From assembly GCA_963674825.1 (NCBI GenBank), contig OY771587.1:2272001-2336000 (forward strand): a stretch of DNA of 64,000 nucleotides, in the 5' to 3' direction. The position numbers were made by a program, and so were the translations under genes. The notes under the pieces are model-generated. The model did no database searches. It was not told the origin of the DNA and was given only the letters and a program-made list of their open reading frames with translations. This stretch comes from Candidatus Cloacimonadales bacterium (lineage in GTDB: Bacteria > Cloacimonadota > Cloacimonadia > Cloacimonadales > JAIOQZ01). How positions within the stretch are numbered: position 1 is the first letter of the stretch; each line of letters opens with the position of its first letter. Below, piece by piece: positions 1 to 64,000 of the stretch.

Positions 1-253
1 TATCTGAAACGCCTGGAGAATGTGTTTCATAATGCAATAAATCGTGGCGATGAGGTAGCTAAGCAGGCGCATGAGGCGATGAAATCCGATCAGGAAAGAG
101 TTCTCCAGCAAAATGGTGCAAAGTTGCTGTTATTGTTCTTCTATAGCGCTGCCGTGGTGATTGTCTCGATGTTTGTGTGAGGAAATGCGCTCGGTTCAGC
201 GGTCCCGCCTTGCTGTGTTGTAATGGGATTTGCGGGGACAACTCATCTCAAGT

Positions 254-289
254 TCCCTCGATACGCACTCCGTGCTACTCGGGATGACA
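254..289 (-). repeat. Short palindromic intergenic element (GTCATCCCGAG...CGAGGGA type)
   Basis: Minus strand reads TGTCATCCCGAGTAGCACGGAGTGCGTATCGAGGGA, an imperfect hairpin; only one copy in the window. Confidence 0.35.
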
Positions 290-399
290 CGTGATTGGTG
301 GCGAGCAATAGAAGTATTTTCGTAGTAAATTAGGCAAATCCTCTTCCAACAATCAAGGCAGCCCACCCTCCCTCGTTGCGAGCGCATTTCTTCCAGTCG

Positions 400-1608
400 C
401 TAATCGATTTTCAATTCACCGTATTTTCCGTCGTATCCGGGTGGATCAAACCGGAAATGGCCAGCCTGAACGTGACAGATAGCTTGAAGAACATGATCGG
501 GTATAACGTGAGAAAGCTCTGCTAAGAGGTCATCGGAAGTCCACAGCGCGATTTCAGAGGGATAGACGGACATAATGGCGTCGAAGGTGGAACGGACTTT
601 CTTCGAGGATGCGTTTTTCACACCGAAAGCAGCAGCGATAACTTCCACCAGGGGTATCAGGTGGAGGAATTTTCGCGGAAGCGGTTTCAGAGATTCGTCT
701 TGCAGCGACTTACTGCGGTGGAGAACGCCCTGGTGCATGGGCTTTCCGCAGATAGTGCAGCGATAATCTTTCGGTGGATCGCTGTAGAATATGGTGTGGG
801 TGTCCTTGTCGTGCCCGGTCATGAAGTATCGACCTTCGGCAGGATTAAACTCGGCTGTCAGGTGCACGTTGTTACCACGTAAAGCGTCGATGATACCCCG
901 GTAATCGAAGGTAGCTGCGTCGAGGATGGTGAATTCCCGACCGATGCGGTTGAGGGCAGCACTATGGCAGTCGCTGTTGGATATCATGGTGAGTCTGTGG
1001 AAATCGGGGATGGTTCCGAGCATGGAAGGGTCAGCGCTGAGCCCGGTCTCGATTACGCGGATATTGGGCGTGAAATCGCCGTAGAACTCGGTAATAGAGC
1101 GGAGGTTGTTTTTACTGCCCATGATGCCGTCGGGTGTCATGACGTGCGCAGGTATGATCTCGATATCAGGATGTACGTCCTGCATTTCGAAGAGGCGGTC
1201 TTGTAGTTGGGCTGGATTCTCTGTGACGATGAATGGCCTGCCGATGGTGTTCTTGTCACCGTGTCGCTGCATGATCCGCTGCATCTTCTGGATGGATGCG
1301 AAATCAGGGAAGAGGATGACGTGATGCGCGACGGTGCGGTTTGTGTAGCCCTCGATCTGCGTGGAGAGGATCACCTCGGTTTGTAATAGGAAGCGTGAGG
1401 AATCGCCCTTCAGCGCGAAGAGTCCCGATTCCTCTTCGCGCAACAGAGCTTGTAATTCTTGCGTACGGACGGGGAGGAGACAGTCGCCGGTACCGAAGAC
1501 ATCGATTCCCTTGAGTTTCATCGTCCGGGAGACGTCTTCGAGGCAAATCTGTCCAACGCCACCCGCATAACCGGAATGCGAGTGGAGATCGACCGCAATT
1601 CTCTTCAT
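400..1608 (-). CDS. Endonuclease Q family protein (PHP domain)
   Basis: DLHSHS, KGIDVFGTGD, PAH, ETGLSAD, SNSDCHS-x5-GRE, CxxC and C-terminal PGYDGKYG motifs. Confidence 0.85.
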   Translation of the reverse strand: MKRIAVDLHSHSGYAGGVGQICLEDVSRTMKLKGIDVFGTGDCLLPVRTQELQALLREEESGLFALKGDSSRFLLQTEVILSTQIEGYTNRTVAHHVILFPDFASIQKMQRIMQRHGDKNTIGRPFIVTENPAQLQDRLFEMQDVHPDIEIIPAHVMTPDGIMGSKNNLRSITEFYGDFTPNIRVIETGLSADPSMLGTIPDFHRLTMISNSDCHSAALNRIGREFTILDAATFDYRGIIDALRGNNVHLTAEFNPAEGRYFMTGHDKDTHTIFYSDPPKDYRCTICGKPMHQGVLHRSKSLQDESLKPLPRKFLHLIPLVEVIAAAFGVKNASSKKVRSTFDAIMSVYPSEIALWTSDDLLAELSHVIPDHVLQAICHVQAGHFRFDPPGYDGKYGELKID

Positions 1609-3318
1609 TTATTTCAGTGCTTCGAGTTCCTCACGAACGAAATCGACGAGGCTCTTAATATAGTCAGCGCTGAAGTCAAACCGGATACCGGCTGCTTCGT
1701 AGAGCTCATTAACCGGCTTGGTGTAAAGCAGGCTGAGGAAGTTTTCGTACTGATCGACGGCCTTCTTGGGATCCTGGCGGTAGTTACGGTAGATGGAGAG
1801 CGCGCCAAGCTGCGAGATACCGTACTCGATGTAGTAGAACGGCGTTTCGAAGATGTGCAGCTGACGTTTCCAAAGGTTTTTGCGATTCTCTGTCAGGCCG
1901 CTCCAGTCTGTGCCGGAGTCGAAGCGTTCGCTGAGTTCCAGGAAGAACTTCGCCCGTTCTTCGGGAGTGTGGTCGGGATTGAGATAAATCCAGTGCTGGA
2001 AGGCGTCGACGACCATGCACCACGGCAGGAATGTCAGCGTTCCTTCGAGCTGCTCGCGTTTCGCTTTTTTAAGGTCTTCTTCGTCGCTGTAGAATTCATT
2101 CCAGAAATCCATCGAGATCAGCTCCATGCTCATGGAAGCAAGCTCGGCTACTTCGCTAGGTGTATCGCGGTAGAAGCTGATTGGCGTGTTGTTCATCTTG
2201 GAAGCATGCAGCGCGTGGCCTGCTTCGTGGAGCAGCGTGCTGACGTCGTCCTGAACGCCGACTGAATTCATGAAGATGAAGGATGCTCCCCATTCGCTGA
2301 GCGGATAGTTGTACCCGCCCGGAGCCTTGCCTTTGCGGTTGTCGAGATCGAGGAAACCAGTGTTTCTCATGAGCTCGAGCTGCTTGCCGAACTCAGGTTT
2401 GATCTTGCTGAGGATGCGGATCGATTTCTCGGTCAGCTCTTCAGTGTCCTCGAATGGCTTGAGGATTTTTCCATCGAGATCGACGGAAGTGTCCCATGGG
2501 CGCAGTACGTCGAGACCGAGTTTCGCTTTGCGTTCTTCGTTGAGCTCTTTGCAGAAAGGCACAACGTGTTTTTCTACCGATTCATGGAACTGGTAGAGAT
2601 CTTCGGGTGTGTAGCTGAAGCGGCCTTTCGCGCGATGCGTATAATCTCGATAATTGTCGAAACCGCAATTCTTTGCCATTTGAATACGTAATGCTTTCAT
2701 CGCGTCGAAGAGTTCATCGAATTCCGCGCTTTTCTCGAGGTATTTTCCCTGGACAAGCTGCCATACTTCTTCACGCACTTTGCGGTCGGTCTTCTTCAGG
2801 TAGATCGAAAGCTGGCGCATTGTCTGCTCTTTGCCGTCGTATTCGGCGGTCAGGCTACCGGAGAGTGCGCCGTATTTGTTGGCGATCTCGCGTTCCTGCT
2901 GGCTGAGCGGCGTGTTTTCTTCGCGGAAAAGCTCGATATCGACCGCGATGATCTTGTTCAGAAGGTCGTATTTGTCTTTGTCCAACTCGTGGCGGTAAGG
3001 GCTGTCGTAGAATTTCTTCATAAGCTCGAACGACGGCTTCCTGGTATTGCTGACGATTTCCGAGTAGAAGGTGTTGAAAGCCTCTTCTTTTTCGGGCTGA
3101 TCGGCGTGACAAGACATTGCGATGTAGCGATGGGCCATCTCATCAGCCGTGATGAAGGAAAGTTCGCTGTACTGCTTGAGCAATTCGATCAGATCGTCGG
3201 CTGAATTGATCTCCATGTCGAGAAGGCGCTCAAATTCTGCTACGACTTGTTCTTTGATGGAGGGATCAAACGATTCCGAGTAGAATCTTCTTGGGTATTT
3301 CGTCAATTTGTCTGACAT
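1609..3318 (-). CDS. pepF: M3 family oligoendopeptidase F
   Basis: HEAGH zinc motif, RKGKAPGGY, EVAELASMSMEL, PFYYIEY; 569 aa. Confidence 0.9.
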   Translation of the reverse strand: MSDKLTKYPRRFYSESFDPSIKEQVVAEFERLLDMEINSADDLIELLKQYSELSFITADEMAHRYIAMSCHADQPEKEEAFNTFYSEIVSNTRKPSFELMKKFYDSPYRHELDKDKYDLLNKIIAVDIELFREENTPLSQQEREIANKYGALSGSLTAEYDGKEQTMRQLSIYLKKTDRKVREEVWQLVQGKYLEKSAEFDELFDAMKALRIQMAKNCGFDNYRDYTHRAKGRFSYTPEDLYQFHESVEKHVVPFCKELNEERKAKLGLDVLRPWDTSVDLDGKILKPFEDTEELTEKSIRILSKIKPEFGKQLELMRNTGFLDLDNRKGKAPGGYNYPLSEWGASFIFMNSVGVQDDVSTLLHEAGHALHASKMNNTPISFYRDTPSEVAELASMSMELISMDFWNEFYSDEEDLKKAKREQLEGTLTFLPWCMVVDAFQHWIYLNPDHTPEERAKFFLELSERFDSGTDWSGLTENRKNLWKRQLHIFETPFYYIEYGISQLGALSIYRNYRQDPKKAVDQYENFLSLLYTKPVNELYEAAGIRFDFSADYIKSLVDFVREELEALK

Positions 3319-5462
3319 GATAACTCCTTATATTTCAATTCTCTTAAAGCAATGACAAGGGAGTTCTCCTGGAACTCCACGGGGTTGATAAAAATCTCGA
3401 TTTCAATAGGCTTACCTGCTTTGGTTTTCGTGCAAGCAGGGAACCATCGTTCAGATGACCCGATCAGGTAGGCGATGAGGCTTTTCCTGATCGCTTCGAT
3501 CATATCGAGTGTCACATACAGGTAGAACGACGACATCATTTCCTGGGCGTGCTTCATGTCGAAGAGCCTCAGACAGGCCTGATTTACTTCCAGAATCTCC
3601 ATTTTATCGAGGCGCTTCTTGACTTCACCAAGATTAGATTCGATCAGTGTATTCGGATCAACGTTTTTTTCGTATATGACTTTTTTGAGCTTGTGTATTG
3701 TCGTCGGATCCTGCACGATCAGCATGGGCAGTGGGTTGTTCTCGAACAGGATTCGGTTCATGATATATTGCTCGTCGAGTCGTTCGCTTGTGTGACGATA
3801 GTCGTTGATATCGATAGCACTGCTGAAGATTCTTTCCATCACTCCCTGCTCATTTTTCTGGACAATCAGATTGCTCGACAACCAGCGATAATCATTGAAC
3901 TTGGTTCGGATGCGGTATGCGAGTGTTGTTGTGGTGAGCTTTTGGTTGTTCTCCTCCGCTTCGAAGAAAAAATTCCGTAGCAGGCTTCGATCCTCAGGAT
4001 GAACAAGCTCCATCATAGATTCATATGTGAGTGAATATAGTTCCTCATAGGTAAATCCATAAAGGCTGATGGCGGTGTCGTTTGCAAACTCGACTTTATT
4101 CTTGATCGCATCAAACGAGAAAATCGAAAGATTCGAAACGTTCATAAGGACATCAAGGATATCACCGTGCTCGAAGCTGAAACCAGTAACAACCTTGATG
4201 TAGTAGGTTATATCGGTAACGATTGCCATAACGCCATTGGGATTACCGCTTAGGTCGCGAATCGTAGTAGGGGAGATCGTCAGCCAGATACGTTCACCGT
4301 TTTTCTTCACGATGGTTATCTCATATTTACGATCTCCCATTTGTGGCCGTTCATCGCGCATTCGGTTGACCTTCTGCATCATGGACGGCTCGAAGAAATC
4401 CCATATCTTACTGCCGAGATAGTCCTCTTCCGAGTACCCGGTCATTTCGCACAGCTTACGGTTTACGAGAGTAAAACGTTCATCGCGATCGATGATCACC
4501 ATGCCTTCATTCATGTTGTCCATAAGAGCACGGTAATTATGCATGGTTTCGTGAAGTTGCCGGCGGGAAGAGTCTCTGTCGATGAAGCTGGCGATCCAGT
4601 TTGTGAAAACGAGTAACGTATCCAGCGTGAGGGTTCCGACAGCCTTCATTTCAATCTGAATGGCAATGATTCCTATGGGACGCTCTTCGCTAAGCATGGG
4701 GATGAGGTGATTCGCAGGCACATCGGAGTGTTGCCATGGAAAGAAATGCTGCTCGCCTTCATCAGATTTCAGCTCGCCAGGTATTGCACGCCTGGAGATT
4801 GTCGGCGGAAACTGATTCTGCGCTTCGGTTCGTTGGCAAGAGGATAGAAGACGGAGCTTTTGCGAATCTGTAAAAGTGTAAACCGCACAGTTGAGGATCC
4901 CTTTTATCCGGCAGATCGCTTCCAGGATTTCGTTGAGAGATTCTTGGGTGTTGCTCACTTTCTGCAAGGCATTCAGAATCTCATACTGTACTTGCAGGAT
5001 GTCCTCTGCACGGTCGTAATTCTCCTTGTAGCTGTTGCCATTATCTTCTTCCTTATGAAGGAACCTGACGGATCTTAAATCCGGCTTGGGTTCTGGTTCC
5101 TTTTCCGGATTTATCGCTTTTCCAAAGTCAAAAAATATAAGCAGGCCATAGTCTCTTTTTTCGATCCAAACACAGGATACAATGAGATTTCTCCCTTCTG
5201 TAGTATTTCCCTGAGGTGAATAATGGATGGAGAAGTTACCAGGCCGATTCTCGTTTAACCTTGGAATAATCTGAGTTCCGAGAACATTATCGAGCTCTTT
5301 ACCGACAGTTGTGATCCTGTTTTGTTTGAAAAAGCGATTGAAAGCGTCGTTCGTGAAGACGATTCTACCATAAGGCTGATGGATCATCACTGTTGGCTCG
5401 ATAATCTCCTGCATCACCTTGCGGTAATGAGCGAGCTTTTCTTCCCGGTGTGGACTATCCAT
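3303..5462 (-). CDS. Multi-PAS/GAF sensor protein with no recognisable output domain
   Basis: PAS/PAC motifs (YRALMDNMNEGMVIID, KKNGERIW, VHPEDR, RWL) and a GAF-like segment; ATG at 5462 overlaps the upstream stop. Confidence 0.75.
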   Translation of the reverse strand: MDSPHREEKLAHYRKVMQEIIEPTVMIHQPYGRIVFTNDAFNRFFKQNRITTVGKELDNVLGTQIIPRLNENRPGNFSIHYSPQGNTTEGRNLIVSCVWIEKRDYGLLIFFDFGKAINPEKEPEPKPDLRSVRFLHKEEDNGNSYKENYDRAEDILQVQYEILNALQKVSNTQESLNEILEAICRIKGILNCAVYTFTDSQKLRLLSSCQRTEAQNQFPPTISRRAIPGELKSDEGEQHFFPWQHSDVPANHLIPMLSEERPIGIIAIQIEMKAVGTLTLDTLLVFTNWIASFIDRDSSRRQLHETMHNYRALMDNMNEGMVIIDRDERFTLVNRKLCEMTGYSEEDYLGSKIWDFFEPSMMQKVNRMRDERPQMGDRKYEITIVKKNGERIWLTISPTTIRDLSGNPNGVMAIVTDITYYIKVVTGFSFEHGDILDVLMNVSNLSIFSFDAIKNKVEFANDTAISLYGFTYEELYSLTYESMMELVHPEDRSLLRNFFFEAEENNQKLTTTTLAYRIRTKFNDYRWLSSNLIVQKNEQGVMERIFSSAIDINDYRHTSERLDEQYIMNRILFENNPLPMLIVQDPTTIHKLKKVIYEKNVDPNTLIESNLGEVKKRLDKMEILEVNQACLRLFDMKHAQEMMSSFYLYVTLDMIEAIRKSLIAYLIGSSERWFPACTKTKAGKPIEIEIFINPVEFQENSLVIALRELKYKELSCQTN

Positions 5463-6408
5463 CTGCTTCCTCGCCTGTGGCGTTGAGAACCGTACTGATA
5501 GAGACATCGCTGGCCCCGGATCTCTTTCGGAAGAGGTTTACAAGCAGCTCGCCGATAAGACCAATCGAAAGGAACTGCATTCCGATCATGATCATGAGCA
5601 GGCCGAGTAGCAGAAGCGGACGATTGGAAAGTGGGTGTCCGAAACCAAGCTTGAGGACGGTGAGATAAGCTTCGATCACGAATCCAATTGCCATCATGAC
5701 GGTTCCCCATCCTCCAAAAAGGTAAAGCGGACTGCGATTGTAGCCAGTGATGAGCCTAACAGTGAGTAAATCGAGGAATCCGCGCATGTAGCGCTCGAAT
5801 CCGTACTTGGTTTTGCCAAATTCTCGCGGTCTGTGATCAACCGGGATTTCGGTTACACGAAAGCCTTTGGAATCAGCCAAAACCGGGATATAACGATGCA
5901 ATTCGCCATAGACGTCGATCTCTTCGGTAATCTCTCTACGATAGGCCTTAAAGCCGCAATTGTAGTCGTGCAGGCGTAGGCCGAATACCCATGAGGTAAC
6001 GTTATTGAAGAAACGTGACAGAATCTTTTTCTCAAGCGGATCGTGACGCTTCTTCTTCCATCCGGAAACCAGATCGAACCCTTCATCGAGTTTTTCGAGG
6101 AATTTCCCGATCTCGGCGGGATTATCCTGCAAATCTGCGTCGAGTGTAAAGACGATTTCGCCCGTAGCATAGTGGAACCCCTGCTTCAGCGCGGCTGATT
6201 TACCGAAGTTCCGTCGGAAGCGGATGACCGTTACGCGTTGGTCTTCCTTGGCGAGCTCTTGCATCTTCGCGAAGCTGCTGTCTGTGCTGCCATCGTCGAT
6301 GAAAACGAACTGCTTCTCATAACCTTCGGTGTACTGGTTTATTTCGTCGTATAGACGTCGGATGGTGTCTTCTTCGTTGCAGACAGGTATCACAAATGAT
6401 AGCTTCAT
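5455..6408 (-). CDS. GT2 polyprenyl-phosphate glycosyltransferase (ArnC/GtrB/DPM-like)
   Basis: FIDDGSTD, RNFGKSAA, DADLQD, DYNCGFK and two C-terminal TM helices. Confidence 0.9.
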   Translation of the reverse strand: MKLSFVIPVCNEEDTIRRLYDEINQYTEGYEKQFVFIDDGSTDSSFAKMQELAKEDQRVTVIRFRRNFGKSAALKQGFHYATGEIVFTLDADLQDNPAEIGKFLEKLDEGFDLVSGWKKKRHDPLEKKILSRFFNNVTSWVFGLRLHDYNCGFKAYRREITEEIDVYGELHRYIPVLADSKGFRVTEIPVDHRPREFGKTKYGFERYMRGFLDLLTVRLITGYNRSPLYLFGGWGTVMMAIGFVIEAYLTVLKLGFGHPLSNRPLLLLGLLMIMIGMQFLSIGLIGELLVNLFRKRSGASDVSISTVLNATGEEADG

Positions 6409-6411
6409 ACC

Positions 6412-7014
6412 TTACCCCGGGATGAAAATATTGGTTATCGCCATGATAATCGCGGCGAAGACCGGAATCTTGATGTTATCGTCAACCTGGATACGGGATG
6501 CTTCAGCGATGGTTGTCGCCAGCGCTCCGGTAAAGCACAGCGCGGGATGTATCCCGAATGCCAGCCCGAACGCGAAGCTGCTGGTGAAGCACGCGAGGCT
6601 CCCTTCCAGGCTCTTGCTGGTTCCTCTGATTTTGCGCTTTCCCATCAGAATTCCAATGATAGCCGCGAACGTATCGCCTACAGCTAAGGACGAGAGCGCG
6701 AAGAAAGCGATCATGTCGCCCGGAAAGAATGCAAAGCAAACCAGCGAGGAGACCATCAGGTAGGTTGCGCCGGTGAAATTGTTCACCTCGTGTTTACGCA
6801 ACAGGATTCCGAACAGGTGGTAGAATATCCGGCGGAATGTCTTGTTCTCCAGCCGGATGATTTCGATAGCCATTGCAATGATGGTCAATGGCAAGAGGAT
6901 CAGAAACATCAGCTTCCGATCCTCGTGTAAAATATAGAGATATGACAACGGAATCACGAGCGAGGAGATGTGGATCGTCTTGCGAAAAGCCTCTTTCAGC
7001 TTACGTGATTCCAT
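6412..7014 (-). CDS. CTP-dependent polyprenol/phytol/diacylglycerol kinase (SEC59/VTE5/DGK1 family)
   Basis: RKTIH, GDTFAAIIG, KSLEGS and DDN motifs; multi-TM. Confidence 0.85.
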   Translation of the reverse strand: MESRKLKEAFRKTIHISSLVIPLSYLYILHEDRKLMFLILLPLTIIAMAIEIIRLENKTFRRIFYHLFGILLRKHEVNNFTGATYLMVSSLVCFAFFPGDMIAFFALSSLAVGDTFAAIIGILMGKRKIRGTSKSLEGSLACFTSSFAFGLAFGIHPALCFTGALATTIAEASRIQVDDNIKIPVFAAIIMAITNIFIPG

Positions 7015-7020
7015 GGCTCA

Positions 7021-8211
7021 TTATACGTTCAGCTTGCTGACGACAAAAGCCTTTGCAAGCTCGGCGACGAGGATTGGATCCTTCTTGATCGCCTGGAAAA
7101 AGATTTCGCGGAGCGTGAGTTTATCGGTCGGAAGCGTATTGCACATGGCGATCAACCGATTGAGGTTTTCGTCGCCGTAGTGCAGGTATTTGCTCTTCAT
7201 CTTGTACATCAACCGGTGGTTCGCTCCCAGGGCTTTGTCCCATTCCTTGTAGTAACGGGAGAGGAACTTCTTGCTGAAGTCCCTTTTCTCGACAGCCATT
7301 GCAGCCGTTTCACCGGCTTTCGCGCCACCAAACATCGCCGTGATGATGCCTCCGCCGGTCATGGGATTGACCTGCCGCGCCGCATCGCCAGCGAGCATGA
7401 TGCGCTCGGAAGCCATATCTTTAAGCGGAAGTCCGGTGGGGATTCCGCCACATACGATGGCATTGATCTGGCCATTCGGGAAACGCTTTTGCACGAAATT
7501 GTCGAGATAGGAGATCGGCCCGTGATCTTTGATCATGTTGCCCGAAAGCCCCAGTCCGACGTTTGCGGCAGTCTTGGACTTCGGGAATATCCAGGTATAA
7601 CCTCCCGGCGCCATGTGGTCACCGAAGAAGAATTCACAATATCTCTGATCGGCATCGATGTTTGTCATCGTGTACTGGATGGAAGTTTCAATATCTTCCA
7701 AATCGCATGCGGTGTCGATACCAGCCCAACGCCCCACGCGTGATTCTACACCGTCAGCGCCGATAACCAGGTCGCATTTCACCACATGTTCCTGTCCGAG
7801 GTGACGATATCTTACGCCGCAGATTTGTTCATTATGATATTCGAGTCCGATCGCATCCGCTTTAGTGAGCATGTGTGCTCCTTCAGCGCAGGCGAGGTTA
7901 CAGAGCTCGCGATCAAAGATACGCCGTTCAAGGATATAGCCAGCGCCTATGTTGTGCAGCTCGAGCATAGTTCCATCGGGTGCGTAGATACGTGCGGCGT
8001 CAATTTCGACTGCGATCCATTTGGGATCAGGTTTGATAAACTGCGCGAGTCCCTTGTGAGACACGCCTTCTGCGCAACGTACCGGAATGCCGGGTTCGCG
8101 GTCGCGTTCCAGGATCAGAACGCTTGCTCCGCCTTTTGCTGCGTAGCGCGCAGCTGTGCTGCCGGCAGGACCTGAGCCGATTACGACTACATCATATCGA
8201 TTCTCGATCAT
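7021..8211 (-). CDS. Geranylgeranyl reductase family flavoprotein (DGGR-like)
   Basis: GSGPAG, PVRCAEG, GADG, PGGYTWIFP and GDAA...PMTGGGI; start at 8211 preceded by GGAGG. Confidence 0.9.
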   Translation of the reverse strand: MIENRYDVVVIGSGPAGSTAARYAAKGGASVLILERDREPGIPVRCAEGVSHKGLAQFIKPDPKWIAVEIDAARIYAPDGTMLELHNIGAGYILERRIFDRELCNLACAEGAHMLTKADAIGLEYHNEQICGVRYRHLGQEHVVKCDLVIGADGVESRVGRWAGIDTACDLEDIETSIQYTMTNIDADQRYCEFFFGDHMAPGGYTWIFPKSKTAANVGLGLSGNMIKDHGPISYLDNFVQKRFPNGQINAIVCGGIPTGLPLKDMASERIMLAGDAARQVNPMTGGGIITAMFGGAKAGETAAMAVEKRDFSKKFLSRYYKEWDKALGANHRLMYKMKSKYLHYGDENLNRLIAMCNTLPTDKLTLREIFFQAIKKDPILVAELAKAFVVSKLNV

Positions 8212-8381
8212 GATTGACCTCCCGAAATTGCTTTGAATGGGCAAATCGTTTCGCATTTTCCGCACTCGATGCAAGTATTCAGGTCAATGTACACACGAAA
8301 TTCGGTGACTCGAATAGCATCGACCGGACATACCGCGACGCAGGTGCCGCAAAGTCCGCAAATCTCATGATCGATTTTCAT
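8208..8381 (-). CDS. 2[4Fe-4S] ferredoxin, 57 aa (absent from the ORF track)
   Basis: Translated by hand: MKIDHEICGLCGTCVAVCPVDAIRVTEFRVYIDLNTCIECGKCETICPFKAISGGQS; two CxxCxxCxxxCP motifs, GGAGA RBS, ATGA overlap with the reductase start. Confidence 0.93.
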   Translation of the reverse strand: MKIDHEICGLCGTCVAVCPVDAIRVTEFRVYIDLNTCIECGKCETICPFKAISGGQS

Positions 8382-8401
8382 ATAATCTCCAAACTATGGT
8401 T

Positions 8402-9943
8402 TTATTCGCTGAATTGGTGATCCAGAATCACCATATTTCCATCGTTGCGAAGCTGTATCACAACGTCGTATTTAATATAGGATTCCATCGTGTTTTTACC
8501 GGAAAAGAGCAGTCCTGTGCTGTCCATATGTTCCTTGGTAAATCCCCGTACGAGGAATACCGGTTCCGGGTTTCCCTGTCCGAAAGGCTGGAAACGGTCG
8601 AGGTCGTTGAGCATCTGTTCGTGGATTTGATTCGGGGCGATCAGTGCGTCGATTTCAATCTTGCGTGAAAGCTCAATCTCATTACGGTGATCGTCCACGA
8701 ACTCACGGAAGCATTCCTTGAATTCATCGAGACGTTCCTCATGGATGGTGAAGCCGGCAGCGCGTGCGTGGCCGCCGTATTGCACCAGAATATCGCTACA
8801 ATGGTTGAACGAATCGATCAGATTAAAACCATCTGTGCAGCGTGCTTCGCCGACGATGAGGCCCTTCTTTCTCTTCAGGAAGATTACAGGAATCTTGAAA
8901 ATGCTGGCTACAATTGATGCTGAAAGGCCATAGAGCGCGAAAGGTATGCGATCCTGTTCGTCGAAGTAGAAGTGATAGAATCCTTCCGGCTTGATGCTCA
9001 TGACGATGTCGAGCACGACATTGATCTTCCGCTCATATTCGTTCTTCTCCATGAAGAGACGCTTGAGGTGATCGCGTTTTTCCACAGGATTTGCCACTAA
9101 CAACTTCATGCCGCGATTCTCGCCGTTACGCATACGACCGCTGGATAGGATCTTGTAGGTAAAAGCGATGAAATTCATTTTGGAACGTTTGTCTTCAGGC
9201 GTGTAGTAGTACTGACTGAGAAAATGTGCCGTATCGTCGAAGATGGATTTCCATTTATCCAGTACTTCCAAGCAGATGATACGGTTAACGCCGTCGAGCG
9301 GAGCTTTATCCGCGACAAGCCCTACCATGACCCAGAACATATAACTGGGGCTTGGTTCCACATCGCATTCACGGGCGATTTGCCGAATCAGAAACCATGT
9401 GACTCCAACGCCGGCCAGCATCGGATAGGGATACTGGCAGTCTGCCTGCTTCGGATTGACGATCGCGTAAGCTTCGGGCAGTTCGTCCTGTACCAGATGA
9501 TGATCGGTGATGATGGTGTCGATACCAGCTTCATTCAGTGCTTTCACGCCTTCGAAAGACGAGCTGCAGCCATCGACGGTAATCACAAGATCGGCCTTCA
9601 ATTCCTTCGCCTTCCGGACGAAAGACGGCTGGATACCATGATGATCGACCAGCCGGTTTGGGATATAGTAAAAGTGGTTTTGCGACCCGAGCTTTTCAAG
9701 GTAGTCGAAAAGGATGTAAGTGCTAGTTATCCCATCGGGATCGTCGTCACCGTATATTACGATGGTTTCTTTATCGATCAGGGCCTGGATTACGCGTTTG
9801 GCGGCCTTCTCAAGGTCCTTCATCAGCGTGTCTTCAGGCAGATCGTCAAGGGTAACCTTGAATGTTTCTTCCCGGTAGTCACGCTTGGCTACAAGTTGCT
9901 CGATTAGTGTACGGTCGCCGGGATCGTTCCAAATCCATTTCAT
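8402..9943 (-). CDS. recJ: ssDNA-specific exonuclease RecJ (DHH/DHHA1)
   Basis: YGDDDPDG, ITVD, TDHH, GGHARAAG, PFGQGNPEP. Confidence 0.85.
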   Translation of the reverse strand: MKWIWNDPGDRTLIEQLVAKRDYREETFKVTLDDLPEDTLMKDLEKAAKRVIQALIDKETIVIYGDDDPDGITSTYILFDYLEKLGSQNHFYYIPNRLVDHHGIQPSFVRKAKELKADLVITVDGCSSSFEGVKALNEAGIDTIITDHHLVQDELPEAYAIVNPKQADCQYPYPMLAGVGVTWFLIRQIARECDVEPSPSYMFWVMVGLVADKAPLDGVNRIICLEVLDKWKSIFDDTAHFLSQYYYTPEDKRSKMNFIAFTYKILSSGRMRNGENRGMKLLVANPVEKRDHLKRLFMEKNEYERKINVVLDIVMSIKPEGFYHFYFDEQDRIPFALYGLSASIVASIFKIPVIFLKRKKGLIVGEARCTDGFNLIDSFNHCSDILVQYGGHARAAGFTIHEERLDEFKECFREFVDDHRNEIELSRKIEIDALIAPNQIHEQMLNDLDRFQPFGQGNPEPVFLVRGFTKEHMDSTGLLFSGKNTMESYIKYDVVIQLRNDGNMVILDHQFSE

Positions 9944-9949
9944 GTGTTA

Positions 9950-11176
9950 TTACTTTTTGTCCGGTTGCGGTATATCGCGATGTTCGATGTTCTTTTTGCG
10001 TTTTTTGAATATGTCGAATCCCTTGGTTCCGATGGTGAACATGACGGTCTTTTCCTGAAGACCATGATCATTCTTATCGCCACGAAGGGTGTATTGAACT
10101 GCGAAGTGTATCTCTTTTCCGGGTGATTTGAATGGCACAGAGAACCCTCCGCTGAATCCCATCTCATTTACGCGATTCTCGTTTACTTCAAAGGGAAGCT
10201 GGCGATAGCTGAAGCCGACACGTACGGGCAAGCTTGCATACCAGTCCTGACGTTCGTACATGGGATCATAAGCGATTCCGATGCTGGCACGGTAGGAATT
10301 GAGATTCTCCACGGCGTTATCGGTTTTTTCCCATAGCTCGTAGTGGAAGTCGCTCGAGAATTTGAATTTCTGTTTGAGCCGCCAGGTTACGCTGAGGCTG
10401 TAGCGTTCGGGGAGCTCGAAGGAGCTGTCGTCCAGATCGCTCACATAGGGATCGAAAACGTAGTTGAATTCGGTGTCGCCTTCCAGCTTGACCTCGGGGC
10501 GATATGCCACGCCGAAAGAGAGATTGCTGAAGCGTTTGCTGAGGCCGATGTTCCAGCTGTAGTTGTGGAAGTAGTGGTCGGTCTCGTACTTAGCGTCAAC
10601 ATAGTCGTCGTCTTCAAAATCAGCCTCCACATAGCGTGAGCGCTGCCCGGTGTAGTAGTTAACGCCGAGTCCGACGTTGATCCAATCCGTATGCAGAGCA
10701 TAGATTGCGTCCAGCCGGTAGATGTTGGATTCGATCCGGTTGATTTCCGTCACGTTCGTGGTTCCGTTGGAGAATGTGTATGAGCGTGTGATTTCGCTCT
10801 CGTAATTACCAGCGGATACAGTGTTGAAGTTGAACGCGAAGTGGTGATTGCCAAAGGGCACTGCGACGGAGAAGTAGGGCAGAAAAAGCCCATCGTCGCG
10901 GAATGAGTTACCAGCTTTATCGGAATAATACATATAGCCAAACGTGACGCCCGAGGAGAAAACCACGCTGCTGCACGAAGTGGCCAGTGACGGATTACCG
11001 AATCCGGTGTTGAAACGATAGAGGTCTGAGTAACCTGTTTCGCCCATTCCGAGGGAATATGTATCGACGCTATAGTACTGCTCGGCAAAGCCATAGCTCG
11101 AAAAAATCGAGTTCGCTGCCAGCATGCCTGATACCGCCAATATAAGCGCGAGAATGCAATATCTTTTTCCTGTCAT
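9950..11176 (-). CDS. Outer membrane beta-barrel protein (FadL/PorV-like superfamily)
   Basis: Signal peptide, S-x-FSSYGF...SLGMG...NPSL N-terminal plug motif, alternating aromatic beta strands. Confidence 0.7.
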   Translation of the reverse strand: MTGKRYCILALILAVSGMLAANSIFSSYGFAEQYYSVDTYSLGMGETGYSDLYRFNTGFGNPSLATSCSSVVFSSGVTFGYMYYSDKAGNSFRDDGLFLPYFSVAVPFGNHHFAFNFNTVSAGNYESEITRSYTFSNGTTNVTEINRIESNIYRLDAIYALHTDWINVGLGVNYYTGQRSRYVEADFEDDDYVDAKYETDHYFHNYSWNIGLSKRFSNLSFGVAYRPEVKLEGDTEFNYVFDPYVSDLDDSSFELPERYSLSVTWRLKQKFKFSSDFHYELWEKTDNAVENLNSYRASIGIAYDPMYERQDWYASLPVRVGFSYRQLPFEVNENRVNEMGFSGGFSVPFKSPGKEIHFAVQYTLRGDKNDHGLQEKTVMFTIGTKGFDIFKKRKKNIEHRDIPQPDKK

Positions 11177-11471
11177 TAGACGTTTCCTTTCAGAGTACCT
11201 TGAACGATCAAAAAACTATTATTCAATCACGTTGTCAAACATTCTTTCCTGCGAAATTATGTACGTTATTAAGTTCGGTCTATCGGCTTGTTTCACAGCG
11301 TTCCGGTGTTGGCTGTGGATGAATAGGGCCGGAAGTGAGCCATTTCGACGATCTTAACAAAATAATTGGTTGACATCCCACACGGTGTTAGCGTAGAGCA
11401 GACGTAGTATTTCCCTTCTACCTGACGACCGTTAAAAGTGCGTCGAAGGCAGGGGAAACAGAGAGGAGACC

Positions 11472-12404
11472 ATGAAAAAATTCTCGCCCTTTCTCTACAT
11501 CCTTCCGGCAGCGATAATCATTATCCTGTTCCGGTTGATCCCGATCATTATCTCCTTTTTCATCAGCTTTTTCGAATGGAAAGTTGATGGTATCGGCTCG
11601 TTCATCGGGCTTCAGAACTACATGCACATCTTTGTGGATCAAGAGTTCTGGCAGTCGATGGTCAACACCTTCTACCTCGTTGTGTTCGTGGTGCCGTCAA
11701 CCTTGGTTCTCTCCTTGATATTCGCGGTTCTGCTGAACCACATCAATGCGCTCAAGGCTTTTTTCCGCACCATATACTTCATTCCTACGGTGACTTCGCT
11801 TGTAGCTATCTCGATCGTCTGGAAAATCATCTACAATCAGCAGAGCGGTCTGATGAACTTCCTGCTGGGCAAGATCGGCATCAATCCGCTCGGTTGGCTC
11901 TCAGAGAGCACCGGCATCTTTCAGATGATCTTCGATAATTTCAACGTACAATTGCCTGCGGTGTTTCAGGGACCATCTCTAGCCCTCTTCTCGATCATCA
12001 TCCTATCCGTATGGCGCTCATTGGGTTACAATACGATTATCTATCTTGCGGGATTGCAGAATATCCCGAATGTATATTATGAAGCTGCCTCTATCGACGG
12101 TGCAAGCAAGGTGCGGCAGTTCTTCGGAATCACCATTCCAATGATCTCGCCCACAACATACTACGTGCTGATGATGACCACGATTACCACTTTCCAGGTA
12201 TTTTCGCAGGTTTACCTGATGACTGGACCTCCCATTGGCGGTCCGCTGGGAACGACAAAAGTGATCGTCTATTATATCTTCGACAAAGGCTTTGGCGAAA
12301 GCAATAACCTGAGTTACGCAAGTGCGATCGCGCTCGTGCTCTTCCTGATTATTCTGGGACTTACCATGCTGCAGAAGCGGCTTGAGAAACGAGTTCACTA
12401 TTGA
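11472..12404 (+). CDS. Carbohydrate ABC transporter permease (MalF/UgpA type)
   Basis: GLQNY, EAA motif YYEAASIDGAS, six TM helices. Confidence 0.9.
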   Translation: MKKFSPFLYILPAAIIIILFRLIPIIISFFISFFEWKVDGIGSFIGLQNYMHIFVDQEFWQSMVNTFYLVVFVVPSTLVLSLIFAVLLNHINALKAFFRTIYFIPTVTSLVAISIVWKIIYNQQSGLMNFLLGKIGINPLGWLSESTGIFQMIFDNFNVQLPAVFQGPSLALFSIIILSVWRSLGYNTIIYLAGLQNIPNVYYEAASIDGASKVRQFFGITIPMISPTTYYVLMMTTITTFQVFSQVYLMTGPPIGGPLGTTKVIVYYIFDKGFGESNNLSYASAIALVLFLIILGLTMLQKRLEKRVHY

Positions 12405-13060
12405 TCCATAAAAAGACGACCATGATCGCTGTCCGTCATGGTGAGACGGAGTGGAACGCGCAACTGCGATATCAGGGTCACCTGAACTCAGAACTTACGC
12501 CGCGTGGTCTGGCACAGGCTGGAGCCGCTGCGGATGCCCTGGCGACAGCGTCGCCGCTCTGGAACGGAAGCTTTGCAGCACTCTACAGCAGTGACCTGGG
12601 CAGAGCCGTGCAGACAGCGGAAGCGATCGGCAAGAAGCTGAATCTGCCGGTCATGACCGATACGCGGATGCGTGAGATCCATCTTGGCATCGTACAAGGC
12701 ATGACACGTATGGAAATCGCGGAGAAGCACCCTGAGATCCATCGTCAGATCGATCATTGGGAATATGCGCCACCGGAAGGTGAGACGCGCCAGCAGCGAT
12801 ATGATCGCTCGGTGGAGTGCATGCTTGAGCTGTTCGATCGCCACGACGGCGAGACCTTTATCCTGGTCACTCATGGCGGTGTGCTGGATGGCCTTTTGCG
12901 TTACACGCTGAAGATCCCGATATCGGATCCACGTCGGTTCTCGATCTTTAACGGAAGCTTGAATGTTATCAGCCGGCAGGGCGACGATATGCGGCTGGAG
13001 AGTTGGGGAATTGTCCATCACCTCACCAGTTCACGCGTCCTGGATGGCGAAAAAATATGA
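12401..13060 (+). CDS. Histidine phosphatase family protein
   Basis: RHGETEWN, SSDLGRA and THGG motifs. Confidence 0.9.
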   Translation: MIHKKTTMIAVRHGETEWNAQLRYQGHLNSELTPRGLAQAGAAADALATASPLWNGSFAALYSSDLGRAVQTAEAIGKKLNLPVMTDTRMREIHLGIVQGMTRMEIAEKHPEIHRQIDHWEYAPPEGETRQQRYDRSVECMLELFDRHDGETFILVTHGGVLDGLLRYTLKIPISDPRRFSIFNGSLNVISRQGDDMRLESWGIVHHLTSSRVLDGEKI

Positions 13061-13071
13061 GGAAATAAGAC

Positions 13072-14058
13072 ATGCGCTGGATTGGAAAAAGCCTGACCTA
13101 CGCAATCCTGATTCTTTGCGGATTGACCATGGTGGTCCCGTTTTTATGGATGGTTACCACTGCACTCAAGACACAGATCGAAGTGAACAAAGGGAACGTG
13201 GGATTTATCCCCATCGACGATACGACAATATATCGCGAAGGCGATCAAACCTTCAACGTGAAGATCGTCAAAACCGAAGGCGATTACGCGTACGTGCACT
13301 TCTTCGATAAGGATAACAACATCATCAAGGATAAGGCCTACACCAAGGTTCCGGTCTCGTCCCTGAAGAGCGTGAAAAAGCTGAATCCGCATTGGGAGAA
13401 CTTCGGCAAGGCGTTCAGTAAGGTTCCATTTGGCCGCTATTTTCTGAATACGATCATTGTGTCGCTTTTCATTATGGTGGGTGTGATTGTGACTTCCTCG
13501 CTGGCTGCGTATGCATTCGCGAGGATGCATTTCTTCGGCAAGGATGTGCTTTTCTATCTGTTCATCAGCATGATGATGGTTCCTCAGCCGATCTACCTTA
13601 TTCCTTCGTATGTGCTTTTAAACCATTTGGGATGGCTCGATACTTATCAGGCGCTCATCGTCCCATGGCTCGCCAATATTTTTACTATCTTCCTGCTTCG
13701 GCAGCATTTTAAAACACTTCCACAGGATCTCTTCGACGCCGCCGCTATCGACGGATGCAGCCGCTTCCGTATGTTGTGGCAAATCGTCCTGCCGCTTTCA
13801 AAGGGCGTAATCGCCACTGCCGCGATTTTCTCGGTGATCGGTAGCTGGAACAGCTTCATGTGGCCGCTGGTCATGACAAATAGCGAGTCGATCCGCGTCC
13901 TGCAGGTTGGTCTGAGCTACTTCTCGCAGGAATCGTCATCACAGACGGTGCTGCTGATGGCTGCGTCCACATTCAGCATTCTTCCGCTGGTTATCCTGTT
14001 CCTGCTGGCACAACGTCAGATCATCCAGAGCTTTGCATCCAGCGGATTGAAAGGGTAA
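13072..14058 (+). CDS. Carbohydrate ABC transporter permease (MalG/UgpE type)
   Basis: AAYAFAR, LFDAAAIDG, SWNSFMWP. Confidence 0.9.
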   Translation: MRWIGKSLTYAILILCGLTMVVPFLWMVTTALKTQIEVNKGNVGFIPIDDTTIYREGDQTFNVKIVKTEGDYAYVHFFDKDNNIIKDKAYTKVPVSSLKSVKKLNPHWENFGKAFSKVPFGRYFLNTIIVSLFIMVGVIVTSSLAAYAFARMHFFGKDVLFYLFISMMMVPQPIYLIPSYVLLNHLGWLDTYQALIVPWLANIFTIFLLRQHFKTLPQDLFDAAAIDGCSRFRMLWQIVLPLSKGVIATAAIFSVIGSWNSFMWPLVMTNSESIRVLQVGLSYFSQESSSQTVLLMAASTFSILPLVILFLLAQRQIIQSFASSGLKG

Positions 14059-14105
14059 GGCAACATCAGGACTTTCGACCTCAACGATGACTTACCGATC
14101 TTTTA

Positions 14106-16493
14106 TTACTCCGATCTGAGGTATTCGATAAGGCGTTTCTGGTGCAACCTGCGCCAATGAATGAGTACTCCTGTGAAAATCAGCAGGCATATGGAGGCCA
14201 GGCCGAAGAGGTAATCGAACACCGTGAGACTTACCCGGCTCGAGAAGCCTTCCAGCCAGCGCTGCAGCACATAATAACTGACCGGAATTGAAATACCGAA
14301 CGCGATACCGGAGATGATCAGGTAGTTATTCAGGAGATAGATGAGTGTATCGCGCTGACTTGCTCCAAGCACCCGACGAATGGCGAGGTTTTTCATCTGT
14401 CTGCGCAGCGTGTATGCCGTGAGCCCGAAGATACCAACGAATGTGAAGAACATTCCGATGATGGCGATTCCGACAACCACTTTCATGAAATTCCGTTCCG
14501 GGTCCGATTGATGTACGAATTCCCAGTCGGTGTTGTATTCTGTTGCGGCCATTACTGTCGTCAGAGAACGCTGCTGGAAGTAATCCATGATCTTCTTGTG
14601 TGTCACTTGAGCGATAGCAGGTGTAACGCGGAAATGGAAATAGGTCTCCAGTTGTTTGTCGCGATAATAAACCATGGGCTGGATATTCTTACGGAATCCT
14701 TCCCAATAAGCGTCTCCCACAACGCCGATGATGGGTCCCTGAAAATAGATGTTATTGGGTAAATTCTGCCCAAGCTCGATTTCGGTACCGAGCTTGATTC
14801 CGTGGTAGCCGAACCGCTTGATGAATGACTGGTTCACAACGACTCCGGTGCTATCGTTACCCTCCCACAATCTGCCTTCTATCAGCGGAATTCGATACAC
14901 GTCGAAGAAATCGCCACCAATGTAATTGAATCCGCAATTGCCGTATGAACCTTCGCTTTTCGTACCGTGAATCCGAACGAAGATCTTCATCAGGTAGTCT
15001 GGCGGCATGATCATGCCATGTGACACAGCCTCAACGCCAGGAATCCTGCTTACTTCCTCCATAATCTCTTCCTGCGGTGTATCGCCGAGGAACGCGAGAT
15101 GATAGCTGAAGACGTTAGTCGAGTCGAAGCCAGGATCCTTAGTGTCGATCAGGTGGATCTGACGGATGAGCAGAATGGAGCTGGTCAGCAGCACAAGAGC
15201 GATGGTCAGTTGCACCAGCATGGCGAATTTCCAGAAAGAACCTGAGAGTTCACGATACAGGATCACCCTGGCGAATGCGGCAGGATAAAGCACGATGATA
15301 GCTCCGGCGGTGATCATGCCATAGAGTGAATAGGCCACAACTTTCGACCAATCGATGTTCTCGATGCAGAAGCTGGGAATGATCGTTTGCAGATAAGGTA
15401 GAATAATTGAAAGAAGGAGAACGGTGAAAAGCGCCATCAGCAGGTAAATACTGAGATGCTCGCGCGTGAATAGCCAAAAGATATCCCAACTAGCTGCGCC
15501 GGCACTTCGACGGATGACGAGCTCCTTTTTGCGGCTCAGGGTGCGGACCATGAGCAGGATCAGGCTGTTTGTCACCAGAACCATCAGAATCGCGATTGCA
15601 ACGACGCCGTATTTGACGAGCTTGCTCTTGTCGAAAGTGTCGAAATAGCTCACGAATGTCTTTTCGTAATGGGTCTCATCCATGGGTACGACACGGAAGG
15701 TGATCTTCGTATTCTCGGGCAGATTGGGTATCTTGTCGAGATTCTCTTCGATTATACGGTCTGCTTCCTGAACCAGAATAGCTGGATCCGTGTCCTCATC
15801 CAGGATGCAGTATAGCTCATCTAGCGAATAATGGAATTCATCGGGTTTCTCCATGACGGTTGAGGATGTATTGAGATCGTTCTCCGTGTAATGGGTGATA
15901 TAGTCTCCCTGGATATGCTGGTTTGAAGGGAAGTCTTCGAATACACCGGTTACAACGTAGCGTGGGAATGTCCTTCCAGGAAGATGAAGGAGCAGTTCTT
16001 CGCCCACGGGATTGATGTCGCCGAATATCTCGAGCGCTTTCGAGCGGGATATCAGCAGTGATTTATTCTGCTGAGAAAACGCGTCGGCCCACGTTCCATA
16101 CACCATCTTGAAGTTGAGCCTTTCCGGCGCGTTTCTTGAGCAGTAGATGACCTTACCCAGTGCAATCGGATTATCGTTCCAGGTGAACATCAGCTTGATG
16201 TCATATACGGTGACCGTAAACCAATCTTTGATTTGCGGCAGCCTTGCTACGAGCGGACCGGCCACCTGCTGAGAAATACCGGTCGATGTGTAGTCGTATC
16301 CGAGGGAGTGATCCATCTGTACGCGCCAGATGTTCTCATGATTTGGGATATGCTTGTCCCACGATAGTTGGTAGGTAATATGAATAGTAAGCAGCACGAA
16401 TATTGTCATGCCGAGAATCATGCAGATGATCAGGATTGAGCTGAGAAGAGGTTCCGTTAGCCATACACGCAAGAAACGAGGTACATTTCGCAT
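14106..16493 (-). CDS. MacB/FtsX-family ABC permease (duplicated)
   Basis: Two FtsX-type motifs (RKKELVIRRSAGA; QMKNLAIRRVLGA) with periplasmic domains; ~795 aa. Confidence 0.8.
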   Translation of the reverse strand: MRNVPRFLRVWLTEPLLSSILIICMILGMTIFVLLTIHITYQLSWDKHIPNHENIWRVQMDHSLGYDYTSTGISQQVAGPLVARLPQIKDWFTVTVYDIKLMFTWNDNPIALGKVIYCSRNAPERLNFKMVYGTWADAFSQQNKSLLISRSKALEIFGDINPVGEELLLHLPGRTFPRYVVTGVFEDFPSNQHIQGDYITHYTENDLNTSSTVMEKPDEFHYSLDELYCILDEDTDPAILVQEADRIIEENLDKIPNLPENTKITFRVVPMDETHYEKTFVSYFDTFDKSKLVKYGVVAIAILMVLVTNSLILLMVRTLSRKKELVIRRSAGAASWDIFWLFTREHLSIYLLMALFTVLLLSIILPYLQTIIPSFCIENIDWSKVVAYSLYGMITAGAIIVLYPAAFARVILYRELSGSFWKFAMLVQLTIALVLLTSSILLIRQIHLIDTKDPGFDSTNVFSYHLAFLGDTPQEEIMEEVSRIPGVEAVSHGMIMPPDYLMKIFVRIHGTKSEGSYGNCGFNYIGGDFFDVYRIPLIEGRLWEGNDSTGVVVNQSFIKRFGYHGIKLGTEIELGQNLPNNIYFQGPIIGVVGDAYWEGFRKNIQPMVYYRDKQLETYFHFRVTPAIAQVTHKKIMDYFQQRSLTTVMAATEYNTDWEFVHQSDPERNFMKVVVGIAIIGMFFTFVGIFGLTAYTLRRQMKNLAIRRVLGASQRDTLIYLLNNYLIISGIAFGISIPVSYYVLQRWLEGFSSRVSLTVFDYLFGLASICLLIFTGVLIHWRRLHQKRLIEYLRSE

Positions 16494-16825
16494 TAACAAC
16501 TCCAGATTTCAAGTTCGAGTAGGAAGATTACATGCATTTCATGTTCCGATGAAGGTAAGTTTGAATTGCATTTTTACGAATGGTAGTATGATTGAGCAAT
16601 GGTTATAGTCAACAAACTATATTGGAAAGCTTTGGCAGGATTCTGGACGGTCGCACGTGTTGATGCTTTCTGCGGGGTATGGTCAATCGGGAATACGATT
16701 ACGGAAACTATCTGTACGGTATCGGTCAGAAATGAAATCATCTTCTGAATGTGACGAATGTTGTGAGACTCTTCCGAATGTTGATTTCATGAGCTTGGGA
16801 TGATCGATGAGAGATGGGGATAGGG

Positions 16826-16852
16826 ATGCGGACGAGGACCTCCGCGCTCCAT
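16826..16852. repeat. REP-like hairpin, family B
   Basis: ATGCGGACGAGGACCTCCGCGCTCCAT; 26/27 identical to the reverse complement of 62539-62565. Confidence 0.8.
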
Positions 16853-16905
16853 GTAGAGAGAAATACGGGCGAAAAAAATTGCGTACCCAGGAAGACATGG
16901 GAAAG

Positions 16906-16940
16906 AAAAAAAGCCGCCCTCACCCAGAGAGGCGGCTTTT
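16906..16940 (-). terminator. Intrinsic terminator after secF (possibly bidirectional)
   Basis: AAAAGCCGCC...GGCGGCTTTT hairpin with A/T tracts on both sides. Confidence 0.8.
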
Positions 16941-16970
16941 ACGATATATTGCCTTGAGAAATCTCGTGAA

Positions 16971-17891
16971 TTAGTTACCGCGAGTGATACCTTTCTTCTT
17001 CTCACGTTTGAGGAAGTATTCCACCATAATCGGGCTTGCGATGAAGATGGAAGAATAGGTACCGACGACAACACCGATCATCAACGCAAACGCGAAGTCA
17101 TGGATCACGGTACCGCCGAAGAGGTACAGAGAAAGCACCACGATGAAGGTGGTGAGTGAGGTGATCACGGTACGGTTGAGCGTTTCATTGATACTGTGGT
17201 TGATCACGCTCTCGTACGATTCGCGACGGTAGATTTTCAGATCTTCGCGGATACGGTCGAACACCACGATTGTATCGTTGAGGGAGTAACCAACGATGGT
17301 CAGCAGCGCGGCGACGATGTTGAGGCTCATTTCCTTGCCGACGATTGAGAATACGCCGACGGTAATCAGCACGTCGTGGAACAGCGCAGCGACAGCAGCC
17401 ACACCAAAGGTGAACTGGAAGCGCCACCAGATGTAGAGGATGATACCAAGAAGTGAGTAGAAGATAGCCAGCACGGCCTTGCCGCGAAGCTCTTTACCAA
17501 TCTTGGGACCGATCTTTTCCTGTGAGCGGGAAACCACTTCATAACCAGTGTAATTCGCTTTGATCTTTTCGATCAGCTGCTCGCCTTCGCCTTCTGCCTG
17601 CTGTGTCTTGATCAGGTAGTGGTTAGTTCCTCTGTAGCGCTGAATCTCCGCATCGGGATATCCTGCGTCCTTGAGTGCATCTCGAAGATCGCTCACGGAG
17701 AGGTCAGGATTTCCTTCTTGTGGGATGATGGTCAGCTCGACCGACACACCACCGGTGAAGTCGATACTGTACTTCGGACCACCCTGGATGATCAGAGATA
17801 CGATACCGGCGAGAATGATCAGGCCAGATACGATGAACATCGTTCTTCTTTTACCGACAAAATCTATTTTTGTGTCTCCGAATAATCTCAT
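16971..17891 (-). CDS. secF: Protein translocase subunit SecF
   Basis: IDFTGG, HDVLIT, GYSLNDTIVVFDRIRE, GTYSSIFIA. Confidence 0.97.
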   Translation of the reverse strand: MRLFGDTKIDFVGKRRTMFIVSGLIILAGIVSLIIQGGPKYSIDFTGGVSVELTIIPQEGNPDLSVSDLRDALKDAGYPDAEIQRYRGTNHYLIKTQQAEGEGEQLIEKIKANYTGYEVVSRSQEKIGPKIGKELRGKAVLAIFYSLLGIILYIWWRFQFTFGVAAVAALFHDVLITVGVFSIVGKEMSLNIVAALLTIVGYSLNDTIVVFDRIREDLKIYRRESYESVINHSINETLNRTVITSLTTFIVVLSLYLFGGTVIHDFAFALMIGVVVGTYSSIFIASPIMVEYFLKREKKKGITRGN

Positions 17892-17900
17892 TGGAGCCTC

Positions 17901-19655
17901 CTAAATACTCAGCGTCTTACGGGGTTTATTTCCGATCATACCGTCGAAGATGGCGCGCACCAGGATAATGGAGGCGAACATCGATCCGATGATACCGATG
18001 GAAAGTGTAACCGCGAATCCGCGGATGGGTCCGGTTCCAAACTGATACAGCACGATTGCTGTAATAAGGGTGGTAATATTCGCGTCCAGAATGGTCACAA
18101 TCGCGCGGCTGAAGCCGGAATCGATCGCGGAGCGAACCGTCTTGCCGGTTCTGAGCTCTTCACGGATACGTTCGAAGATCAGCACGTTGGCGTCAACCGC
18201 CATACCGATCGTAAGGATCATACCAGCGATACCTGGAAGCGTAAGAGTTGCTTCGAGCATGGTCAGGGCTGCAAGGATGAAGCCGATGTTCACGAGCAGA
18301 GCCAGGTCGGCGATAAGGCCGGATAGCTTGTAGTAAATGGTCATGAACAGGGCAACAACGATCAAACCGATCACGGCTGACATAAAACCAGCCTTGATAC
18401 TGTCGGAACCGAGGGTCGGGCCCACGCTGCGTTCCTGAATAATGGTAACTGGCGCCGGAAGATTACCGGCTTTAAGCACGATCACGAGGTCCTGAGCTTC
18501 TTCTTCGTCAGCCAGACCAGTGATGCGGCCTTCGCCAAAGATCTTGTCCTGGATGGTCGGCGCCATGAAGACGTTGTCGTCCAGTACGATCGCGAGGCGA
18601 CGGTTGATATTGTTACCTGTGAGGGTAGCGAATTTTTTACTGCCGTTGCGGTTGAACTCGAGCGCGACATACGGTTTGTTCTGTTCGCGCGGGTCATCGC
18701 CCTGGCCGATTCTCACGCTCGCGTCCGCGAGATCCTGTCCTGTAACTTCTGCTTCGTCTTCAAGCACGTACAGTGGACGGGGCTTCGTGGGATCGAGTTT
18801 GCTCTCTTTTCCGAGCAGAATTTCAGTTCCCTGAACCATTTTGTGCTTGATCTTTTCATCCTGAAGGATTTTGGTCACAAGCTGAACATTGTTCTGGGAA
18901 ACCATCATCGGATAACCGTTGTAAGAGGTGATCTTGGAGAAGAGGTTCTTTTTGTCGATCGTCGTGACTTCTTCGTCTTCAGCGACTACTTCTTCTTCGG
19001 TTCCGGTCGAGTCATTTTCTTCTTCGAATTCGATGGGTGTTTCAACATCTTCGGTGAATTCGGCGAAGTTTTTCAACTGAGGATACTCTACTGCGTAGTA
19101 TGTATCGTAGTTGAGCTCGATTTCTTTGTCGATGCGCTCGAAGGTTTGTTTGAGCTTCTCGTCTTCTGCGACCAGTTTGAATTCGAGTCGCGCGGTTTTT
19201 TTAATCAGATCCTTGGCGCGATCAAAATCGTGAACGCCCGGTAACTGAAGAATAATACGGTTTTTACCGGGTGAACGGGTCAATATGGGTTCGGCTACAC
19301 CGAATTGGTCAATACGATTTCGTATGATTTCGAGTGCTGCTTGAACTGCCTGCTCCTGTTCGGCTTCAGGTATGTTCGTATCGGTGAAATCAACCGCCAG
19401 GTCGATCTGCATACCGCCCTTGAGGTCAAGACCGAGCTTGAGCAGCTTGTCTGTCCAAAGACGCATTGAGTAGTCGGTACCATCATCACCCGACTTGAGT
19501 AAATAATCCCACGGTAACAGAGAGACAGTTTTCTTCTCGTCTGCCTGGGGAGACTTCATTGTCTCAAGAAGCAGGGGTACCAGAAAATAGGCAATCCCCA
19601 GCAGGACAACGATGATGATAATCGTTCTTAATCGTGTTTTTTTCATCAGCATCAA
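17901..19655 (-). CDS. secD: Protein translocase subunit SecD
   Basis: LGLDLKGG, RIDQFGVAEP, GMAVDANVLIFERIREE. Confidence 0.97.
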   Translation of the reverse strand: MMLMKKTRLRTIIIIVVLLGIAYFLVPLLLETMKSPQADEKKTVSLLPWDYLLKSGDDGTDYSMRLWTDKLLKLGLDLKGGMQIDLAVDFTDTNIPEAEQEQAVQAALEIIRNRIDQFGVAEPILTRSPGKNRIILQLPGVHDFDRAKDLIKKTARLEFKLVAEDEKLKQTFERIDKEIELNYDTYYAVEYPQLKNFAEFTEDVETPIEFEEENDSTGTEEEVVAEDEEVTTIDKKNLFSKITSYNGYPMMVSQNNVQLVTKILQDEKIKHKMVQGTEILLGKESKLDPTKPRPLYVLEDEAEVTGQDLADASVRIGQGDDPREQNKPYVALEFNRNGSKKFATLTGNNINRRLAIVLDDNVFMAPTIQDKIFGEGRITGLADEEEAQDLVIVLKAGNLPAPVTIIQERSVGPTLGSDSIKAGFMSAVIGLIVVALFMTIYYKLSGLIADLALLVNIGFILAALTMLEATLTLPGIAGMILTIGMAVDANVLIFERIREELRTGKTVRSAIDSGFSRAIVTILDANITTLITAIVLYQFGTGPIRGFAVTLSIGIIGSMFASIILVRAIFDGMIGNKPRKTLSI

Positions 19656-19757
19656 CTCCCTTGATTATAATCTTCCAATGCTGTATCTAACTCCCGTAGC
19701 TATTAATCAGTTTATACGCACAGGGGTCTAACAACAAAATTCATACCTTTTTCGGCG

Positions 19758-20060
19758 TCAAGGTTTTTGTCCTTCACTCATAAATCCGATTTCTTTATCG
19801 CCGGATTTTTCATAGGTGTCGATTGTGCCGTGCTTCTTTTCGTAGTTCTCGATATTCGCTTTCAGAATGTTGAAGAACTGCTTTGCATGCTGCGGCGTCG
19901 TGACGATTCGGCTATAAATCTTCGCTTCGGGAATACCCGGCATCAGACGACCGAAATCCATGATGAATTCGGAAGGCGACCAAGCCATCATGAACATATT
20001 GGAATATGTTCCCTCGCCGATCGTAGCATCCAGCTTGACGTTGATTTTCTGTTTCTGCAT
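19758..20060 (-). CDS. DUF3467 family protein
   Basis: GTYSN...SPSEFIMDF...SRIVTTPQHAK...YEKKHG pattern. Confidence 0.8.
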   Translation of the reverse strand: MQKQKINVKLDATIGEGTYSNMFMMAWSPSEFIMDFGRLMPGIPEAKIYSRIVTTPQHAKQFFNILKANIENYEKKHGTIDTYEKSGDKEIGFMSEGQKP

Positions 20061-20064
20061 CTTA

Positions 20065-20556
20065 CTACTCCTTAAATTTTTTCTTGAATTTCTCGATCAG
20101 GATTGCCTCGACATTTTTCGGCACATATTCGCTCAGGTTGCCACCCAGAAGGATTACCTGACGTACCATGCTGGAGCTCAGGTAAAGGTACTTGTGGTCT
20201 GGAAGCAGGAACATTGTCTCGATATCGGGGCTCAGATTGCGGTTCATGAGCGCCAGTGAAAGCTCGTACTCGAAATCCGAGACTGCACGCAGCCCCCGGA
20301 TCATCACGTCGGCTTCCACCTTTTTGGCAAAGTCAACAACCAAACCGGAGAAACGCTCCACGCGAACATGTTTGAGGTCAGATACAGCCTGCCGGCAGAT
20401 CTCCTCACGTTCTTCAAGGCTGAGGAAAGTATTTTTACCGGTCGTTTCGGCTACGGCAACAATTACTTCGTCAAAGATACCGGTTGCTTTCCGCAGGATG
20501 TCGATATGACCGAATGTGATGGGATCGAAAGTACCCGGATAGATCGCTCGTTTCAT
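20065..20556 (-). CDS. coaD: Phosphopantetheine adenylyltransferase
   Basis: YPGTFDPITFGH, RGLRAVSDFEYE, SSSMVR. Confidence 0.97.
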   Translation of the reverse strand: MKRAIYPGTFDPITFGHIDILRKATGIFDEVIVAVAETTGKNTFLSLEEREEICRQAVSDLKHVRVERFSGLVVDFAKKVEADVMIRGLRAVSDFEYELSLALMNRNLSPDIETMFLLPDHKYLYLSSSMVRQVILLGGNLSEYVPKNVEAILIEKFKKKFKE

Positions 20557-20566
20557 GCCAACTCCG

Positions 20567-22336
20567 TTAACCGATGGGTTCGGTCATTTTTTCGAGCCAG
20601 GCGGCTTCTTCTTCGTTGAGGTACGGCGTCAGCTTTTCCCGAACGTCCTTATGATATTGGTTCAGCCAGTCTATCTCGTCGCTGCGCATCTGAGCAGGAA
20701 CGATAAGCCGTGTATCGATCGGGCAGACAGCCATTGTCTCGAACCTCAGGTATTCGCCGTCATCGGTTGCTTTCTGGCACATGATGAGGTTTTCGATACG
20801 GATGCCGTAATGCCCTTCGACATAGATACCTGGTTCGTTCGATACGAGCATGCCGGGGGCAAAGGCAATCTTGTCCGATGCCATACTGATACCGATAGGA
20901 CCTTCATGTACGTTGAGGAACATGCCTACACCGTGTCCGGTTCCATGCCCGTATTCTTGGAAGATGTCCCAAACCGGGCCACGAGCGAGGATATCCAGGT
21001 GGATACCTTTCGTTCCCTTGCGGAAAACGGCGCGCGAGAGGTTGATCATACCACGAAGCACGGCTGTGAAACTTCGGCATACTGTGTCATCGACTTCTCC
21101 AAGCGCGAACGTACGCGTGATGTCCGTAGTACCGGTGTCGTATTGACCACCGGAATCGCACAAAAGGATGCCTTTGGGCTCTACTTTCAGTGAGCCTTCG
21201 GGTTTGGGTGAATAGTGTGGTAGCGCTGCGTTAGCGTTGTAACCAACGATAGCATAGAAGCTCGGACCACGGTAGTTTTCCATCGGGCCGCGGAAATCTT
21301 CCAGCTTCTGTTGCAGGCTATATTCGGTCATTTCGATCTTGCCGACATTCTGTTCGACCCAATATTGCCATTTCACCAGCGCTGCGCCATCGAGTATATG
21401 TGTTTTACGAATATTCATTTTCTCGAAATGATTTTTCTCGAGCTTGAGCATCATCGGGATGTTGTATGCGAATTCCGTTTTACAGCGTTCTTTGATGCGA
21501 GTCAGCATACGATGGCTGAATCTGTCTTCGTCGAGCAGGACTGTCCAGCGTTGATCGAGGTCATCGATGTAACGATAGATGGCGTCGTAATCCTGAATCA
21601 GGATGCCATCCAGTTCAATCTTCACGCGCAGATCGAAATCGATTTTCTTCTGATCGATGAAGAGGATTGTCTTGTCCTGCGTGAAAGCAGCGTAGGCATA
21701 GACGACAGGATTATAGGCGATGTCAGCTCCGCGAATATTGAATGTCCAGGCGATATCGTCAAGTGCTGAGACGATGTGGCAATCGACTCGTTTCTCTTGC
21801 ATCTTCTCTTTGATGCGATCGATTTTTCCTTTGCGAGTTTCTCCAGCAAAGCAAGTCTCGTGCTCAATCACCGGGTTATCGGGAATAGCTGGACGATCGG
21901 TCCATATCTCGTCGATAAGGTCGTCGCAAGTGACGATCTCGATTCCCTTGAACTTGTCGACCATTGCCTTGTATTGCGAGATCGGGATGATGTCGCCCGG
22001 AATACCCAGTTTCGAGCCTTCCTTGAAGTTATCAGGAATCCACTTGAAGGTATAGGGCACTCCTGGGAGGCCAGATTTAAAAATATGGATGTTTGTTCCT
22101 TCCAGTTCGCGATCAGCCTGCACATGGTAGCGTGAATCAACCCAGATATAGGCGTTGTCGGGGGTGACGACAACCAGCGACCGTGAGCCTGTAAATCCTG
22201 TAAGCCATGCGTTTTCGCGCCAGCGTTCGGAGACATATTCGCTCAAATGAGGATCGGTGCCCGGCATAAACCAGCCGTCGAGGCCTTTCTCTACCAGAAG
22301 ATTTTGCAGAGCTTTGATTTTTATGTTCGTATCCAT
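20567..22336 (-). CDS. Xaa-Pro aminopeptidase (M24B)
   Basis: DSGGQY...TTDITRT, HGTGHGVG...VHEGP, NEPG, GIRIEN; ATG at 22336 with GGAG RBS. Confidence 0.92.
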   Translation of the reverse strand: MDTNIKIKALQNLLVEKGLDGWFMPGTDPHLSEYVSERWRENAWLTGFTGSRSLVVVTPDNAYIWVDSRYHVQADRELEGTNIHIFKSGLPGVPYTFKWIPDNFKEGSKLGIPGDIIPISQYKAMVDKFKGIEIVTCDDLIDEIWTDRPAIPDNPVIEHETCFAGETRKGKIDRIKEKMQEKRVDCHIVSALDDIAWTFNIRGADIAYNPVVYAYAAFTQDKTILFIDQKKIDFDLRVKIELDGILIQDYDAIYRYIDDLDQRWTVLLDEDRFSHRMLTRIKERCKTEFAYNIPMMLKLEKNHFEKMNIRKTHILDGAALVKWQYWVEQNVGKIEMTEYSLQQKLEDFRGPMENYRGPSFYAIVGYNANAALPHYSPKPEGSLKVEPKGILLCDSGGQYDTGTTDITRTFALGEVDDTVCRSFTAVLRGMINLSRAVFRKGTKGIHLDILARGPVWDIFQEYGHGTGHGVGMFLNVHEGPIGISMASDKIAFAPGMLVSNEPGIYVEGHYGIRIENLIMCQKATDDGEYLRFETMAVCPIDTRLIVPAQMRSDEIDWLNQYHKDVREKLTPYLNEEEAAWLEKMTEPIG

Positions 22337-22679
22337 CTTGCTCCCCTGTAAGATTTTATTTCGTGTATTCCAATAGGTATCATATGCGATCATGGGATAC
22401 CAGTTCACGAGTTTCCGATTGAAAGCTGTGAAACGACGAAATGAACAAACGGAAAAGTGTTCTCAGAGAACAACTTCCGTCACCATAACCGTTTGTATTG
22501 ATAGCGTCTCAAAGCGGATATTTTACTTTCCAAATTCTCTTATCGATTAGAATCGTGCAAGCTTTTTCTTCGGATGTTGTTAGTGGGGTGATGACACCGT
22601 TTTCAGGTGGTTTGAGAAGGTCTCCTGAATAGCCTTCTCGCATGAAATCATCTTCCGTATGTTGATTTCTTCGCCTACT

Positions 22680-22704
22680 GTAGGGGCAGACCACCGTGTC
22701 TGCC
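22680..22704 (+). repeat. GTAG-type REP hairpin, family A
   Basis: GTAGGGGCAGACCACCGTGTCTGCC; homologous to 48371-48396 and 62506-62531. Confidence 0.75.
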
Positions 22705-22853
22705 TTTTCCATATGGAACGCGGACGTCTATGAATTTGTTTGCAAATTCGAATCCCCATGATCGTCCGCATTGTCTTATATCAAACCGACTGGACGTCAG
22801 CGTACCCTAGGCTGTATGTGTCCATCTACGAAGGGCGAACCAGGGGAGGGGGA

Positions 22854-22880
22854 ATGCCAAGCTGGGGCTTGGCGATCCCA
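22854..22880. repeat. REP-like hairpin, family B
   Basis: ATGCCAAGC-TGGG-GCTTGGC-GATCCCA. Confidence 0.65.
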
Positions 22881-22889
22881 GGGAGATAG

Positions 22890-22919
22890 AAAAAGAAACC
22901 CGGGACGTAAATCCCGGGT
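22890..22919 (-). terminator. Intrinsic terminator of the porV operon
   Basis: ACCCGGGA/TCCCGGGT stem followed on the minus strand by a T-rich tract. Confidence 0.75.
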
Positions 22920-22943
22920 CGAAGATGTTGAGAAAAAATCAGA

Positions 22944-23612
22944 TCAAAATCTCCAGCTTGCCACGAATGTCGGGGTCATATCTTCTTTCAGCTCGACACC
23001 CATTTCGATGCGGCGGTTGGTGTTTCGGGCGGTGAAAAGCGAGTTGAGTCCGCTAACCACGTGGTTGAGCACGATTGCTCCCACCATAGCCTGCGCGTAG
23101 TCTTTATTGTGCTGGATATCTTTGTAATGCTTTGTGTAGGTGTTGCGACTGTCGCGGTCATCCCAGCTCCAGGCGAGTTCGTCCGAATAGGCGTGATCCT
23201 GAATGTAATCCTGTTGGGCGTCAGTGTCTCCGGGGTAGAGATTGATCGCGGTACGGCGCACGTTTTCGTTGTAGCCGCCGGCTTCGTAGCCTGAACTATC
23301 ATATTTCGATAGATCATGAAGATAGTCGTTGCCGTAATCACCCGGTTTGATATGAGCATACTCGAGTGCGTATTCGTAGGCGTGTCGTTCGCTGAGGTCG
23401 GATTCTTCCTGGAAATAGTACATGGAGCCCCAAAGGAGGATTTCCGAAGCGATGAAGGCGTAGCCAATCGACTTGCCCTGCGAAAGCTCGCCATATCCCG
23501 GTACGACCAGTGATTTCAAGAACATTACGCCCGGTTTGTGCTGCGCGGATAATCCCAGAGCTATCATGATGATCATGATGAGCAGTACGGCTTTCTTAGA
23601 AGTGGATTGCAT
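22944..23612 (-). CDS. Envelope protein, DUF5683-like paralog 3
   Basis: Signal peptide, KSLVVPGYGE motif, C-terminal FVASWRF. Confidence 0.65.
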   Translation of the reverse strand: MQSTSKKAVLLIMIIMIALGLSAQHKPGVMFLKSLVVPGYGELSQGKSIGYAFIASEILLWGSMYYFQEESDLSERHAYEYALEYAHIKPGDYGNDYLHDLSKYDSSGYEAGGYNENVRRTAINLYPGDTDAQQDYIQDHAYSDELAWSWDDRDSRNTYTKHYKDIQHNKDYAQAMVGAIVLNHVVSGLNSLFTARNTNRRIEMGVELKEDMTPTFVASWRF

Positions 23613-24273
23613 AGTTCAGCCTGATTCCATTGTTTTGTAAGTCCGGTTCGATGGATACGTTCTTCAGCATTCGAACCGCACGATTGTGCTTACGCGCGCT
23701 TGCCGTTGTCGCGATAACAGAGACGACACGATTTAAAATCGCAGCGCCCAGTGCGAAGTTTGAGTAGATTTCCATATCCTGCTTACGGTTACGGCGTTTC
23801 TTGTACTCACTCCATCGCGAATCGTTTTCCCATTGCCATGCTTCTTCCTCGGGGATCAGGTAGTTGCTGAGGTATTCCTGGTAAGCTTCCTGATCGTTGT
23901 TGTAGATCAGATAGTAGTTACGGGCATCGCGGATAACGTCGTCGTTGTATTCCTCGCTGCTGTAGTAGTTCTGGATGCGCTGGTAGTAGTCGTCATCCTG
24001 TCCCTTGGGTACACCGGCGTATGCGTCGGCGTAATCCTGATAGGATTCGATCGCCCAGTCGCGTTCCTGATCCAGGCGAAGATACGCTAACCAGATAATG
24101 ACTTCAGCGCTCAGGAATGCTGCGCCTTTCTGGTAATTGCCCATGTATAAATCTCCAGCGCCAGGTAACACAGCTGAAAGCGCCATTGCTTTCAATACCG
24201 AGACCTTTTCCTGAGCTGCCATGGTGCAGAGAAGCAGGAGAAGCAGAAGCGCGAGAACGGTTTTTCTTATCAT
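23596..24273 (-). CDS. Envelope protein, DUF5683-like paralog 2
   Basis: Signal peptide, AMALSAVLPGAGDLY, C-terminal LNYAIHF. Confidence 0.7.
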   Translation of the reverse strand: MIRKTVLALLLLLLLCTMAAQEKVSVLKAMALSAVLPGAGDLYMGNYQKGAAFLSAEVIIWLAYLRLDQERDWAIESYQDYADAYAGVPKGQDDDYYQRIQNYYSSEEYNDDVIRDARNYYLIYNNDQEAYQEYLSNYLIPEEEAWQWENDSRWSEYKKRRNRKQDMEIYSNFALGAAILNRVVSVIATTASARKHNRAVRMLKNVSIEPDLQNNGIRLNYAIHF

Positions 24274-25193
24274 TAGAATTTCCAGCTTGTCATCAGCATG
24301 GGCGTAATGCGCTCATTGCAGACAACGGGTTGCACGTTGAACTGGAATCTTGGAGCCTGCGAGAGATATTCCACGTTGTAGGCGCGGGTCACGCGGTAGG
24401 CGTCCAGGATCGCGATAACGTGGTTTGCCATGATACCCCAGGTGACGTAATCGGCTCTGTCGTAGCTGTCTTCCGCATCCTGACGCATGTGGATATAATC
24501 TTCACGGAGGTTACTGTACGGTCTGTCGTACTGACCTTCTACCGCAGTACCGTCTGTGGGCTTGTTTCCCAGCCAGGTTCCATCCGAATCGAATTCCCAG
24601 TCGAACGTATTATCGTGTCCGTACTTGGCGTACCAGTCAGTCCAGCCAAATACATACTTGTTGTATTTACCGATATCTTCATAGAAATGCTGGGTGTTTC
24701 CGATGTCCAAGCGGAAATGATTATCGTCGTAAATATCGTTTTCGTCCTGGTTTTTCAGATCGGTCATTGCAGTTTGATAGTACTGGCGATTGTAATTATG
24801 ATTCGCGAAGTCCTCGTAGTCCGATTCCTTGTTGAGGCCTTCATTCTGGTAGTGGGCGTAACCAACCCAGAGGCAAGCTTCGATAACCGGGAAAACGTAG
24901 CCGGTCCAGGATGAGTAATCGGCGTAGATCGAGCCGAAACCGGGAATCACAGCCGACAGCGCCATTGCAAGCGCAGCGGATTTCTTCTGGTAATTTACCT
25001 TGATGATATCCTGGTCGTCCTCTTCATCGATATCTTCGAGCTCGATTGCAGGTTTTTCTTTGGGTTTGGCAGCCTTTGTATCTTCGAGTTTTATTACATC
25101 TTCAGTTTCGGTAGCGTTGAATTCCTCCACTTCCTGCGCCGCAAGGACAAATACACATGTCAGCATCAGCATAATCGCGAGAATTCTTTTCAT
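24273..25193 (-). CDS. Envelope protein, DUF5683-like paralog 1
   Basis: Signal peptide (MKRILAIML, GGAGG RBS), KKSAALAMALSAVIPGFGSIY, C-terminal LMTSWKF. Confidence 0.7.
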   Translation of the reverse strand: MKRILAIMLMLTCVFVLAAQEVEEFNATETEDVIKLEDTKAAKPKEKPAIELEDIDEEDDQDIIKVNYQKKSAALAMALSAVIPGFGSIYADYSSWTGYVFPVIEACLWVGYAHYQNEGLNKESDYEDFANHNYNRQYYQTAMTDLKNQDENDIYDDNHFRLDIGNTQHFYEDIGKYNKYVFGWTDWYAKYGHDNTFDWEFDSDGTWLGNKPTDGTAVEGQYDRPYSNLREDYIHMRQDAEDSYDRADYVTWGIMANHVIAILDAYRVTRAYNVEYLSQAPRFQFNVQPVVCNERITPMLMTSWKF

Positions 25194-25215
25194 TATACGC
25201 CTCCTGGCAAAATTC

Positions 25216-28200
25216 TTATTTTTCGATTCCGAATTTGATCGTTTTGCGATGTCCACCCGATTCAACCTGTCCGAAGTACATGCCTGCGGACATACGTCTT
25301 GTATCGAGCCTTATCGATTCATCCGGTTCATAGTTTCTTTCGAAAACAAGAGAGCCGGCAATGTTGTAGATCTTGAGTTTGATGTTTTCTGTTGCGCCTT
25401 CAACTTTGACACGCATCTGTCCTTGCCGAACCGGATTGGGGTAGGCGATGGCGGAGAAGTGCGTTTCATCCGAAGGATTGTAGGTTATGGTTCCTCGATA
25501 GCATCCCGTTCCAGCGTTACGATAGCCAGCCCACTCGATGGGATTTTCATAGACCTCGTCGATGCTGGCAATGCCGATGCGGCAGGTATCGTCTCTGAAT
25601 TCGCTATAGATGTAGTTCAGACGGGAAAGCTCTTTCTCCCAGTGGAAGAAATCGAAGCCAGATATACCATTCCAGCACAGCGAGTAGTATGGAATGTAGG
25701 TTCCTTCCATGTTTACTGCGTAATATCCGTGATCTTTGGCAGGCATGAGCGCAATCGATTCGCCCTTGAAATCAACCAGAACCGGGTAACCGGTCGGCTG
25801 AAGCGTGAGGTCTTCCAGCTTCAGGGGGAAGCCGTCTGCCATTACGCCTTCGGTGTCGATGGCGAACACATAGTTACCTGCGCCGAAGAATAGATAAACC
25901 TTTCCGTCATCCATCGGTGAGCCGATTGAGAGATTGGTCACGGATGCCGATGTATAGGGATAAATCTCGAATATCTGTGTAAAGGATCCATCTTTGATCT
26001 TATACAGGTTACCTTCGTTTGACATCATGAAAACAGCGCTGCGAGCAACGTTCACGGTGTCCGAGAAGACCACTGGTTCGTAGTCTGTTTCACTGAACGG
26101 CAGCCTGACCTGATCGGTCACGTTGAAATGATCGTGGTAATTGATCATGTTCAGCATGCCACTTTCGAAGGCGTAAATGTACTCCTCGTCCGCGGTAAGC
26201 TTGTCCGTGTTCAGTGCGATCGATTCCGGGGCATCCTGCGTGAACTTGTAGAGGAATTGATCGGTGCTCACGAGGTATGAATCGATACCGTCTTCATCCA
26301 GCGGCATGGGCTTGGAGATGATATCACCAGTAAGCGTGATCGATTGCAGGATTTCGGGTGTCTTGATGACATGGAATGTGTTGCCGGATGGTGCGATGTA
26401 TTCGTCGTAGCCGTCCAGGTCATAGTCGATTGTCAGAGGCGTTTGGGTGACCGTGAAGTCCGTCGGGATCTTGGTGAGAAGATCCTGCCATTCGTCGAGG
26501 CTGCCGCCGTCATGGAGGTGGGAAATAACATTCACGCCATTCCGGGAAAAGACGGGGAACTCTGAAATGGTGGAATTAGGCAGGAAGCTCGACAGTCCAG
26601 CGCCGCCAATCGCGGTGACGGAATCAATTTCGACAAACGGTACATAGCTGGTTTGATCGAAAGCCTGGACCTTGAAACGGAAGCTGACGATTTCCGGAGG
26701 TATGTGGAAAGGTCGGTAATAATGTTCCGAATCAATATCGTAGATGGAGAACATGGACGGTTCGCCGGTGTTTGTCATGAGGGCCGGTTTTGACGTTGCA
26801 GAAAGCTCGTCATTGTACTTCTCGATGTCCCAACCGGTAAAGAAACCATTTATATCGAGCATCGGTTTATACTTGAAGTACGGATCGTAAACAGTGCCCT
26901 GCCAGTAGAGCGAATAGACGTTGCCGATATCTTCGAGGCCATCCGCTTCGATGATATAAACGCCGCGCTCACTGTACCTTGTGTTGACCGTGTTGGCCGT
27001 ATAGTTGCTAACGAATTCACCATCGGATTCGTAGTAGCCTTCGTTATAGATAATCTGATCGTCAACATGCCAGATGATCAATCCACCACCGTAGCTGTTG
27101 TTGTCTCGATCGACCCAGTCCGGTAGCGCGTAATCATATTCGTCTGCCGTGTTGTTGGGGTCGTCATCGCCTGTGGGGTACAGGATAACCTGTGAATCTT
27201 CGCCGTTATCGCCCACGAGCACGGTTGGTCCGTCATCGTCGTGGTTGGTCTGGCGGTTTTCGATCAGGAGATACTCTGTTTCGCTGAGGGGTACTTTTAC
27301 GATGTATGCCTGATTTGACCCGATAGAACCATCGTAACGTTTGCCGGCAGCGATTACCTCGATAGGTTCGCTGAGGTCGAATTCGGTAATGTCTTTCAGG
27401 AGGCCGGCAGCGCGGAATTCCTCTTCCCATACGAGTTCCTTGTGGAACGCGCCTGGAAGCGCCGGGATGCCACCTTCAATCAAATACACGTTATCGAGAA
27501 CACCGTCTTCGTCCTCGTCCGCTCCCATGGTGAGTACGGTCGAGCCGCCGCTGTCCATGATATCCCAGTAGCCAACTGCGGGACGATAGTTATAGGTATT
27601 GTATAGATCGACAAAGCCGAGTGTGTGGCCAAATTCGTGAGCGGTAACGGAGTTTGTGACGCCGTAGCCATCATGGTAAACGAGTCCACCATCGGTGTAG
27701 GTCGATGTATCTTGCGTAATGGTCTCGGGGACGTTGCAGAGATGCTTAATCTCTTTAGCACCGTCATCGACGGAAACTTCTTTACCGTCTCCGATTGTGA
27801 TGAAGAACGACGGTAGATCTCCGGGGGTATTGCCCAGGACATCATGCTGCCAGTCTGCACCCGCATGAATGACCATGTAGTGTCCGTAATCGGAGAACAC
27901 GACATTGGGGTCGGTATCAGCAGTCTGAAGCACGTCGCGGAAGTATTCCTCGAATCTTGACAACATGAGGCTTGAGGATGCTCCAGGTGGATTATAATAG
28001 GTCATCTCGTGCGGCAGCGTATAGAATGTGCCATCCTGAGGATAGATATCGCAATCCAGATCGTAGTAACCCTGGCTGACTTCCTGATAGTAGTACCGCA
28101 CAGATTCCATGACCTTCTCAAAGTATGCATGGTTATGCGGTGGAGCGCCGATTGTCAGCGGGTAATCGGGATCTTCGAGCACGAATGTCCCGTCGCCGGT

Positions 28201-28440
28201 AGTTTGGGGATCATCATCCTGCTGGAACTCCGCGAGGATCACCAGCAGCTTGTTGTTGGCACGTAACGAAGGTTGAGCCTTCTGGATTCCACCGCCCATG
28301 AGCTTCTCAATGGGGTGGACACGGACTTCCTGGTTACGCGCTTTCTTGCCTTGAATGCTGATCCTGCCTTCGTTAGCCGAGAGGCAGGCTACCGACAATA
28401 ATACAGTGATGGCAAGCGCCAGAGAAATTGTGCGACGCAT
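25216..28440 (-). CDS. Secreted M6 (immune inhibitor A-like) metalloprotease with T9SS type A-like C-terminal domain
   Basis: IHAG, HEFGHTLGFVDLY, WDIMDSG, EYLLIENR, GLIIWHVD; C-terminal YPNP...IYNIAG...GMYF. Confidence 0.85.
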   Translation of the reverse strand: MRRTISLALAITVLLSVACLSANEGRISIQGKKARNQEVRVHPIEKLMGGGIQKAQPSLRANNKLLVILAEFQQDDDPQTTGDGTFVLEDPDYPLTIGAPPHNHAYFEKVMESVRYYYQEVSQGYYDLDCDIYPQDGTFYTLPHEMTYYNPPGASSSLMLSRFEEYFRDVLQTADTDPNVVFSDYGHYMVIHAGADWQHDVLGNTPGDLPSFFITIGDGKEVSVDDGAKEIKHLCNVPETITQDTSTYTDGGLVYHDGYGVTNSVTAHEFGHTLGFVDLYNTYNYRPAVGYWDIMDSGGSTVLTMGADEDEDGVLDNVYLIEGGIPALPGAFHKELVWEEEFRAAGLLKDITEFDLSEPIEVIAAGKRYDGSIGSNQAYIVKVPLSETEYLLIENRQTNHDDDGPTVLVGDNGEDSQVILYPTGDDDPNNTADEYDYALPDWVDRDNNSYGGGLIIWHVDDQIIYNEGYYESDGEFVSNYTANTVNTRYSERGVYIIEADGLEDIGNVYSLYWQGTVYDPYFKYKPMLDINGFFTGWDIEKYNDELSATSKPALMTNTGEPSMFSIYDIDSEHYYRPFHIPPEIVSFRFKVQAFDQTSYVPFVEIDSVTAIGGAGLSSFLPNSTISEFPVFSRNGVNVISHLHDGGSLDEWQDLLTKIPTDFTVTQTPLTIDYDLDGYDEYIAPSGNTFHVIKTPEILQSITLTGDIISKPMPLDEDGIDSYLVSTDQFLYKFTQDAPESIALNTDKLTADEEYIYAFESGMLNMINYHDHFNVTDQVRLPFSETDYEPVVFSDTVNVARSAVFMMSNEGNLYKIKDGSFTQIFEIYPYTSASVTNLSIGSPMDDGKVYLFFGAGNYVFAIDTEGVMADGFPLKLEDLTLQPTGYPVLVDFKGESIALMPAKDHGYYAVNMEGTYIPYYSLCWNGISGFDFFHWEKELSRLNYIYSEFRDDTCRIGIASIDEVYENPIEWAGYRNAGTGCYRGTITYNPSDETHFSAIAYPNPVRQGQMRVKVEGATENIKLKIYNIAGSLVFERNYEPDESIRLDTRRMSAGMYFGQVESGGHRKTIKFGIEK

Positions 28441-28448
28441 GGATTCCC

Positions 28449-29546
28449 TTAGAATTCAAGCCGAAGCGAGAAGGTTTTCTGGTAATCCTGCAGTTCACCG
28501 CCCTGTTCCATGGCGAAGTCAACATTGATCTTATAACGACTGCTCCATTCAAAGCCGAGGCCAGCACCGAATGAAGGACCAGTCATTGAGCCGGCTATAT
28601 CCTGATAGTATCCAGCGCGAAGAGCGAGGATATCGTAATAGATGTATTCAACACCATACTTGCGGATGATTTCTTTCATTTCCTGGCTGGATGAGTCGTC
28701 GCTCCAGGCAGAGAACATACGAGTGAGGACATCGTCGTCATTTGCCAGCAGTTTGTTCCATTCCGCGTTGAGGGTGAGTTTGTTGATTTTGGATTCGAGC
28801 AGTCGGTAAGAGAGACCGAAGCACCAGTTCATCGGAAGCGGATCAGCTTGCGATTCGTTGATGTAGGTAATGTCGGGACCGATGTTCTGGAGAACCCATG
28901 CATAATCAAGCTTGGAGAGGTACCACCAGAGGCTCTGCCATTCTGGTTCGCCTTCGCCGTAAGGACGAAGTGTGTGCTTGATACCAACATCGAATGCCCA
29001 GCTGGTTCCCTGACCTTTCTGCTGTTCTTCGGTTTCGCCAGTACCTTCGGGCGCGAGATCGCTATAGATGAATTTCAGCGATGCGCCAAGACCGAGTTGG
29101 TCGTAAAGTTCGTAAGCATAGCTGGGTCCAAGTGCGATTTCATAACTGTGGAATGAACCCAGGTCTTGCTGGTTTTCGTCGGTACGCTGTTGCTTACCGT
29201 AGGTCATATAAACAATATTGAAACCAATATTGCCGAGATCTTCAAAGTACTGGTTCCAGCCGAGGTACATGTGATACATGTCGTCGATGCCTTCGGTATC
29301 GCCAAACCAGTTGGTTGCGTTGACCGCGATCTGTGTTTTACGGTTGAACGCCATTGCGCCAGGATTCCAGAAAGGCGCGTATGCGTCGTCAACCATCGCG
29401 ATGTAGGCTCCGCCCATACCACCGGCTCTCGAGCCGGGTTGAATGAGTAAGAAGATCACTCCCGCTTCTGATACCGCGCTGAGTGCGAGGGGCAGGAAAA
29501 GCGCGATAAGCAATAAGGATATTACTCCCGTCTTTCTTGATATCAT
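28449..29546 (-). CDS. porV: PorV/PorQ family outer membrane beta-barrel
   Basis: FLLIQPGSRAGGMG...FWNPGAM, LQNIGP, LRAGY, C-terminal Phe. Confidence 0.8.
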   Translation of the reverse strand: MISRKTGVISLLLIALFLPLALSAVSEAGVIFLLIQPGSRAGGMGGAYIAMVDDAYAPFWNPGAMAFNRKTQIAVNATNWFGDTEGIDDMYHMYLGWNQYFEDLGNIGFNIVYMTYGKQQRTDENQQDLGSFHSYEIALGPSYAYELYDQLGLGASLKFIYSDLAPEGTGETEEQQKGQGTSWAFDVGIKHTLRPYGEGEPEWQSLWWYLSKLDYAWVLQNIGPDITYINESQADPLPMNWCFGLSYRLLESKINKLTLNAEWNKLLANDDDVLTRMFSAWSDDSSSQEMKEIIRKYGVEYIYYDILALRAGYYQDIAGSMTGPSFGAGLGFEWSSRYKINVDFAMEQGGELQDYQKTFSLRLEF

Positions 29547-29670
29547 TTCTAAACCTCCAGAAAGTATTTGAACCAGAACATTACCTGTGGAAAATCAGGT
29601 GTTTATTTGAGGCAGGCGGAGATAATAAGTTGTAAACAAGAATTTTCGATCGATCCTCCGAAAAAAATTA

Positions 29671-29758
29671 TGGTGCCGAAGGCCGGACTCGAACCGGCAC
29701 GCCGCAAAACGGCGGTGGATTTTGAGTCCACTGCGTCTACCAGTTTCACCACTTCGGC
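29671..29758 (-). tRNA. tRNA-Leu(CAA)
   Basis: GCCGAAG/CTTCGGC acceptor stem, GTGGA-CTCAAAA-TCCAC anticodon arm, long variable arm, GTTCGAG T-loop, encoded CCA. Confidence 0.97.
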
Positions 29759-30126
29759 ATGCATCAGGAAACAGACTCAGAATGCACCGCACTGTGTCAA
29801 GATATTTCTCTGCGATATAGCGTTTCAAATAACGGCTCCACGCAGTTGCCGTCTCTTACTTACTGCCAATGTAACGGAAGCTCTATTCCGATGTTACATC
29901 GCACATGCATTACAGTTTGATAATTGCCTCAAATAATCCGTCAAGGAAATATTTGGTTAATTTGTTTGCGCGCAATCTTGTAGGAAGCATTCACCGCGTG
30001 TTCTCGGTTGTCGATGTTATTGCGCTGAATGTTGATATCGTGCGTTCGACGGGGAAATAGCGGATTTGTCTGAGGGACGATATTCATTTATCTTATTAGT
30101 ATCTGAAATATTGAACGGAAGTGAAG

Positions 30127-31320
30127 ATGAAAGGAGCAAATCCCTGTAAGCTAACAATTCAGGCGTGGATTGAGAGTATCCCGATTGCCACTTTGGCGGT
30201 CATGAGCGAAGGCGCAGTTCTGGCAGTGAATGAACCGGCGGCAATCATGGGTTTTCGTGAGGAAAGCCATATATCAGACTTCCTACCATTCAACCATCCA
30301 TCGTTGATTGAGGCGAGCATGACACAGGCGTTCGATTCGAATGAGCGCGTTGTGATCCAGGTATTCCACGCATTGGATCACCAGGAATACGACATTGCTT
30401 TTTCGCCTTTTAAAAGCGCTGATCTTGAAGTCTGCATCGTTGTAATCACGCGGAGCCACAAGTCCGGAGAGACGATGGAGCGCTTGGAAGCAGGGCATAA
30501 ATTTATCACAATGGGAAGGCTTTCAGCGGGTGTGCTTCATGATATCCGTTCACCGGTGCAATATATCAGCGATAATATTCGCTTCGTACGCGAATCAGTG
30601 TCGGACATTGTTCGTTTTATACAGGCTGTACGAGACTTTGTCTCACAGGACGAAGAGAGCCTTCTGGCGCAACGATTCGCTAAGATTCTGTCGGAAGGCG
30701 ATATCGATTATCTGCTGTCAGAGATACCTCCAGCGCTTGGAGAATCACAGGAAGGGATACGTCAGGTGCGAAACATACTTGACGCAATGAAAAAGTTTTC
30801 ACATCCTGGATTGGATAAAAAAGAAATGGTCAATCTCAACGATACGATCGAAAGCGCGCTAACGATTACTCACAGTGAGTGGAAGAGCGTTGCCGAAATG
30901 AAAACGAATCTCGATCCTGCACTGCCCAAGATTCCTATTTACAGCGATGAGATGAATCAGGTACTTCTCAACCTGATTGTTAATGCTACGCATGCGGTGC
31001 AGGAAAAGAAGGACGTGACTGGCGAAAACGGCATTATCACGATCACGACCAAACACCGCGACCGCGAAGTTGTCCTTTGGGTCAGCGATACTGGCGCAGG
31101 AATGCCCAGATCGATTCTCGCGAAGATCTTTCAGCCTTTTTTCACTACGAAGAAGCCTGGTGACGGAACCGGGCAGGGACTAGCTCTGGTTCACTCCATC
31201 ATCGTGGAAAAGCATGGCGGGACGATCAGCGTACTATCAGAACCGGGGTCGGGAGCGGTTTTCGAGATCCACCTGCCGACAACTGATCTGGATAAGCTCC
31301 AAGATGGCAAAGGAGTATGA
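30127..31320 (+). CDS. Cytoplasmic sensor histidine kinase (NtrB-like)
   Basis: H-box LHDIRSP, NLIVNA, DTGAG, PFFTTK, GTGQGL; start may be 30121. Confidence 0.9.
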   Translation: MKGANPCKLTIQAWIESIPIATLAVMSEGAVLAVNEPAAIMGFREESHISDFLPFNHPSLIEASMTQAFDSNERVVIQVFHALDHQEYDIAFSPFKSADLEVCIVVITRSHKSGETMERLEAGHKFITMGRLSAGVLHDIRSPVQYISDNIRFVRESVSDIVRFIQAVRDFVSQDEESLLAQRFAKILSEGDIDYLLSEIPPALGESQEGIRQVRNILDAMKKFSHPGLDKKEMVNLNDTIESALTITHSEWKSVAEMKTNLDPALPKIPIYSDEMNQVLLNLIVNATHAVQEKKDVTGENGIITITTKHRDREVVLWVSDTGAGMPRSILAKIFQPFFTTKKPGDGTGQGLALVHSIIVEKHGGTISVLSEPGSGAVFEIHLPTTDLDKLQDGKGV

Positions 31321-31324
31321 GGTT

Positions 31325-32506
31325 ATGACAAATCGCATCCTTTTCGTGGATGATGAACCCAGAGTACTTGATGGCCTTCGTCGCAGCCTGCGTTCGAAAA
31401 GAAAGGACTGGCAACTCTCCTTTGTGTCATCGGGAGCAGAAGCGCTCGAGAAGATCGAGAAAGAACCATTCGATATATTGATATCCGATATCAAGATGCC
31501 GAACATGAATGGTGTCGAGCTCTTGAAAGAGGTATCAGAACGAAAACCAGAGATGGTACGTATCATTCTCACGGGATACGCAGAGCAGGATCTCTCGATG
31601 AAAGCGGTGAAGATTGCTCATCAATACCTAACCAAGCCCTGTGAATCCGACCATCTGATCGGAATTATCACTCAAGTGCTGAATCTTCGAAAGCTAATGC
31701 GAAACGAGAAGGTTATAAGTCTTGTTTCCAGCATGAGAACGATCCCGAGTCTGCCGAAATTCTATCAAGAGCTTTTACAAGAACTCGAACGGCAGGATAC
31801 ATCGATAAAACGCGTGAGTGAGATTATAAGCAAGGATATGGGAATGAGCGCAAAAATCCTGCATGTGGTCAATTCGCCGTTTTTCAGTACATACCGAACC
31901 GTATCGAATCCTCTTCAGGCAGTAAGCTTACTTGGACTCAACACCATACGAAATCTGGCTCTGACCATTCACCTGTTTCAAGCTTACGAGAACAAGACGT
32001 CAGTGTTTGATTATAATGGTTTGTGGAAACACTCGATGTCGGTGGCTGAAATCGCCAAAAAAATTGCAATCGACGCAGGATCTGAAAAGGAGATGGAAGA
32101 TCATGCGTTTGTAAGCGGTATGCTACACGATATCGGCAAGGTTATCATGGCCACGGAGTTTCCCGAACTTTACAGCGAAGCAATGCAGGATGCGATTAAC
32201 TCGAATATCGAGCTTTATGAAGCTGAGCATAAGCGGTTTCACACCGGACATCAGGAGGTCGCAGGATATCTTCTTGGTATCTGGGGACTTCCCAATGAAA
32301 TTGTGGAACCCATTGCGTTTCATCATATACCGTCGAAGGGTTACAACACAGGCTTCTCGCCACTCGCAGCCGTTCACATCGCCAATACGGTCGTGCACAA
32401 AAAGGAAAAGACCAACGGAAAGCCTTCCGGCCCGGATATGGAGTTTCTGAAGTGCGCGAAACTGGAGGATCTGTTTATACGCTGGCAGAACGCCGAAGGA
32501 ACGTAA
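31325..32506 (+). CDS. Response regulator with HDOD domain
   Basis: ILFVDDE, SDIKMP, LTKP receiver; IPSLP...NSPFF...LHDIGK...WGLP HDOD. Confidence 0.9.
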   Translation: MTNRILFVDDEPRVLDGLRRSLRSKRKDWQLSFVSSGAEALEKIEKEPFDILISDIKMPNMNGVELLKEVSERKPEMVRIILTGYAEQDLSMKAVKIAHQYLTKPCESDHLIGIITQVLNLRKLMRNEKVISLVSSMRTIPSLPKFYQELLQELERQDTSIKRVSEIISKDMGMSAKILHVVNSPFFSTYRTVSNPLQAVSLLGLNTIRNLALTIHLFQAYENKTSVFDYNGLWKHSMSVAEIAKKIAIDAGSEKEMEDHAFVSGMLHDIGKVIMATEFPELYSEAMQDAINSNIELYEAEHKRFHTGHQEVAGYLLGIWGLPNEIVEPIAFHHIPSKGYNTGFSPLAAVHIANTVVHKKEKTNGKPSGPDMEFLKCAKLEDLFIRWQNAEGT

Positions 32507-32508
32507 GT

Positions 32509-33108
32509 ATGCTCCACAGGATTCTATTTGTTGATGATGATCACAATCTCTTGAGTTCTTATCGCCGTCAGTATCGCCGATTGTACCAGGTCGAGACAGC
32601 CGAAAACGCCGCACAAGCGCTGGAAATTCTCCAGCAGGAGCCGCCGGTCTCGGTGCTGGTTACAGACTATTCCATGCCGGACATGGATGGGATCGAGTTT
32701 ATCAAGAAGAAGATGGCGTTCGATGCTCTGTCTGTACCGATTCTCATTACGGGAAAGGCTGATCTCAACATGGCAATCCGGGCGGTTAACGAAGTCTCCA
32801 TTTACCGGTTTCTAACAAAGCCGGTTGAATTTGATGAGATGGTGCCAATCCTCGAAAGTGCTGTCGAGCAATTCAAGCTCAATATCGCTGTTGCAGAGGA
32901 ACTGAACAAGCTCGGCTCGCCCGAGCAGACCGTAGCCATCTGTTCCCACTGCCGCAAGGTCCGCAAGGTTGAAGAAAATCCCACCGTACAAATCAACTGG
33001 AAGCACCTCGAGGTGTTCTTCACACATAATTACGGCATCGAATTCTCCCACGGCCTGTGCCCCGACTGCGTCGAAAAGATGTACAGCGAGGTGCTGAGGA
33101 AGGAGTAG
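32509..33108 (+). CDS. Response regulator with C-terminal CxxC...CxxC domain
   Basis: LFVDDD, TDYSMP, LTKP; ICSHCRKVR...W...FSHGLCPDC. Confidence 0.85.
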   Translation: MLHRILFVDDDHNLLSSYRRQYRRLYQVETAENAAQALEILQQEPPVSVLVTDYSMPDMDGIEFIKKKMAFDALSVPILITGKADLNMAIRAVNEVSIYRFLTKPVEFDEMVPILESAVEQFKLNIAVAEELNKLGSPEQTVAICSHCRKVRKVEENPTVQINWKHLEVFFTHNYGIEFSHGLCPDCVEKMYSEVLRKE

Positions 33109-33174
33109 GGATAGAACCCTATCACGACCTTCCCTTACGTAGGGTAAGGAGACGAGAGAGTTTTTCGTAGAAGG

Positions 33175-33345
33175 CATCCGCCGGCATCTTCGCCCGATCC
33201 CTCGCGACGCCGGGTAACACCACGTCTTCGAAGTGGATGAACACGGCTGCTCGCGATCGAACGAATCTGCTCGCCGTAGGGTGCGGGAATTGTGCAAATA
33301 AAAAAACCCGGCACTGACGTACCGGGCTATAAGCATTCGCTACTG
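33175..33345. repeat. ~170 bp structured direct repeat, copy 1 (includes a minus-strand terminator)
   Basis: About 90% identical by eye to 47077-47244, with a 61 nt identical core. Confidence 0.92.
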
Positions 33346-33486
33346 AAGCAGAATCAAACAAAACAACCAGGCTGTTCACATCGAGGCCGGCTTTTTGTGA
33401 ATCTTGCAGTCGATTTTTCTAACACATGGTGGCATCTTTGCCAACCCCGTGTCGCTTCACAACCACTTCATTCTGGCATGGGGATG

Positions 33487-36400
33487 TTATCTTGAAGCTT
33501 CTGTATCAGACGTTATGCGATAGAAATTCATTCCACCGGTCTGTTGGGAAGTTTCCCAGGTAATCCGGCCCATGCGGGTTCTTGTCGCTGGGCTGTCACT
33601 TCGTTCGATCGAGAAATCACCCAGTTCCGTAATTTCAACCCAGCCACCGTTCGGGTTGTCCGAATGATAGACATGATAGCTGTTCGTACCGGACACGGAA
33701 TCCCACGAAAGCTGCACCGAATTACCATCGAAGACAATTTGAACGTTCTGCGGCGCAGTAAGCCCCGCTGTTTGGATATTGAATACGTAGGGATCAAGCG
33801 GATCCCCGAGAATCTGGTTGCTGATGAACACGAGTGTATCGGATAGAGTATGGATGATGTTGAGCTCACTGTCGTAGACCCGGTAATGCATGGTCTCGTA
33901 CATTGTGTTGGCGTATTGTGTCAGGAAGAACGTCCATTGATCCATGACGAAAACGGGCTCTGCGATACCGCGACATTCGTCTCCGCAGAAAGCGGCAAGG
34001 GTGATATCCGATGTGTTGAGGATTTCTCCGTTTGCCTGGATCACGCTGGTGATATTTGATGAGTACTCGTATTCGAGTGGATTGACCTGCCAGGAAGGGT
34101 CATCACGCGGGAGTTTGATTTCTGGTTGGGCGAATACGTCCATCGCTTCGTTACATCGTGAAATCGTGTAATGTGGATACGTGAATGAGCCGCTGTTGAC
34201 AGCTTGCAGCATGTAGCCATGTCCTGGATTCATGAAACGCAGAGAGCCGATCCATCCGTATCCTTCGATGTATTGCGCGAACGAACGCTGGCTCTTGATC
34301 ACGTCACCGGTTGCCTGGTTTGTAATCCCAGCTAAAGCCTCATCAACGGAAATACTGACGTGCGGAATATACCCGATCCAGTTCCAACCCGAGCCATACT
34401 CGATCAATGTCGTTTCCGGATCTTCCAGCATACCCGTATGGCGCAGGTTGTCGTTGCTGGAAAGGTTGAGCTTGAACATTCCGACCGTGTTTAGAGAATC
34501 AAGAGTCCCCACCCAGCCGGATGACGTCGTGAATTGAGCGTAGGCGGTCTGACTCTTGATAAGGTCGCCGTCGGTACAGTTGAGGCTTTGCAAGACATCG
34601 TCGAGCGTCATCGAATTCTCATTTACAAGGTTGAGACTGAGCCATGTCCAGCCGTTTGCGCAGTCGATTTCCTGTACGAGCGCACCGCTAACGTGTATTG
34701 TATCGGGCAGAATGGGCGATCCAAAGGTTGCTCCCGAAAGGAACGAATAGCTTTCGTCGATACCGTAGTATTCCTTCGCCTGGGAGTTGTCCCATACGCG
34801 GAATTGAAGCGCTTCACCATACTCTACATCGCTGTGGATGGTGAGGAAAAACTGCCATACGCCTTCCAGATATTCGACAAATTCGGTCTGCGCGACGCCA
34901 CGGCATTCCCAATCTCCTTGCGGCGATTGGATAAATGCGCCGATGATGTCGAAAGGATCTTCCGAAACCTCTTCTTCGATCATTATGCAACCTGTAATTG
35001 ACATCGTGTAATCGTAGTTGAGATCCCAGGTCGACGCCCAGGACGGTGGATTGGCGAGTACACTCACTTCTACCGTGAGAGGTTCATTGCCAAAACCGGG
35101 TATTACCGCATTCAGCGTTCCTTCGTAGCTCCCGAAGCCAATCTGCGAGCTGACGGTGAACGAAATCGTCTCAGAATCGAGTGGTGCGAGCTGTCCTTCC
35201 ATCGGCTGTGCGGACAACCATGCAGGGAGGTCTTCGAGCGTGAAATCGCATGTTTGTCCACCGTCGTTGACGAGGTCAACTTCGAAAGTCGCCTCTTCCC
35301 CCAGCGGCTTGATCAGTTCGATCTTGGTCGTGCTCCAGCCAATCGGACTCGCATTAACATAGAACCGCCACTCGATGGGGTCTGCGATGCGGTTGCCATA
35401 TAGATCGGAAATACCTGTAACACGCGCTATCAGTGTGTGATTTTCCAGCCAGGAGTTATCCCAGTCCGGGACAATTGAAAGCTCGGAATCGTCGATCTGA
35501 ACCGTAATGTCAATCTCGTTGCCGCCCTCGAATTGCAAGCTGACACCATCCGGCAGAACGCTCCCGGGGTCGATTGCTTCATTGAAACGTACGCAAATGA
35601 TATCATCCGGGCCAAGAAGGTCGTCAACCGGTTCAGGAACACCCCAGACCTCCGGTGGTTCTCGATCGATGACACCGTTGAGTGCTGTGGTATGGTAGTT
35701 CGTATGAATGGAGTCCACCGCGACGGCGCGGATCTGATACATCCCATCCGTTATGCCGCTGACATCCCAATCTTCGACAATGTAATGCGGGTGAACCTCC
35801 AGCGAATCGCGTACGATTTCGAGTCCTGGTATCCAAAGGGATTCATTCGGATCGCGGTATTCGAGTTTAAGTGATTGCAATGTTGAAATGGACGTATCGT
35901 ATCCTGTAAGAATGACCTCCAGCATGTTACCGCATTCCTGGTTCAGAATCCAGCCTTCCTCCGGTTGCAGGATTTCGACTAGGCTGTATGGCGTTTCCCA
36001 TGAAACGCCGAAGGATCTGAAGATATCGAAAAAGTGCCCGTCTGGACCGCTGTTACCGCGATCTCCTTCAGCGTAGAACTCCAGCGTCAAGCCTGAGATT
36101 TGGTAGCTTCCCGGGCCCTGTTCAATGGTCATGTAGGCCGTTGCGGTTTCTCCACCTTCGATATCGAAAGCCATCGCACCTTCCAGCGGAACTCCATTGA
36201 CCCTCACCGTTGCGCCAGTAGGATTGGTGCCGTGCTGCACTTCGAGGTAGTAACGCCTATCTTCGCCAGACTGGCTACTATTACCCAAGTAAAGCGCGAA
36301 GACAGCCGCGCTACCATTTTGAAGCCCTCCGATGCTGTCAGCGCTTGCTCCGAAAGTAACGCCGTCACGGGGAAGCGTCTCCGGTTCCCACGGGCAGGAG

Positions 36401-39400
36401 GAAGCTCCGGCGATCAGATCGAACACCGGCGTTCCATAGACGGGATCCTTGCCGATATCGAGGGTGAAGTAATCGGGGATCTCGTTCAGTTCCGAAGTCA
36501 GATCATCATCACCCAGCACGAACGTGCAGGAGGTGGTGTTTTCCACGGTCGTCGTTTGCGATGAACCAATCGTCAGAGATGCATCGAACGTGTATCCCAA
36601 TTCGCTTCCGATGCCATTGACCGTTCCGCCGATCAGTAAACCGAATTCATTGCTCACGGTAGCCTCGAATTCGTATACCGTCGCTTCGGAAAGCGTCGTC
36701 TCTTCACTGTAGGTATACCCAGCGCCGGCGTTGAATGATACATTTCCCGGGTGGTTCGGATTCGTTTCCGGGTGCGTCCGGTTCCATGAGTTCATATCGA
36801 TGATATCCTGCCATTTCTCGGCGGCGGCATATTGCCCGATCATGATCAGATTCGGAATCACGTTGTTTAGTATCTGGTGTTCAGTATAGAAATACTGCGT
36901 CGCAAATCCGTCCGGAGTGACCATGATGTCTTGTCCTTCGAGCACGCTGGAAGTGGAATCGATCCAGCTTATCGTTTTCGTGACACCCCATATGAGGTTG
37001 ACCGCGCCACCGATATAGAGATCCGCATCGGGGCCGATAATCTCGTCCGAATCGGAGGTGTTGTATTCCTGCGAGGTCGTGAAGGTGATCGATTGTTCAT
37101 AGCTGTCGTTATAGCTCGATGTCGTCGAAATACCGCTCTCGTAGTCATCGGTAAGGTCGATGTCCGTTTCGACACAAAAGAACAATCCCGAGGATGAGGT
37201 GAAGTCCAGGCCCAGGTGAATGGCTTTGTAGGTGTTTGAGGTGGTATCCGTACAGACGCTGGAACCAATGGATACGGTATGACTGCTGCTTTCGCAGAAA
37301 CTTGCATAGCTCTGGTCGCCGGGAGGGTCGTGGAGGATCATGAAGGGGAGTTCGGGCGATGTGGTCGCGTAAGTGTTCTCCAGTGGACGAACACCCTGTG
37401 TCAGAGCCCAGTCCGTGTGTGCCATCGAGCGATCCAGATCGTTGTCTGTTACCGTAAACACGATCCTGTTTTGGTATTGTCGTTCATAGCCGGACAAGAT
37501 GTTGGGCAGATAGGGGGCAAAAGTATAGACGTATCCCGATTCACTCGATATCGTTCCGTCTGTACCTCCGGTGCTGCCGATCTCGTCATTTATGGAAATA
37601 CTGCAGTTCGTCAGATAGCTTATCTGATCCATGTGTCCTTCGAATCGGTAATCTTCCAGCGCTTTCACAATCACGTTATACCAATGATTTTGTTGCAGGA
37701 CGTAGAATTCGTAAGAGGGCGCACCATCGAAGTGCTTCAGTTCCAGTTCGGAATCCCAGGATACTTCCAGCTCCATGGGTGCATGCCAGTTGAAGCAAAG
37801 CGTGTCGATCTGGCCGATTTCTGCTTCTTCGAGTGAGACGACCTGTGTCCTGATGTCCTGAAAGAAAGCGTCGATGGCCAAATCGAAGGGATCATCTCCA
37901 GACGGACTGACCGTAACGCTGTAGTTCAAGGGTGGAATATCCGCGATAATAATGCGACCGTCACTCCAGGTGTTGTCCGTATTGATAGCGGTATAGCATC
38001 CGCATATGGAGGTAGTGGTAACGTCGAACGAGCCCAGTGGCCACGCATCACTTCCGCCGGTGACCTGCACGCATAAATCCGTTGTGAACATGTCGTAGAA
38101 ATTGATGTTCGAGACCGGAGCGGTAACGCTTTGCAGATTCCAGAACGTACGATGGAACCAGTGATCTCGATAGGACGCAGAGACAATGCAGGTTTGGCTG
38201 GGATTCACCTCAAATACGTAGTAGCCGTCCGAGTCCGTAGTCGCCACAGCCGTTGAATCGCCCTCAAGAGAATCCCTCAAGTATATGGTTGCACCCACGA
38301 CAGGGCAGGTGGTGCCATTGTACATGACATGGCCGGATAGCGGGATGTAGGAATTATCGACAAAATCGATTCCGTTCGCAGCCGTGTTACTCGGGTTGAG
38401 CGTGACCAGTATCTGCTGGGGTTGGAATCCGTGTCCGGTGAGGGTAGGAATCACGTGGAAGGTAGTTCCGTTACCGTAAGGAATCTGAGTAATCGAGTAC
38501 AATCCATATTCGTCGGTAACAGCTCCAAGGGTGATTTCGGCAGTCTCGCCCGACCATGTGCAGCCGCTTGCCGAGCCGTGATGACAGTAGTTTGTGGCGT
38601 CGAAGAGGTCGTCTCCCTGGCTTTCGTTCAATGGCCAGTACCCCATCAGCCCATCGCTGTTGTAGGAGGCAGTGATGTTCATCGTGCTGAGGATTTCAGG
38701 CATGCTCCTGCTGATATTCCAGATGCGGATATCATCCAGACTTCCCACAAAACCACTTCCAGACTGAATGTCACTGAGCGTGTTGTTCGCAAACGTATAG
38801 AGGCTGTCCAGAGATGCCAACGTTCCATCCAGATACATAAATACTTTCGTGTTGGTGAAATCGTTAACCACAGCGACATGGTGCCATTCGTCATCGCAGA
38901 CATCGATAGCGGATCCCTGCTGCTCGATCGTATTGAGCCCGTCTGTAAAAATCAGCTTCCCTGACGAATCGATACTCAGTTGATACGGGCCGCGAAACAG
39001 GATCGTCTGGTTATCCTGCGAGGTCTTGAACCAGCATTCCAAAGTGAAATCGTAGTCCAGATCGACTTGCGGATCGGGCAATGTAATCGAAGCGGTTGCA
39101 TTGAGCACAAGGCAGTAGGAAGGTGATGGGTCGAGCGCTACGGTAACGCCGGGGGATGGGTTGTTGTTCAGCGTCAGGATGGAGCCGGTGATGATGCCGT
39201 CTGGTTTGATGAAGCCGCTGTTCTTGCGTGATCGTCCCGATTCGGAGAGGTAGAAGGCTTCGATTTCGTACAGGTAGATTTCTCCCGGTGAGACATTGTC
39301 GTCATCCATCTCGAGGGTGCTTGGGGAGGTGGAGCCGATCTGTACATTGTCGCGATAGATACGGAATCCATCGGGTTGTGGCTGATACGATTCGTCGATC

Positions 39401-42400
39401 TGCCATTCGATATGGACATACCCGGCATAGTCGTTGCTGCCATCGGAAGCATCGACCGCGACGGGGGCCTTGCAACCATCGAACTCAAAAGCGCCGATAT
39501 CGATGCGGTCATAGGGTGATCTGCCCCCGGCAGGATGCTCGTGAATACGCGGATTCCCGCTAAAATCCAGTTCCGGGAGATCGAGCCCTGTCGTGTCGGG
39601 CAGTCCGGCGTTCAATGCCGGTGACCATGCTTCGAGTGAATAATCGTGGCTTGCCGCGTTGGCAAAGCATGGATTGTCGGATATAACTTCCGTTCCCGGA
39701 TAGCCGCCGCTGACGATGCTGTAATAGAATGCGTCTTCGAGGGTGGACGGGTAGATGAGATTCTCCGGATCGCCCCAAACGATGGAATTGCGTACGCTCA
39801 TAGCCAGGATGATGTCCGCGTATATTGCTTCGGCAGTGGATGCGGAATTCTGAAGAACATCGCAGTTGGTCAGTTCGATATTCGAATCGTCGTTGTAGAT
39901 CGCGCCACCATAGAGCGATGCGCTATTCACATCGAGAATGCAATTGATCAGCTCCAGTCTGGTGTCTTTTACGTAGAAAGCTCCGCCGTTCTGAGCGTTA
40001 CCCTGCGTGATATGACAGTTTCGCATTCGGAGTCTCGGTTCGGTTCCTGAACTGGCATCACCATCCAGGTAAATATTGCCACCATTAGTTCCTTGGCCGT
40101 ATTCTACTGTGCAGCATTCCATTCGGGAGCTGTTGGCGTGGGAATCACCATCCTGTAGAAAATGCAGACCTTCCCAGCCTGAACCAGGAGAAACAGCGGT
40201 AAAGGTGATGACGCTGTCCGGTGTTCCCTCGGCGATCAGTGCGCCGTATAGGTTCAATGTGATTCCGCTGGCGAAGCTGAGGGTAACGCCCGGACTGATG
40301 GTAAGCGTGTTTCCGTAAGCAAGGTTAAATGTATCATTGAGCTGAACATCCTGATCGATCGTGAGGGTGGGCAGCCATGGCGAGAAATCCTGATACTCGA
40401 CAGCACCAATATCGATTGTGTCGAATGCGCTGCCCAGCACGCCACTATAACCATTGCTGTTATAACGGTCGTTTCCGTTTAGATCGAGTAGTGCATCACC
40501 CTCGAGCACGGTATTCGGGTCACCGGTGTTTATGCAGGGTGAATTGACGTTGAGGTCGTAGCTGAAGGTGGAGAGGTTTTCGATTAGCGGCAGCGCGTCG
40601 ATGCAGCCAGTAATTGTGCCGGAGGTGCCGCTCAACGCGCCGGAGGAATAACCGGAGATGTTGCAGTAGTAGAAGCTACTTGATCCTGATATATCGAACG
40701 AGCTGCTATTATCCCAGACGATGTTGTTGCGGTATATCTGCGCATTTCTGCTGTAAATTCCGCCACCGGAGCTCGCGCTGTTGTTGACAACGGTACAATT
40801 CGTCATTTCGAGCAGTGGGGAAGATGTGCCGGTGAAGTGGCATCCACCACCATCTCCATACGACGTATTGCTGTTGAAGAGTGAATTGATGATTTTACAT
40901 CCGGAACTCAGTGCATAGATCGCCCCACCACTGCTTGCTTCGTTCCCCACGAATGAGCAATTGATGATCTCTGGTGAAGAAGATGAGATTGCGCAGATCG
41001 CCCCCCCGGGAGAACCATCGGCGACATTGGTGTCGAAAAGGCAGCGGATGATTCTTGGTGAACTGCCTTCGAGGTAGATAGCGCCACCACCGACATCTGC
41101 TGTGTTGCTGAGAAACGTGCAGTTGCGCAGAAGCAGATGATCATTTTGTTCCACGTGAAGCGCGCCACCGAGTAGATTCGTTGCACCATAAAACTCGCAG
41201 AAAACAAACTTACTGGAATCCCCGGTCGTGCTGATGTATTGGATTCCACCCCAAGAAGGAGTGCCGAAGAAATCGATCTCCTGCGATTCGGTACCGATGG
41301 CCAGGATGCGGCCGTTTTCGACAGAGATAGTACACTGTTCGGTAAATTGGACACTCACCCCCGGATCAATGGTCAGGGTCGCGCCGTTCTGAATCACGAC
41401 ATTTCGTCCAAGCGTCTGATCGGTTGACCACTGAGTATTCGTATCGATGACCAGGTCTTCGATCGGGATGAAGTTCTCGTAGTTCTGCCATTTAAGGAAG
41501 GGATAGCCGTTGTTCTCAGCCGGGTTGATTCCCCAGTAGTTATTGGTCCCATTAGCCGATTCTTCCATCCAATCCCATCCGCTATCGAGGAATGTCGAAG
41601 CCGTCTTCATTTCTACCGTGGACTTGCCGGTCCCCCCGGCGCTGGATGAAAGTCCGCTGGCTTCCGTGTCCCAAAACGAGTCCGTCACGGAGCAGTTTCC
41701 AGTGTAGTCGCTTCCGATCAATCCTCCTACAGACGAATTCCCTGCAACCGATCCGATGCTGTAGCTGTTGTCAACCGTTGCGCTGTTTCGCATGCAGCCG
41801 GAAAATCCGCCGACTCGAATCGCCGCCCCGGTTACGCTGCTCCAGCTATAGCAATCATGCACGCTGGAATTGTCGATATTGCCGCATAAACCACCGACGT
41901 TATATCCCGTACCATATACATCGCCAGTGGAGAAGCAGCAGCTAATCACACTCCCAATGCAACCGCCAAGAATTCCTCCAACGGAAGTGCTTCCGCTCAC
42001 ATCTGAAACCGACGAGCATTTATCCACAGACGAGTTATCTGCATCTCCAACGATACCTCCGCCGCCATTCGAGAAGCTGATAATGGTTACCTCTGTTGTG
42101 CAGGATCCTAAGTAGGTAGTGTTGTCGATCTGGCCGGCAATTCCTCCAACTCGATACCCCCCCTGGATGGTTCCGGTCAAATCGCAGCCCGTGATGTAGG
42201 AATCCGTGGCATACCCGATCAATCCACCTACCCGGTTTGCGCCGATTACGCTGAAGTTGGTAACTTCAGTATACTCGATCACGGCGTCGTCAAGGTAACC
42301 GAAAAGGCCCTGATAGTCGCTGGAACCACGCGCAATCGATAATCCATCGATGCTTCCGAAATAGCCGTTGAATTCACCAGTGAAGGGTGTCGACGCATTT

Positions 42401-42639
42401 CCAATCGGTGAAAATCCTTCTCCGCCATTCCAGCTTGCGGTTCCGGACGCGTCGATATTGGCCCTCAGCTCGAAGAAGCTCCCCCAGCAAGAGCTGTTCG
42501 TGCTAACCCAGAGAAGGTGATCCAGCGTTGTAATAAGATACGGTTCGCTGGACGATCCCGATCCGGGAGGTTGAGTTCCGTCTGCGAACAAGATTGCGCA
42601 GAATATTGATATAAAAGTGAATAAAAGAATCTTACGCAT
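33487..42639 (-). CDS. Giant (~3050 aa) secreted multidomain protein: GLUG repeats, two beta-helix/choice-of-anchor-Q units, FN3, LamG, LHDPPG core, Ig-like domains
   Basis: Signal peptide MRKILLFTFISIFCAILFA with GGAGG RBS; VGGLIG repeats; GGAIY repeats; SPCINTG...DIGAVEY and a second similar unit; FTLECWF...WHHVAVV...LDDIRIWN. Confidence 0.85.
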   Translation of the reverse strand: MRKILLFTFISIFCAILFADGTQPPGSGSSSEPYLITTLDHLLWVSTNSSCWGSFFELRANIDASGTASWNGGEGFSPIGNASTPFTGEFNGYFGSIDGLSIARGSSDYQGLFGYLDDAVIEYTEVTNFSVIGANRVGGLIGYATDSYITGCDLTGTIQGGYRVGGIAGQIDNTTYLGSCTTEVTIISFSNGGGGIVGDADNSSVDKCSSVSDVSGSTSVGGILGGCIGSVISCCFSTGDVYGTGYNVGGLCGNIDNSSVHDCYSWSSVTGAAIRVGGFSGCMRNSATVDNSYSIGSVAGNSSVGGLIGSDYTGNCSVTDSFWDTEASGLSSSAGGTGKSTVEMKTASTFLDSGWDWMEESANGTNNYWGINPAENNGYPFLKWQNYENFIPIEDLVIDTNTQWSTDQTLGRNVVIQNGATLTIDPGVSVQFTEQCTISVENGRILAIGTESQEIDFFGTPSWGGIQYISTTGDSSKFVFCEFYGATNLLGGALHVEQNDHLLLRNCTFLSNTADVGGGAIYLEGSSPRIIRCLFDTNVADGSPGGAICAISSSSPEIINCSFVGNEASSGGAIYALSSGCKIINSLFNSNTSYGDGGGCHFTGTSSPLLEMTNCTVVNNSASSGGGIYSRNAQIYRNNIVWDNSSSFDISGSSSFYYCNISGYSSGALSGTSGTITGCIDALPLIENLSTFSYDLNVNSPCINTGDPNTVLEGDALLDLNGNDRYNSNGYSGVLGSAFDTIDIGAVEYQDFSPWLPTLTIDQDVQLNDTFNLAYGNTLTISPGVTLSFASGITLNLYGALIAEGTPDSVITFTAVSPGSGWEGLHFLQDGDSHANSSRMECCTVEYGQGTNGGNIYLDGDASSGTEPRLRMRNCHITQGNAQNGGAFYVKDTRLELINCILDVNSASLYGGAIYNDDSNIELTNCDVLQNSASTAEAIYADIILAMSVRNSIVWGDPENLIYPSTLEDAFYYSIVSGGYPGTEVISDNPCFANAASHDYSLEAWSPALNAGLPDTTGLDLPELDFSGNPRIHEHPAGGRSPYDRIDIGAFEFDGCKAPVAVDASDGSNDYAGYVHIEWQIDESYQPQPDGFRIYRDNVQIGSTSPSTLEMDDDNVSPGEIYLYEIEAFYLSESGRSRKNSGFIKPDGIITGSILTLNNNPSPGVTVALDPSPSYCLVLNATASITLPDPQVDLDYDFTLECWFKTSQDNQTILFRGPYQLSIDSSGKLIFTDGLNTIEQQGSAIDVCDDEWHHVAVVNDFTNTKVFMYLDGTLASLDSLYTFANNTLSDIQSGSGFVGSLDDIRIWNISRSMPEILSTMNITASYNSDGLMGYWPLNESQGDDLFDATNYCHHGSASGCTWSGETAEITLGAVTDEYGLYSITQIPYGNGTTFHVIPTLTGHGFQPQQILVTLNPSNTAANGIDFVDNSYIPLSGHVMYNGTTCPVVGATIYLRDSLEGDSTAVATTDSDGYYVFEVNPSQTCIVSASYRDHWFHRTFWNLQSVTAPVSNINFYDMFTTDLCVQVTGGSDAWPLGSFDVTTTSICGCYTAINTDNTWSDGRIIIADIPPLNYSVTVSPSGDDPFDLAIDAFFQDIRTQVVSLEEAEIGQIDTLCFNWHAPMELEVSWDSELELKHFDGAPSYEFYVLQQNHWYNVIVKALEDYRFEGHMDQISYLTNCSISINDEIGSTGGTDGTISSESGYVYTFAPYLPNILSGYERQYQNRIVFTVTDNDLDRSMAHTDWALTQGVRPLENTYATTSPELPFMILHDPPGDQSYASFCESSSHTVSIGSSVCTDTTSNTYKAIHLGLDFTSSSGLFFCVETDIDLTDDYESGISTTSSYNDSYEQSITFTTSQEYNTSDSDEIIGPDADLYIGGAVNLIWGVTKTISWIDSTSSVLEGQDIMVTPDGFATQYFYTEHQILNNVIPNLIMIGQYAAAEKWQDIIDMNSWNRTHPETNPNHPGNVSFNAGAGYTYSEETTLSEATVYEFEATVSNEFGLLIGGTVNGIGSELGYTFDASLTIGSSQTTTVENTTSCTFVLGDDDLTSELNEIPDYFTLDIGKDPVYGTPVFDLIAGASSCPWEPETLPRDGVTFGASADSIGGLQNGSAAVFALYLGNSSQSGEDRRYYLEVQHGTNPTGATVRVNGVPLEGAMAFDIEGGETATAYMTIEQGPGSYQISGLTLEFYAEGDRGNSGPDGHFFDIFRSFGVSWETPYSLVEILQPEEGWILNQECGNMLEVILTGYDTSISTLQSLKLEYRDPNESLWIPGLEIVRDSLEVHPHYIVEDWDVSGITDGMYQIRAVAVDSIHTNYHTTALNGVIDREPPEVWGVPEPVDDLLGPDDIICVRFNEAIDPGSVLPDGVSLQFEGGNEIDITVQIDDSELSIVPDWDNSWLENHTLIARVTGISDLYGNRIADPIEWRFYVNASPIGWSTTKIELIKPLGEEATFEVDLVNDGGQTCDFTLEDLPAWLSAQPMEGQLAPLDSETISFTVSSQIGFGSYEGTLNAVIPGFGNEPLTVEVSVLANPPSWASTWDLNYDYTMSITGCIMIEEEVSEDPFDIIGAFIQSPQGDWECRGVAQTEFVEYLEGVWQFFLTIHSDVEYGEALQFRVWDNSQAKEYYGIDESYSFLSGATFGSPILPDTIHVSGALVQEIDCANGWTWLSLNLVNENSMTLDDVLQSLNCTDGDLIKSQTAYAQFTTSSGWVGTLDSLNTVGMFKLNLSSNDNLRHTGMLEDPETTLIEYGSGWNWIGYIPHVSISVDEALAGITNQATGDVIKSQRSFAQYIEGYGWIGSLRFMNPGHGYMLQAVNSGSFTYPHYTISRCNEAMDVFAQPEIKLPRDDPSWQVNPLEYEYSSNITSVIQANGEILNTSDITLAAFCGDECRGIAEPVFVMDQWTFFLTQYANTMYETMHYRVYDSELNIIHTLSDTLVFISNQILGDPLDPYVFNIQTAGLTAPQNVQIVFDGNSVQLSWDSVSGTNSYHVYHSDNPNGGWVEITELGDFSIERSDSPATRTRMGRITWETSQQTGGMNFYRITSDTEASR

Positions 42640-42994
42640 CATTTCCTCCATGCATTGAATGTTTGTCATGTGTTTGTTTTATTCTCAGTTCGTGTTCGCT
42701 TTGGACAATCGAGTAAGGGCAGTTTTGGATTGTATCAAAAATAGCTTTCAGGCGGGGTTCGACGAGCACGGTCACATCCGTTTCAGGATTCATGTTGTGA
42801 ACTGACTGAAGAAGCATGATATCGGAAAGGCGTTTCAGTTCCAGGATAATGTGACCATGATTACCGCTTCGAAGCAATTGAAGAAACTGCTTCCGATCAT
42901 GAACGATCTTCAAATCGTGATTCTGATATCGAAACCACTCGATTCGTTCCGTGTCGGCTTCGTGATCTTTCAGGAAGGCAAGATATTTTTCCAT
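42632..42994 (-). CDS. Small protein, possible degenerate receiver domain
   Basis: 120 aa ORF between the sigma-54 promoter and the giant gene, overlapping its start; IILEL...LLQSVHNMNPETDVTVL resembles a receiver fold. Confidence 0.6.
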   Translation of the reverse strand: MEKYLAFLKDHEADTERIEWFRYQNHDLKIVHDRKQFLQLLRSGNHGHIILELKRLSDIMLLQSVHNMNPETDVTVLVEPRLKAIFDTIQNCPYSIVQSEHELRIKQTHDKHSMHGGNDA

Positions 42995-43015
42995 ACTGCA
43001 CCCGGATTAATAAAT

Positions 43016-43031
43016 TGCAAGCCTGGTGCCA
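43016..43031 (-). promoter_or_regulatory. Sigma-54 (-24/-12) promoter
   Basis: TGGCAC-CAGGC-TTGCA, exact consensus, 22 nt upstream of the ATG at 42994 and next to a sigma-54 activator gene. Confidence 0.88.
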
Positions 43032-43099
43032 TTGGTGGATATGTCGCGTAACTACATCAATAGTATTGTGTTAGGCATTATTGATATTGCTGGGGACTG

Positions 43100-43248
43100 G
43101 TCGATATCGAATGATTTGATCTTGCTGTATGAAGGGGCTGTAATGTGCTATAGCTGTTGCTGAAGAGTCTCGAAACCTGTGTGCTCGATATCGTCGATAG
43201 TGCTCGATATCGAACGCCAATAGAAGCGAAAATTATGCTCGATGGCGA
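43100..43248. promoter_or_regulatory. Candidate upstream activator sites (CGATATCG palindromes)
   Basis: GTGCTCGATATCG at 43181 and 43200, TCGATATCGA at 43101, degenerate TGCTCGATGGCG at 43237. Confidence 0.5.
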
Positions 43249-43251
43249 ACA

Positions 43252-44643
43252 TTAATCGAAACGCAGCTTATGCTTTTCGATACGGCGATGTAAACTTGCG
43301 CGGGTGATACCGAGCTTTTTCGCTGCTGCGGCCTTATTACCGTCGCAAAGTTTCATGGCCCTATTGATGAGCGAAATCTCGAGCAATTCCAGTTGATCCA
43401 GATGAAGCGAATCGTCTGTTGGTGGAGTGGGGATATCCATTGCATGTGCATTGAGGTCGGGGAAGCAATTCCAATCAAGTGTCCGACTGTTGTTGTCCGA
43501 AAGGATCAGCGCTTTTTCCAGAATATTGCGCAATTCCCGTATATTTCCCGGGAAATCAAGGTTAATCAGCGCTTGCATGACAACAGGATTGATCTGCTTC
43601 GGTGGGCGTTTCATGGACTGGGAGAGCTTGCAGTTGAAATGCTCGATGAGCGCTGGGATGTCGGAGCGTCGTTCTCGCAGTGTCGGGATGTGGATGGAGA
43701 ATCGGTTCAGGCGATAGAACAGATCGCGCCGGAAGGAGCCGTTCATAACCATCTGGTCGAGATTCCGGTTGGTCGAGGCGATGACGCGCAGAGTCAGGTG
43801 TATCTCGATGGAGGACCCGATCTTGCGTATCTTGCGTTCTTCAAGGACACGCAGGAGTTTGCTTTGCATCGTCGGGCTGAGTTCACCGATCTCGTCGAGA
43901 AACAGCGTGCCTTCGTTCGCGATCTCGAAAAAGCCTTTTTTCTCGATATCGGCTCCGGTGAAGGCGTTTTTACGATGCCCGAACGCTTCGCTTTCAAACA
44001 AGGTTTCGGGAATTGACGGGCAATTAACGTCGTAAAAAACACCTTTCGTTGCTGTATCCTGCATGAAAATGTCCCTTGCCGCAAGTTCTTTGCCGACACC
44101 GCTTTCGCCGGTAATGAGGACGTCCACACAGGGCGTCGATGCGATTTTCCGGGTCAGCTCCCGTACGTGCTGAATTTCCGGGCTGCTGCCGATAATTGCT
44201 CCCCCAATGCAGTAATCGGAGGATGCCAGCAGATTTTGGTAAGATGTTTCCACGCCATTGAGCCGCTGCTTTAGACCGATGTGTCGCACGGTACGTTCGA
44301 TAGCCAGCCTGATATCATCCAGCTTGAAGGGCTTGCGGAAGAAGTCGATCGCGCCCATTCGCATGGCTTCTATTACGTCATCCATATCGCCGTGGCCGCT
44401 GATCATGATCACACCGACATCGGGATTTATTTCATGGATTGCTGCCAGAAGGTCGGTTCCACTCATCTCCGGCAGGCGTAGATCCAGGATTGCGATGTCG
44501 ATCATGTGTTTTTCAACGATCTTCAGCGCTTCAGTCGGTCGGCCCGTTTTGAAAGCTGTGTATCCCTGATTTTGCAGGAACTCCTCGATCGCTTCCTGGT
44601 AGCCGGTTTCGTCATCTACAATCAGCACATTAAGCATATTCAT
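43252..44643 (-). CDS. Sigma-54-dependent response regulator (NtrC/AtoC family)
   Basis: Receiver (VDDE, LDLRLP, KP), GESGVGKE, NAFTGA, LFLDEIG, FRRDLFYRL, Fis-type HTH. Confidence 0.95.
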   Translation of the reverse strand: MNMLNVLIVDDETGYQEAIEEFLQNQGYTAFKTGRPTEALKIVEKHMIDIAILDLRLPEMSGTDLLAAIHEINPDVGVIMISGHGDMDDVIEAMRMGAIDFFRKPFKLDDIRLAIERTVRHIGLKQRLNGVETSYQNLLASSDYCIGGAIIGSSPEIQHVRELTRKIASTPCVDVLITGESGVGKELAARDIFMQDTATKGVFYDVNCPSIPETLFESEAFGHRKNAFTGADIEKKGFFEIANEGTLFLDEIGELSPTMQSKLLRVLEERKIRKIGSSIEIHLTLRVIASTNRNLDQMVMNGSFRRDLFYRLNRFSIHIPTLRERRSDIPALIEHFNCKLSQSMKRPPKQINPVVMQALINLDFPGNIRELRNILEKALILSDNNSRTLDWNCFPDLNAHAMDIPTPPTDDSLHLDQLELLEISLINRAMKLCDGNKAAAAKKLGITRASLHRRIEKHKLRFD

Positions 44644-46615
44644 TACCAACCTCGCCAGTGCTTTCAGCCTTTTCATGACTGGTTTCCGCTATGAACTCGG
44701 GAATCGTAACGATCATGCGTGTGTATTCTCCGGATTCTGTTTCGCACCGGATATCGCCATTCATTTCCTGAATGATCCCATAACTGATCGAAAGTCCCAA
44801 GCCGGTTCCCTTCTGCTCATCTTTGGTCGTGAAGAAGGGTTCGAAAATGTGATTTTGAATGGTTTCCGGAATGCCTACGCCGTTGTCCTCGATCTCGATT
44901 TGTATGGATCCTTCGTTATTGAAAAGCGTTACGCCAATCCGCTGTCCATCGTCATATTGGTCATACTTCGAATTCAAGGCGTCGCGTGCGTTGACCAGCA
45001 GATTCAAGATAACCTGCTCAAAGCGATGCGGATTGCCGAAAGCAAAGGTTTCTTCAGCCTTGAAGTCACGTTCGATAGCGATATTGTGATTCTTGTATTG
45101 CACTTCGATCATCGAAAGCGCTTTATTGATTACATCGGACACATTGAATCGCTGAAAGCGTTCAGCATTTTGTTCTCGCGAGAATATTCGGATGTGTTCG
45201 ATGATTTGCTTGATTCGATCTATATTCTGGTCCAGATAATTCGATTTGTCCTGGAGGTATTTTTTCGAGGGCAATCCTCTTTCTATGCTTTGAAACAGGT
45301 TGTCGATACCGAGCTGGATCAAACCGAGCGGTTGATTGATTTCATGCGCGATTCCGGCGGCCATGCGACCGAGCGATTCGAGCTTTGATTTCTGGATCAC
45401 GAACTGCTCCTGCTGGTTTCGACGCTCAATCTCCTTCTGAACCCGTTCTTCGAGTTCCTGATTCCAGCGCTGCAATTCCTCTTCAGCTTTCTCAAGCATC
45501 TCATTCTGCTGCTCGATTTCATCGTTCTTCTGCTCGAGTTCCTGATTCTTCTCGCGCAACAGGCGCGATTCGCGTTCGAACCTCTCAACCTCAAGTCTGG
45601 TCGATGTTTCTTGAATCAGACGATTGCGTTTTTCATCGAATTGTTGATCGAGGAGTGTGATGTATTCTTCTGTCATTTTCAGCGCGGCTTCGAAATCTCC
45701 ATTTCGCTTCCGAAAATCGATTACAGAATCCATGATCTCGATCAGGCTGCTCTTTGAATTGACTTCCTTCGCGATCACCAGAGCAGATTCAAGATGTTTT
45801 TGCTCATTCTCCAAATCACCACATTTCCTATACATGCGGGCATATGCATGGTGAATATTTGCAAGGATCGAAATATCTCCAACCTTTTCATTCAGCTTGA
45901 TACTTTTATGGAGATAGGTCTCAGCTTCATGGAGATTATCAAGCTTGAGGTAGATCGTCGCCATTTGCAGATATGCTCTGCACAGACCGAACATATCGTC
46001 AACTTCTTGCATGATGTCGATATTGGAGATGTGTAATTCAAGAGCGCGTCGATAATTACCGGTGTGTTGTTCTACGCTTGCCAGGTTGTTCCGCGCAACA
46101 GATTCGAAATGCTTGAGGTTGAATTTCTTTGTATTATCGAGAGCCTGGAGCAGGATCTCTCGTGCCTTGTCGAATTGAGTCTGATGCGTATAACACCGAC
46201 CTATGTTGATTAGAAGGTTGGTATTCAATGCAGGCATATTGCAACAGTCCTGCAACGCCATGTTTTTCTGGAAATACTCAATGGCTTTGTCATCATCTGC
46301 CAGTTTCTGGTATACCAGTCCGATATTGGTGTAACAACATCGAAGACCATAGTAATAATTTACTTCATCGAAGATGGTTGTCGCCTGTTGAAAGTAATTG
46401 ATCGCTTCGCCATCTTTTCCCTGATTGAATAGCCCGACCCCGATGTGCATCAGCGATTGTCCTTCTTCCTCTCGAAGGTGCTCTCGCTGGGCTATCGTCA
46501 GCGCTTCTCGACTTATTTCGATGCAGCGCTGTGGATTTGCCTTCGATATTGAAAAGGCTTCATTGATCAAATTGCGTATCTGCATTTGGGTATCAGTCAG
46601 TTTCGATGACTCCAT
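44630..46615 (-). CDS. TPR-repeat sensor histidine kinase
   Basis: N-terminal TPR array, coiled coil, AHEINQPL, NLLVNA, DNGVG, PFFTTK, GTGLGL; no TM helix. Confidence 0.92.
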   Translation of the reverse strand: MESSKLTDTQMQIRNLINEAFSISKANPQRCIEISREALTIAQREHLREEEGQSLMHIGVGLFNQGKDGEAINYFQQATTIFDEVNYYYGLRCCYTNIGLVYQKLADDDKAIEYFQKNMALQDCCNMPALNTNLLINIGRCYTHQTQFDKAREILLQALDNTKKFNLKHFESVARNNLASVEQHTGNYRRALELHISNIDIMQEVDDMFGLCRAYLQMATIYLKLDNLHEAETYLHKSIKLNEKVGDISILANIHHAYARMYRKCGDLENEQKHLESALVIAKEVNSKSSLIEIMDSVIDFRKRNGDFEAALKMTEEYITLLDQQFDEKRNRLIQETSTRLEVERFERESRLLREKNQELEQKNDEIEQQNEMLEKAEEELQRWNQELEERVQKEIERRNQQEQFVIQKSKLESLGRMAAGIAHEINQPLGLIQLGIDNLFQSIERGLPSKKYLQDKSNYLDQNIDRIKQIIEHIRIFSREQNAERFQRFNVSDVINKALSMIEVQYKNHNIAIERDFKAEETFAFGNPHRFEQVILNLLVNARDALNSKYDQYDDGQRIGVTLFNNEGSIQIEIEDNGVGIPETIQNHIFEPFFTTKDEQKGTGLGLSISYGIIQEMNGDIRCETESGEYTRMIVTIPEFIAETSHEKAESTGEVGNEYA

Positions 46616-47076
46616 GGTTTCCCTCAATCATTTCTTTGATTATGGGAGTAATCACAAATTAGTCAAGATTAATTGATTACGGGCCGCAAAAATACCTGAA
46701 ACAACTGCCGTTTCCAGCACTATTCGGTCGTGCAACCTTTCCATAAATGAAACAGTGTTTTTCGTACAAATAACTGACAAATGACCTGTTTATATCTTTA
46801 CACAACTGATGACCAGGATTGTTGTAAGGAATGTCGATCTGAGGCAGATAGATTTAATGATCAGGCTGGGCAGAATGTTATCTTCGAGGCTGGGAATTTC
46901 TTCGGTTAACTTGAGCGTGGCAATACTGTCATTTTTAAGGAACACAATGTTGAAAATCCCTCTGATATTCTTGGATTAGGCCATATCAGTACCATCAGCC
47001 AGTGGAAGGATGAGCTAGACAAAGAAATATCGGCCATTTACGGAGATCAGAAAAAGACATCCGGAAATGAGATCAT

Positions 47077-47244
47077 CATCCGCCGGCATATTCGCCCGTT
47101 CCCTCGCGACGCCGTGTAACACCACGTCTTCGAAGTGGATGAACACGGCTGCTCGCGATCGAACGAATCTGCTCGCGGAGGGTGCGGGATTTGCGCAATA
47201 AAAACCCAGCACTGATGTACCGGGCTAAAAAACATACGCTACTG
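47077..47244. repeat. ~170 bp structured direct repeat, copy 2 (includes the meaB terminator)
   Basis: Direct copy of 33175-33345; begins about 12 nt downstream of the meaB stop. Confidence 0.92.
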
Positions 47245-47255
47245 CGGGACTGGGA

Positions 47256-48350
47256 TCAACTTTCAAGCAGCTTCAACAATTCACGAACCGCTTGCGTAAC
47301 GGGCAGATCGCCCATGACAATCTTTTGCTCAATGTCGGGCATGATAGCCTTGATGTTGGGATCGTTGTAAAACTTGTTTAGCAGTGCTTCCTTGATCATG
47401 GCGTGCATCCAGTCTTTGGATTGCTGCCGTCTGCGTGCTTCGAAGATTCCTGATTGCCGGGTAGTGTCTCGGAATCGGGTGATGAGTTCCCATATTTCAG
47501 AGATTCCGGAGCCATCGAGCGCGGAGCAGGTCACGGAAGGGGTTTGCCAGCCTTTGGTGGCGGGATTGATGTAGTGGAGGACCTGTTCGATCTCTGCACG
47601 TGCGCGATTAGCTCTTTGCAGGTTGTCGCCATCAGCCTTGTTGATGACAATGGCGTCCGCGAGTTCCATCACGCCTTTCTTGATGCCCTGGAGTTCGTCG
47701 CCAGCGCCAGCGATCTTCATCAGCAGGAAGAAATCGACCATGGAGCGCACGGTGATCTCGTTTTGCCCGACTCCCACCGTTTCGATGAGGATGACGTCGA
47801 AGCCTGCTGCTTCGCAAACAAGGGCTGTCTCACGGGTTTTACGGGTAACGCCGCCCAACTCGCCGCCGGATGGAGAAGGCCGGATAAAACTGTTTTGCTC
47901 GCGCGAGAGGAGCTCCATGCGGGTTTTATCCCCCAGAACACTACCACGCGAGATGCTGCTGGAGGGATCTACGGCCAGCACGGCGACTTTATGACCTTGC
48001 TGGATCAGGTTAAGACCAAACGCCTCGATAAAGGTGCTCTTACCAGCACCTGGGACGCCCGTAATGCCGATGCGGATGGAGTCTCCAGACGGGAGTCGGC
48101 GGAGGAGTTCTTGAGCCTGGTCGATGTGGCGATTGCTCTCGATGAGGGTAATTGCACGCGCCAGGGTGGTACGGTCATCGGCGAGGACGCCTTCGACGTA
48201 TTCGTCGATGGAGAGGTCACGGCGCTTCCCGGCAGGTTTGATGCGGCGGTTTTTGTGATGCTGATTATCGACGCCTTTCATCACCGATGTGGTGAATTCG
48301 CTGCCGGCGTCTTCGGGTACCCATTCGGGTCGTTTCTTGTCATCGGACAT
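47256..48350 (-). CDS. meaB: Methylmalonyl-CoA mutase-associated GTPase MeaB
   Basis: GITGVPGAGKST, AVDPSS, LGDKTRM, ETVGVGQ, NKAD. Confidence 0.96.
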   Translation of the reverse strand: MSDDKKRPEWVPEDAGSEFTTSVMKGVDNQHHKNRRIKPAGKRRDLSIDEYVEGVLADDRTTLARAITLIESNRHIDQAQELLRRLPSGDSIRIGITGVPGAGKSTFIEAFGLNLIQQGHKVAVLAVDPSSSISRGSVLGDKTRMELLSREQNSFIRPSPSGGELGGVTRKTRETALVCEAAGFDVILIETVGVGQNEITVRSMVDFFLLMKIAGAGDELQGIKKGVMELADAIVINKADGDNLQRANRARAEIEQVLHYINPATKGWQTPSVTCSALDGSGISEIWELITRFRDTTRQSGIFEARRRQQSKDWMHAMIKEALLNKFYNDPNIKAIMPDIEQKIVMGDLPVTQAVRELLKLLES

Positions 48351-48370
48351 GCGTATTCCTTAAAGGGAAA

Positions 48371-48396
48371 GGGCAGGCACGGTGACCTGCCCCTAC
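48371..48396 (-). repeat. GTAG-type REP hairpin, family A
   Basis: Minus strand GTAGGGGCAGGTCACCGTGCCTGCCC. Confidence 0.75.
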
Positions 48397-48429
48397 AATT
48401 AATGAAATCTATCGAGTTATCCCCAAGAG

Positions 48430-48456
48430 ATGCAGAGCTGGAGCTCTGCGTACCCA
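48430..48456. repeat. REP-like hairpin, family B
   Basis: ATGCAGAGC-TGGA-GCTCTGC-GTACCCA. Confidence 0.7.
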
Positions 48457-48460
48457 GAGG

Positions 48461-50629
48461 TTATCCCAATCTCTTTTCGAGTTCTTCGAGCATCTTCTTC
48501 GCGGCGTCCGGCAGGACGGTTCCCGGTCCGAAGATGGCAGCAGCGCCGTGCTCGTAGAGGTAGTCGTAATCCTGTGCAGGGATAACACCGCCGCAGACGA
48601 TCATGATGTCGCCGCGACCGAGTTTTTCCAGCTCTTCCACGAGCTGCGGAAGCAGGGTTTTATGACCACCGGCAAGCGAGCTCATGCCGATGACGTGAAC
48701 GTCGTTCTCGACAGCCTGACGCGCGGTTTCCTCGGGAGTCTGGAAGAGCGGTCCGACGTCGACATCGAATCCCATATCGGCATATGCGGTGGATACCACT
48801 TTCATGCCGCGGTCGTGTCCATCCTGGCCCATCTTCGCCATGAGGATGCGCGGACGGCGGCCTTCGTTCTCGGCAAATTCGTCGGTCATCTTGCGGACTT
48901 CTTCGACGGCCGCTTCTTCGGCGAATTCACTGCTATAGACACCGGATACGATCTTTGTCACAGCTTTGTGTCTCCCATATACTTTTTCCAGTGCGTCGGA
49001 TATTTCGCCCAGGGAGGCACGCAGTCTGGCAGCTTCGATGGACAGCGCCAGAAGGTTGCCTTCGCCGCTCTCGGCAGCGTTGGTAAGCGCTTGCAGTGCG
49101 GCCTCGACCTTCTTGTTGTCGCGGTTCGCCTTGAGCTGTTCGAGGCGCTTGAGCTGAGCCTGACGCACGGAGGTATTGTCAACTTCGAGGATCTCGATCG
49201 GTTCTTCCTTATCGAGACGGTATTTATTCACGCCCACGATGGTTTCCCGCTTGGAATCGATGTGCGCCTGGCGACGTGCCGCGGCTTCCTCGATGCGGAG
49301 TTTCGGGATACCTTCGTTGATGGCTTTGGTCATGCCACCGAGGGATTCGACCTCTTTGAGGTGTTCCCATCCACGCTTGATCAGCTCGCCCGTGAGTGCT
49401 TCCACGTAATAGGAGCCGCCCCAGGGATCGACCACGTCGCAGATACCTGTTTCATGCTGGAGGTAGAGCTGGGTGTTACGCGCGATACGAGCCGAGAAAT
49501 CGGTAGGCAGCGCGATAGCTTCGTCCAGCGAGTTGGTGTGCAGCGACTGGGTGTGACCGAGTGCTGCGGCCATCGCTTCCACGCAGGTACGGACGACGTT
49601 GTTGAACGGATCTTGCTCGGTGAGCGACCAGCCAGATGTCTGGCTGTGGGTTCTGAGCGCCATCGATTTCGGGTCTTTCGGGTTGAACTGCTTGATCAGG
49701 TTTGCCCAGATCACGCGAGCTGCGCGCATCTTGGCGATTTCCATGAAGTAGTTCATGCCGATGCCCCAGAAGAACGAGAGGCGCGGTGCGAACGCATCGA
49801 CGTCAATACCGGCCTTGAGACCGGTGCGTACGTATTCGAGGCCGTCCGCGAGGGTGTATGCCATTTCCAGGTCGGCAGTCGCACCGGCTTCCTGCATGTG
49901 GTAGCCGCTGATGCTGATGCTGTTGAACTTGGGCATGTTTTCCGAGGTGAACCGGAAGATGTCCGCGATGATTCGCATGGAGGGTTCCGGCGGATAGATG
50001 TAGGTGTTGCGCACCATGTATTCTTTCAGGATGTCGTTCTGGATGGTACCGGTGAGCTTTTCGAGCGGAACGCCCTGTTCTTCGGCGGCGACGATGTAGA
50101 ATGCCATCACCGGAAGCACGGCACCGTTCATGGTCATGGAGACCGACATCTTGTCGAGCGGAATGCCATCGAAGAGGATCTTCATGTCGAGGATCGAATC
50201 GACTGCCACACCGGCCTTACCGACGTCGCCAACCACTCGCGGATGATCGGAATCGTAGCCGCGATGGGTCGCAAGGTCGAACGCGATGGAGAGACCACGC
50301 TGTCCCTGTGCCAGGTTCCTTTTGTAGAACGCGTTGGATTCTTCCGCTGTGGAAAATCCGGCGTACTGACGGACCGTCCATGGACGCATAGCGTACATGG
50401 TCGCGTATGGTCCCCTGAGGAACGGTGGAATACCGGCTGTGAAGCCGAGGTGATCGTAACCCTTGAGGTCTTCCGCGGTGTAGAGCGGTTTGACCGGGAT
50501 CTGTTCGTTGGTGTTCCAGATTACTTCGCCTGGGGTCTTGCCCGTGGCTTTCTTGAAGGCTTCTTCCCACTCCTGGAAGCTGCCCGACGGCTTCATTTCG
50601 AGGTTGTGTTTGCTGAAATCTGGTTTCAT
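48461..50629 (-). CDS. mutB: Methylmalonyl-CoA mutase catalytic subunit
   Basis: [19 protein letters not shown]12-binding MGQDGHDRG. Confidence 0.97.
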
Positions 50630-52626
50630 TGTTCCACTCCTATGCGCGTTGCGATTGTGCCGAGGATTTCCATGGCGTTCGCGCGGACGTGTATGAACTC
50701 GTCGATGCCGGATGCTTTATGCTGTTCGATCTGATCCTTGGGATAACCCGCCAGGACCGTGACGATATCGGGATTGTTATTCTTGAGACCTTCGAGGATC
50801 GGCGGTACGAGCTCGGGATAGGTGTCGTCGGTGGAGCAGATGATCACGACAGGCGCACCATTTTCGCTGGCTGCTTTAACTGCGTCTTCAACCGTGGCGA
50901 ATCCCTTGTTGTCGATCACGTCGTAACCGGCTACCTGGAAGAATCCACGGGAGAAATCGGCGCGAGCTTTGTGCTGCTTGACGCTGCCCATGTTCAGCAG
51001 GAAGACGCGTTTGTCTTTCTCTGACTGCATCACGCTGGTGCGCAGGTCTTCGAATCCCTTCGCGAGGCGATGGCTTTCCAGAGGCTCGACGGTCATCATG
51101 TCGTCGGAGGTGAGGTCCAACGCTTCTTCGAGGGTCAGGCCATTTTTAAATGCTTCAGAAATTGCTGCGATGTCCGTTGATTCCGGCTTGATGCCTGATT
51201 TTTTCGAACGGCACGATTGGCAGCTCCACTCTTCGCTTTCCCAAGGTACAATCATGGGCTGCTCGTCCGGGTTCGCGTACATGTTAACGCCGACCAGCAC
51301 ATCTTTACGGATGTTCAGGTTTTTGTCGCGACCATTTTTTATCTCCGCGATGCGTTTCTGAAGGGTTCCAGATTCGAGCGTTTTGAGAACACCGCCATCC
51401 GCTTCCATGGTGCGGAAGAGATTCCAGGCCTCACCTGCGAGGAAGTTGGTGAGCGTTTCGATCAGGTAAGAGCCGCCGGCTGGATCGATCACTTCGTCCA
51501 GATGCGATTCTTCGCTGAGAATGATCTGTGTGTTACGAGCGATGCGCCGTGCGAATTCGTTCGGGAAATCGTAGGTGGCGTTGAAGGGCTCGACAGTCAT
51601 CGAGTCTGCCATGCCGAGTACGCCCGAAAGCGCTTCGGTCGTGGTGCGGAGCATGTTCACATAAGGATCGTAAACGGTTTTGTTCATGAAGGCGGTGCCA
51701 ACGTGGATGTGCAGGTTCGGTGCGCATTCAGGCTTGCCGTAAGCGTCGCAGAGGTTTTTCCAAAGGACGCGTGCTGCGCGCAGCTTGGCGATTTCCATGA
51801 AGAACTTCGCGCCTACCGAGAAGGAGACTTCCATCTTGTTGAGGACGGTCTCGAGTTCGATTCCCGCTTCGGTGAGTCTATCGATGTATTCCACCGCGGA
51901 GGAGAGGAAGAACGCCAGCTCTTCCACCGCGCTTCCGCCTGCTTCGTGGCAGACTTCTGTATGGATGGTGATCGGGTTCATTCCGGGCTGGTTTTCGAAT
52001 GCCCATTTCGCGGTGTGGACGGCGTCCTGCATCGCGTCTGCGGGGATCTCGCCGCAGGCGGCCAGTTCACCGATCGGGTCCATGCCGAGCGAGCCCATGA
52101 GCGGCTTGCCCATCGCGTCCAGCATGGCAGCGAGCGCTTTACCGGAAGCATAGCTGTTGAACCGCAGCGGGACGGTTGTCAGATCGACACCGTCGAACGC
52201 CTTCTCGAGGTCTCCGAGTGTCTGCACACAGAGGCACGAGCGGAACAGCTTTTCCTTGATATGATTCGGGGCCACCGGGTTGATGCTGACGGCGGTCATG
52301 CCGCGTGCGAGGTCGTTCTTGAGCGCTTTGTTGTAATCTTCGATCACATGCTCTTCGATTTCCTGCGCGATCTGCCAGCGTTTTTTACGGAAGCCCTCGG
52401 GTTTCATTCCGCGAACATATGCCGTGAATCCAGGCATTGAGCCGATCTGATCGAGTTTATCCGTATCCTGACGATCGTAGATCGGGTCGAGCGTGATCCC
52501 TTCGGGCATCTTCGTTTTCAGCACCTTGTTAAAAGGTGCGCCTTTCAACAGCTTTTCAGCTGCTTCTCTCCATGCTTCCCGGGTTGCTTCGGGAAACAGC
52601 TCTTTCCATTCTCCATTTTGCTCCAT
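50626..52626 (-). CDS. mutA: Methylmalonyl-CoA mutase small subunit
   Basis: [29 protein letters not shown]; lacks DxHxxG. Confidence 0.93.
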
Positions 52627-52820
52627 GGTGTTTCTCCATCGAATGTTTTGATCGTAAACGTATCACGTCTATCGAGTAATCCATTGAAAATAATGCATTT
52701 TCATTCTGGAGACGTATCCCTGTTTCGAGCCAGAATGTCAATGAAAATCGGTCAGAATTATAACGGTTGGAACGAGATGGTATCAAGAAAGATTAAGCTG
52801 TATGCCAAGAGTGAGGTGTG

Positions 52821-54650
52821 CTATTCTGAAGTGACTTTCCCGGCCTTCAGGCTGTCCAGGATATGCTGCGCGGTCTTTTCGCCGATGCCGGGTACCTGCA
52901 TGAGCTGCTCGGGCGAGGCTTTTTTGAGGTTCTCCACCGAGCCGAACATCTTGAGCAGCAAGAATTTCTTTTCGCTGCCGACACCTCTGACACTGTCCAG
53001 TTCGCTGACCAGCGTGCGCATGGAGCGTTTCTTGCGATGGAAAGTGATGGCGAAATGATGGGCTTCGTCGCGCACCTTGATCAGGAGTCGCAGCGCGGAT
53101 GATGATCGCGGTAGGATCACCGATTCGCTGCTTCCCGGGCGGAACACTTCCTCAATCCGCTTTGCCAGCGATATCATCTCGATCCCTTCCACACCAGAAT
53201 TTTGCAGCACCTTCCAGGCGCGTCCGAGCTGTCCCTTGCCTCCGTCGATAACGATCAGATCGGGCTTCTCTTGCTCGTCGATCTTTGCCAGATAGCGGAT
53301 GAGCGTCTCCTCCATGCTGGCGAAGTCGTCCTGCCCGGTGACGGTTTTCATGGTGTAGTGTCGGTAATTCCGCTTCTTCATCCTGCCGTTTTCGGAAAAG
53401 ACCATCGATGATACCGTCTCCGAGCCCTGGATGGTAGAGATATCGAAGCACACGATCTTTCGCGGTAGCTGCGGAAGGCCGAGTTTGTCCTTGAGCTCCT
53501 GAATGGGGAAGATGGTGCGGTTTTTCTTGCGAAGGTACTTGAGCTTGAGCTCTTCGACATAGTTGAATGCGTTTTCGCGCGCCATGAGCATGAGCCGGCG
53601 ATTATCGCCTCGCTGCGGTACCACGAGCCGGTTCTTTAGCCAGCCGTTGATGACCTCGAAGTCCTCCGGTTCGTTCTGGATGTAGATGCGATAGGGGAGC
53701 TTGCTGTCGTCGCCACTCCGATCGATCACTTGCGCGTAATACTGCTGCAGGAACGCAGCCATGAGCTGGGCCTCGGATTGATCCGCGGTGTTTTCGAGCT
53801 CGTGGATTTCGCGATTGAGCAGCTTTCCCGAGAGTACCTTGAGTACCGACGCCACAGCTCGCTCGCCTTCGATGTAGAGTCCGATCACATCGCGATCTTT
53901 CTCGTCGGTGAAATAGACGTTCTGGCTCGCCATGAGCTTCTCGATGTGCTGGAGCCGGTCGCGCATCTTCGCGGCCTTCTCGAACTCGAGGTTATCCGAA
54001 TATTCCTGCATCCTATGCCGGATGGCCTCCGCGACTTCGTGATCCTTACCCTGGAGGAAACGCACGATCTGGGTGACTGTCTGCCGGTATTCCTGTTTGG
54101 TGATGTAGCCTACGCACGGTGCGGGGCATTTACCCATCTGGTAGTTCATGCACGGGCGGTCGTGGATAACGCGATCTTCGGGAATCTCCAATGCACAGGT
54201 GCGGATGGGGAAGATCCACTCGATCAGCCGTAGGGTGCGCCGTACAGCCCGGGAATCGGTGTACGGACCGAAGTATTGCGACCCATCTTTCACTTGCTCG
54301 CGCGTTACAAAAATGCGCGGAAAAGGCTCGTTCGAGATGCGGATAAAGGGGTATTGTTTATCGTCTTTGAGCCGGATATTGTAGTGGGGCCGATGCTTCT
54401 TGATCAGGTTTGCTTCCAGCACCAGCGCTTCGTATTCGCTAACGGTGATGATGTAGTCAAAATCGTCGATGTTCTCCACCAGGCTACGTGTCTTTTCATC
54501 CGCAGGGGTTCCGGTGAAGTAGGATTTGAGGCGGTTCTTGAGGTTTAGTGCCTTGCCGACATAGATGATCTCGCCCTCTTTGTCCCGCATACGATAGACA
54601 CCCGGCTTGTCCGGGGCTAATTGCAGTTTCTTCAGGTACTTTTTTTCCAT
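52821..54650 (-). CDS. uvrC: Excinuclease ABC subunit C
   Basis: PGVY...IYVGKA GIY-YIG domain, FDISTIQG, IDGGKGQ, HhH. Confidence 0.97.
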   Translation of the reverse strand: MEKKYLKKLQLAPDKPGVYRMRDKEGEIIYVGKALNLKNRLKSYFTGTPADEKTRSLVENIDDFDYIITVSEYEALVLEANLIKKHRPHYNIRLKDDKQYPFIRISNEPFPRIFVTREQVKDGSQYFGPYTDSRAVRRTLRLIEWIFPIRTCALEIPEDRVIHDRPCMNYQMGKCPAPCVGYITKQEYRQTVTQIVRFLQGKDHEVAEAIRHRMQEYSDNLEFEKAAKMRDRLQHIEKLMASQNVYFTDEKDRDVIGLYIEGERAVASVLKVLSGKLLNREIHELENTADQSEAQLMAAFLQQYYAQVIDRSGDDSKLPYRIYIQNEPEDFEVINGWLKNRLVVPQRGDNRRLMLMARENAFNYVEELKLKYLRKKNRTIFPIQELKDKLGLPQLPRKIVCFDISTIQGSETVSSMVFSENGRMKKRNYRHYTMKTVTGQDDFASMEETLIRYLAKIDEQEKPDLIVIDGGKGQLGRAWKVLQNSGVEGIEMISLAKRIEEVFRPGSSESVILPRSSSALRLLIKVRDEAHHFAITFHRKKRSMRTLVSELDSVRGVGSEKKFLLLKMFGSVENLKKASPEQLMQVPGIGEKTAQHILDSLKAGKVTSE

Positions 54651-56188
54651 GTCAGTTTCCGTCTTTTGAAATCTAAGTGAAGGCCCATGAGGCGAAGCCC
54701 GGGCAGGATAATCACGATGGAAAGGGCGATATGCAGTGCCAGGCGGATTGCGCCGTGTAGCCAGTCGTTGCCAGTGATCAGCAGCGCGACCGGTACTTTC
54801 GCGGCGTAGACCAGCACACCCAGGATCATGATGTAGAATGACTCTTTTACGATCGAGCGGCTGTGGATGTATGGGTATTTTTTCTTGATCAAAATTATCA
54901 GAATGGCCGTCTGCACCACAGCTGAAAGTGAAGTAGCCAGCGCGAGGCCGACATGCGCCAGAAACTGCATCAGGATTAGGTTTAGCACGATGTTGGAGGC
55001 AGTGGCGATTCCCGAGATGATGACCGGTGTCCTGGTGTTGCCGTGGGCATGAAACACCGGTACCAGAATGCGGTTGACACTGAAAAAGACCAGTCCTGCG
55101 CTGTACATGACCAGGGCCGGGGTCGTCATTGCCAGCGCGTGGGCATCGAACGCGCCGCGCATAAATATAACTCGAATGATATCCTGTCCCGAAGCTGCGA
55201 TGAAGGCGGTAACGGGGATCATCAGGAATACCATCGAAAGAGAGGCAAAGCGTATCTTTGAGGAAAGTTCAGGCCACTCCTTTTTCACGATAAGGCGGGA
55301 GAATTCCGGGATTGCCGCGGTTCCGGCCGCGACGCCGAACATCCCCAACGGAAGCTGCATCAGGCGATAGGCGTAGGTTAGCGACGAAATGCTTCCCTCG
55401 GGAAGATACGAAGCCAACATGCGATCGACAACCAGGTTGATCTGAAGGATCGCGATACCGACAACACCCGGTAAGAAACGGTTCCAGAGTTGTCCCATGG
55501 CCTCTGTGTTGCCTTTGACAGAAAGCTGTATCCGATAGCCATGTCGCTTGAGCTGCGGGAAATTGACTACCGTCTGTAAAACGCCACCCAGTAAGACGCC
55601 ATAAGACAGTACAACCGCATATACGTTCATGTCGGAGGGCTTCAGAAGAGCATAAAGCCCAAGTGTTGCGATCATACCGATATTGAAGAATGCAGAGGAT
55701 AGCCCCGGGATAAAAAAGTGTCCGTGGGAATTCAGGATCGCGATGAGGGTTGATGACACACCCACCAGAAAGAGGTACGGGAACATGATGCGCGCCAGCT
55801 TCACCGTGAGTTGCGCGGTCTGTTCGTCGAATCCCGGTGCGAAGATACGCACGATGAGCGGTGCGAGGAGGGTTCCGATGAGGCTGAGGATGACCAGGAA
55901 GATGCTCAGAACGCTGACGACCTGGATTCCGTAATGGATCTGGTCTTTTTTTCCGCGCTTGATGCCGATTTCGTTGTATAGCGGTATGAATGCTGCCGAA
56001 AGCGCTCCCTCACCGAAAAGGCGACGAAGGAGATTGGGCAGAATAAACGCGAGGTTGAAGGCGTCCGCGATGTAGGATGTGCCGAAGAATCCGGCGAAAA
56101 TAAGGTCGCGAAGTAATCCCAAGATGCGGCTGAAGAATACAGCGATAGTCATGAAGAGCGTGTTTTTAGCAAGCTCTCTATGGCTCAT
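54632..56188 (-). CDS. murJ: Lipid II flippase MurJ
   Basis: SRILGLLRD, PNLLRRLFGEGALSAAFIP, YAYRLMQLPLG. Confidence 0.95.
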   Translation of the reverse strand: MSHRELAKNTLFMTIAVFFSRILGLLRDLIFAGFFGTSYIADAFNLAFILPNLLRRLFGEGALSAAFIPLYNEIGIKRGKKDQIHYGIQVVSVLSIFLVILSLIGTLLAPLIVRIFAPGFDEQTAQLTVKLARIMFPYLFLVGVSSTLIAILNSHGHFFIPGLSSAFFNIGMIATLGLYALLKPSDMNVYAVVLSYGVLLGGVLQTVVNFPQLKRHGYRIQLSVKGNTEAMGQLWNRFLPGVVGIAILQINLVVDRMLASYLPEGSISSLTYAYRLMQLPLGMFGVAAGTAAIPEFSRLIVKKEWPELSSKIRFASLSMVFLMIPVTAFIAASGQDIIRVIFMRGAFDAHALAMTTPALVMYSAGLVFFSVNRILVPVFHAHGNTRTPVIISGIATASNIVLNLILMQFLAHVGLALATSLSAVVQTAILIILIKKKYPYIHSRSIVKESFYIMILGVLVYAAKVPVALLITGNDWLHGAIRLALHIALSIVIILPGLRLMGLHLDFKRRKLTWKKST

Positions 56189-57585
56189 TTATGCTCCATC
56201 TCCATTGCGCTCATTTTCTGGAATTGCTTGATCTGGCGGACCACAAAGATCGATGTCAGTATGGTCGTCAGGAAGTCCGAGATCGGGAACGAAGCGAATA
56301 CACCAGTCAAACCGATGAAATGTGGCAGAATAAGCAGCAACGGTATCAACATCAGTACTTGTCTCGAAAGTGCAAGGATCAGTGCGGTCGATGCCTTACC
56401 GGTTGCCTGGAAATTGACGGTTCCTGTGATCTGATAGGCTACAACGGGCAATCCGAGGATAATCACGCGCATATATCGTGATGCTTCACGAAGCAGTTCG
56501 GGATCACTGGTGAAGGCGCGGATCAACAATGTTGGGAAAGCCAGCATCAGGATTACGCCAAATACGATGATCACGGTACCGGCAGTGCTTGCGAGCATGT
56601 AGGCCCGTTTGATCTGATTATAGCGTCTGGCTCCATAGTTGAAGCCGATAATTGGTTGTAGCGCTTGGGAGATTCCAAAGATGGGCATCATGAACATCAT
56701 GATAATACTGTTAATGATCCCGTATGCAGCAATATGAATTTCCGAGCCGTAGTGACGTAGTGACTGATTAACCAAGAGTGCGCTACCGCTCATGGCGATC
56801 TGCCTTGCAAAAGATGAGCTTCCGATGGCCAGCATCTCACGAATGATGCTCAAATCCGGCTTCAGATTCGCGAGCCTGAATGTGAGATGACTTTTTCCCC
56901 AGACAAAATACCGGGTAACCCACATAGCCATCAGGAATTGAGCCAGAACTGTCGCGATTGCCGCACCACGTACACCCATGTCGAACACGAATATGAAAAT
57001 CGGGTCCATAATGATATTGCTCAGCGCGGAGACAAGCATCGAGATCATGGCAACGCGCGCGTTGCCTTCGGAGCGGATGATGTTGTTGCTCGCCACCGAA
57101 TAGGCGAAGAACACGTTACCCATCAGGATCGTGCTGAGATAGTCTCTTGCATGGTTGTAGATCAGCGGTGTAGAGCCGAAGGCGTTCAGCAGCCATTCGA
57201 TATTGGACAGACCGAATGCCGCGATCATTGCGCTGAATACTACCGACAGGAGGATGGCGTTACCAAATGCACGGTCAGCGCGATCGATATTGCCGGAGCC
57301 AAGGCCTCGTGATATGATCGATGCCGAGCCAATGCCGACCGTCATGCCGACAGCCATGACAATCATCTGAATGGGGAAGCAAATCGTAATGCCGGCTATC
57401 GCTTCTTTGCCGACTCCCTGACCTACGAAAATACGATCGACAACATTGTAAAGCGCTTGCAACATCATGCCGATCACAGCAGGAATCGAGAGCTTTATCA
57501 TGAGTTTTTTGATGTTGCTGTCGTCGAGTACTTGTTTGCGTGGTGGATTTTGAATGTTTGAATTACCTGTTGAGTTCGACTTCAT
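56185..57585 (-). CDS. MATE family efflux transporter
   Basis: YNVVDRIFVG, NIIMDPIFIF...GVRGAAIAT, QPIIGFNYGA. Confidence 0.93.
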   Translation of the reverse strand: MKSNSTGNSNIQNPPRKQVLDDSNIKKLMIKLSIPAVIGMMLQALYNVVDRIFVGQGVGKEAIAGITICFPIQMIVMAVGMTVGIGSASIISRGLGSGNIDRADRAFGNAILLSVVFSAMIAAFGLSNIEWLLNAFGSTPLIYNHARDYLSTILMGNVFFAYSVASNNIIRSEGNARVAMISMLVSALSNIIMDPIFIFVFDMGVRGAAIATVLAQFLMAMWVTRYFVWGKSHLTFRLANLKPDLSIIREMLAIGSSSFARQIAMSGSALLVNQSLRHYGSEIHIAAYGIINSIIMMFMMPIFGISQALQPIIGFNYGARRYNQIKRAYMLASTAGTVIIVFGVILMLAFPTLLIRAFTSDPELLREASRYMRVIILGLPVVAYQITGTVNFQATGKASTALILALSRQVLMLIPLLLILPHFIGLTGVFASFPISDFLTTILTSIFVVRQIKQFQKMSAMEMEHK

Positions 57586-58315
57586 AGAATTCCTTGATCG
57601 TGTAATGCTCTGAACGGGGAAACATATCCTTCAATACATAACGATGTTCCGCGCCTACCAACATAACGCAGCGCTTCCCCTGGACGTGAGAAATAATCTG
57701 TTGTATGTGCTCTACCATTTTGGTATTTCGATAATACCAAAACTCGTAATAATTGATCCAGTAACTGCGCAGTTTCTCGAACCGCGCGAATTTTCTCAGA
57801 ATCTCCGGCAGCAATTCACTCCATATGTTGTGGCGCAATCGAACGATACGGTCGAAACCGTTCGAATTGATCATGAACGGATCAGCGTGTGTGAAGTGGA
57901 AATTCTGGATCTCACGAAGCTCCAGCGCCAGTGACAGCATCTGCAGATACATGGCGTTGGATTCGTTACGTTCCAGTTCCGACTGCCACTGATGCAATAA
58001 TTCACCGGCTTCGTCGCGCCGTGAATTGATGCGCTCGATCCGATCGATGAGATCGGGAATATCGAAGGGAACCACGTCGAGATTTTCTTTGCTTACAATC
58101 TCGCGAAGCGCTTCAAGCTCCGGTAGATCGCCTTCGTTAATAATCCGTCGCGGTATTGTACCGCGCCTTCCGCTGAGACTGGTGGGCAGATCGAGGAACA
58201 GGACTTCTGGCTGGAGGCGACGGAGTATCTTGTGCAGATCATACACAGAGTAGCTGGCATTCTTGCGATGTCCTTCATGCAGTGTACCGATCATCACGAT
58301 TTCCGTTCTATCCAT
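57563..58315 (-). CDS. Hypothetical protein, TraB/TIKI-like fold
   Basis: IGTLH, RNTKM and VGAEH motifs; GGAGG RBS before the ATG at 58315. Confidence 0.5.
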   Translation of the reverse strand: MDRTEIVMIGTLHEGHRKNASYSVYDLHKILRRLQPEVLFLDLPTSLSGRRGTIPRRIINEGDLPELEALREIVSKENLDVVPFDIPDLIDRIERINSRRDEAGELLHQWQSELERNESNAMYLQMLSLALELREIQNFHFTHADPFMINSNGFDRIVRLRHNIWSELLPEILRKFARFEKLRSYWINYYEFWYYRNTKMVEHIQQIISHVQGKRCVMLVGAEHRYVLKDMFPRSEHYTIKEFYEVELNR

Positions 58316-58443
58316 ACTTCCTCCGATCATCCCGTATATCAATATTTTACGTTAACGGCTCAAAGAATGCAAACAATATAGAAATTGACAACTTTTCTGT
58401 TCGATTATTTTTTCAGGAAGGTATAAGGATTCAGGAGGTTACT

Positions 58444-60093
58444 ATGAAATACCTGTTAACCATTTTTGTGTTTCTAATGGTTCTGAGCTTATCAGCTACC
58501 TTGAACCATGACTTTGAATCATTTAGAAGGGATTTATCGATACAGACCCAGCAGTGGCAAGGCTCCGCCGAACATCAATCGATTCGTGACAGCAGAGATG
58601 TCCGGGATTATCAGGTGGGAGACACCCGCACGTTCTGGCGCTGGAATCTCAGCGTGATGCCGCCGACATGGATTCAATCCGAAGCCACCTGCCGTGCGGC
58701 TGGCGAACACTGCTACGTATTTGTGGCGGACGATCAGTGGAATCTGCACATGGATCAAGACGACGTAGATACCGTCATGCCTTATCTGGAGGAGCACACG
58801 CTCAATTGTGACCTTTATGGGGCGGTCGAGATGGATACCGAGCTCTTCGGTCCGATTCCGGACGAGCTGGACAACGATCCCAAGCTGATCGTGTTCTATT
58901 CGGCGCTGGGGCAGTTCAATGGGAGCCAGTTTGACGGCTATTTCAGTCCGTACAACCAGGTTACCGAGGAAGAGGCTCAGCAGATGAGCCCATCTGGTCA
59001 CAGCAACGAGTGCGAGATGATTTACATGACATGCTATCCGCTTGACCCGGTCGAGCCGATCCGTATCTCGGTTCTGGCGCATGAGCTTCAACACCTGATC
59101 CACTGGGGCGGCGACGCAAACGAAGAGACCTGGGTTGACGAAGGCTGTGCCGAACTGGCGATGGTATGGTTTGGTATGCCCGATCCGATTACCGGCTTCA
59201 ACACCAACCCGAACAACAGTCTCGTCGATTGGAATCAGCTCTTCGCCGACTACGTTAAGGTGATGCTTTTCTTCACCTACATGGCTGAGCAGTACGACGA
59301 CGGCACACTGATTCAAGACATCGTCTCTAATCCGGCCAACAGCATTACCGGTATTTCGGAGGAACTCGAGGCCCATGAAACGGGTATTCTGTTCGACGAT
59401 TTGTTTACGGACTGGACGATCGCCAATTTCCTCCACGACACAATTCCCTACGAGGGATTATACGGGTACGAGTTGCTTGATCTGCCTAACTTCACTGCTA
59501 CCAATATTCACACGACCCTGCCGGACGATGGTGATGGCGATGTCCTGGATTGGGCAGCAGAATACTGCAAGGTAATAACCGGTGAGTTGCCCCTGACTTT
59601 CAGTGTCAGCACTTCGGCCATGACTGCCATTGCAGAAATCAGGATCGGGCTCGATCCAATGGACACGCTTGTCCTGATGCACTACTGCGAAGACGAGCTG
59701 AGCTTCACATCCCATGCGACCAGCGACGAATTTAGCAGCGTAGTGTTGGCGTTCATCAACCTCTACGAGAACGAAATCACCTACGACTACACCGTCGATG
59801 AAGTTACGTCGATCGACGAAGAGCAGACGGATGCACCATTCACCTTCAGCTTTGCGCCCAATCCATATCGAGGTGGTAATCTGAGCATGTCTGTCTCTGC
59901 TGCAAAACCTGTTCCTGTGTCCATCTACAACGTTCGTGGACAAGTGGTGCGCGAGTTGCGAACAGACGATCGCGGTGTTGCACAGTGGGATGGATGCGAC
60001 AGACTCGGTAAGCCGGTAGCCGAAGGAATATACCTGCTTCGTGTCGAATCGCACCAAGGGCCGGTCGTCCGTAAGGTGACGGTGCTGCGATGA
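58444..60093 (+). CDS. Secreted zinc metallopeptidase (M30-like) with FlgD-Ig/T9SS-like C-terminal domain
   Basis: Signal peptide, AHELQHLIH...WVDEGCAE; C-terminal PNP...IYNVRG...WDG...GIYL. Confidence 0.8.
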   Translation: MKYLLTIFVFLMVLSLSATLNHDFESFRRDLSIQTQQWQGSAEHQSIRDSRDVRDYQVGDTRTFWRWNLSVMPPTWIQSEATCRAAGEHCYVFVADDQWNLHMDQDDVDTVMPYLEEHTLNCDLYGAVEMDTELFGPIPDELDNDPKLIVFYSALGQFNGSQFDGYFSPYNQVTEEEAQQMSPSGHSNECEMIYMTCYPLDPVEPIRISVLAHELQHLIHWGGDANEETWVDEGCAELAMVWFGMPDPITGFNTNPNNSLVDWNQLFADYVKVMLFFTYMAEQYDDGTLIQDIVSNPANSITGISEELEAHETGILFDDLFTDWTIANFLHDTIPYEGLYGYELLDLPNFTATNIHTTLPDDGDGDVLDWAAEYCKVITGELPLTFSVSTSAMTAIAEIRIGLDPMDTLVLMHYCEDELSFTSHATSDEFSSVVLAFINLYENEITYDYTVDEVTSIDEEQTDAPFTFSFAPNPYRGGNLSMSVSAAKPVPVSIYNVRGQVVRELRTDDRGVAQWDGCDRLGKPVAEGIYLLRVESHQGPVVRKVTVLR

Positions 60094-60932
60094 GAAGACT
60101 TTTGATCGCGCTGGGACTGCTTCTTGTCCCAGTGCTGGTTTTAGCCCAGGCCGTGTTCGTGGAAACCGCCACTGGCGACACGCTGACAGTGGCTGAAGCA
60201 GCTCAGAAGTTGCTCGAATACGATGTTGTGTTCTTCGGAGAGTATCACGACAACGCGATTCTACACCATATGGAGATAAACCTGCTGAAGGCGATGCACG
60301 AGAAAGATCCGAATCTGGTGGTTTCGATGGAGATGTTCGAGCGCGATGTGCAAACGGAACTCTCCTTGTATACTCAAGGCATCACGGTAGAGAAATTCTT
60401 CCTCGAAAACACACGCCCGTGGAGCAACTACGAGACCGACTATCGTCCGGTCGTCGAATTCGCAAAGGAAAATCAGCTACCCGTTATTGCCGCCAATGTT
60501 CCGCGAGATCTCGCGGCGAAAGTCAGTCGGGGTGGAATGGATGCTTTCGACGGCTTCAACCTCAAAGAGAAGCAGAACTCCGCACGTAAGCTGACAGCAC
60601 CCGACGACGAATACAAGAAGCGTTTTATGGAAACCATGTCCGGTGGGATGCATCCCATGGGCAAGCTGAACATGGATTACCTCTATCTTGCGCAGTGCCT
60701 CAAGGATGACACGATGGCAGAGAGTGTCGCGAATTTTCTGGAGCGATTTCCGGACAAAAAAGTGATCCATTTCAACGGCGACTTCCATAGTAACAGTCAT
60801 CTGGGGACAGTCTCCAGACTCGAAGCGATCAAGCCAGGAATCAAAATCGCTGTCATCACACCAGCAGTAAAACCGCTCGAGTCGCAAGACACCGGGATGG
60901 GCGAATTCCTGATACCACTGGATTCGGAATAG
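60090..60932 (+). CDS. ChaN/PhuW family (haem-binding uptake) protein
   Basis: VVFFGEYHD, MEMFERD, DYRP, AANVPR, AQCLKDDTMA, NGDFHS. Confidence 0.85.
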   Translation: MRRLLIALGLLLVPVLVLAQAVFVETATGDTLTVAEAAQKLLEYDVVFFGEYHDNAILHHMEINLLKAMHEKDPNLVVSMEMFERDVQTELSLYTQGITVEKFFLENTRPWSNYETDYRPVVEFAKENQLPVIAANVPRDLAAKVSRGGMDAFDGFNLKEKQNSARKLTAPDDEYKKRFMETMSGGMHPMGKLNMDYLYLAQCLKDDTMAESVANFLERFPDKKVIHFNGDFHSNSHLGTVSRLEAIKPGIKIAVITPAVKPLESQDTGMGEFLIPLDSE

Positions 60933-61074
60933 TCAAATTACGGGATATTCACGCATTATAAACATATAAAAAACAGACAAATAATGCAAAAAAACGCCCA
61001 TTCGGGGATTTTCCTTGACGTTAAAGCGGCCCATAGAATTTTGAGGGAAATAATACACGCAAAGGAGTACTTGA

Positions 61075-62388
61075 ATGAGTAAGAAAGTGTTAATCATGGG
61101 CGCTGCCGGTCGTGACTTCCACAATTTCAACGTCTATTATCGTGATAACAAGGACTATGAAGTTGTAGCATTCACCGCGACCCAGATTCCTGACATCGAT
61201 GGAAGAAAATACCCCGCCGAGCTGGCTGGTGAACTTTACCCGGAAGGTATTCCGATTTACGCTGAAGAAGACCTCGTAAAGCTGATCAAAGAAAACAACA
61301 TTGATCAGGTTGTCTTCTCTTACAGCGATGTCCCGCACGAAGTCGTTATGCACAAGGCTTCCCTGGTGAACGCTGTCGGCGCTGAATTCATTCTTCTTGG
61401 CGCACGTCAGACCCAGGTCAAAACCGACAAGCCGCTGGTCACCATCTGCGCGACCCGTACCGGCTGTGGTAAGAGCCAGACCACCCGCGCGGTTGTCAAA
61501 GCCCTCAAAGCCAAAGGTAAAAAAGTCGTCTCTATCCGTCACCCCATGCCTTACGGTGACCTCGTGGCTCAGAAAGTTCAGCGCTTCGCAGAACTCGAGG
61601 ACCTTAAGAAACACAAATGCACCATCGAAGAGATGGAAGAGTACGAACCGCATATCGCAATGGGCAGCGTGATTTACGCTGGTGTCGATTACGAAGCGAT
61701 TCTCCGCGAAGCTGAGAAAGAAGCCGACGTCATTATATGGGACGGCGGAAACAACGATATTTCTTTCTACTGCTCCGACAAGATGATCAACATCGTCGTC
61801 GTCGACCCGCATCGTCCGGGCCACGAAGTCAGCTATCATCCTGGCGAGACCAACCTCAACCTGGCAGACGTAGTCGTCATCAACAAGATCGACTCCGCCG
61901 ACATGGACGACATCCTCGAAGTGCGCGACAACATCCGCATGATCAACCCGGATGCTATCGTCATCGACGGCGCATCTCCGCTGACAGTTGACAAGCCCGA
62001 ACTGATCAAGGGCAAGAACGTCCTCGTCGTCGAAGACGGTCCTACCCTCACCCACGGTGAGATGACCTACGGCGCAGGCGTTGTCGCTGCTGAGAAATAC
62101 GGCTGCGAAGAACTCGTTGATCCGCGCGAATGGGCTGTCGGAACCATCGACGAAACCTTCATTAAATACCCTGAAATCGGTATCCTGCTCCCCGCAATGG
62201 GTTACGGCGACCAGCAGATTAAGGATCTCGAAGAGACCATCAACGCCGTCGAATGTGACGCCGTCGTTATCGCTACTCCGATCGACCTCAACCGCGTCTG
62301 CAAGATCGACAAGCCGACCGTCCGCGTCAGCTACGACCTTCAGGAAATTGGTGCTCCCACCATCGCGGATGTCCTTAAGGACTTCTAA
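61075..62388 (+). CDS. COG2403 P-loop protein (arginine synthetase ArcE-like; often annotated cDPG synthase or GTPase)
   Basis: GAAGRDFHNFN, TATQIP, TRTGCGKSQT, EEMEEYEPH, WDGGNND, VEDGPTLTHG. Confidence 0.8.
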   Translation: MSKKVLIMGAAGRDFHNFNVYYRDNKDYEVVAFTATQIPDIDGRKYPAELAGELYPEGIPIYAEEDLVKLIKENNIDQVVFSYSDVPHEVVMHKASLVNAVGAEFILLGARQTQVKTDKPLVTICATRTGCGKSQTTRAVVKALKAKGKKVVSIRHPMPYGDLVAQKVQRFAELEDLKKHKCTIEEMEEYEPHIAMGSVIYAGVDYEAILREAEKEADVIIWDGGNNDISFYCSDKMINIVVVDPHRPGHEVSYHPGETNLNLADVVVINKIDSADMDDILEVRDNIRMINPDAIVIDGASPLTVDKPELIKGKNVLVVEDGPTLTHGEMTYGAGVVAAEKYGCEELVDPREWAVGTIDETFIKYPEIGILLPAMGYGDQQIKDLEETINAVECDAVVIATPIDLNRVCKIDKPTVRVSYDLQEIGAPTIADVLKDF

Positions 62389-62410
62389 GCTATTATAGCT
62401 GATACATACG

Positions 62411-62440
62411 ACGCCCCTTCATACGGAGGGGCGTTTTTTT
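62411..62440 (+). terminator. Intrinsic terminator
   Basis: ACGCCCCTTC-ATAC-GGAGGGGCGT followed by a T run. Confidence 0.9.
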
Positions 62441-62505
62441 ATGGTGCGGTATTATGCTTTGCAAAACGCGCAGCTCAGCATGATACTGAGAATATGCTAT
62501 TTGCT

Positions 62506-62531
62506 GTAGGGGCAATCCACTGTGATTGCCC
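62506..62531 (+). repeat. GTAG-type REP hairpin, family A
   Basis: GTAGGGGCAATCCACTGTGATTGCCC. Confidence 0.75.
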
Positions 62532-62538
62532 TTCTCTT

Positions 62539-62565
62539 ATGGAGCGCGGACGTCCTCGTCCGCAT
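62539..62565. repeat. REP-like hairpin, family B (inverted orientation)
   Basis: ATGGAGCGCGGACGTCCTCGTCCGCAT. Confidence 0.8.
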
Positions 62566-62754
62566 GTTTTCCTGCCTAACCTTTGTTCCTGCGGTATAAT
62601 CATCTGGATGTGGCCAACGAAGCGAAGCTCTTCCGAATGTTGATGTCATGGGCAGTGGATGATTTTGAGGATACAGGTATGCCAAGCTATGGAAGATTCG
62701 ATTTATCAAACTGCGTCTGAGAATCACAGGGCTTGGCGCACCGTGGAGAGAAAA

Positions 62755-62780
62755 TTGCAGACGAGACGTCTGCGTACCCA
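62755..62780. repeat. REP-like hairpin, family B
   Basis: TTGCAGACG-AGA-CGTCTGC-GTACCCA. Confidence 0.7.
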
Positions 62781-62786
62781 GGACGG

Positions 62787-64000
62787 CTACAATCCTCGAT
62801 TCAGCCCCGAGTGCATGTAGAAGCCGTTTCGGAGCGGAAACTCGAAGTTTCGCATCGGTTGAAAGCGATCGAAGAAGGAACGGTTATCGGAGATGGTTTC
62901 GATATTCGCGCTATCGGACAGCCCGGAGCGGTGACGCGCGTAGCGAATGGCGTCTTCGAGGCCGCCGATCTCATCCGCGAGACCGCGCATCAGTAGCTCA
63001 TTACCTATCATCAATTCACCCTGCCCCAGTCGGTTCACCTCGATCATGGGAATATCCCGCGATGAGGAGATGCGCGTCAGCAATTGCCTGTAATAGACGC
63101 TGGTCATGTCCTGATAATTGCTGTCTGTTCCTCTATTTACGTTGAGTGTTTCTCCATTGATCTTCAGCTTGTTGAACAATCCGTCTGCGTCGAACCGGTA
63201 GGCGGTTGTTCCGAATCCACCGGAGATGGTGAAGTTGTCAGCAAACACCCGTTCTGCCGGAAGCGCCAAGTAGTACGCGCCCGATGTGCATATTCCGCTA
63301 CACGATACGATTACCGGCTTTCTACGGTTGAGCTCGCGGATGCGATTCCAGAGCGCTGTAACCGCCGCGACGTCGCCACCGCCGCTATCGATACGGATTA
63401 CAATAGCTTTGTAACGTCCGTTTTCAGCGCGGTCGAGCTCATCCATAATGGAATCAAGTCCAGCGATTTTTCCACCGAAAGCAGGGAGTGGGAGCAGGCA
63501 GTCGCGATCGTCGCCAGGGAGGATATTTCCTTCGATGGATATCAGTGCGATGCGCGATTCTTCAGACCAGTTATGCCGGTGCTTTGGCAGGTTCTTCAGG
63601 CCGGCAAGTTGCGGTTCAGGGAAGGGCTTGGATGGCTTGAGGAATCTTCGTGCGGAAGCGATGTAGCCCTCTTCGTCGATCAGCCCTGCTTCAAGCGCCT
63701 GGCTGGCGGTCATGGGAGCTGGAAGTTCTGAGGGAGATTTCTGCAATCCACGCGCTTCCATGAGTGTTTGGATGACGGTGGACATGGTCTCGGACCGCAG
63801 TCGCAAGAGCTGGGCTCTCGCCTCGGCGGAAAGCGAAGCTTCCGTAAGTGGTTCGTCGCCGAAGTTCTGATCACCCATCTGCCAGGTCTGGACGTCAATG
63901 TTCAACTCACTAAGGAGTCCGCCGAAAGAGAGAACGGTTTGTCCAGGATCGGAAAGATCGACGCAGGCGGCCGGAGAGACTACGATGTAATCTGCCGCTG
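62787..64000 (-). CDS. sppA: SppA (S49) signal peptide peptidase-like protein, 5' truncated by the window edge
   Basis: Frame is open to the edge (AADYIVVSP...); IRIDSGGG, CTSGAYYLA, GLADEIGGLEDAI. Confidence 0.75.
   Translation of the reverse strand, partial: AADYIVVSPAACVDLSDPGQTVLSFGGLLSELNIDVQTWQMGDQNFGDEPLTEASLSAEARAQLLRLRSETMSTVIQTLMEARGLQKSPSELPAPMTASQALEAGLIDEEGYIASARRFLKPSKPFPEPQLAGLKNLPKHRHNWSEESRIALISIEGNILPGDDRDCLLPLPAFGGKIAGLDSIMDELDRAENGRYKAIVIRIDSGGGDVAAVTALWNRIRELNRRKPVIVSCSGICTSGAYYLALPAERVFADNFTISGGFGTTAYRFDADGLFNKLKINGETLNVNRGTDSNYQDMTSVYYRQLLTRISSSRDIPMIEVNRLGQGELMIGNELLMRGLADEIGGLEDAIRYARHRSGLSDSANIETISDNRSFFDRFQPMRNFEFPLRNGFYMHSGLNRGL

Follow-up and report, generated by a model that had tools for sequence, protein, structure and literature searches.

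Separable ferredoxin-geranylgeranyl reductase and lipid kinase-glycosyltransferase gene pairs in Cloacimonadota, with a probable role of the reductase in saturating archaeal-type ether lipids

The geranylgeranyl reductase (GGR) of Methanosarcina acetivorans has been described together with a ferredoxin (Isobe et al. 2014, as summarised in PMC4244643), and the GGR locus of Archaeoglobus offers an archaeal case for comparison (PMC10821996). Parts of two sources (PMC6309074, PMC10821996) list the hallmarks of archaeal DGGR as an active-site cysteine behind the FAD, RxxFD, YxWxFP, LxGDAA and GGG. For bacteria, the main text of Villanueva et al. 2021 (PMC7852524) reports an ether-lipid gene set in Ca. 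Cloacimonetes/FCB comprising GGGP synthase, DGGGP synthase, two polyprenyl synthases, a Euryarchaeota-like GGR and CdsA but no clear G1PDH, and gives the Cloacimonetes GGRs a euryarchaeal affinity. As far as these sources go, GGR in Cloacimonetes and the GGR-ferredoxin pairing of Methanosarcina are both already known. A term search of the PMC7852524 main text returned no ferredoxin, kinase or glycosyltransferase beside GGR, and GGR activity was not tested there. No report of the four-gene cluster analysed here was found among titles and abstract openings; Isobe 2014, Naparstek 2012 and the Villanueva supplements may show the ferredoxin or a GGR tree. Nor were lipid data for a Cloacimonadota culture found in the portions of the literature examined.

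In the window (the whole 64,000-nucleotide stretch of a Candidatus Cloacimonadales genome that was analysed), four genes occupy 5455..8381 on the minus strand. They encode a 57-aa 2x[4Fe-4S] dicluster ferredoxin (8208..8381; Pfam Fer4/Fer4_10), a 396-aa archaeal-type, FAD-dependent, DGGR-like GGR (7021..8211; assigned from TIGR02032, likeness to PDB 3OZ2 and motifs), a 200-aa membrane protein predicted to be a SEC59/DGK1/VTE5-type CTP-dependent lipid kinase (6412..7014; DOLK-type motif) and a 317-aa ArnC/GtrB-like GT2 with two C-terminal hydrophobic segments (5455..6408; Pfam Glycos_transf_2). The co-orientation and tight spacing described in the original prediction were confirmed: the ferredoxin and GGR genes overlap by 4 nt, the GGR ATG (8211-8209) sharing ATGA with the ferredoxin stop TGA, and the GGR/kinase and kinase/GT2 gaps are 6 nt and 3 nt, respectively. 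Shine-Dalgarno-like sequences precede the ferredoxin (GGAGA) and GGR (GGAGG) starts. Such spacing is not special to the four genes, however, as it continues through a longer minus-strand run headed by a BamG-family beta-barrel protein (9950..11176; NF053685, E = 7.8e-38, below cut-off), whose position is conserved among the relatives' loci. A RecJ-like exonuclease (8402..9943) follows after 6 nt and ends 20 nt upstream of the ferredoxin, and at the far end GT2 overlaps by 8 nt a PAS-domain protein (3303..5462, likely start 5462) that is a neighbour at genus level only. A scan of positions 1-11600 gave 8 promoter-like sites (11.8 in shuffles) and 15 terminator-like sites (11.1 in shuffles), and was uninformative. 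Greedy ORF calling discards the ferredoxin and prefers a 68-aa ORF on the opposite strand.

Lack of conservation had been named as a finding that would speak against the cluster. Among 28 Cloacimonadota relatives with a full-length GGR locus, the ferredoxin was adjacent in 28/28, GT2 in 28/28 and the kinase in 26/28; with the invariant cysteines of the ferredoxin (see below), this shows that the cluster is not due to chance. The protein identities proposed for all four genes were likewise upheld by domain, motif and structure-relative matches.

GGR passed the cut-off of the GGR family model TIGR02032 (223.5 bits, cut-off 158.8). Its best model was DGGPL_Thplmales (NF041160, the Thermoplasmatales DGGR) with 276 bits, below the equivalog cut-off of 780, and it scored 173 bits against NF041080 (cut-off 580); the archaeal DGGR models are lineage-specific, so these missed cut-offs lower its standing as that equivalog and not the likelihood that it works like it. 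The closest solved relative is the Thermoplasma DGGR 3OZ2 (E = 1.7e-73). Cys46, RxxFD, YxWxFP, GDAA (LxGDAA) and GGG are present, with Cys46 invariant in 81 aligned rows. Judged from HMM and PDB scores, by which the DGGR affinity was assigned here, GGR is an archaeal-type DGGR-like reductase.

Genes for the preceding steps (GGPP/FPP synthase, GGGP synthase and a DGGGP-synthase-like protein) lie in the same genome, away from the four-gene cluster. This agrees with the original prediction, which noted archaeal ether-lipid enzymes in some FCB/Cloacimonadota genomes, as also listed in the main text of Villanueva 2021, and pointed to the GGGP and DGGGP synthases as the genes to look for. The GGGP synthase (GGGPS) scored above the TIGR01769 cut-off. 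Only one UbiA protein was found; its best matches are DGGGPS-type models, albeit under the cut-off of every NCBIfam model, and its gene sits beside a short-chain prenyl synthase. GGGPS and DGGGPS are unlinked in the host genome but kept together in most relatives. A search for G1P dehydrogenase (PF13685) returned weak, partial matches only.

A genome with GGGPS and a single, DGGGPS-like UbiA makes menaquinone, the substrate named as contradicting the prediction, an unlikely one, and we rejected a MenJ-type menaquinone reductase. MenJ belongs to the same superfamily as GGR and its model does match (E = 1.1e-20), but with 74 bits (cut-off 700, not reached) against 276 for the DGGR model, and the only UbiA-family match in the genome is DGGGPS-like. 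A MenJ-like action on the menaquinone side chain, or a non-lipid substrate, is then hardly credible for GGR.

The small protein encoded ahead of GGR is a dicluster ferredoxin, as proposed, with two CxxCxxCxxxCP motifs (Pfam Fer4, E = 7.9e-17) and eight cysteines that are all invariant in 33 aligned copies. It lies upstream of GGR in 28/28 Cloacimonadota loci and in 25/25 loci outside the phylum, which, with the Methanosarcina precedent, bears out the pairing of an archaeal-type GGR with a ferredoxin of its own. Elsewhere the ferredoxin is missing from the locus in G066 and G067 and in a second copy in G139. The modelled ferredoxin-GGR complex scored 0.91, compared with 0.00 for the best of 3 controls, on a scale where 116/157 solved pairs and 2/215 mismatched pairs reach the mark; its runs agreed in 100% of contacts, with a partner pLDDT of at least 89. 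This model supports ferredoxin-GGR binding, although its score may partly reflect a solved FixC-ferredoxin-like pair (7KOE chain C, with FixX as the partner). Identity at the interface exceeded that of the rest of the protein in most loci with a ferredoxin but not in G066 and G067; G130, family f16 and the sequences from outside the phylum also had no clear excess, and the pattern is not counted as support. The ferredoxin is probably the electron donor of GGR.

The best solved relatives of GT2 are ArnC (E = 7e-52), GtrB (sll0501; E = 1e-30) and DPMS (E = 2e-19). It reached neither the ArnC equivalog cut-off (191.9 bits, cut-off 529) nor that of PgfS, and no arn genes were found among its neighbours in the window. 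These matches suggest a polyprenyl-phosphate glycosyltransferase. The GT-C acceptor family PF13231 was found in only 3/5 genomes, so no single acceptor can be tied to GT2.

The kinase carries a DOLK-type motif at residues 114-138, in which D114, A117, G121, K134 and G138 are invariant and G125 and E137 are found in at least 90% of 76 rows. It departs from the CTP-binding motif DxxAxxxGxxxG-x8-KKTxEG of DOLK-type kinases (PMC13586052) by a spacing one shorter and by SKSLEG in place of KKTxEG. Family names in the sources are SEC59/DGK1/VTE5, dolichol kinase and diacylglycerol/polyprenol kinase, and candidate substrates are polyprenol, diacyl/diether glycerol and phytol; the subfamilies are not told apart by sequence. 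The structure model is nearest to the CdsA and CarS folds (4q2e: Z 9.0, rmsd 6.8, 167 aligned; 5guf: Z 7.7, rmsd 3.3, 96 aligned), Z values that are modest for a helical protein; Foldseek ranked CdsA first with no match at E<=0.001, and no dolichol-kinase structure was among the structures listed. We rejected the kinase as a missing CarS or as CdsA itself, as it scored 15.1 bits against CTP_transf_1 (cut-off 24), the likeness is one of fold only, and a separate CdsA was found in 5/5 genomes tested, the host included. No literature was found on an archaeol kinase or on a bacterial SEC59/VTE5/DGK1 kinase.

Those family names, which include DGK1 and diacylglycerol/polyprenol kinase, also allow a kinase of the Dgk1 type that acts on diacylglycerol or diether and returns lipid cores, archaeol among them, to use, with GT2 serving another glycolipid and the genes forming a loose membrane-lipid group, not a carrier module. 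Lombard 2016 calls into question whether most prokaryotes have functional dolichol-kinase orthologs. Nevertheless, the kinase adjoins the ArnC/GtrB-like polyprenyl-phosphate glycosyltransferase throughout the phylum sample, and its retention in 80/88 GGGPS-less genomes of the survey described next means that it is not dedicated to archaeol; we consider the Dgk1-like reading highly improbable.

We surveyed 158 Cloacimonadota genomes, each at least 90% complete. GGR was present in 67/70 GGGPS-positive and 12/88 GGGPS-negative genomes, a co-occurrence that goes back to a small number of independent events (one large clade, family f14 and the incomplete G005). The three GGGPS-positive genomes without GGR also had no kinase match and no intact GT2 locus, as expected from assembly gaps. 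The kinase was found in 76/79 GGR-less genomes and was absent from 10/79 GGR-positive ones. Clean deletion of ferredoxin-GGR was seen in 8/9 GGR-less stretches, leaving RecJ-kinase-GT2 with RecJ abutting the kinase. Outside the phylum, 25/25 ferredoxin-GGR loci had neither the kinase nor a full-length GT2 ortholog in the examined flank; a DGGGPS-like gene was adjacent in 2/25, and 24/25 of the genomes encode GGGPS. The four genes are therefore not one obligate pathway but two separable pairs, ferredoxin-GGR and kinase-GT2, lost and moved independently, and a single route taking one isoprenoid through reduction, phosphorylation and glycosylation, as originally predicted, is not supported as the main reading. 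In most of the order kinase-GT2 still follows immediately on ferredoxin-GGR, and in 5/7 family-f16 loci the two pairs are within ~5 kb of each other, an arrangement consistent with a functional link.

The same data bear on a true dolichol-type pathway, in which free polyprenol would be saturated at its alpha unit by GGR, rephosphorylated by the kinase and used by GT2 to make a dolichyl-phosphate sugar, after the eukaryotic order of reductase, DOLK and DPM1/ALG5. An archaeal GGR reduced the alpha unit on free alcohols only, not on diphosphates, according to the part of PMC6309074 consulted, which would explain pairing a reductase with a kinase; moreover, the gene order is kept in 26/28 loci, and a UDP-sugar pyrophosphorylase-like gene follows GT2 in six stretches of family f11. 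In the host genome, though, that gene is ~190 kb away. Reductase and kinase are not mutually dependent across genomes, being lost independently both ways (76 genomes with kinase and no GGR, 10 with GGR and no kinase), and outside the phylum the gene beside the kinase homolog is FtsH-like, and neither GGR nor GT2, in 23/24 loci. Deletion of the Haloferax GGR is moreover described as leaving alpha saturation intact (part of PMC10821996). Such a pathway is very unlikely to be what the four genes encode.

The 12 GGGPS-less genomes that retain an intact GGR (orphans) bear on a different alternative. No UbiA protein was found in 8/9 of those tested, which speaks further against menaquinone and indicates that the diether lipid is not the sole substrate of the enzyme. 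Identity to the outgroup was 34.7-42.5% for GGRs whose genomes had lost GGGPS (n=10) compared with 45.3-51.5% where it was kept (n=30); GT2 showed no such speed-up (means of 58.4 and 59.6, respectively). With dN/dS of about 0.09-0.20 in 5/6 pairs (dS near saturation; the sixth pair saturated), orphan GGRs evolve faster yet stay under purifying selection. Cys46 was kept in 10/10 examined, RxxFD altered in 3/10 and the YxWxFP proline in 2/10; the kinase was absent in 8 genomes and the ferredoxin missing from the locus in 2. All 10 orphan loci examined have GT2 next to GGR, and 5/5 genomes tested, three orphan-GGR genomes among them, encode a cis-prenyltransferase and two trans-prenyl synthases.

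These orphans hint at a second substrate, such as a polyprenyl carrier. GGR might then have a second or main job in saturating the omega-terminal and internal trans units of undecaprenyl phosphate, with the kinase and GT2 using the partly saturated or ordinary carrier. Retention of GGR under selection without GGGPS, the constant GT2 neighbour and the prenyl synthases favour this, and precedents (Haloferax GGR on dolichol phosphate, mycobacterial HepR on heptaprenyl diphosphate) appear in the parts consulted of PMC10821996 and PMC5088576. Against it, 76 GGGPS-less genomes lost GGR and kept the kinase in every case, the altered motifs, faster evolution and missing partners of the orphans resemble staged decay, and the literature consulted in part describes bacterial carriers as fully unsaturated. 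We regard this as unlikely, while noting that it is compatible, as a side activity, with the explanation we prefer.

That explanation, which we hold to be probable, gives ferredoxin-GGR the saturation of archaeal-type diether lipids and makes kinase-GT2 a lipid-phosphate-sugar module of its own. It is built on genes, motifs, gene order, co-occurrence and independent loss, and is supported by the likeness of GGR to DGGR, the co-occurrence with GGGPS, the faster divergence of GGR after GGGPS loss and the complex model. Both pairs are neighbours within a run of housekeeping genes in Cloacimonadota. The ferredoxin would dock near the flavin site of GGR and donate electrons, and the reduced flavin would hydrogenate the geranylgeranyl chains of DGGGP, or of its head-group derivatives, to phytanyl chains. 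The predicted products are saturated diether (archaeol-type) phospholipids, ferredoxin-GGR providing the saturation step of a pathway encoded elsewhere in the genome. Kinase-GT2 would be an older, phylum-wide envelope module: free polyprenol is the likeliest lipid alcohol for its CTP-dependent kinase to phosphorylate, and GT2 would load a nucleotide sugar onto polyprenyl phosphate. Of the two outcomes originally foreseen, saturated archaeol-type lipids thus fit the GGGPS and DGGGPS genes and their co-occurrence, and the dolichol-like carrier is possible as a side activity, the 12 orphan GGRs being the best argument for it. It is conceivable, if doubtful, that ferredoxin-GGR saturates both the carrier and the diether lipid, and that the lipid phosphate on which glycans are built, with the adjacent kinase and GT2 taking part in making it, is dolichol-like, with partial or alpha saturation; the 12 orphan genomes would then be a natural experiment exposing the carrier-saturating activity.

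If diether saturation is correct, the archaeal-type ether-lipid pathway proposed for such bacteria gains its last step, together with a named electron donor. Bacteria would then be predicted to produce fully saturated archaeol, a matter of interest for the lipid divide and for the use of archaeol as a biomarker. This is an increment on Villanueva 2021, and the two-gene cassette is testable in E. coli archaeal-lipid strains. Should the polyprenyl carrier be a substrate of GGR as well, a Gram-negative bacterium would have a dolichol-like carrier, which would be a surprise, and the enzyme could serve as a model for the alpha-saturation step of archaeal dolichol.

Compared with archaeal DGGRs and their locus ferredoxins (M. 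acetivorans, Thermoplasma acidophilum 3OZ2, Archaeoglobus), the Cloacimonadota pair shares the fold family, the catalytic motifs and the adjacent small 4Fe-4S ferredoxin gene, and probably catalyses the same reaction; it differs in its bacterial host, in falling under the equivalog cut-offs and in its place within a RecJ/BamG/kinase/GT2 run. The set in the main text of PMC7852524 is of the same phylum and gene content, with GGGPS and DGGGPS unlinked in our genome. The putative kinase has in common with SEC59/DOLK, DGK1 and VTE5 the CTP-binding motif and an all-helical membrane fold related to CdsA/CarS, but is a 200-aa single-domain bacterial form. GT2 shares its domain and two C-terminal hydrophobic segments with ArnC, GtrB and DPMS, the likeness to ArnC being full-length, yet it is below the ArnC and PgfS cut-offs and has no arn or gtr operon. 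Finally, Haloferax volcanii GGR, which acts on the omega unit of dolichol phosphate, and mycobacterial HepR, both described in parts of PMC10821996 and PMC5088576, are GGR-family enzymes that use polyprenyl phosphate substrates, and serve here as a precedent for a second substrate.

The four genes of the cluster lie on the minus strand between 5455 and 8381, co-oriented and tightly spaced as the original prediction had described. A 57-aa dicluster ferredoxin (8208-8381, Pfam Fer4), whose stop shares an ATGA with the start of the next gene as predicted, precedes a 396-aa flavoprotein, the archaeal-type geranylgeranyl reductase (GGR, 7021-8211, above the TIGR02032 cut-off). These are followed by a 200-aa kinase-like membrane protein (6412-7014) matching no Pfam or NCBIfam family and a 317-aa glycosyltransferase (GT2, 5455-6408, Pfam Glycos_transf_2), whose closest solved relatives are ArnC and then GtrB and DPMS. 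The tight spacing is not confined to these genes: upstream, RecJ and a BamG-family barrel share it, and so does a PAS protein downstream. The BamG-family beta-barrel gene (9950-11176) and RecJ (8402-9943) stand at the head of the gene run across the order, with RecJ absent from the locus in several genomes. The downstream ORF (3303-5462; 734 aa, likely 719 aa from the ATG at 5462) contains several PAS domains; Pfam matched no output domain in it.

The reductase profile score was highest for Thermoplasmatales DGGR (276 bits, compared with 140 for BchP, 83 for ChlP and 74 for MenJ). Its nearest solved structure is Thermoplasma DGGR (3OZ2, E=1.7e-73), and named homologs (52-59% identity) were chiefly from Cloacimonadota. 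A search of the closed host genome (3.89 Mb) for GGGP and DGGGP synthases (GGGPS, DGGGPS), as suggested with the original prediction, found GGGPS above the TIGR01769 cut-off and a single UbiA-family match, behind a short-chain prenyl synthase, that best matches DGGGPS-type models but falls below their cut-offs. Prenyl synthase, DGGGPS and GGGPS form a single run in most relatives. The host GGGPS (G000:C1:59649-60329, locus L001) is separated from DGGGPS, a split recurring in family f1, and precedes a Cps4B-like phosphatase and an NAD-dependent epimerase-like gene. A separate CdsA, one cis-prenyltransferase and two trans-prenyl synthases are also encoded. Because no MenA-like gene was found in the UbiA-family search of the host genome, menaquinone is, judging from gene content, an unlikely GGR substrate. 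A second host GGR-family protein (G000:C1:1031654-1032850; L004:1486-2691), above the TIGR02032 cut-off and 29% identical to the cluster GGR, has neither the catalytic cysteine nor an adjacent ferredoxin.

The predicted ferredoxin-GGR complex scored 0.91, versus 0.00 for the best of three controls; 116 of 157 solved pairs attain this mark, as do 2 of 215 mismatched ones; it holds only roughly for the alignments used, and carries the caveat that a distant FixC complex is already solved (7KOE). Contacts agreed 100% between runs, partner pLDDT was at least 89, and the modelled interface includes residue 45 of GGR, the neighbour of catalytic Cys46; on the ferredoxin side it takes in stretches 9-19 and 45-50, which bear the cysteines. 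The model supports a putative binding of the ferredoxin to GGR. The Methanosarcina precedent cited with the original prediction, a GGR working with a ferredoxin, is borne out by the relevant part of a review (PMC4244643).

Full-length GGR orthologs were present in 29/41 genomes of the order. All 28 relatives' loci had the ferredoxin and GT2 adjacent, and 26 also had the kinase there; the cluster, whose lack of conservation would have spoken against the original prediction, is a real, conserved feature. The kinase-GT2 region was examined in 9 of the 12 GGR-less genomes of the order, the remaining three being without a kinase match: eight showed BamG-RecJ-kinase-GT2 with ferredoxin-GGR cleanly missing, and one had kinase-GT2 in another setting. 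Across 158 phylum genomes, each at least 90% complete, GGR occurred in 79, GGGPS in 70 and the kinase in 145. GGR was found in 67/70 GGGPS-positive versus 12/88 GGGPS-negative genomes, and the kinase in 76/79 GGR-less genomes while absent from 10/79 GGR-positive ones, related genomes in these counts not being independent. The three GGGPS-positive genomes without GGR (G002, G030, G033) also lack a kinase match, as assembly gaps would give. Kinase-GT2 is thus a neighbouring but separable pair. Of the single isoprenoid route originally proposed, the saturated archaeol-type branch agrees with the GGR-GGGPS co-occurrence, while the independent losses speak against reductase, kinase and GT2 as one unit.

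The 18 GGGPS-less genomes sampled from families f2, f3, f4 and f12 fall into a single clade in a GT2+kinase+RecJ+BamG tree (support 0.83; 1.0 with 12 of the 18). Co-loss appears to have happened separately in family f14 (6/6 without GGR and GGGPS) and in G005 (81% complete). This clade-wise pattern is in line with bioRxiv 2021.10.08.463351, which, in the part consulted, describes loss in later-diverging lineages. In family f16, about 3.5-4.3 kb with genes read from their sequences as thiamine-biosynthesis-like intervenes between GGR and kinase-GT2 in 5/7 fetched loci. A second GGR copy without ferredoxin (L195, G139:C55), grouping on a long branch with the GGR of the genus studied here, is possibly a transfer or contamination. 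Family f12 has ferredoxin-GGR-GT2 (L107, L108, L183-L186), with the kinase absent from the entire genome in eight genomes; a conserved gene of roughly 300 aa follows GT2 in L107, L108 and L183.

The species-genome scan outside Cloacimonadota gave 25 loci, by title 24 from Ignavibacteria/Bacteroidota and one from Chloroflexia. The ferredoxin lay upstream of GGR in 25/25, and no kinase or full-length GT2 ortholog was found in the fetched flanks (0/25, some flanks short); ferredoxin-GGR is therefore the unit that travels. A DGGGPS-like gene adjoined the ferredoxin in 2/25. GGGPS was present in 24/25 of these genomes, a count to be read in view of how common GGGPS-family genes may be in the group, and kinase-family matches in 24/25. 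In 23/24 outside loci (L157-L179, Ignavibacteria/Bacteroidota), a SEC59/DGK1/VTE5-type kinase lies directly behind a gene that we read from its sequence as FtsH-like.

The cluster kinase carries the dolichol-kinase CTP-binding motif, as given in the part of PMC13586052 consulted, with key residues kept in 76 aligned homologs. Its relatives are named SEC59/DGK1/VTE5 family, dolichol kinase, phytol kinase or phosphatidate cytidylyltransferase. The nearest folds to its predicted model (pLDDT 93.7) are CdsA and CarS, in agreement with the distant DK-CdsA relationship described in a portion of PMC5088576, which questions whether prokaryotic homologs are, for the most part, genuine dolichol kinases.

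The analysis itself demonstrates the genes with their motifs and order, their co-occurrence, losses that occurred independently and a shift in rate. In the mechanism that we propose, the ferredoxin would hand electrons to the GGR flavin, and GGR would convert the geranylgeranyl chains of DGGGP-derived lipids to phytanyl chains. The kinase, with CTP, would phosphorylate a lipid alcohol, probably polyprenol, and GT2 would make a polyprenyl-phosphate sugar. A gene that we take, partly from a motif, to be UDP-sugar pyrophosphorylase-like follows GT2 in 6 family-f11 stretches of 40 examined, hinting at glucose as the GT2 sugar; the host's own such gene lies about 190 kb from the cluster.

The 12 GGRs in GGGPS-less genomes ("orphans") are spread over four genera. 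No UbiA protein was found in 8/9 orphan genomes searched, and that of the ninth matched DGGGPS only shortly and weakly. GGR identity to five f16 outgroup sequences was 34.7-42.5% for orphans (n=10) versus 45.3-51.5% for others (n=30, one of them from a 68%-complete genome that gave no GGGPS match), with no shift in GT2 identity. GGR/GT2 dN ratios were 1.4-3.4 in 7 orphan pairs; in 8 GGGPS-positive pairs they were 0.6-1.7, the two ranges partly overlapping. Reading frames are intact, all 10 orphans examined keep Cys46, and 5/6 pairs have a dN/dS of about 0.09-0.20 (dS near saturation). Faster divergence with this retention fits an enzyme that has lost its main substrate, the diether lipid, and is left with a residual second role. 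Among the 12, the ferredoxin is gone from the locus in two and the kinase lost in eight. Two GGRs (L181 in G066, L182 in G067) are flanked by RecJ and kinase-GT2, and their loci contain no ferredoxin gene; both genomes are without GGGPS and UbiA, and the RxxFD motif is altered. At L147-L150, GGGPS-less genomes keep the prenyl synthase that usually precedes DGGGPS, with scores falling through 192, 162, 135 and 132 bits and DGGGPS no longer beside it.

By analogy, the second substrate would most likely be a polyprenyl carrier. Within the GGR family, a Haloferax enzyme saturates dolichol phosphate and a mycobacterial one heptaprenyl diphosphate (PMC10821996, in part), and reduction of the alpha unit is restricted to free alcohols according to a section of PMC6309074. 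That GGR saturates the carrier to a dolichol-like lipid, favoured by this action on polyprenyl phosphates and by orphans persisting intact, mostly without UbiA, is a minority reading that we consider rather unlikely, side activity included. We prefer reduction of the diether lipid as the main role.

No publication on this cluster was found in the literature searched, most subscription papers being outside its coverage, and no Cloacimonadota lipid measurements were seen in the portions of PMC11129491 and PMC11868695 consulted. The archaeal ether-lipid enzymes that the original prediction ascribed to the phylum match PMC7852524, which, in the part consulted, describes Euryarchaeota-like GGRs in Cloacimonetes alongside GGGPS and DGGGPS, inferring saturation. 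A term search of its main text returned no adjacent ferredoxin, kinase or glycosyltransferase for that gene set. Compared with this system, the ferredoxin-GGR pair would represent an archaeal-type GGR and its cognate ferredoxin within an already published bacterial ether-lipid pathway.
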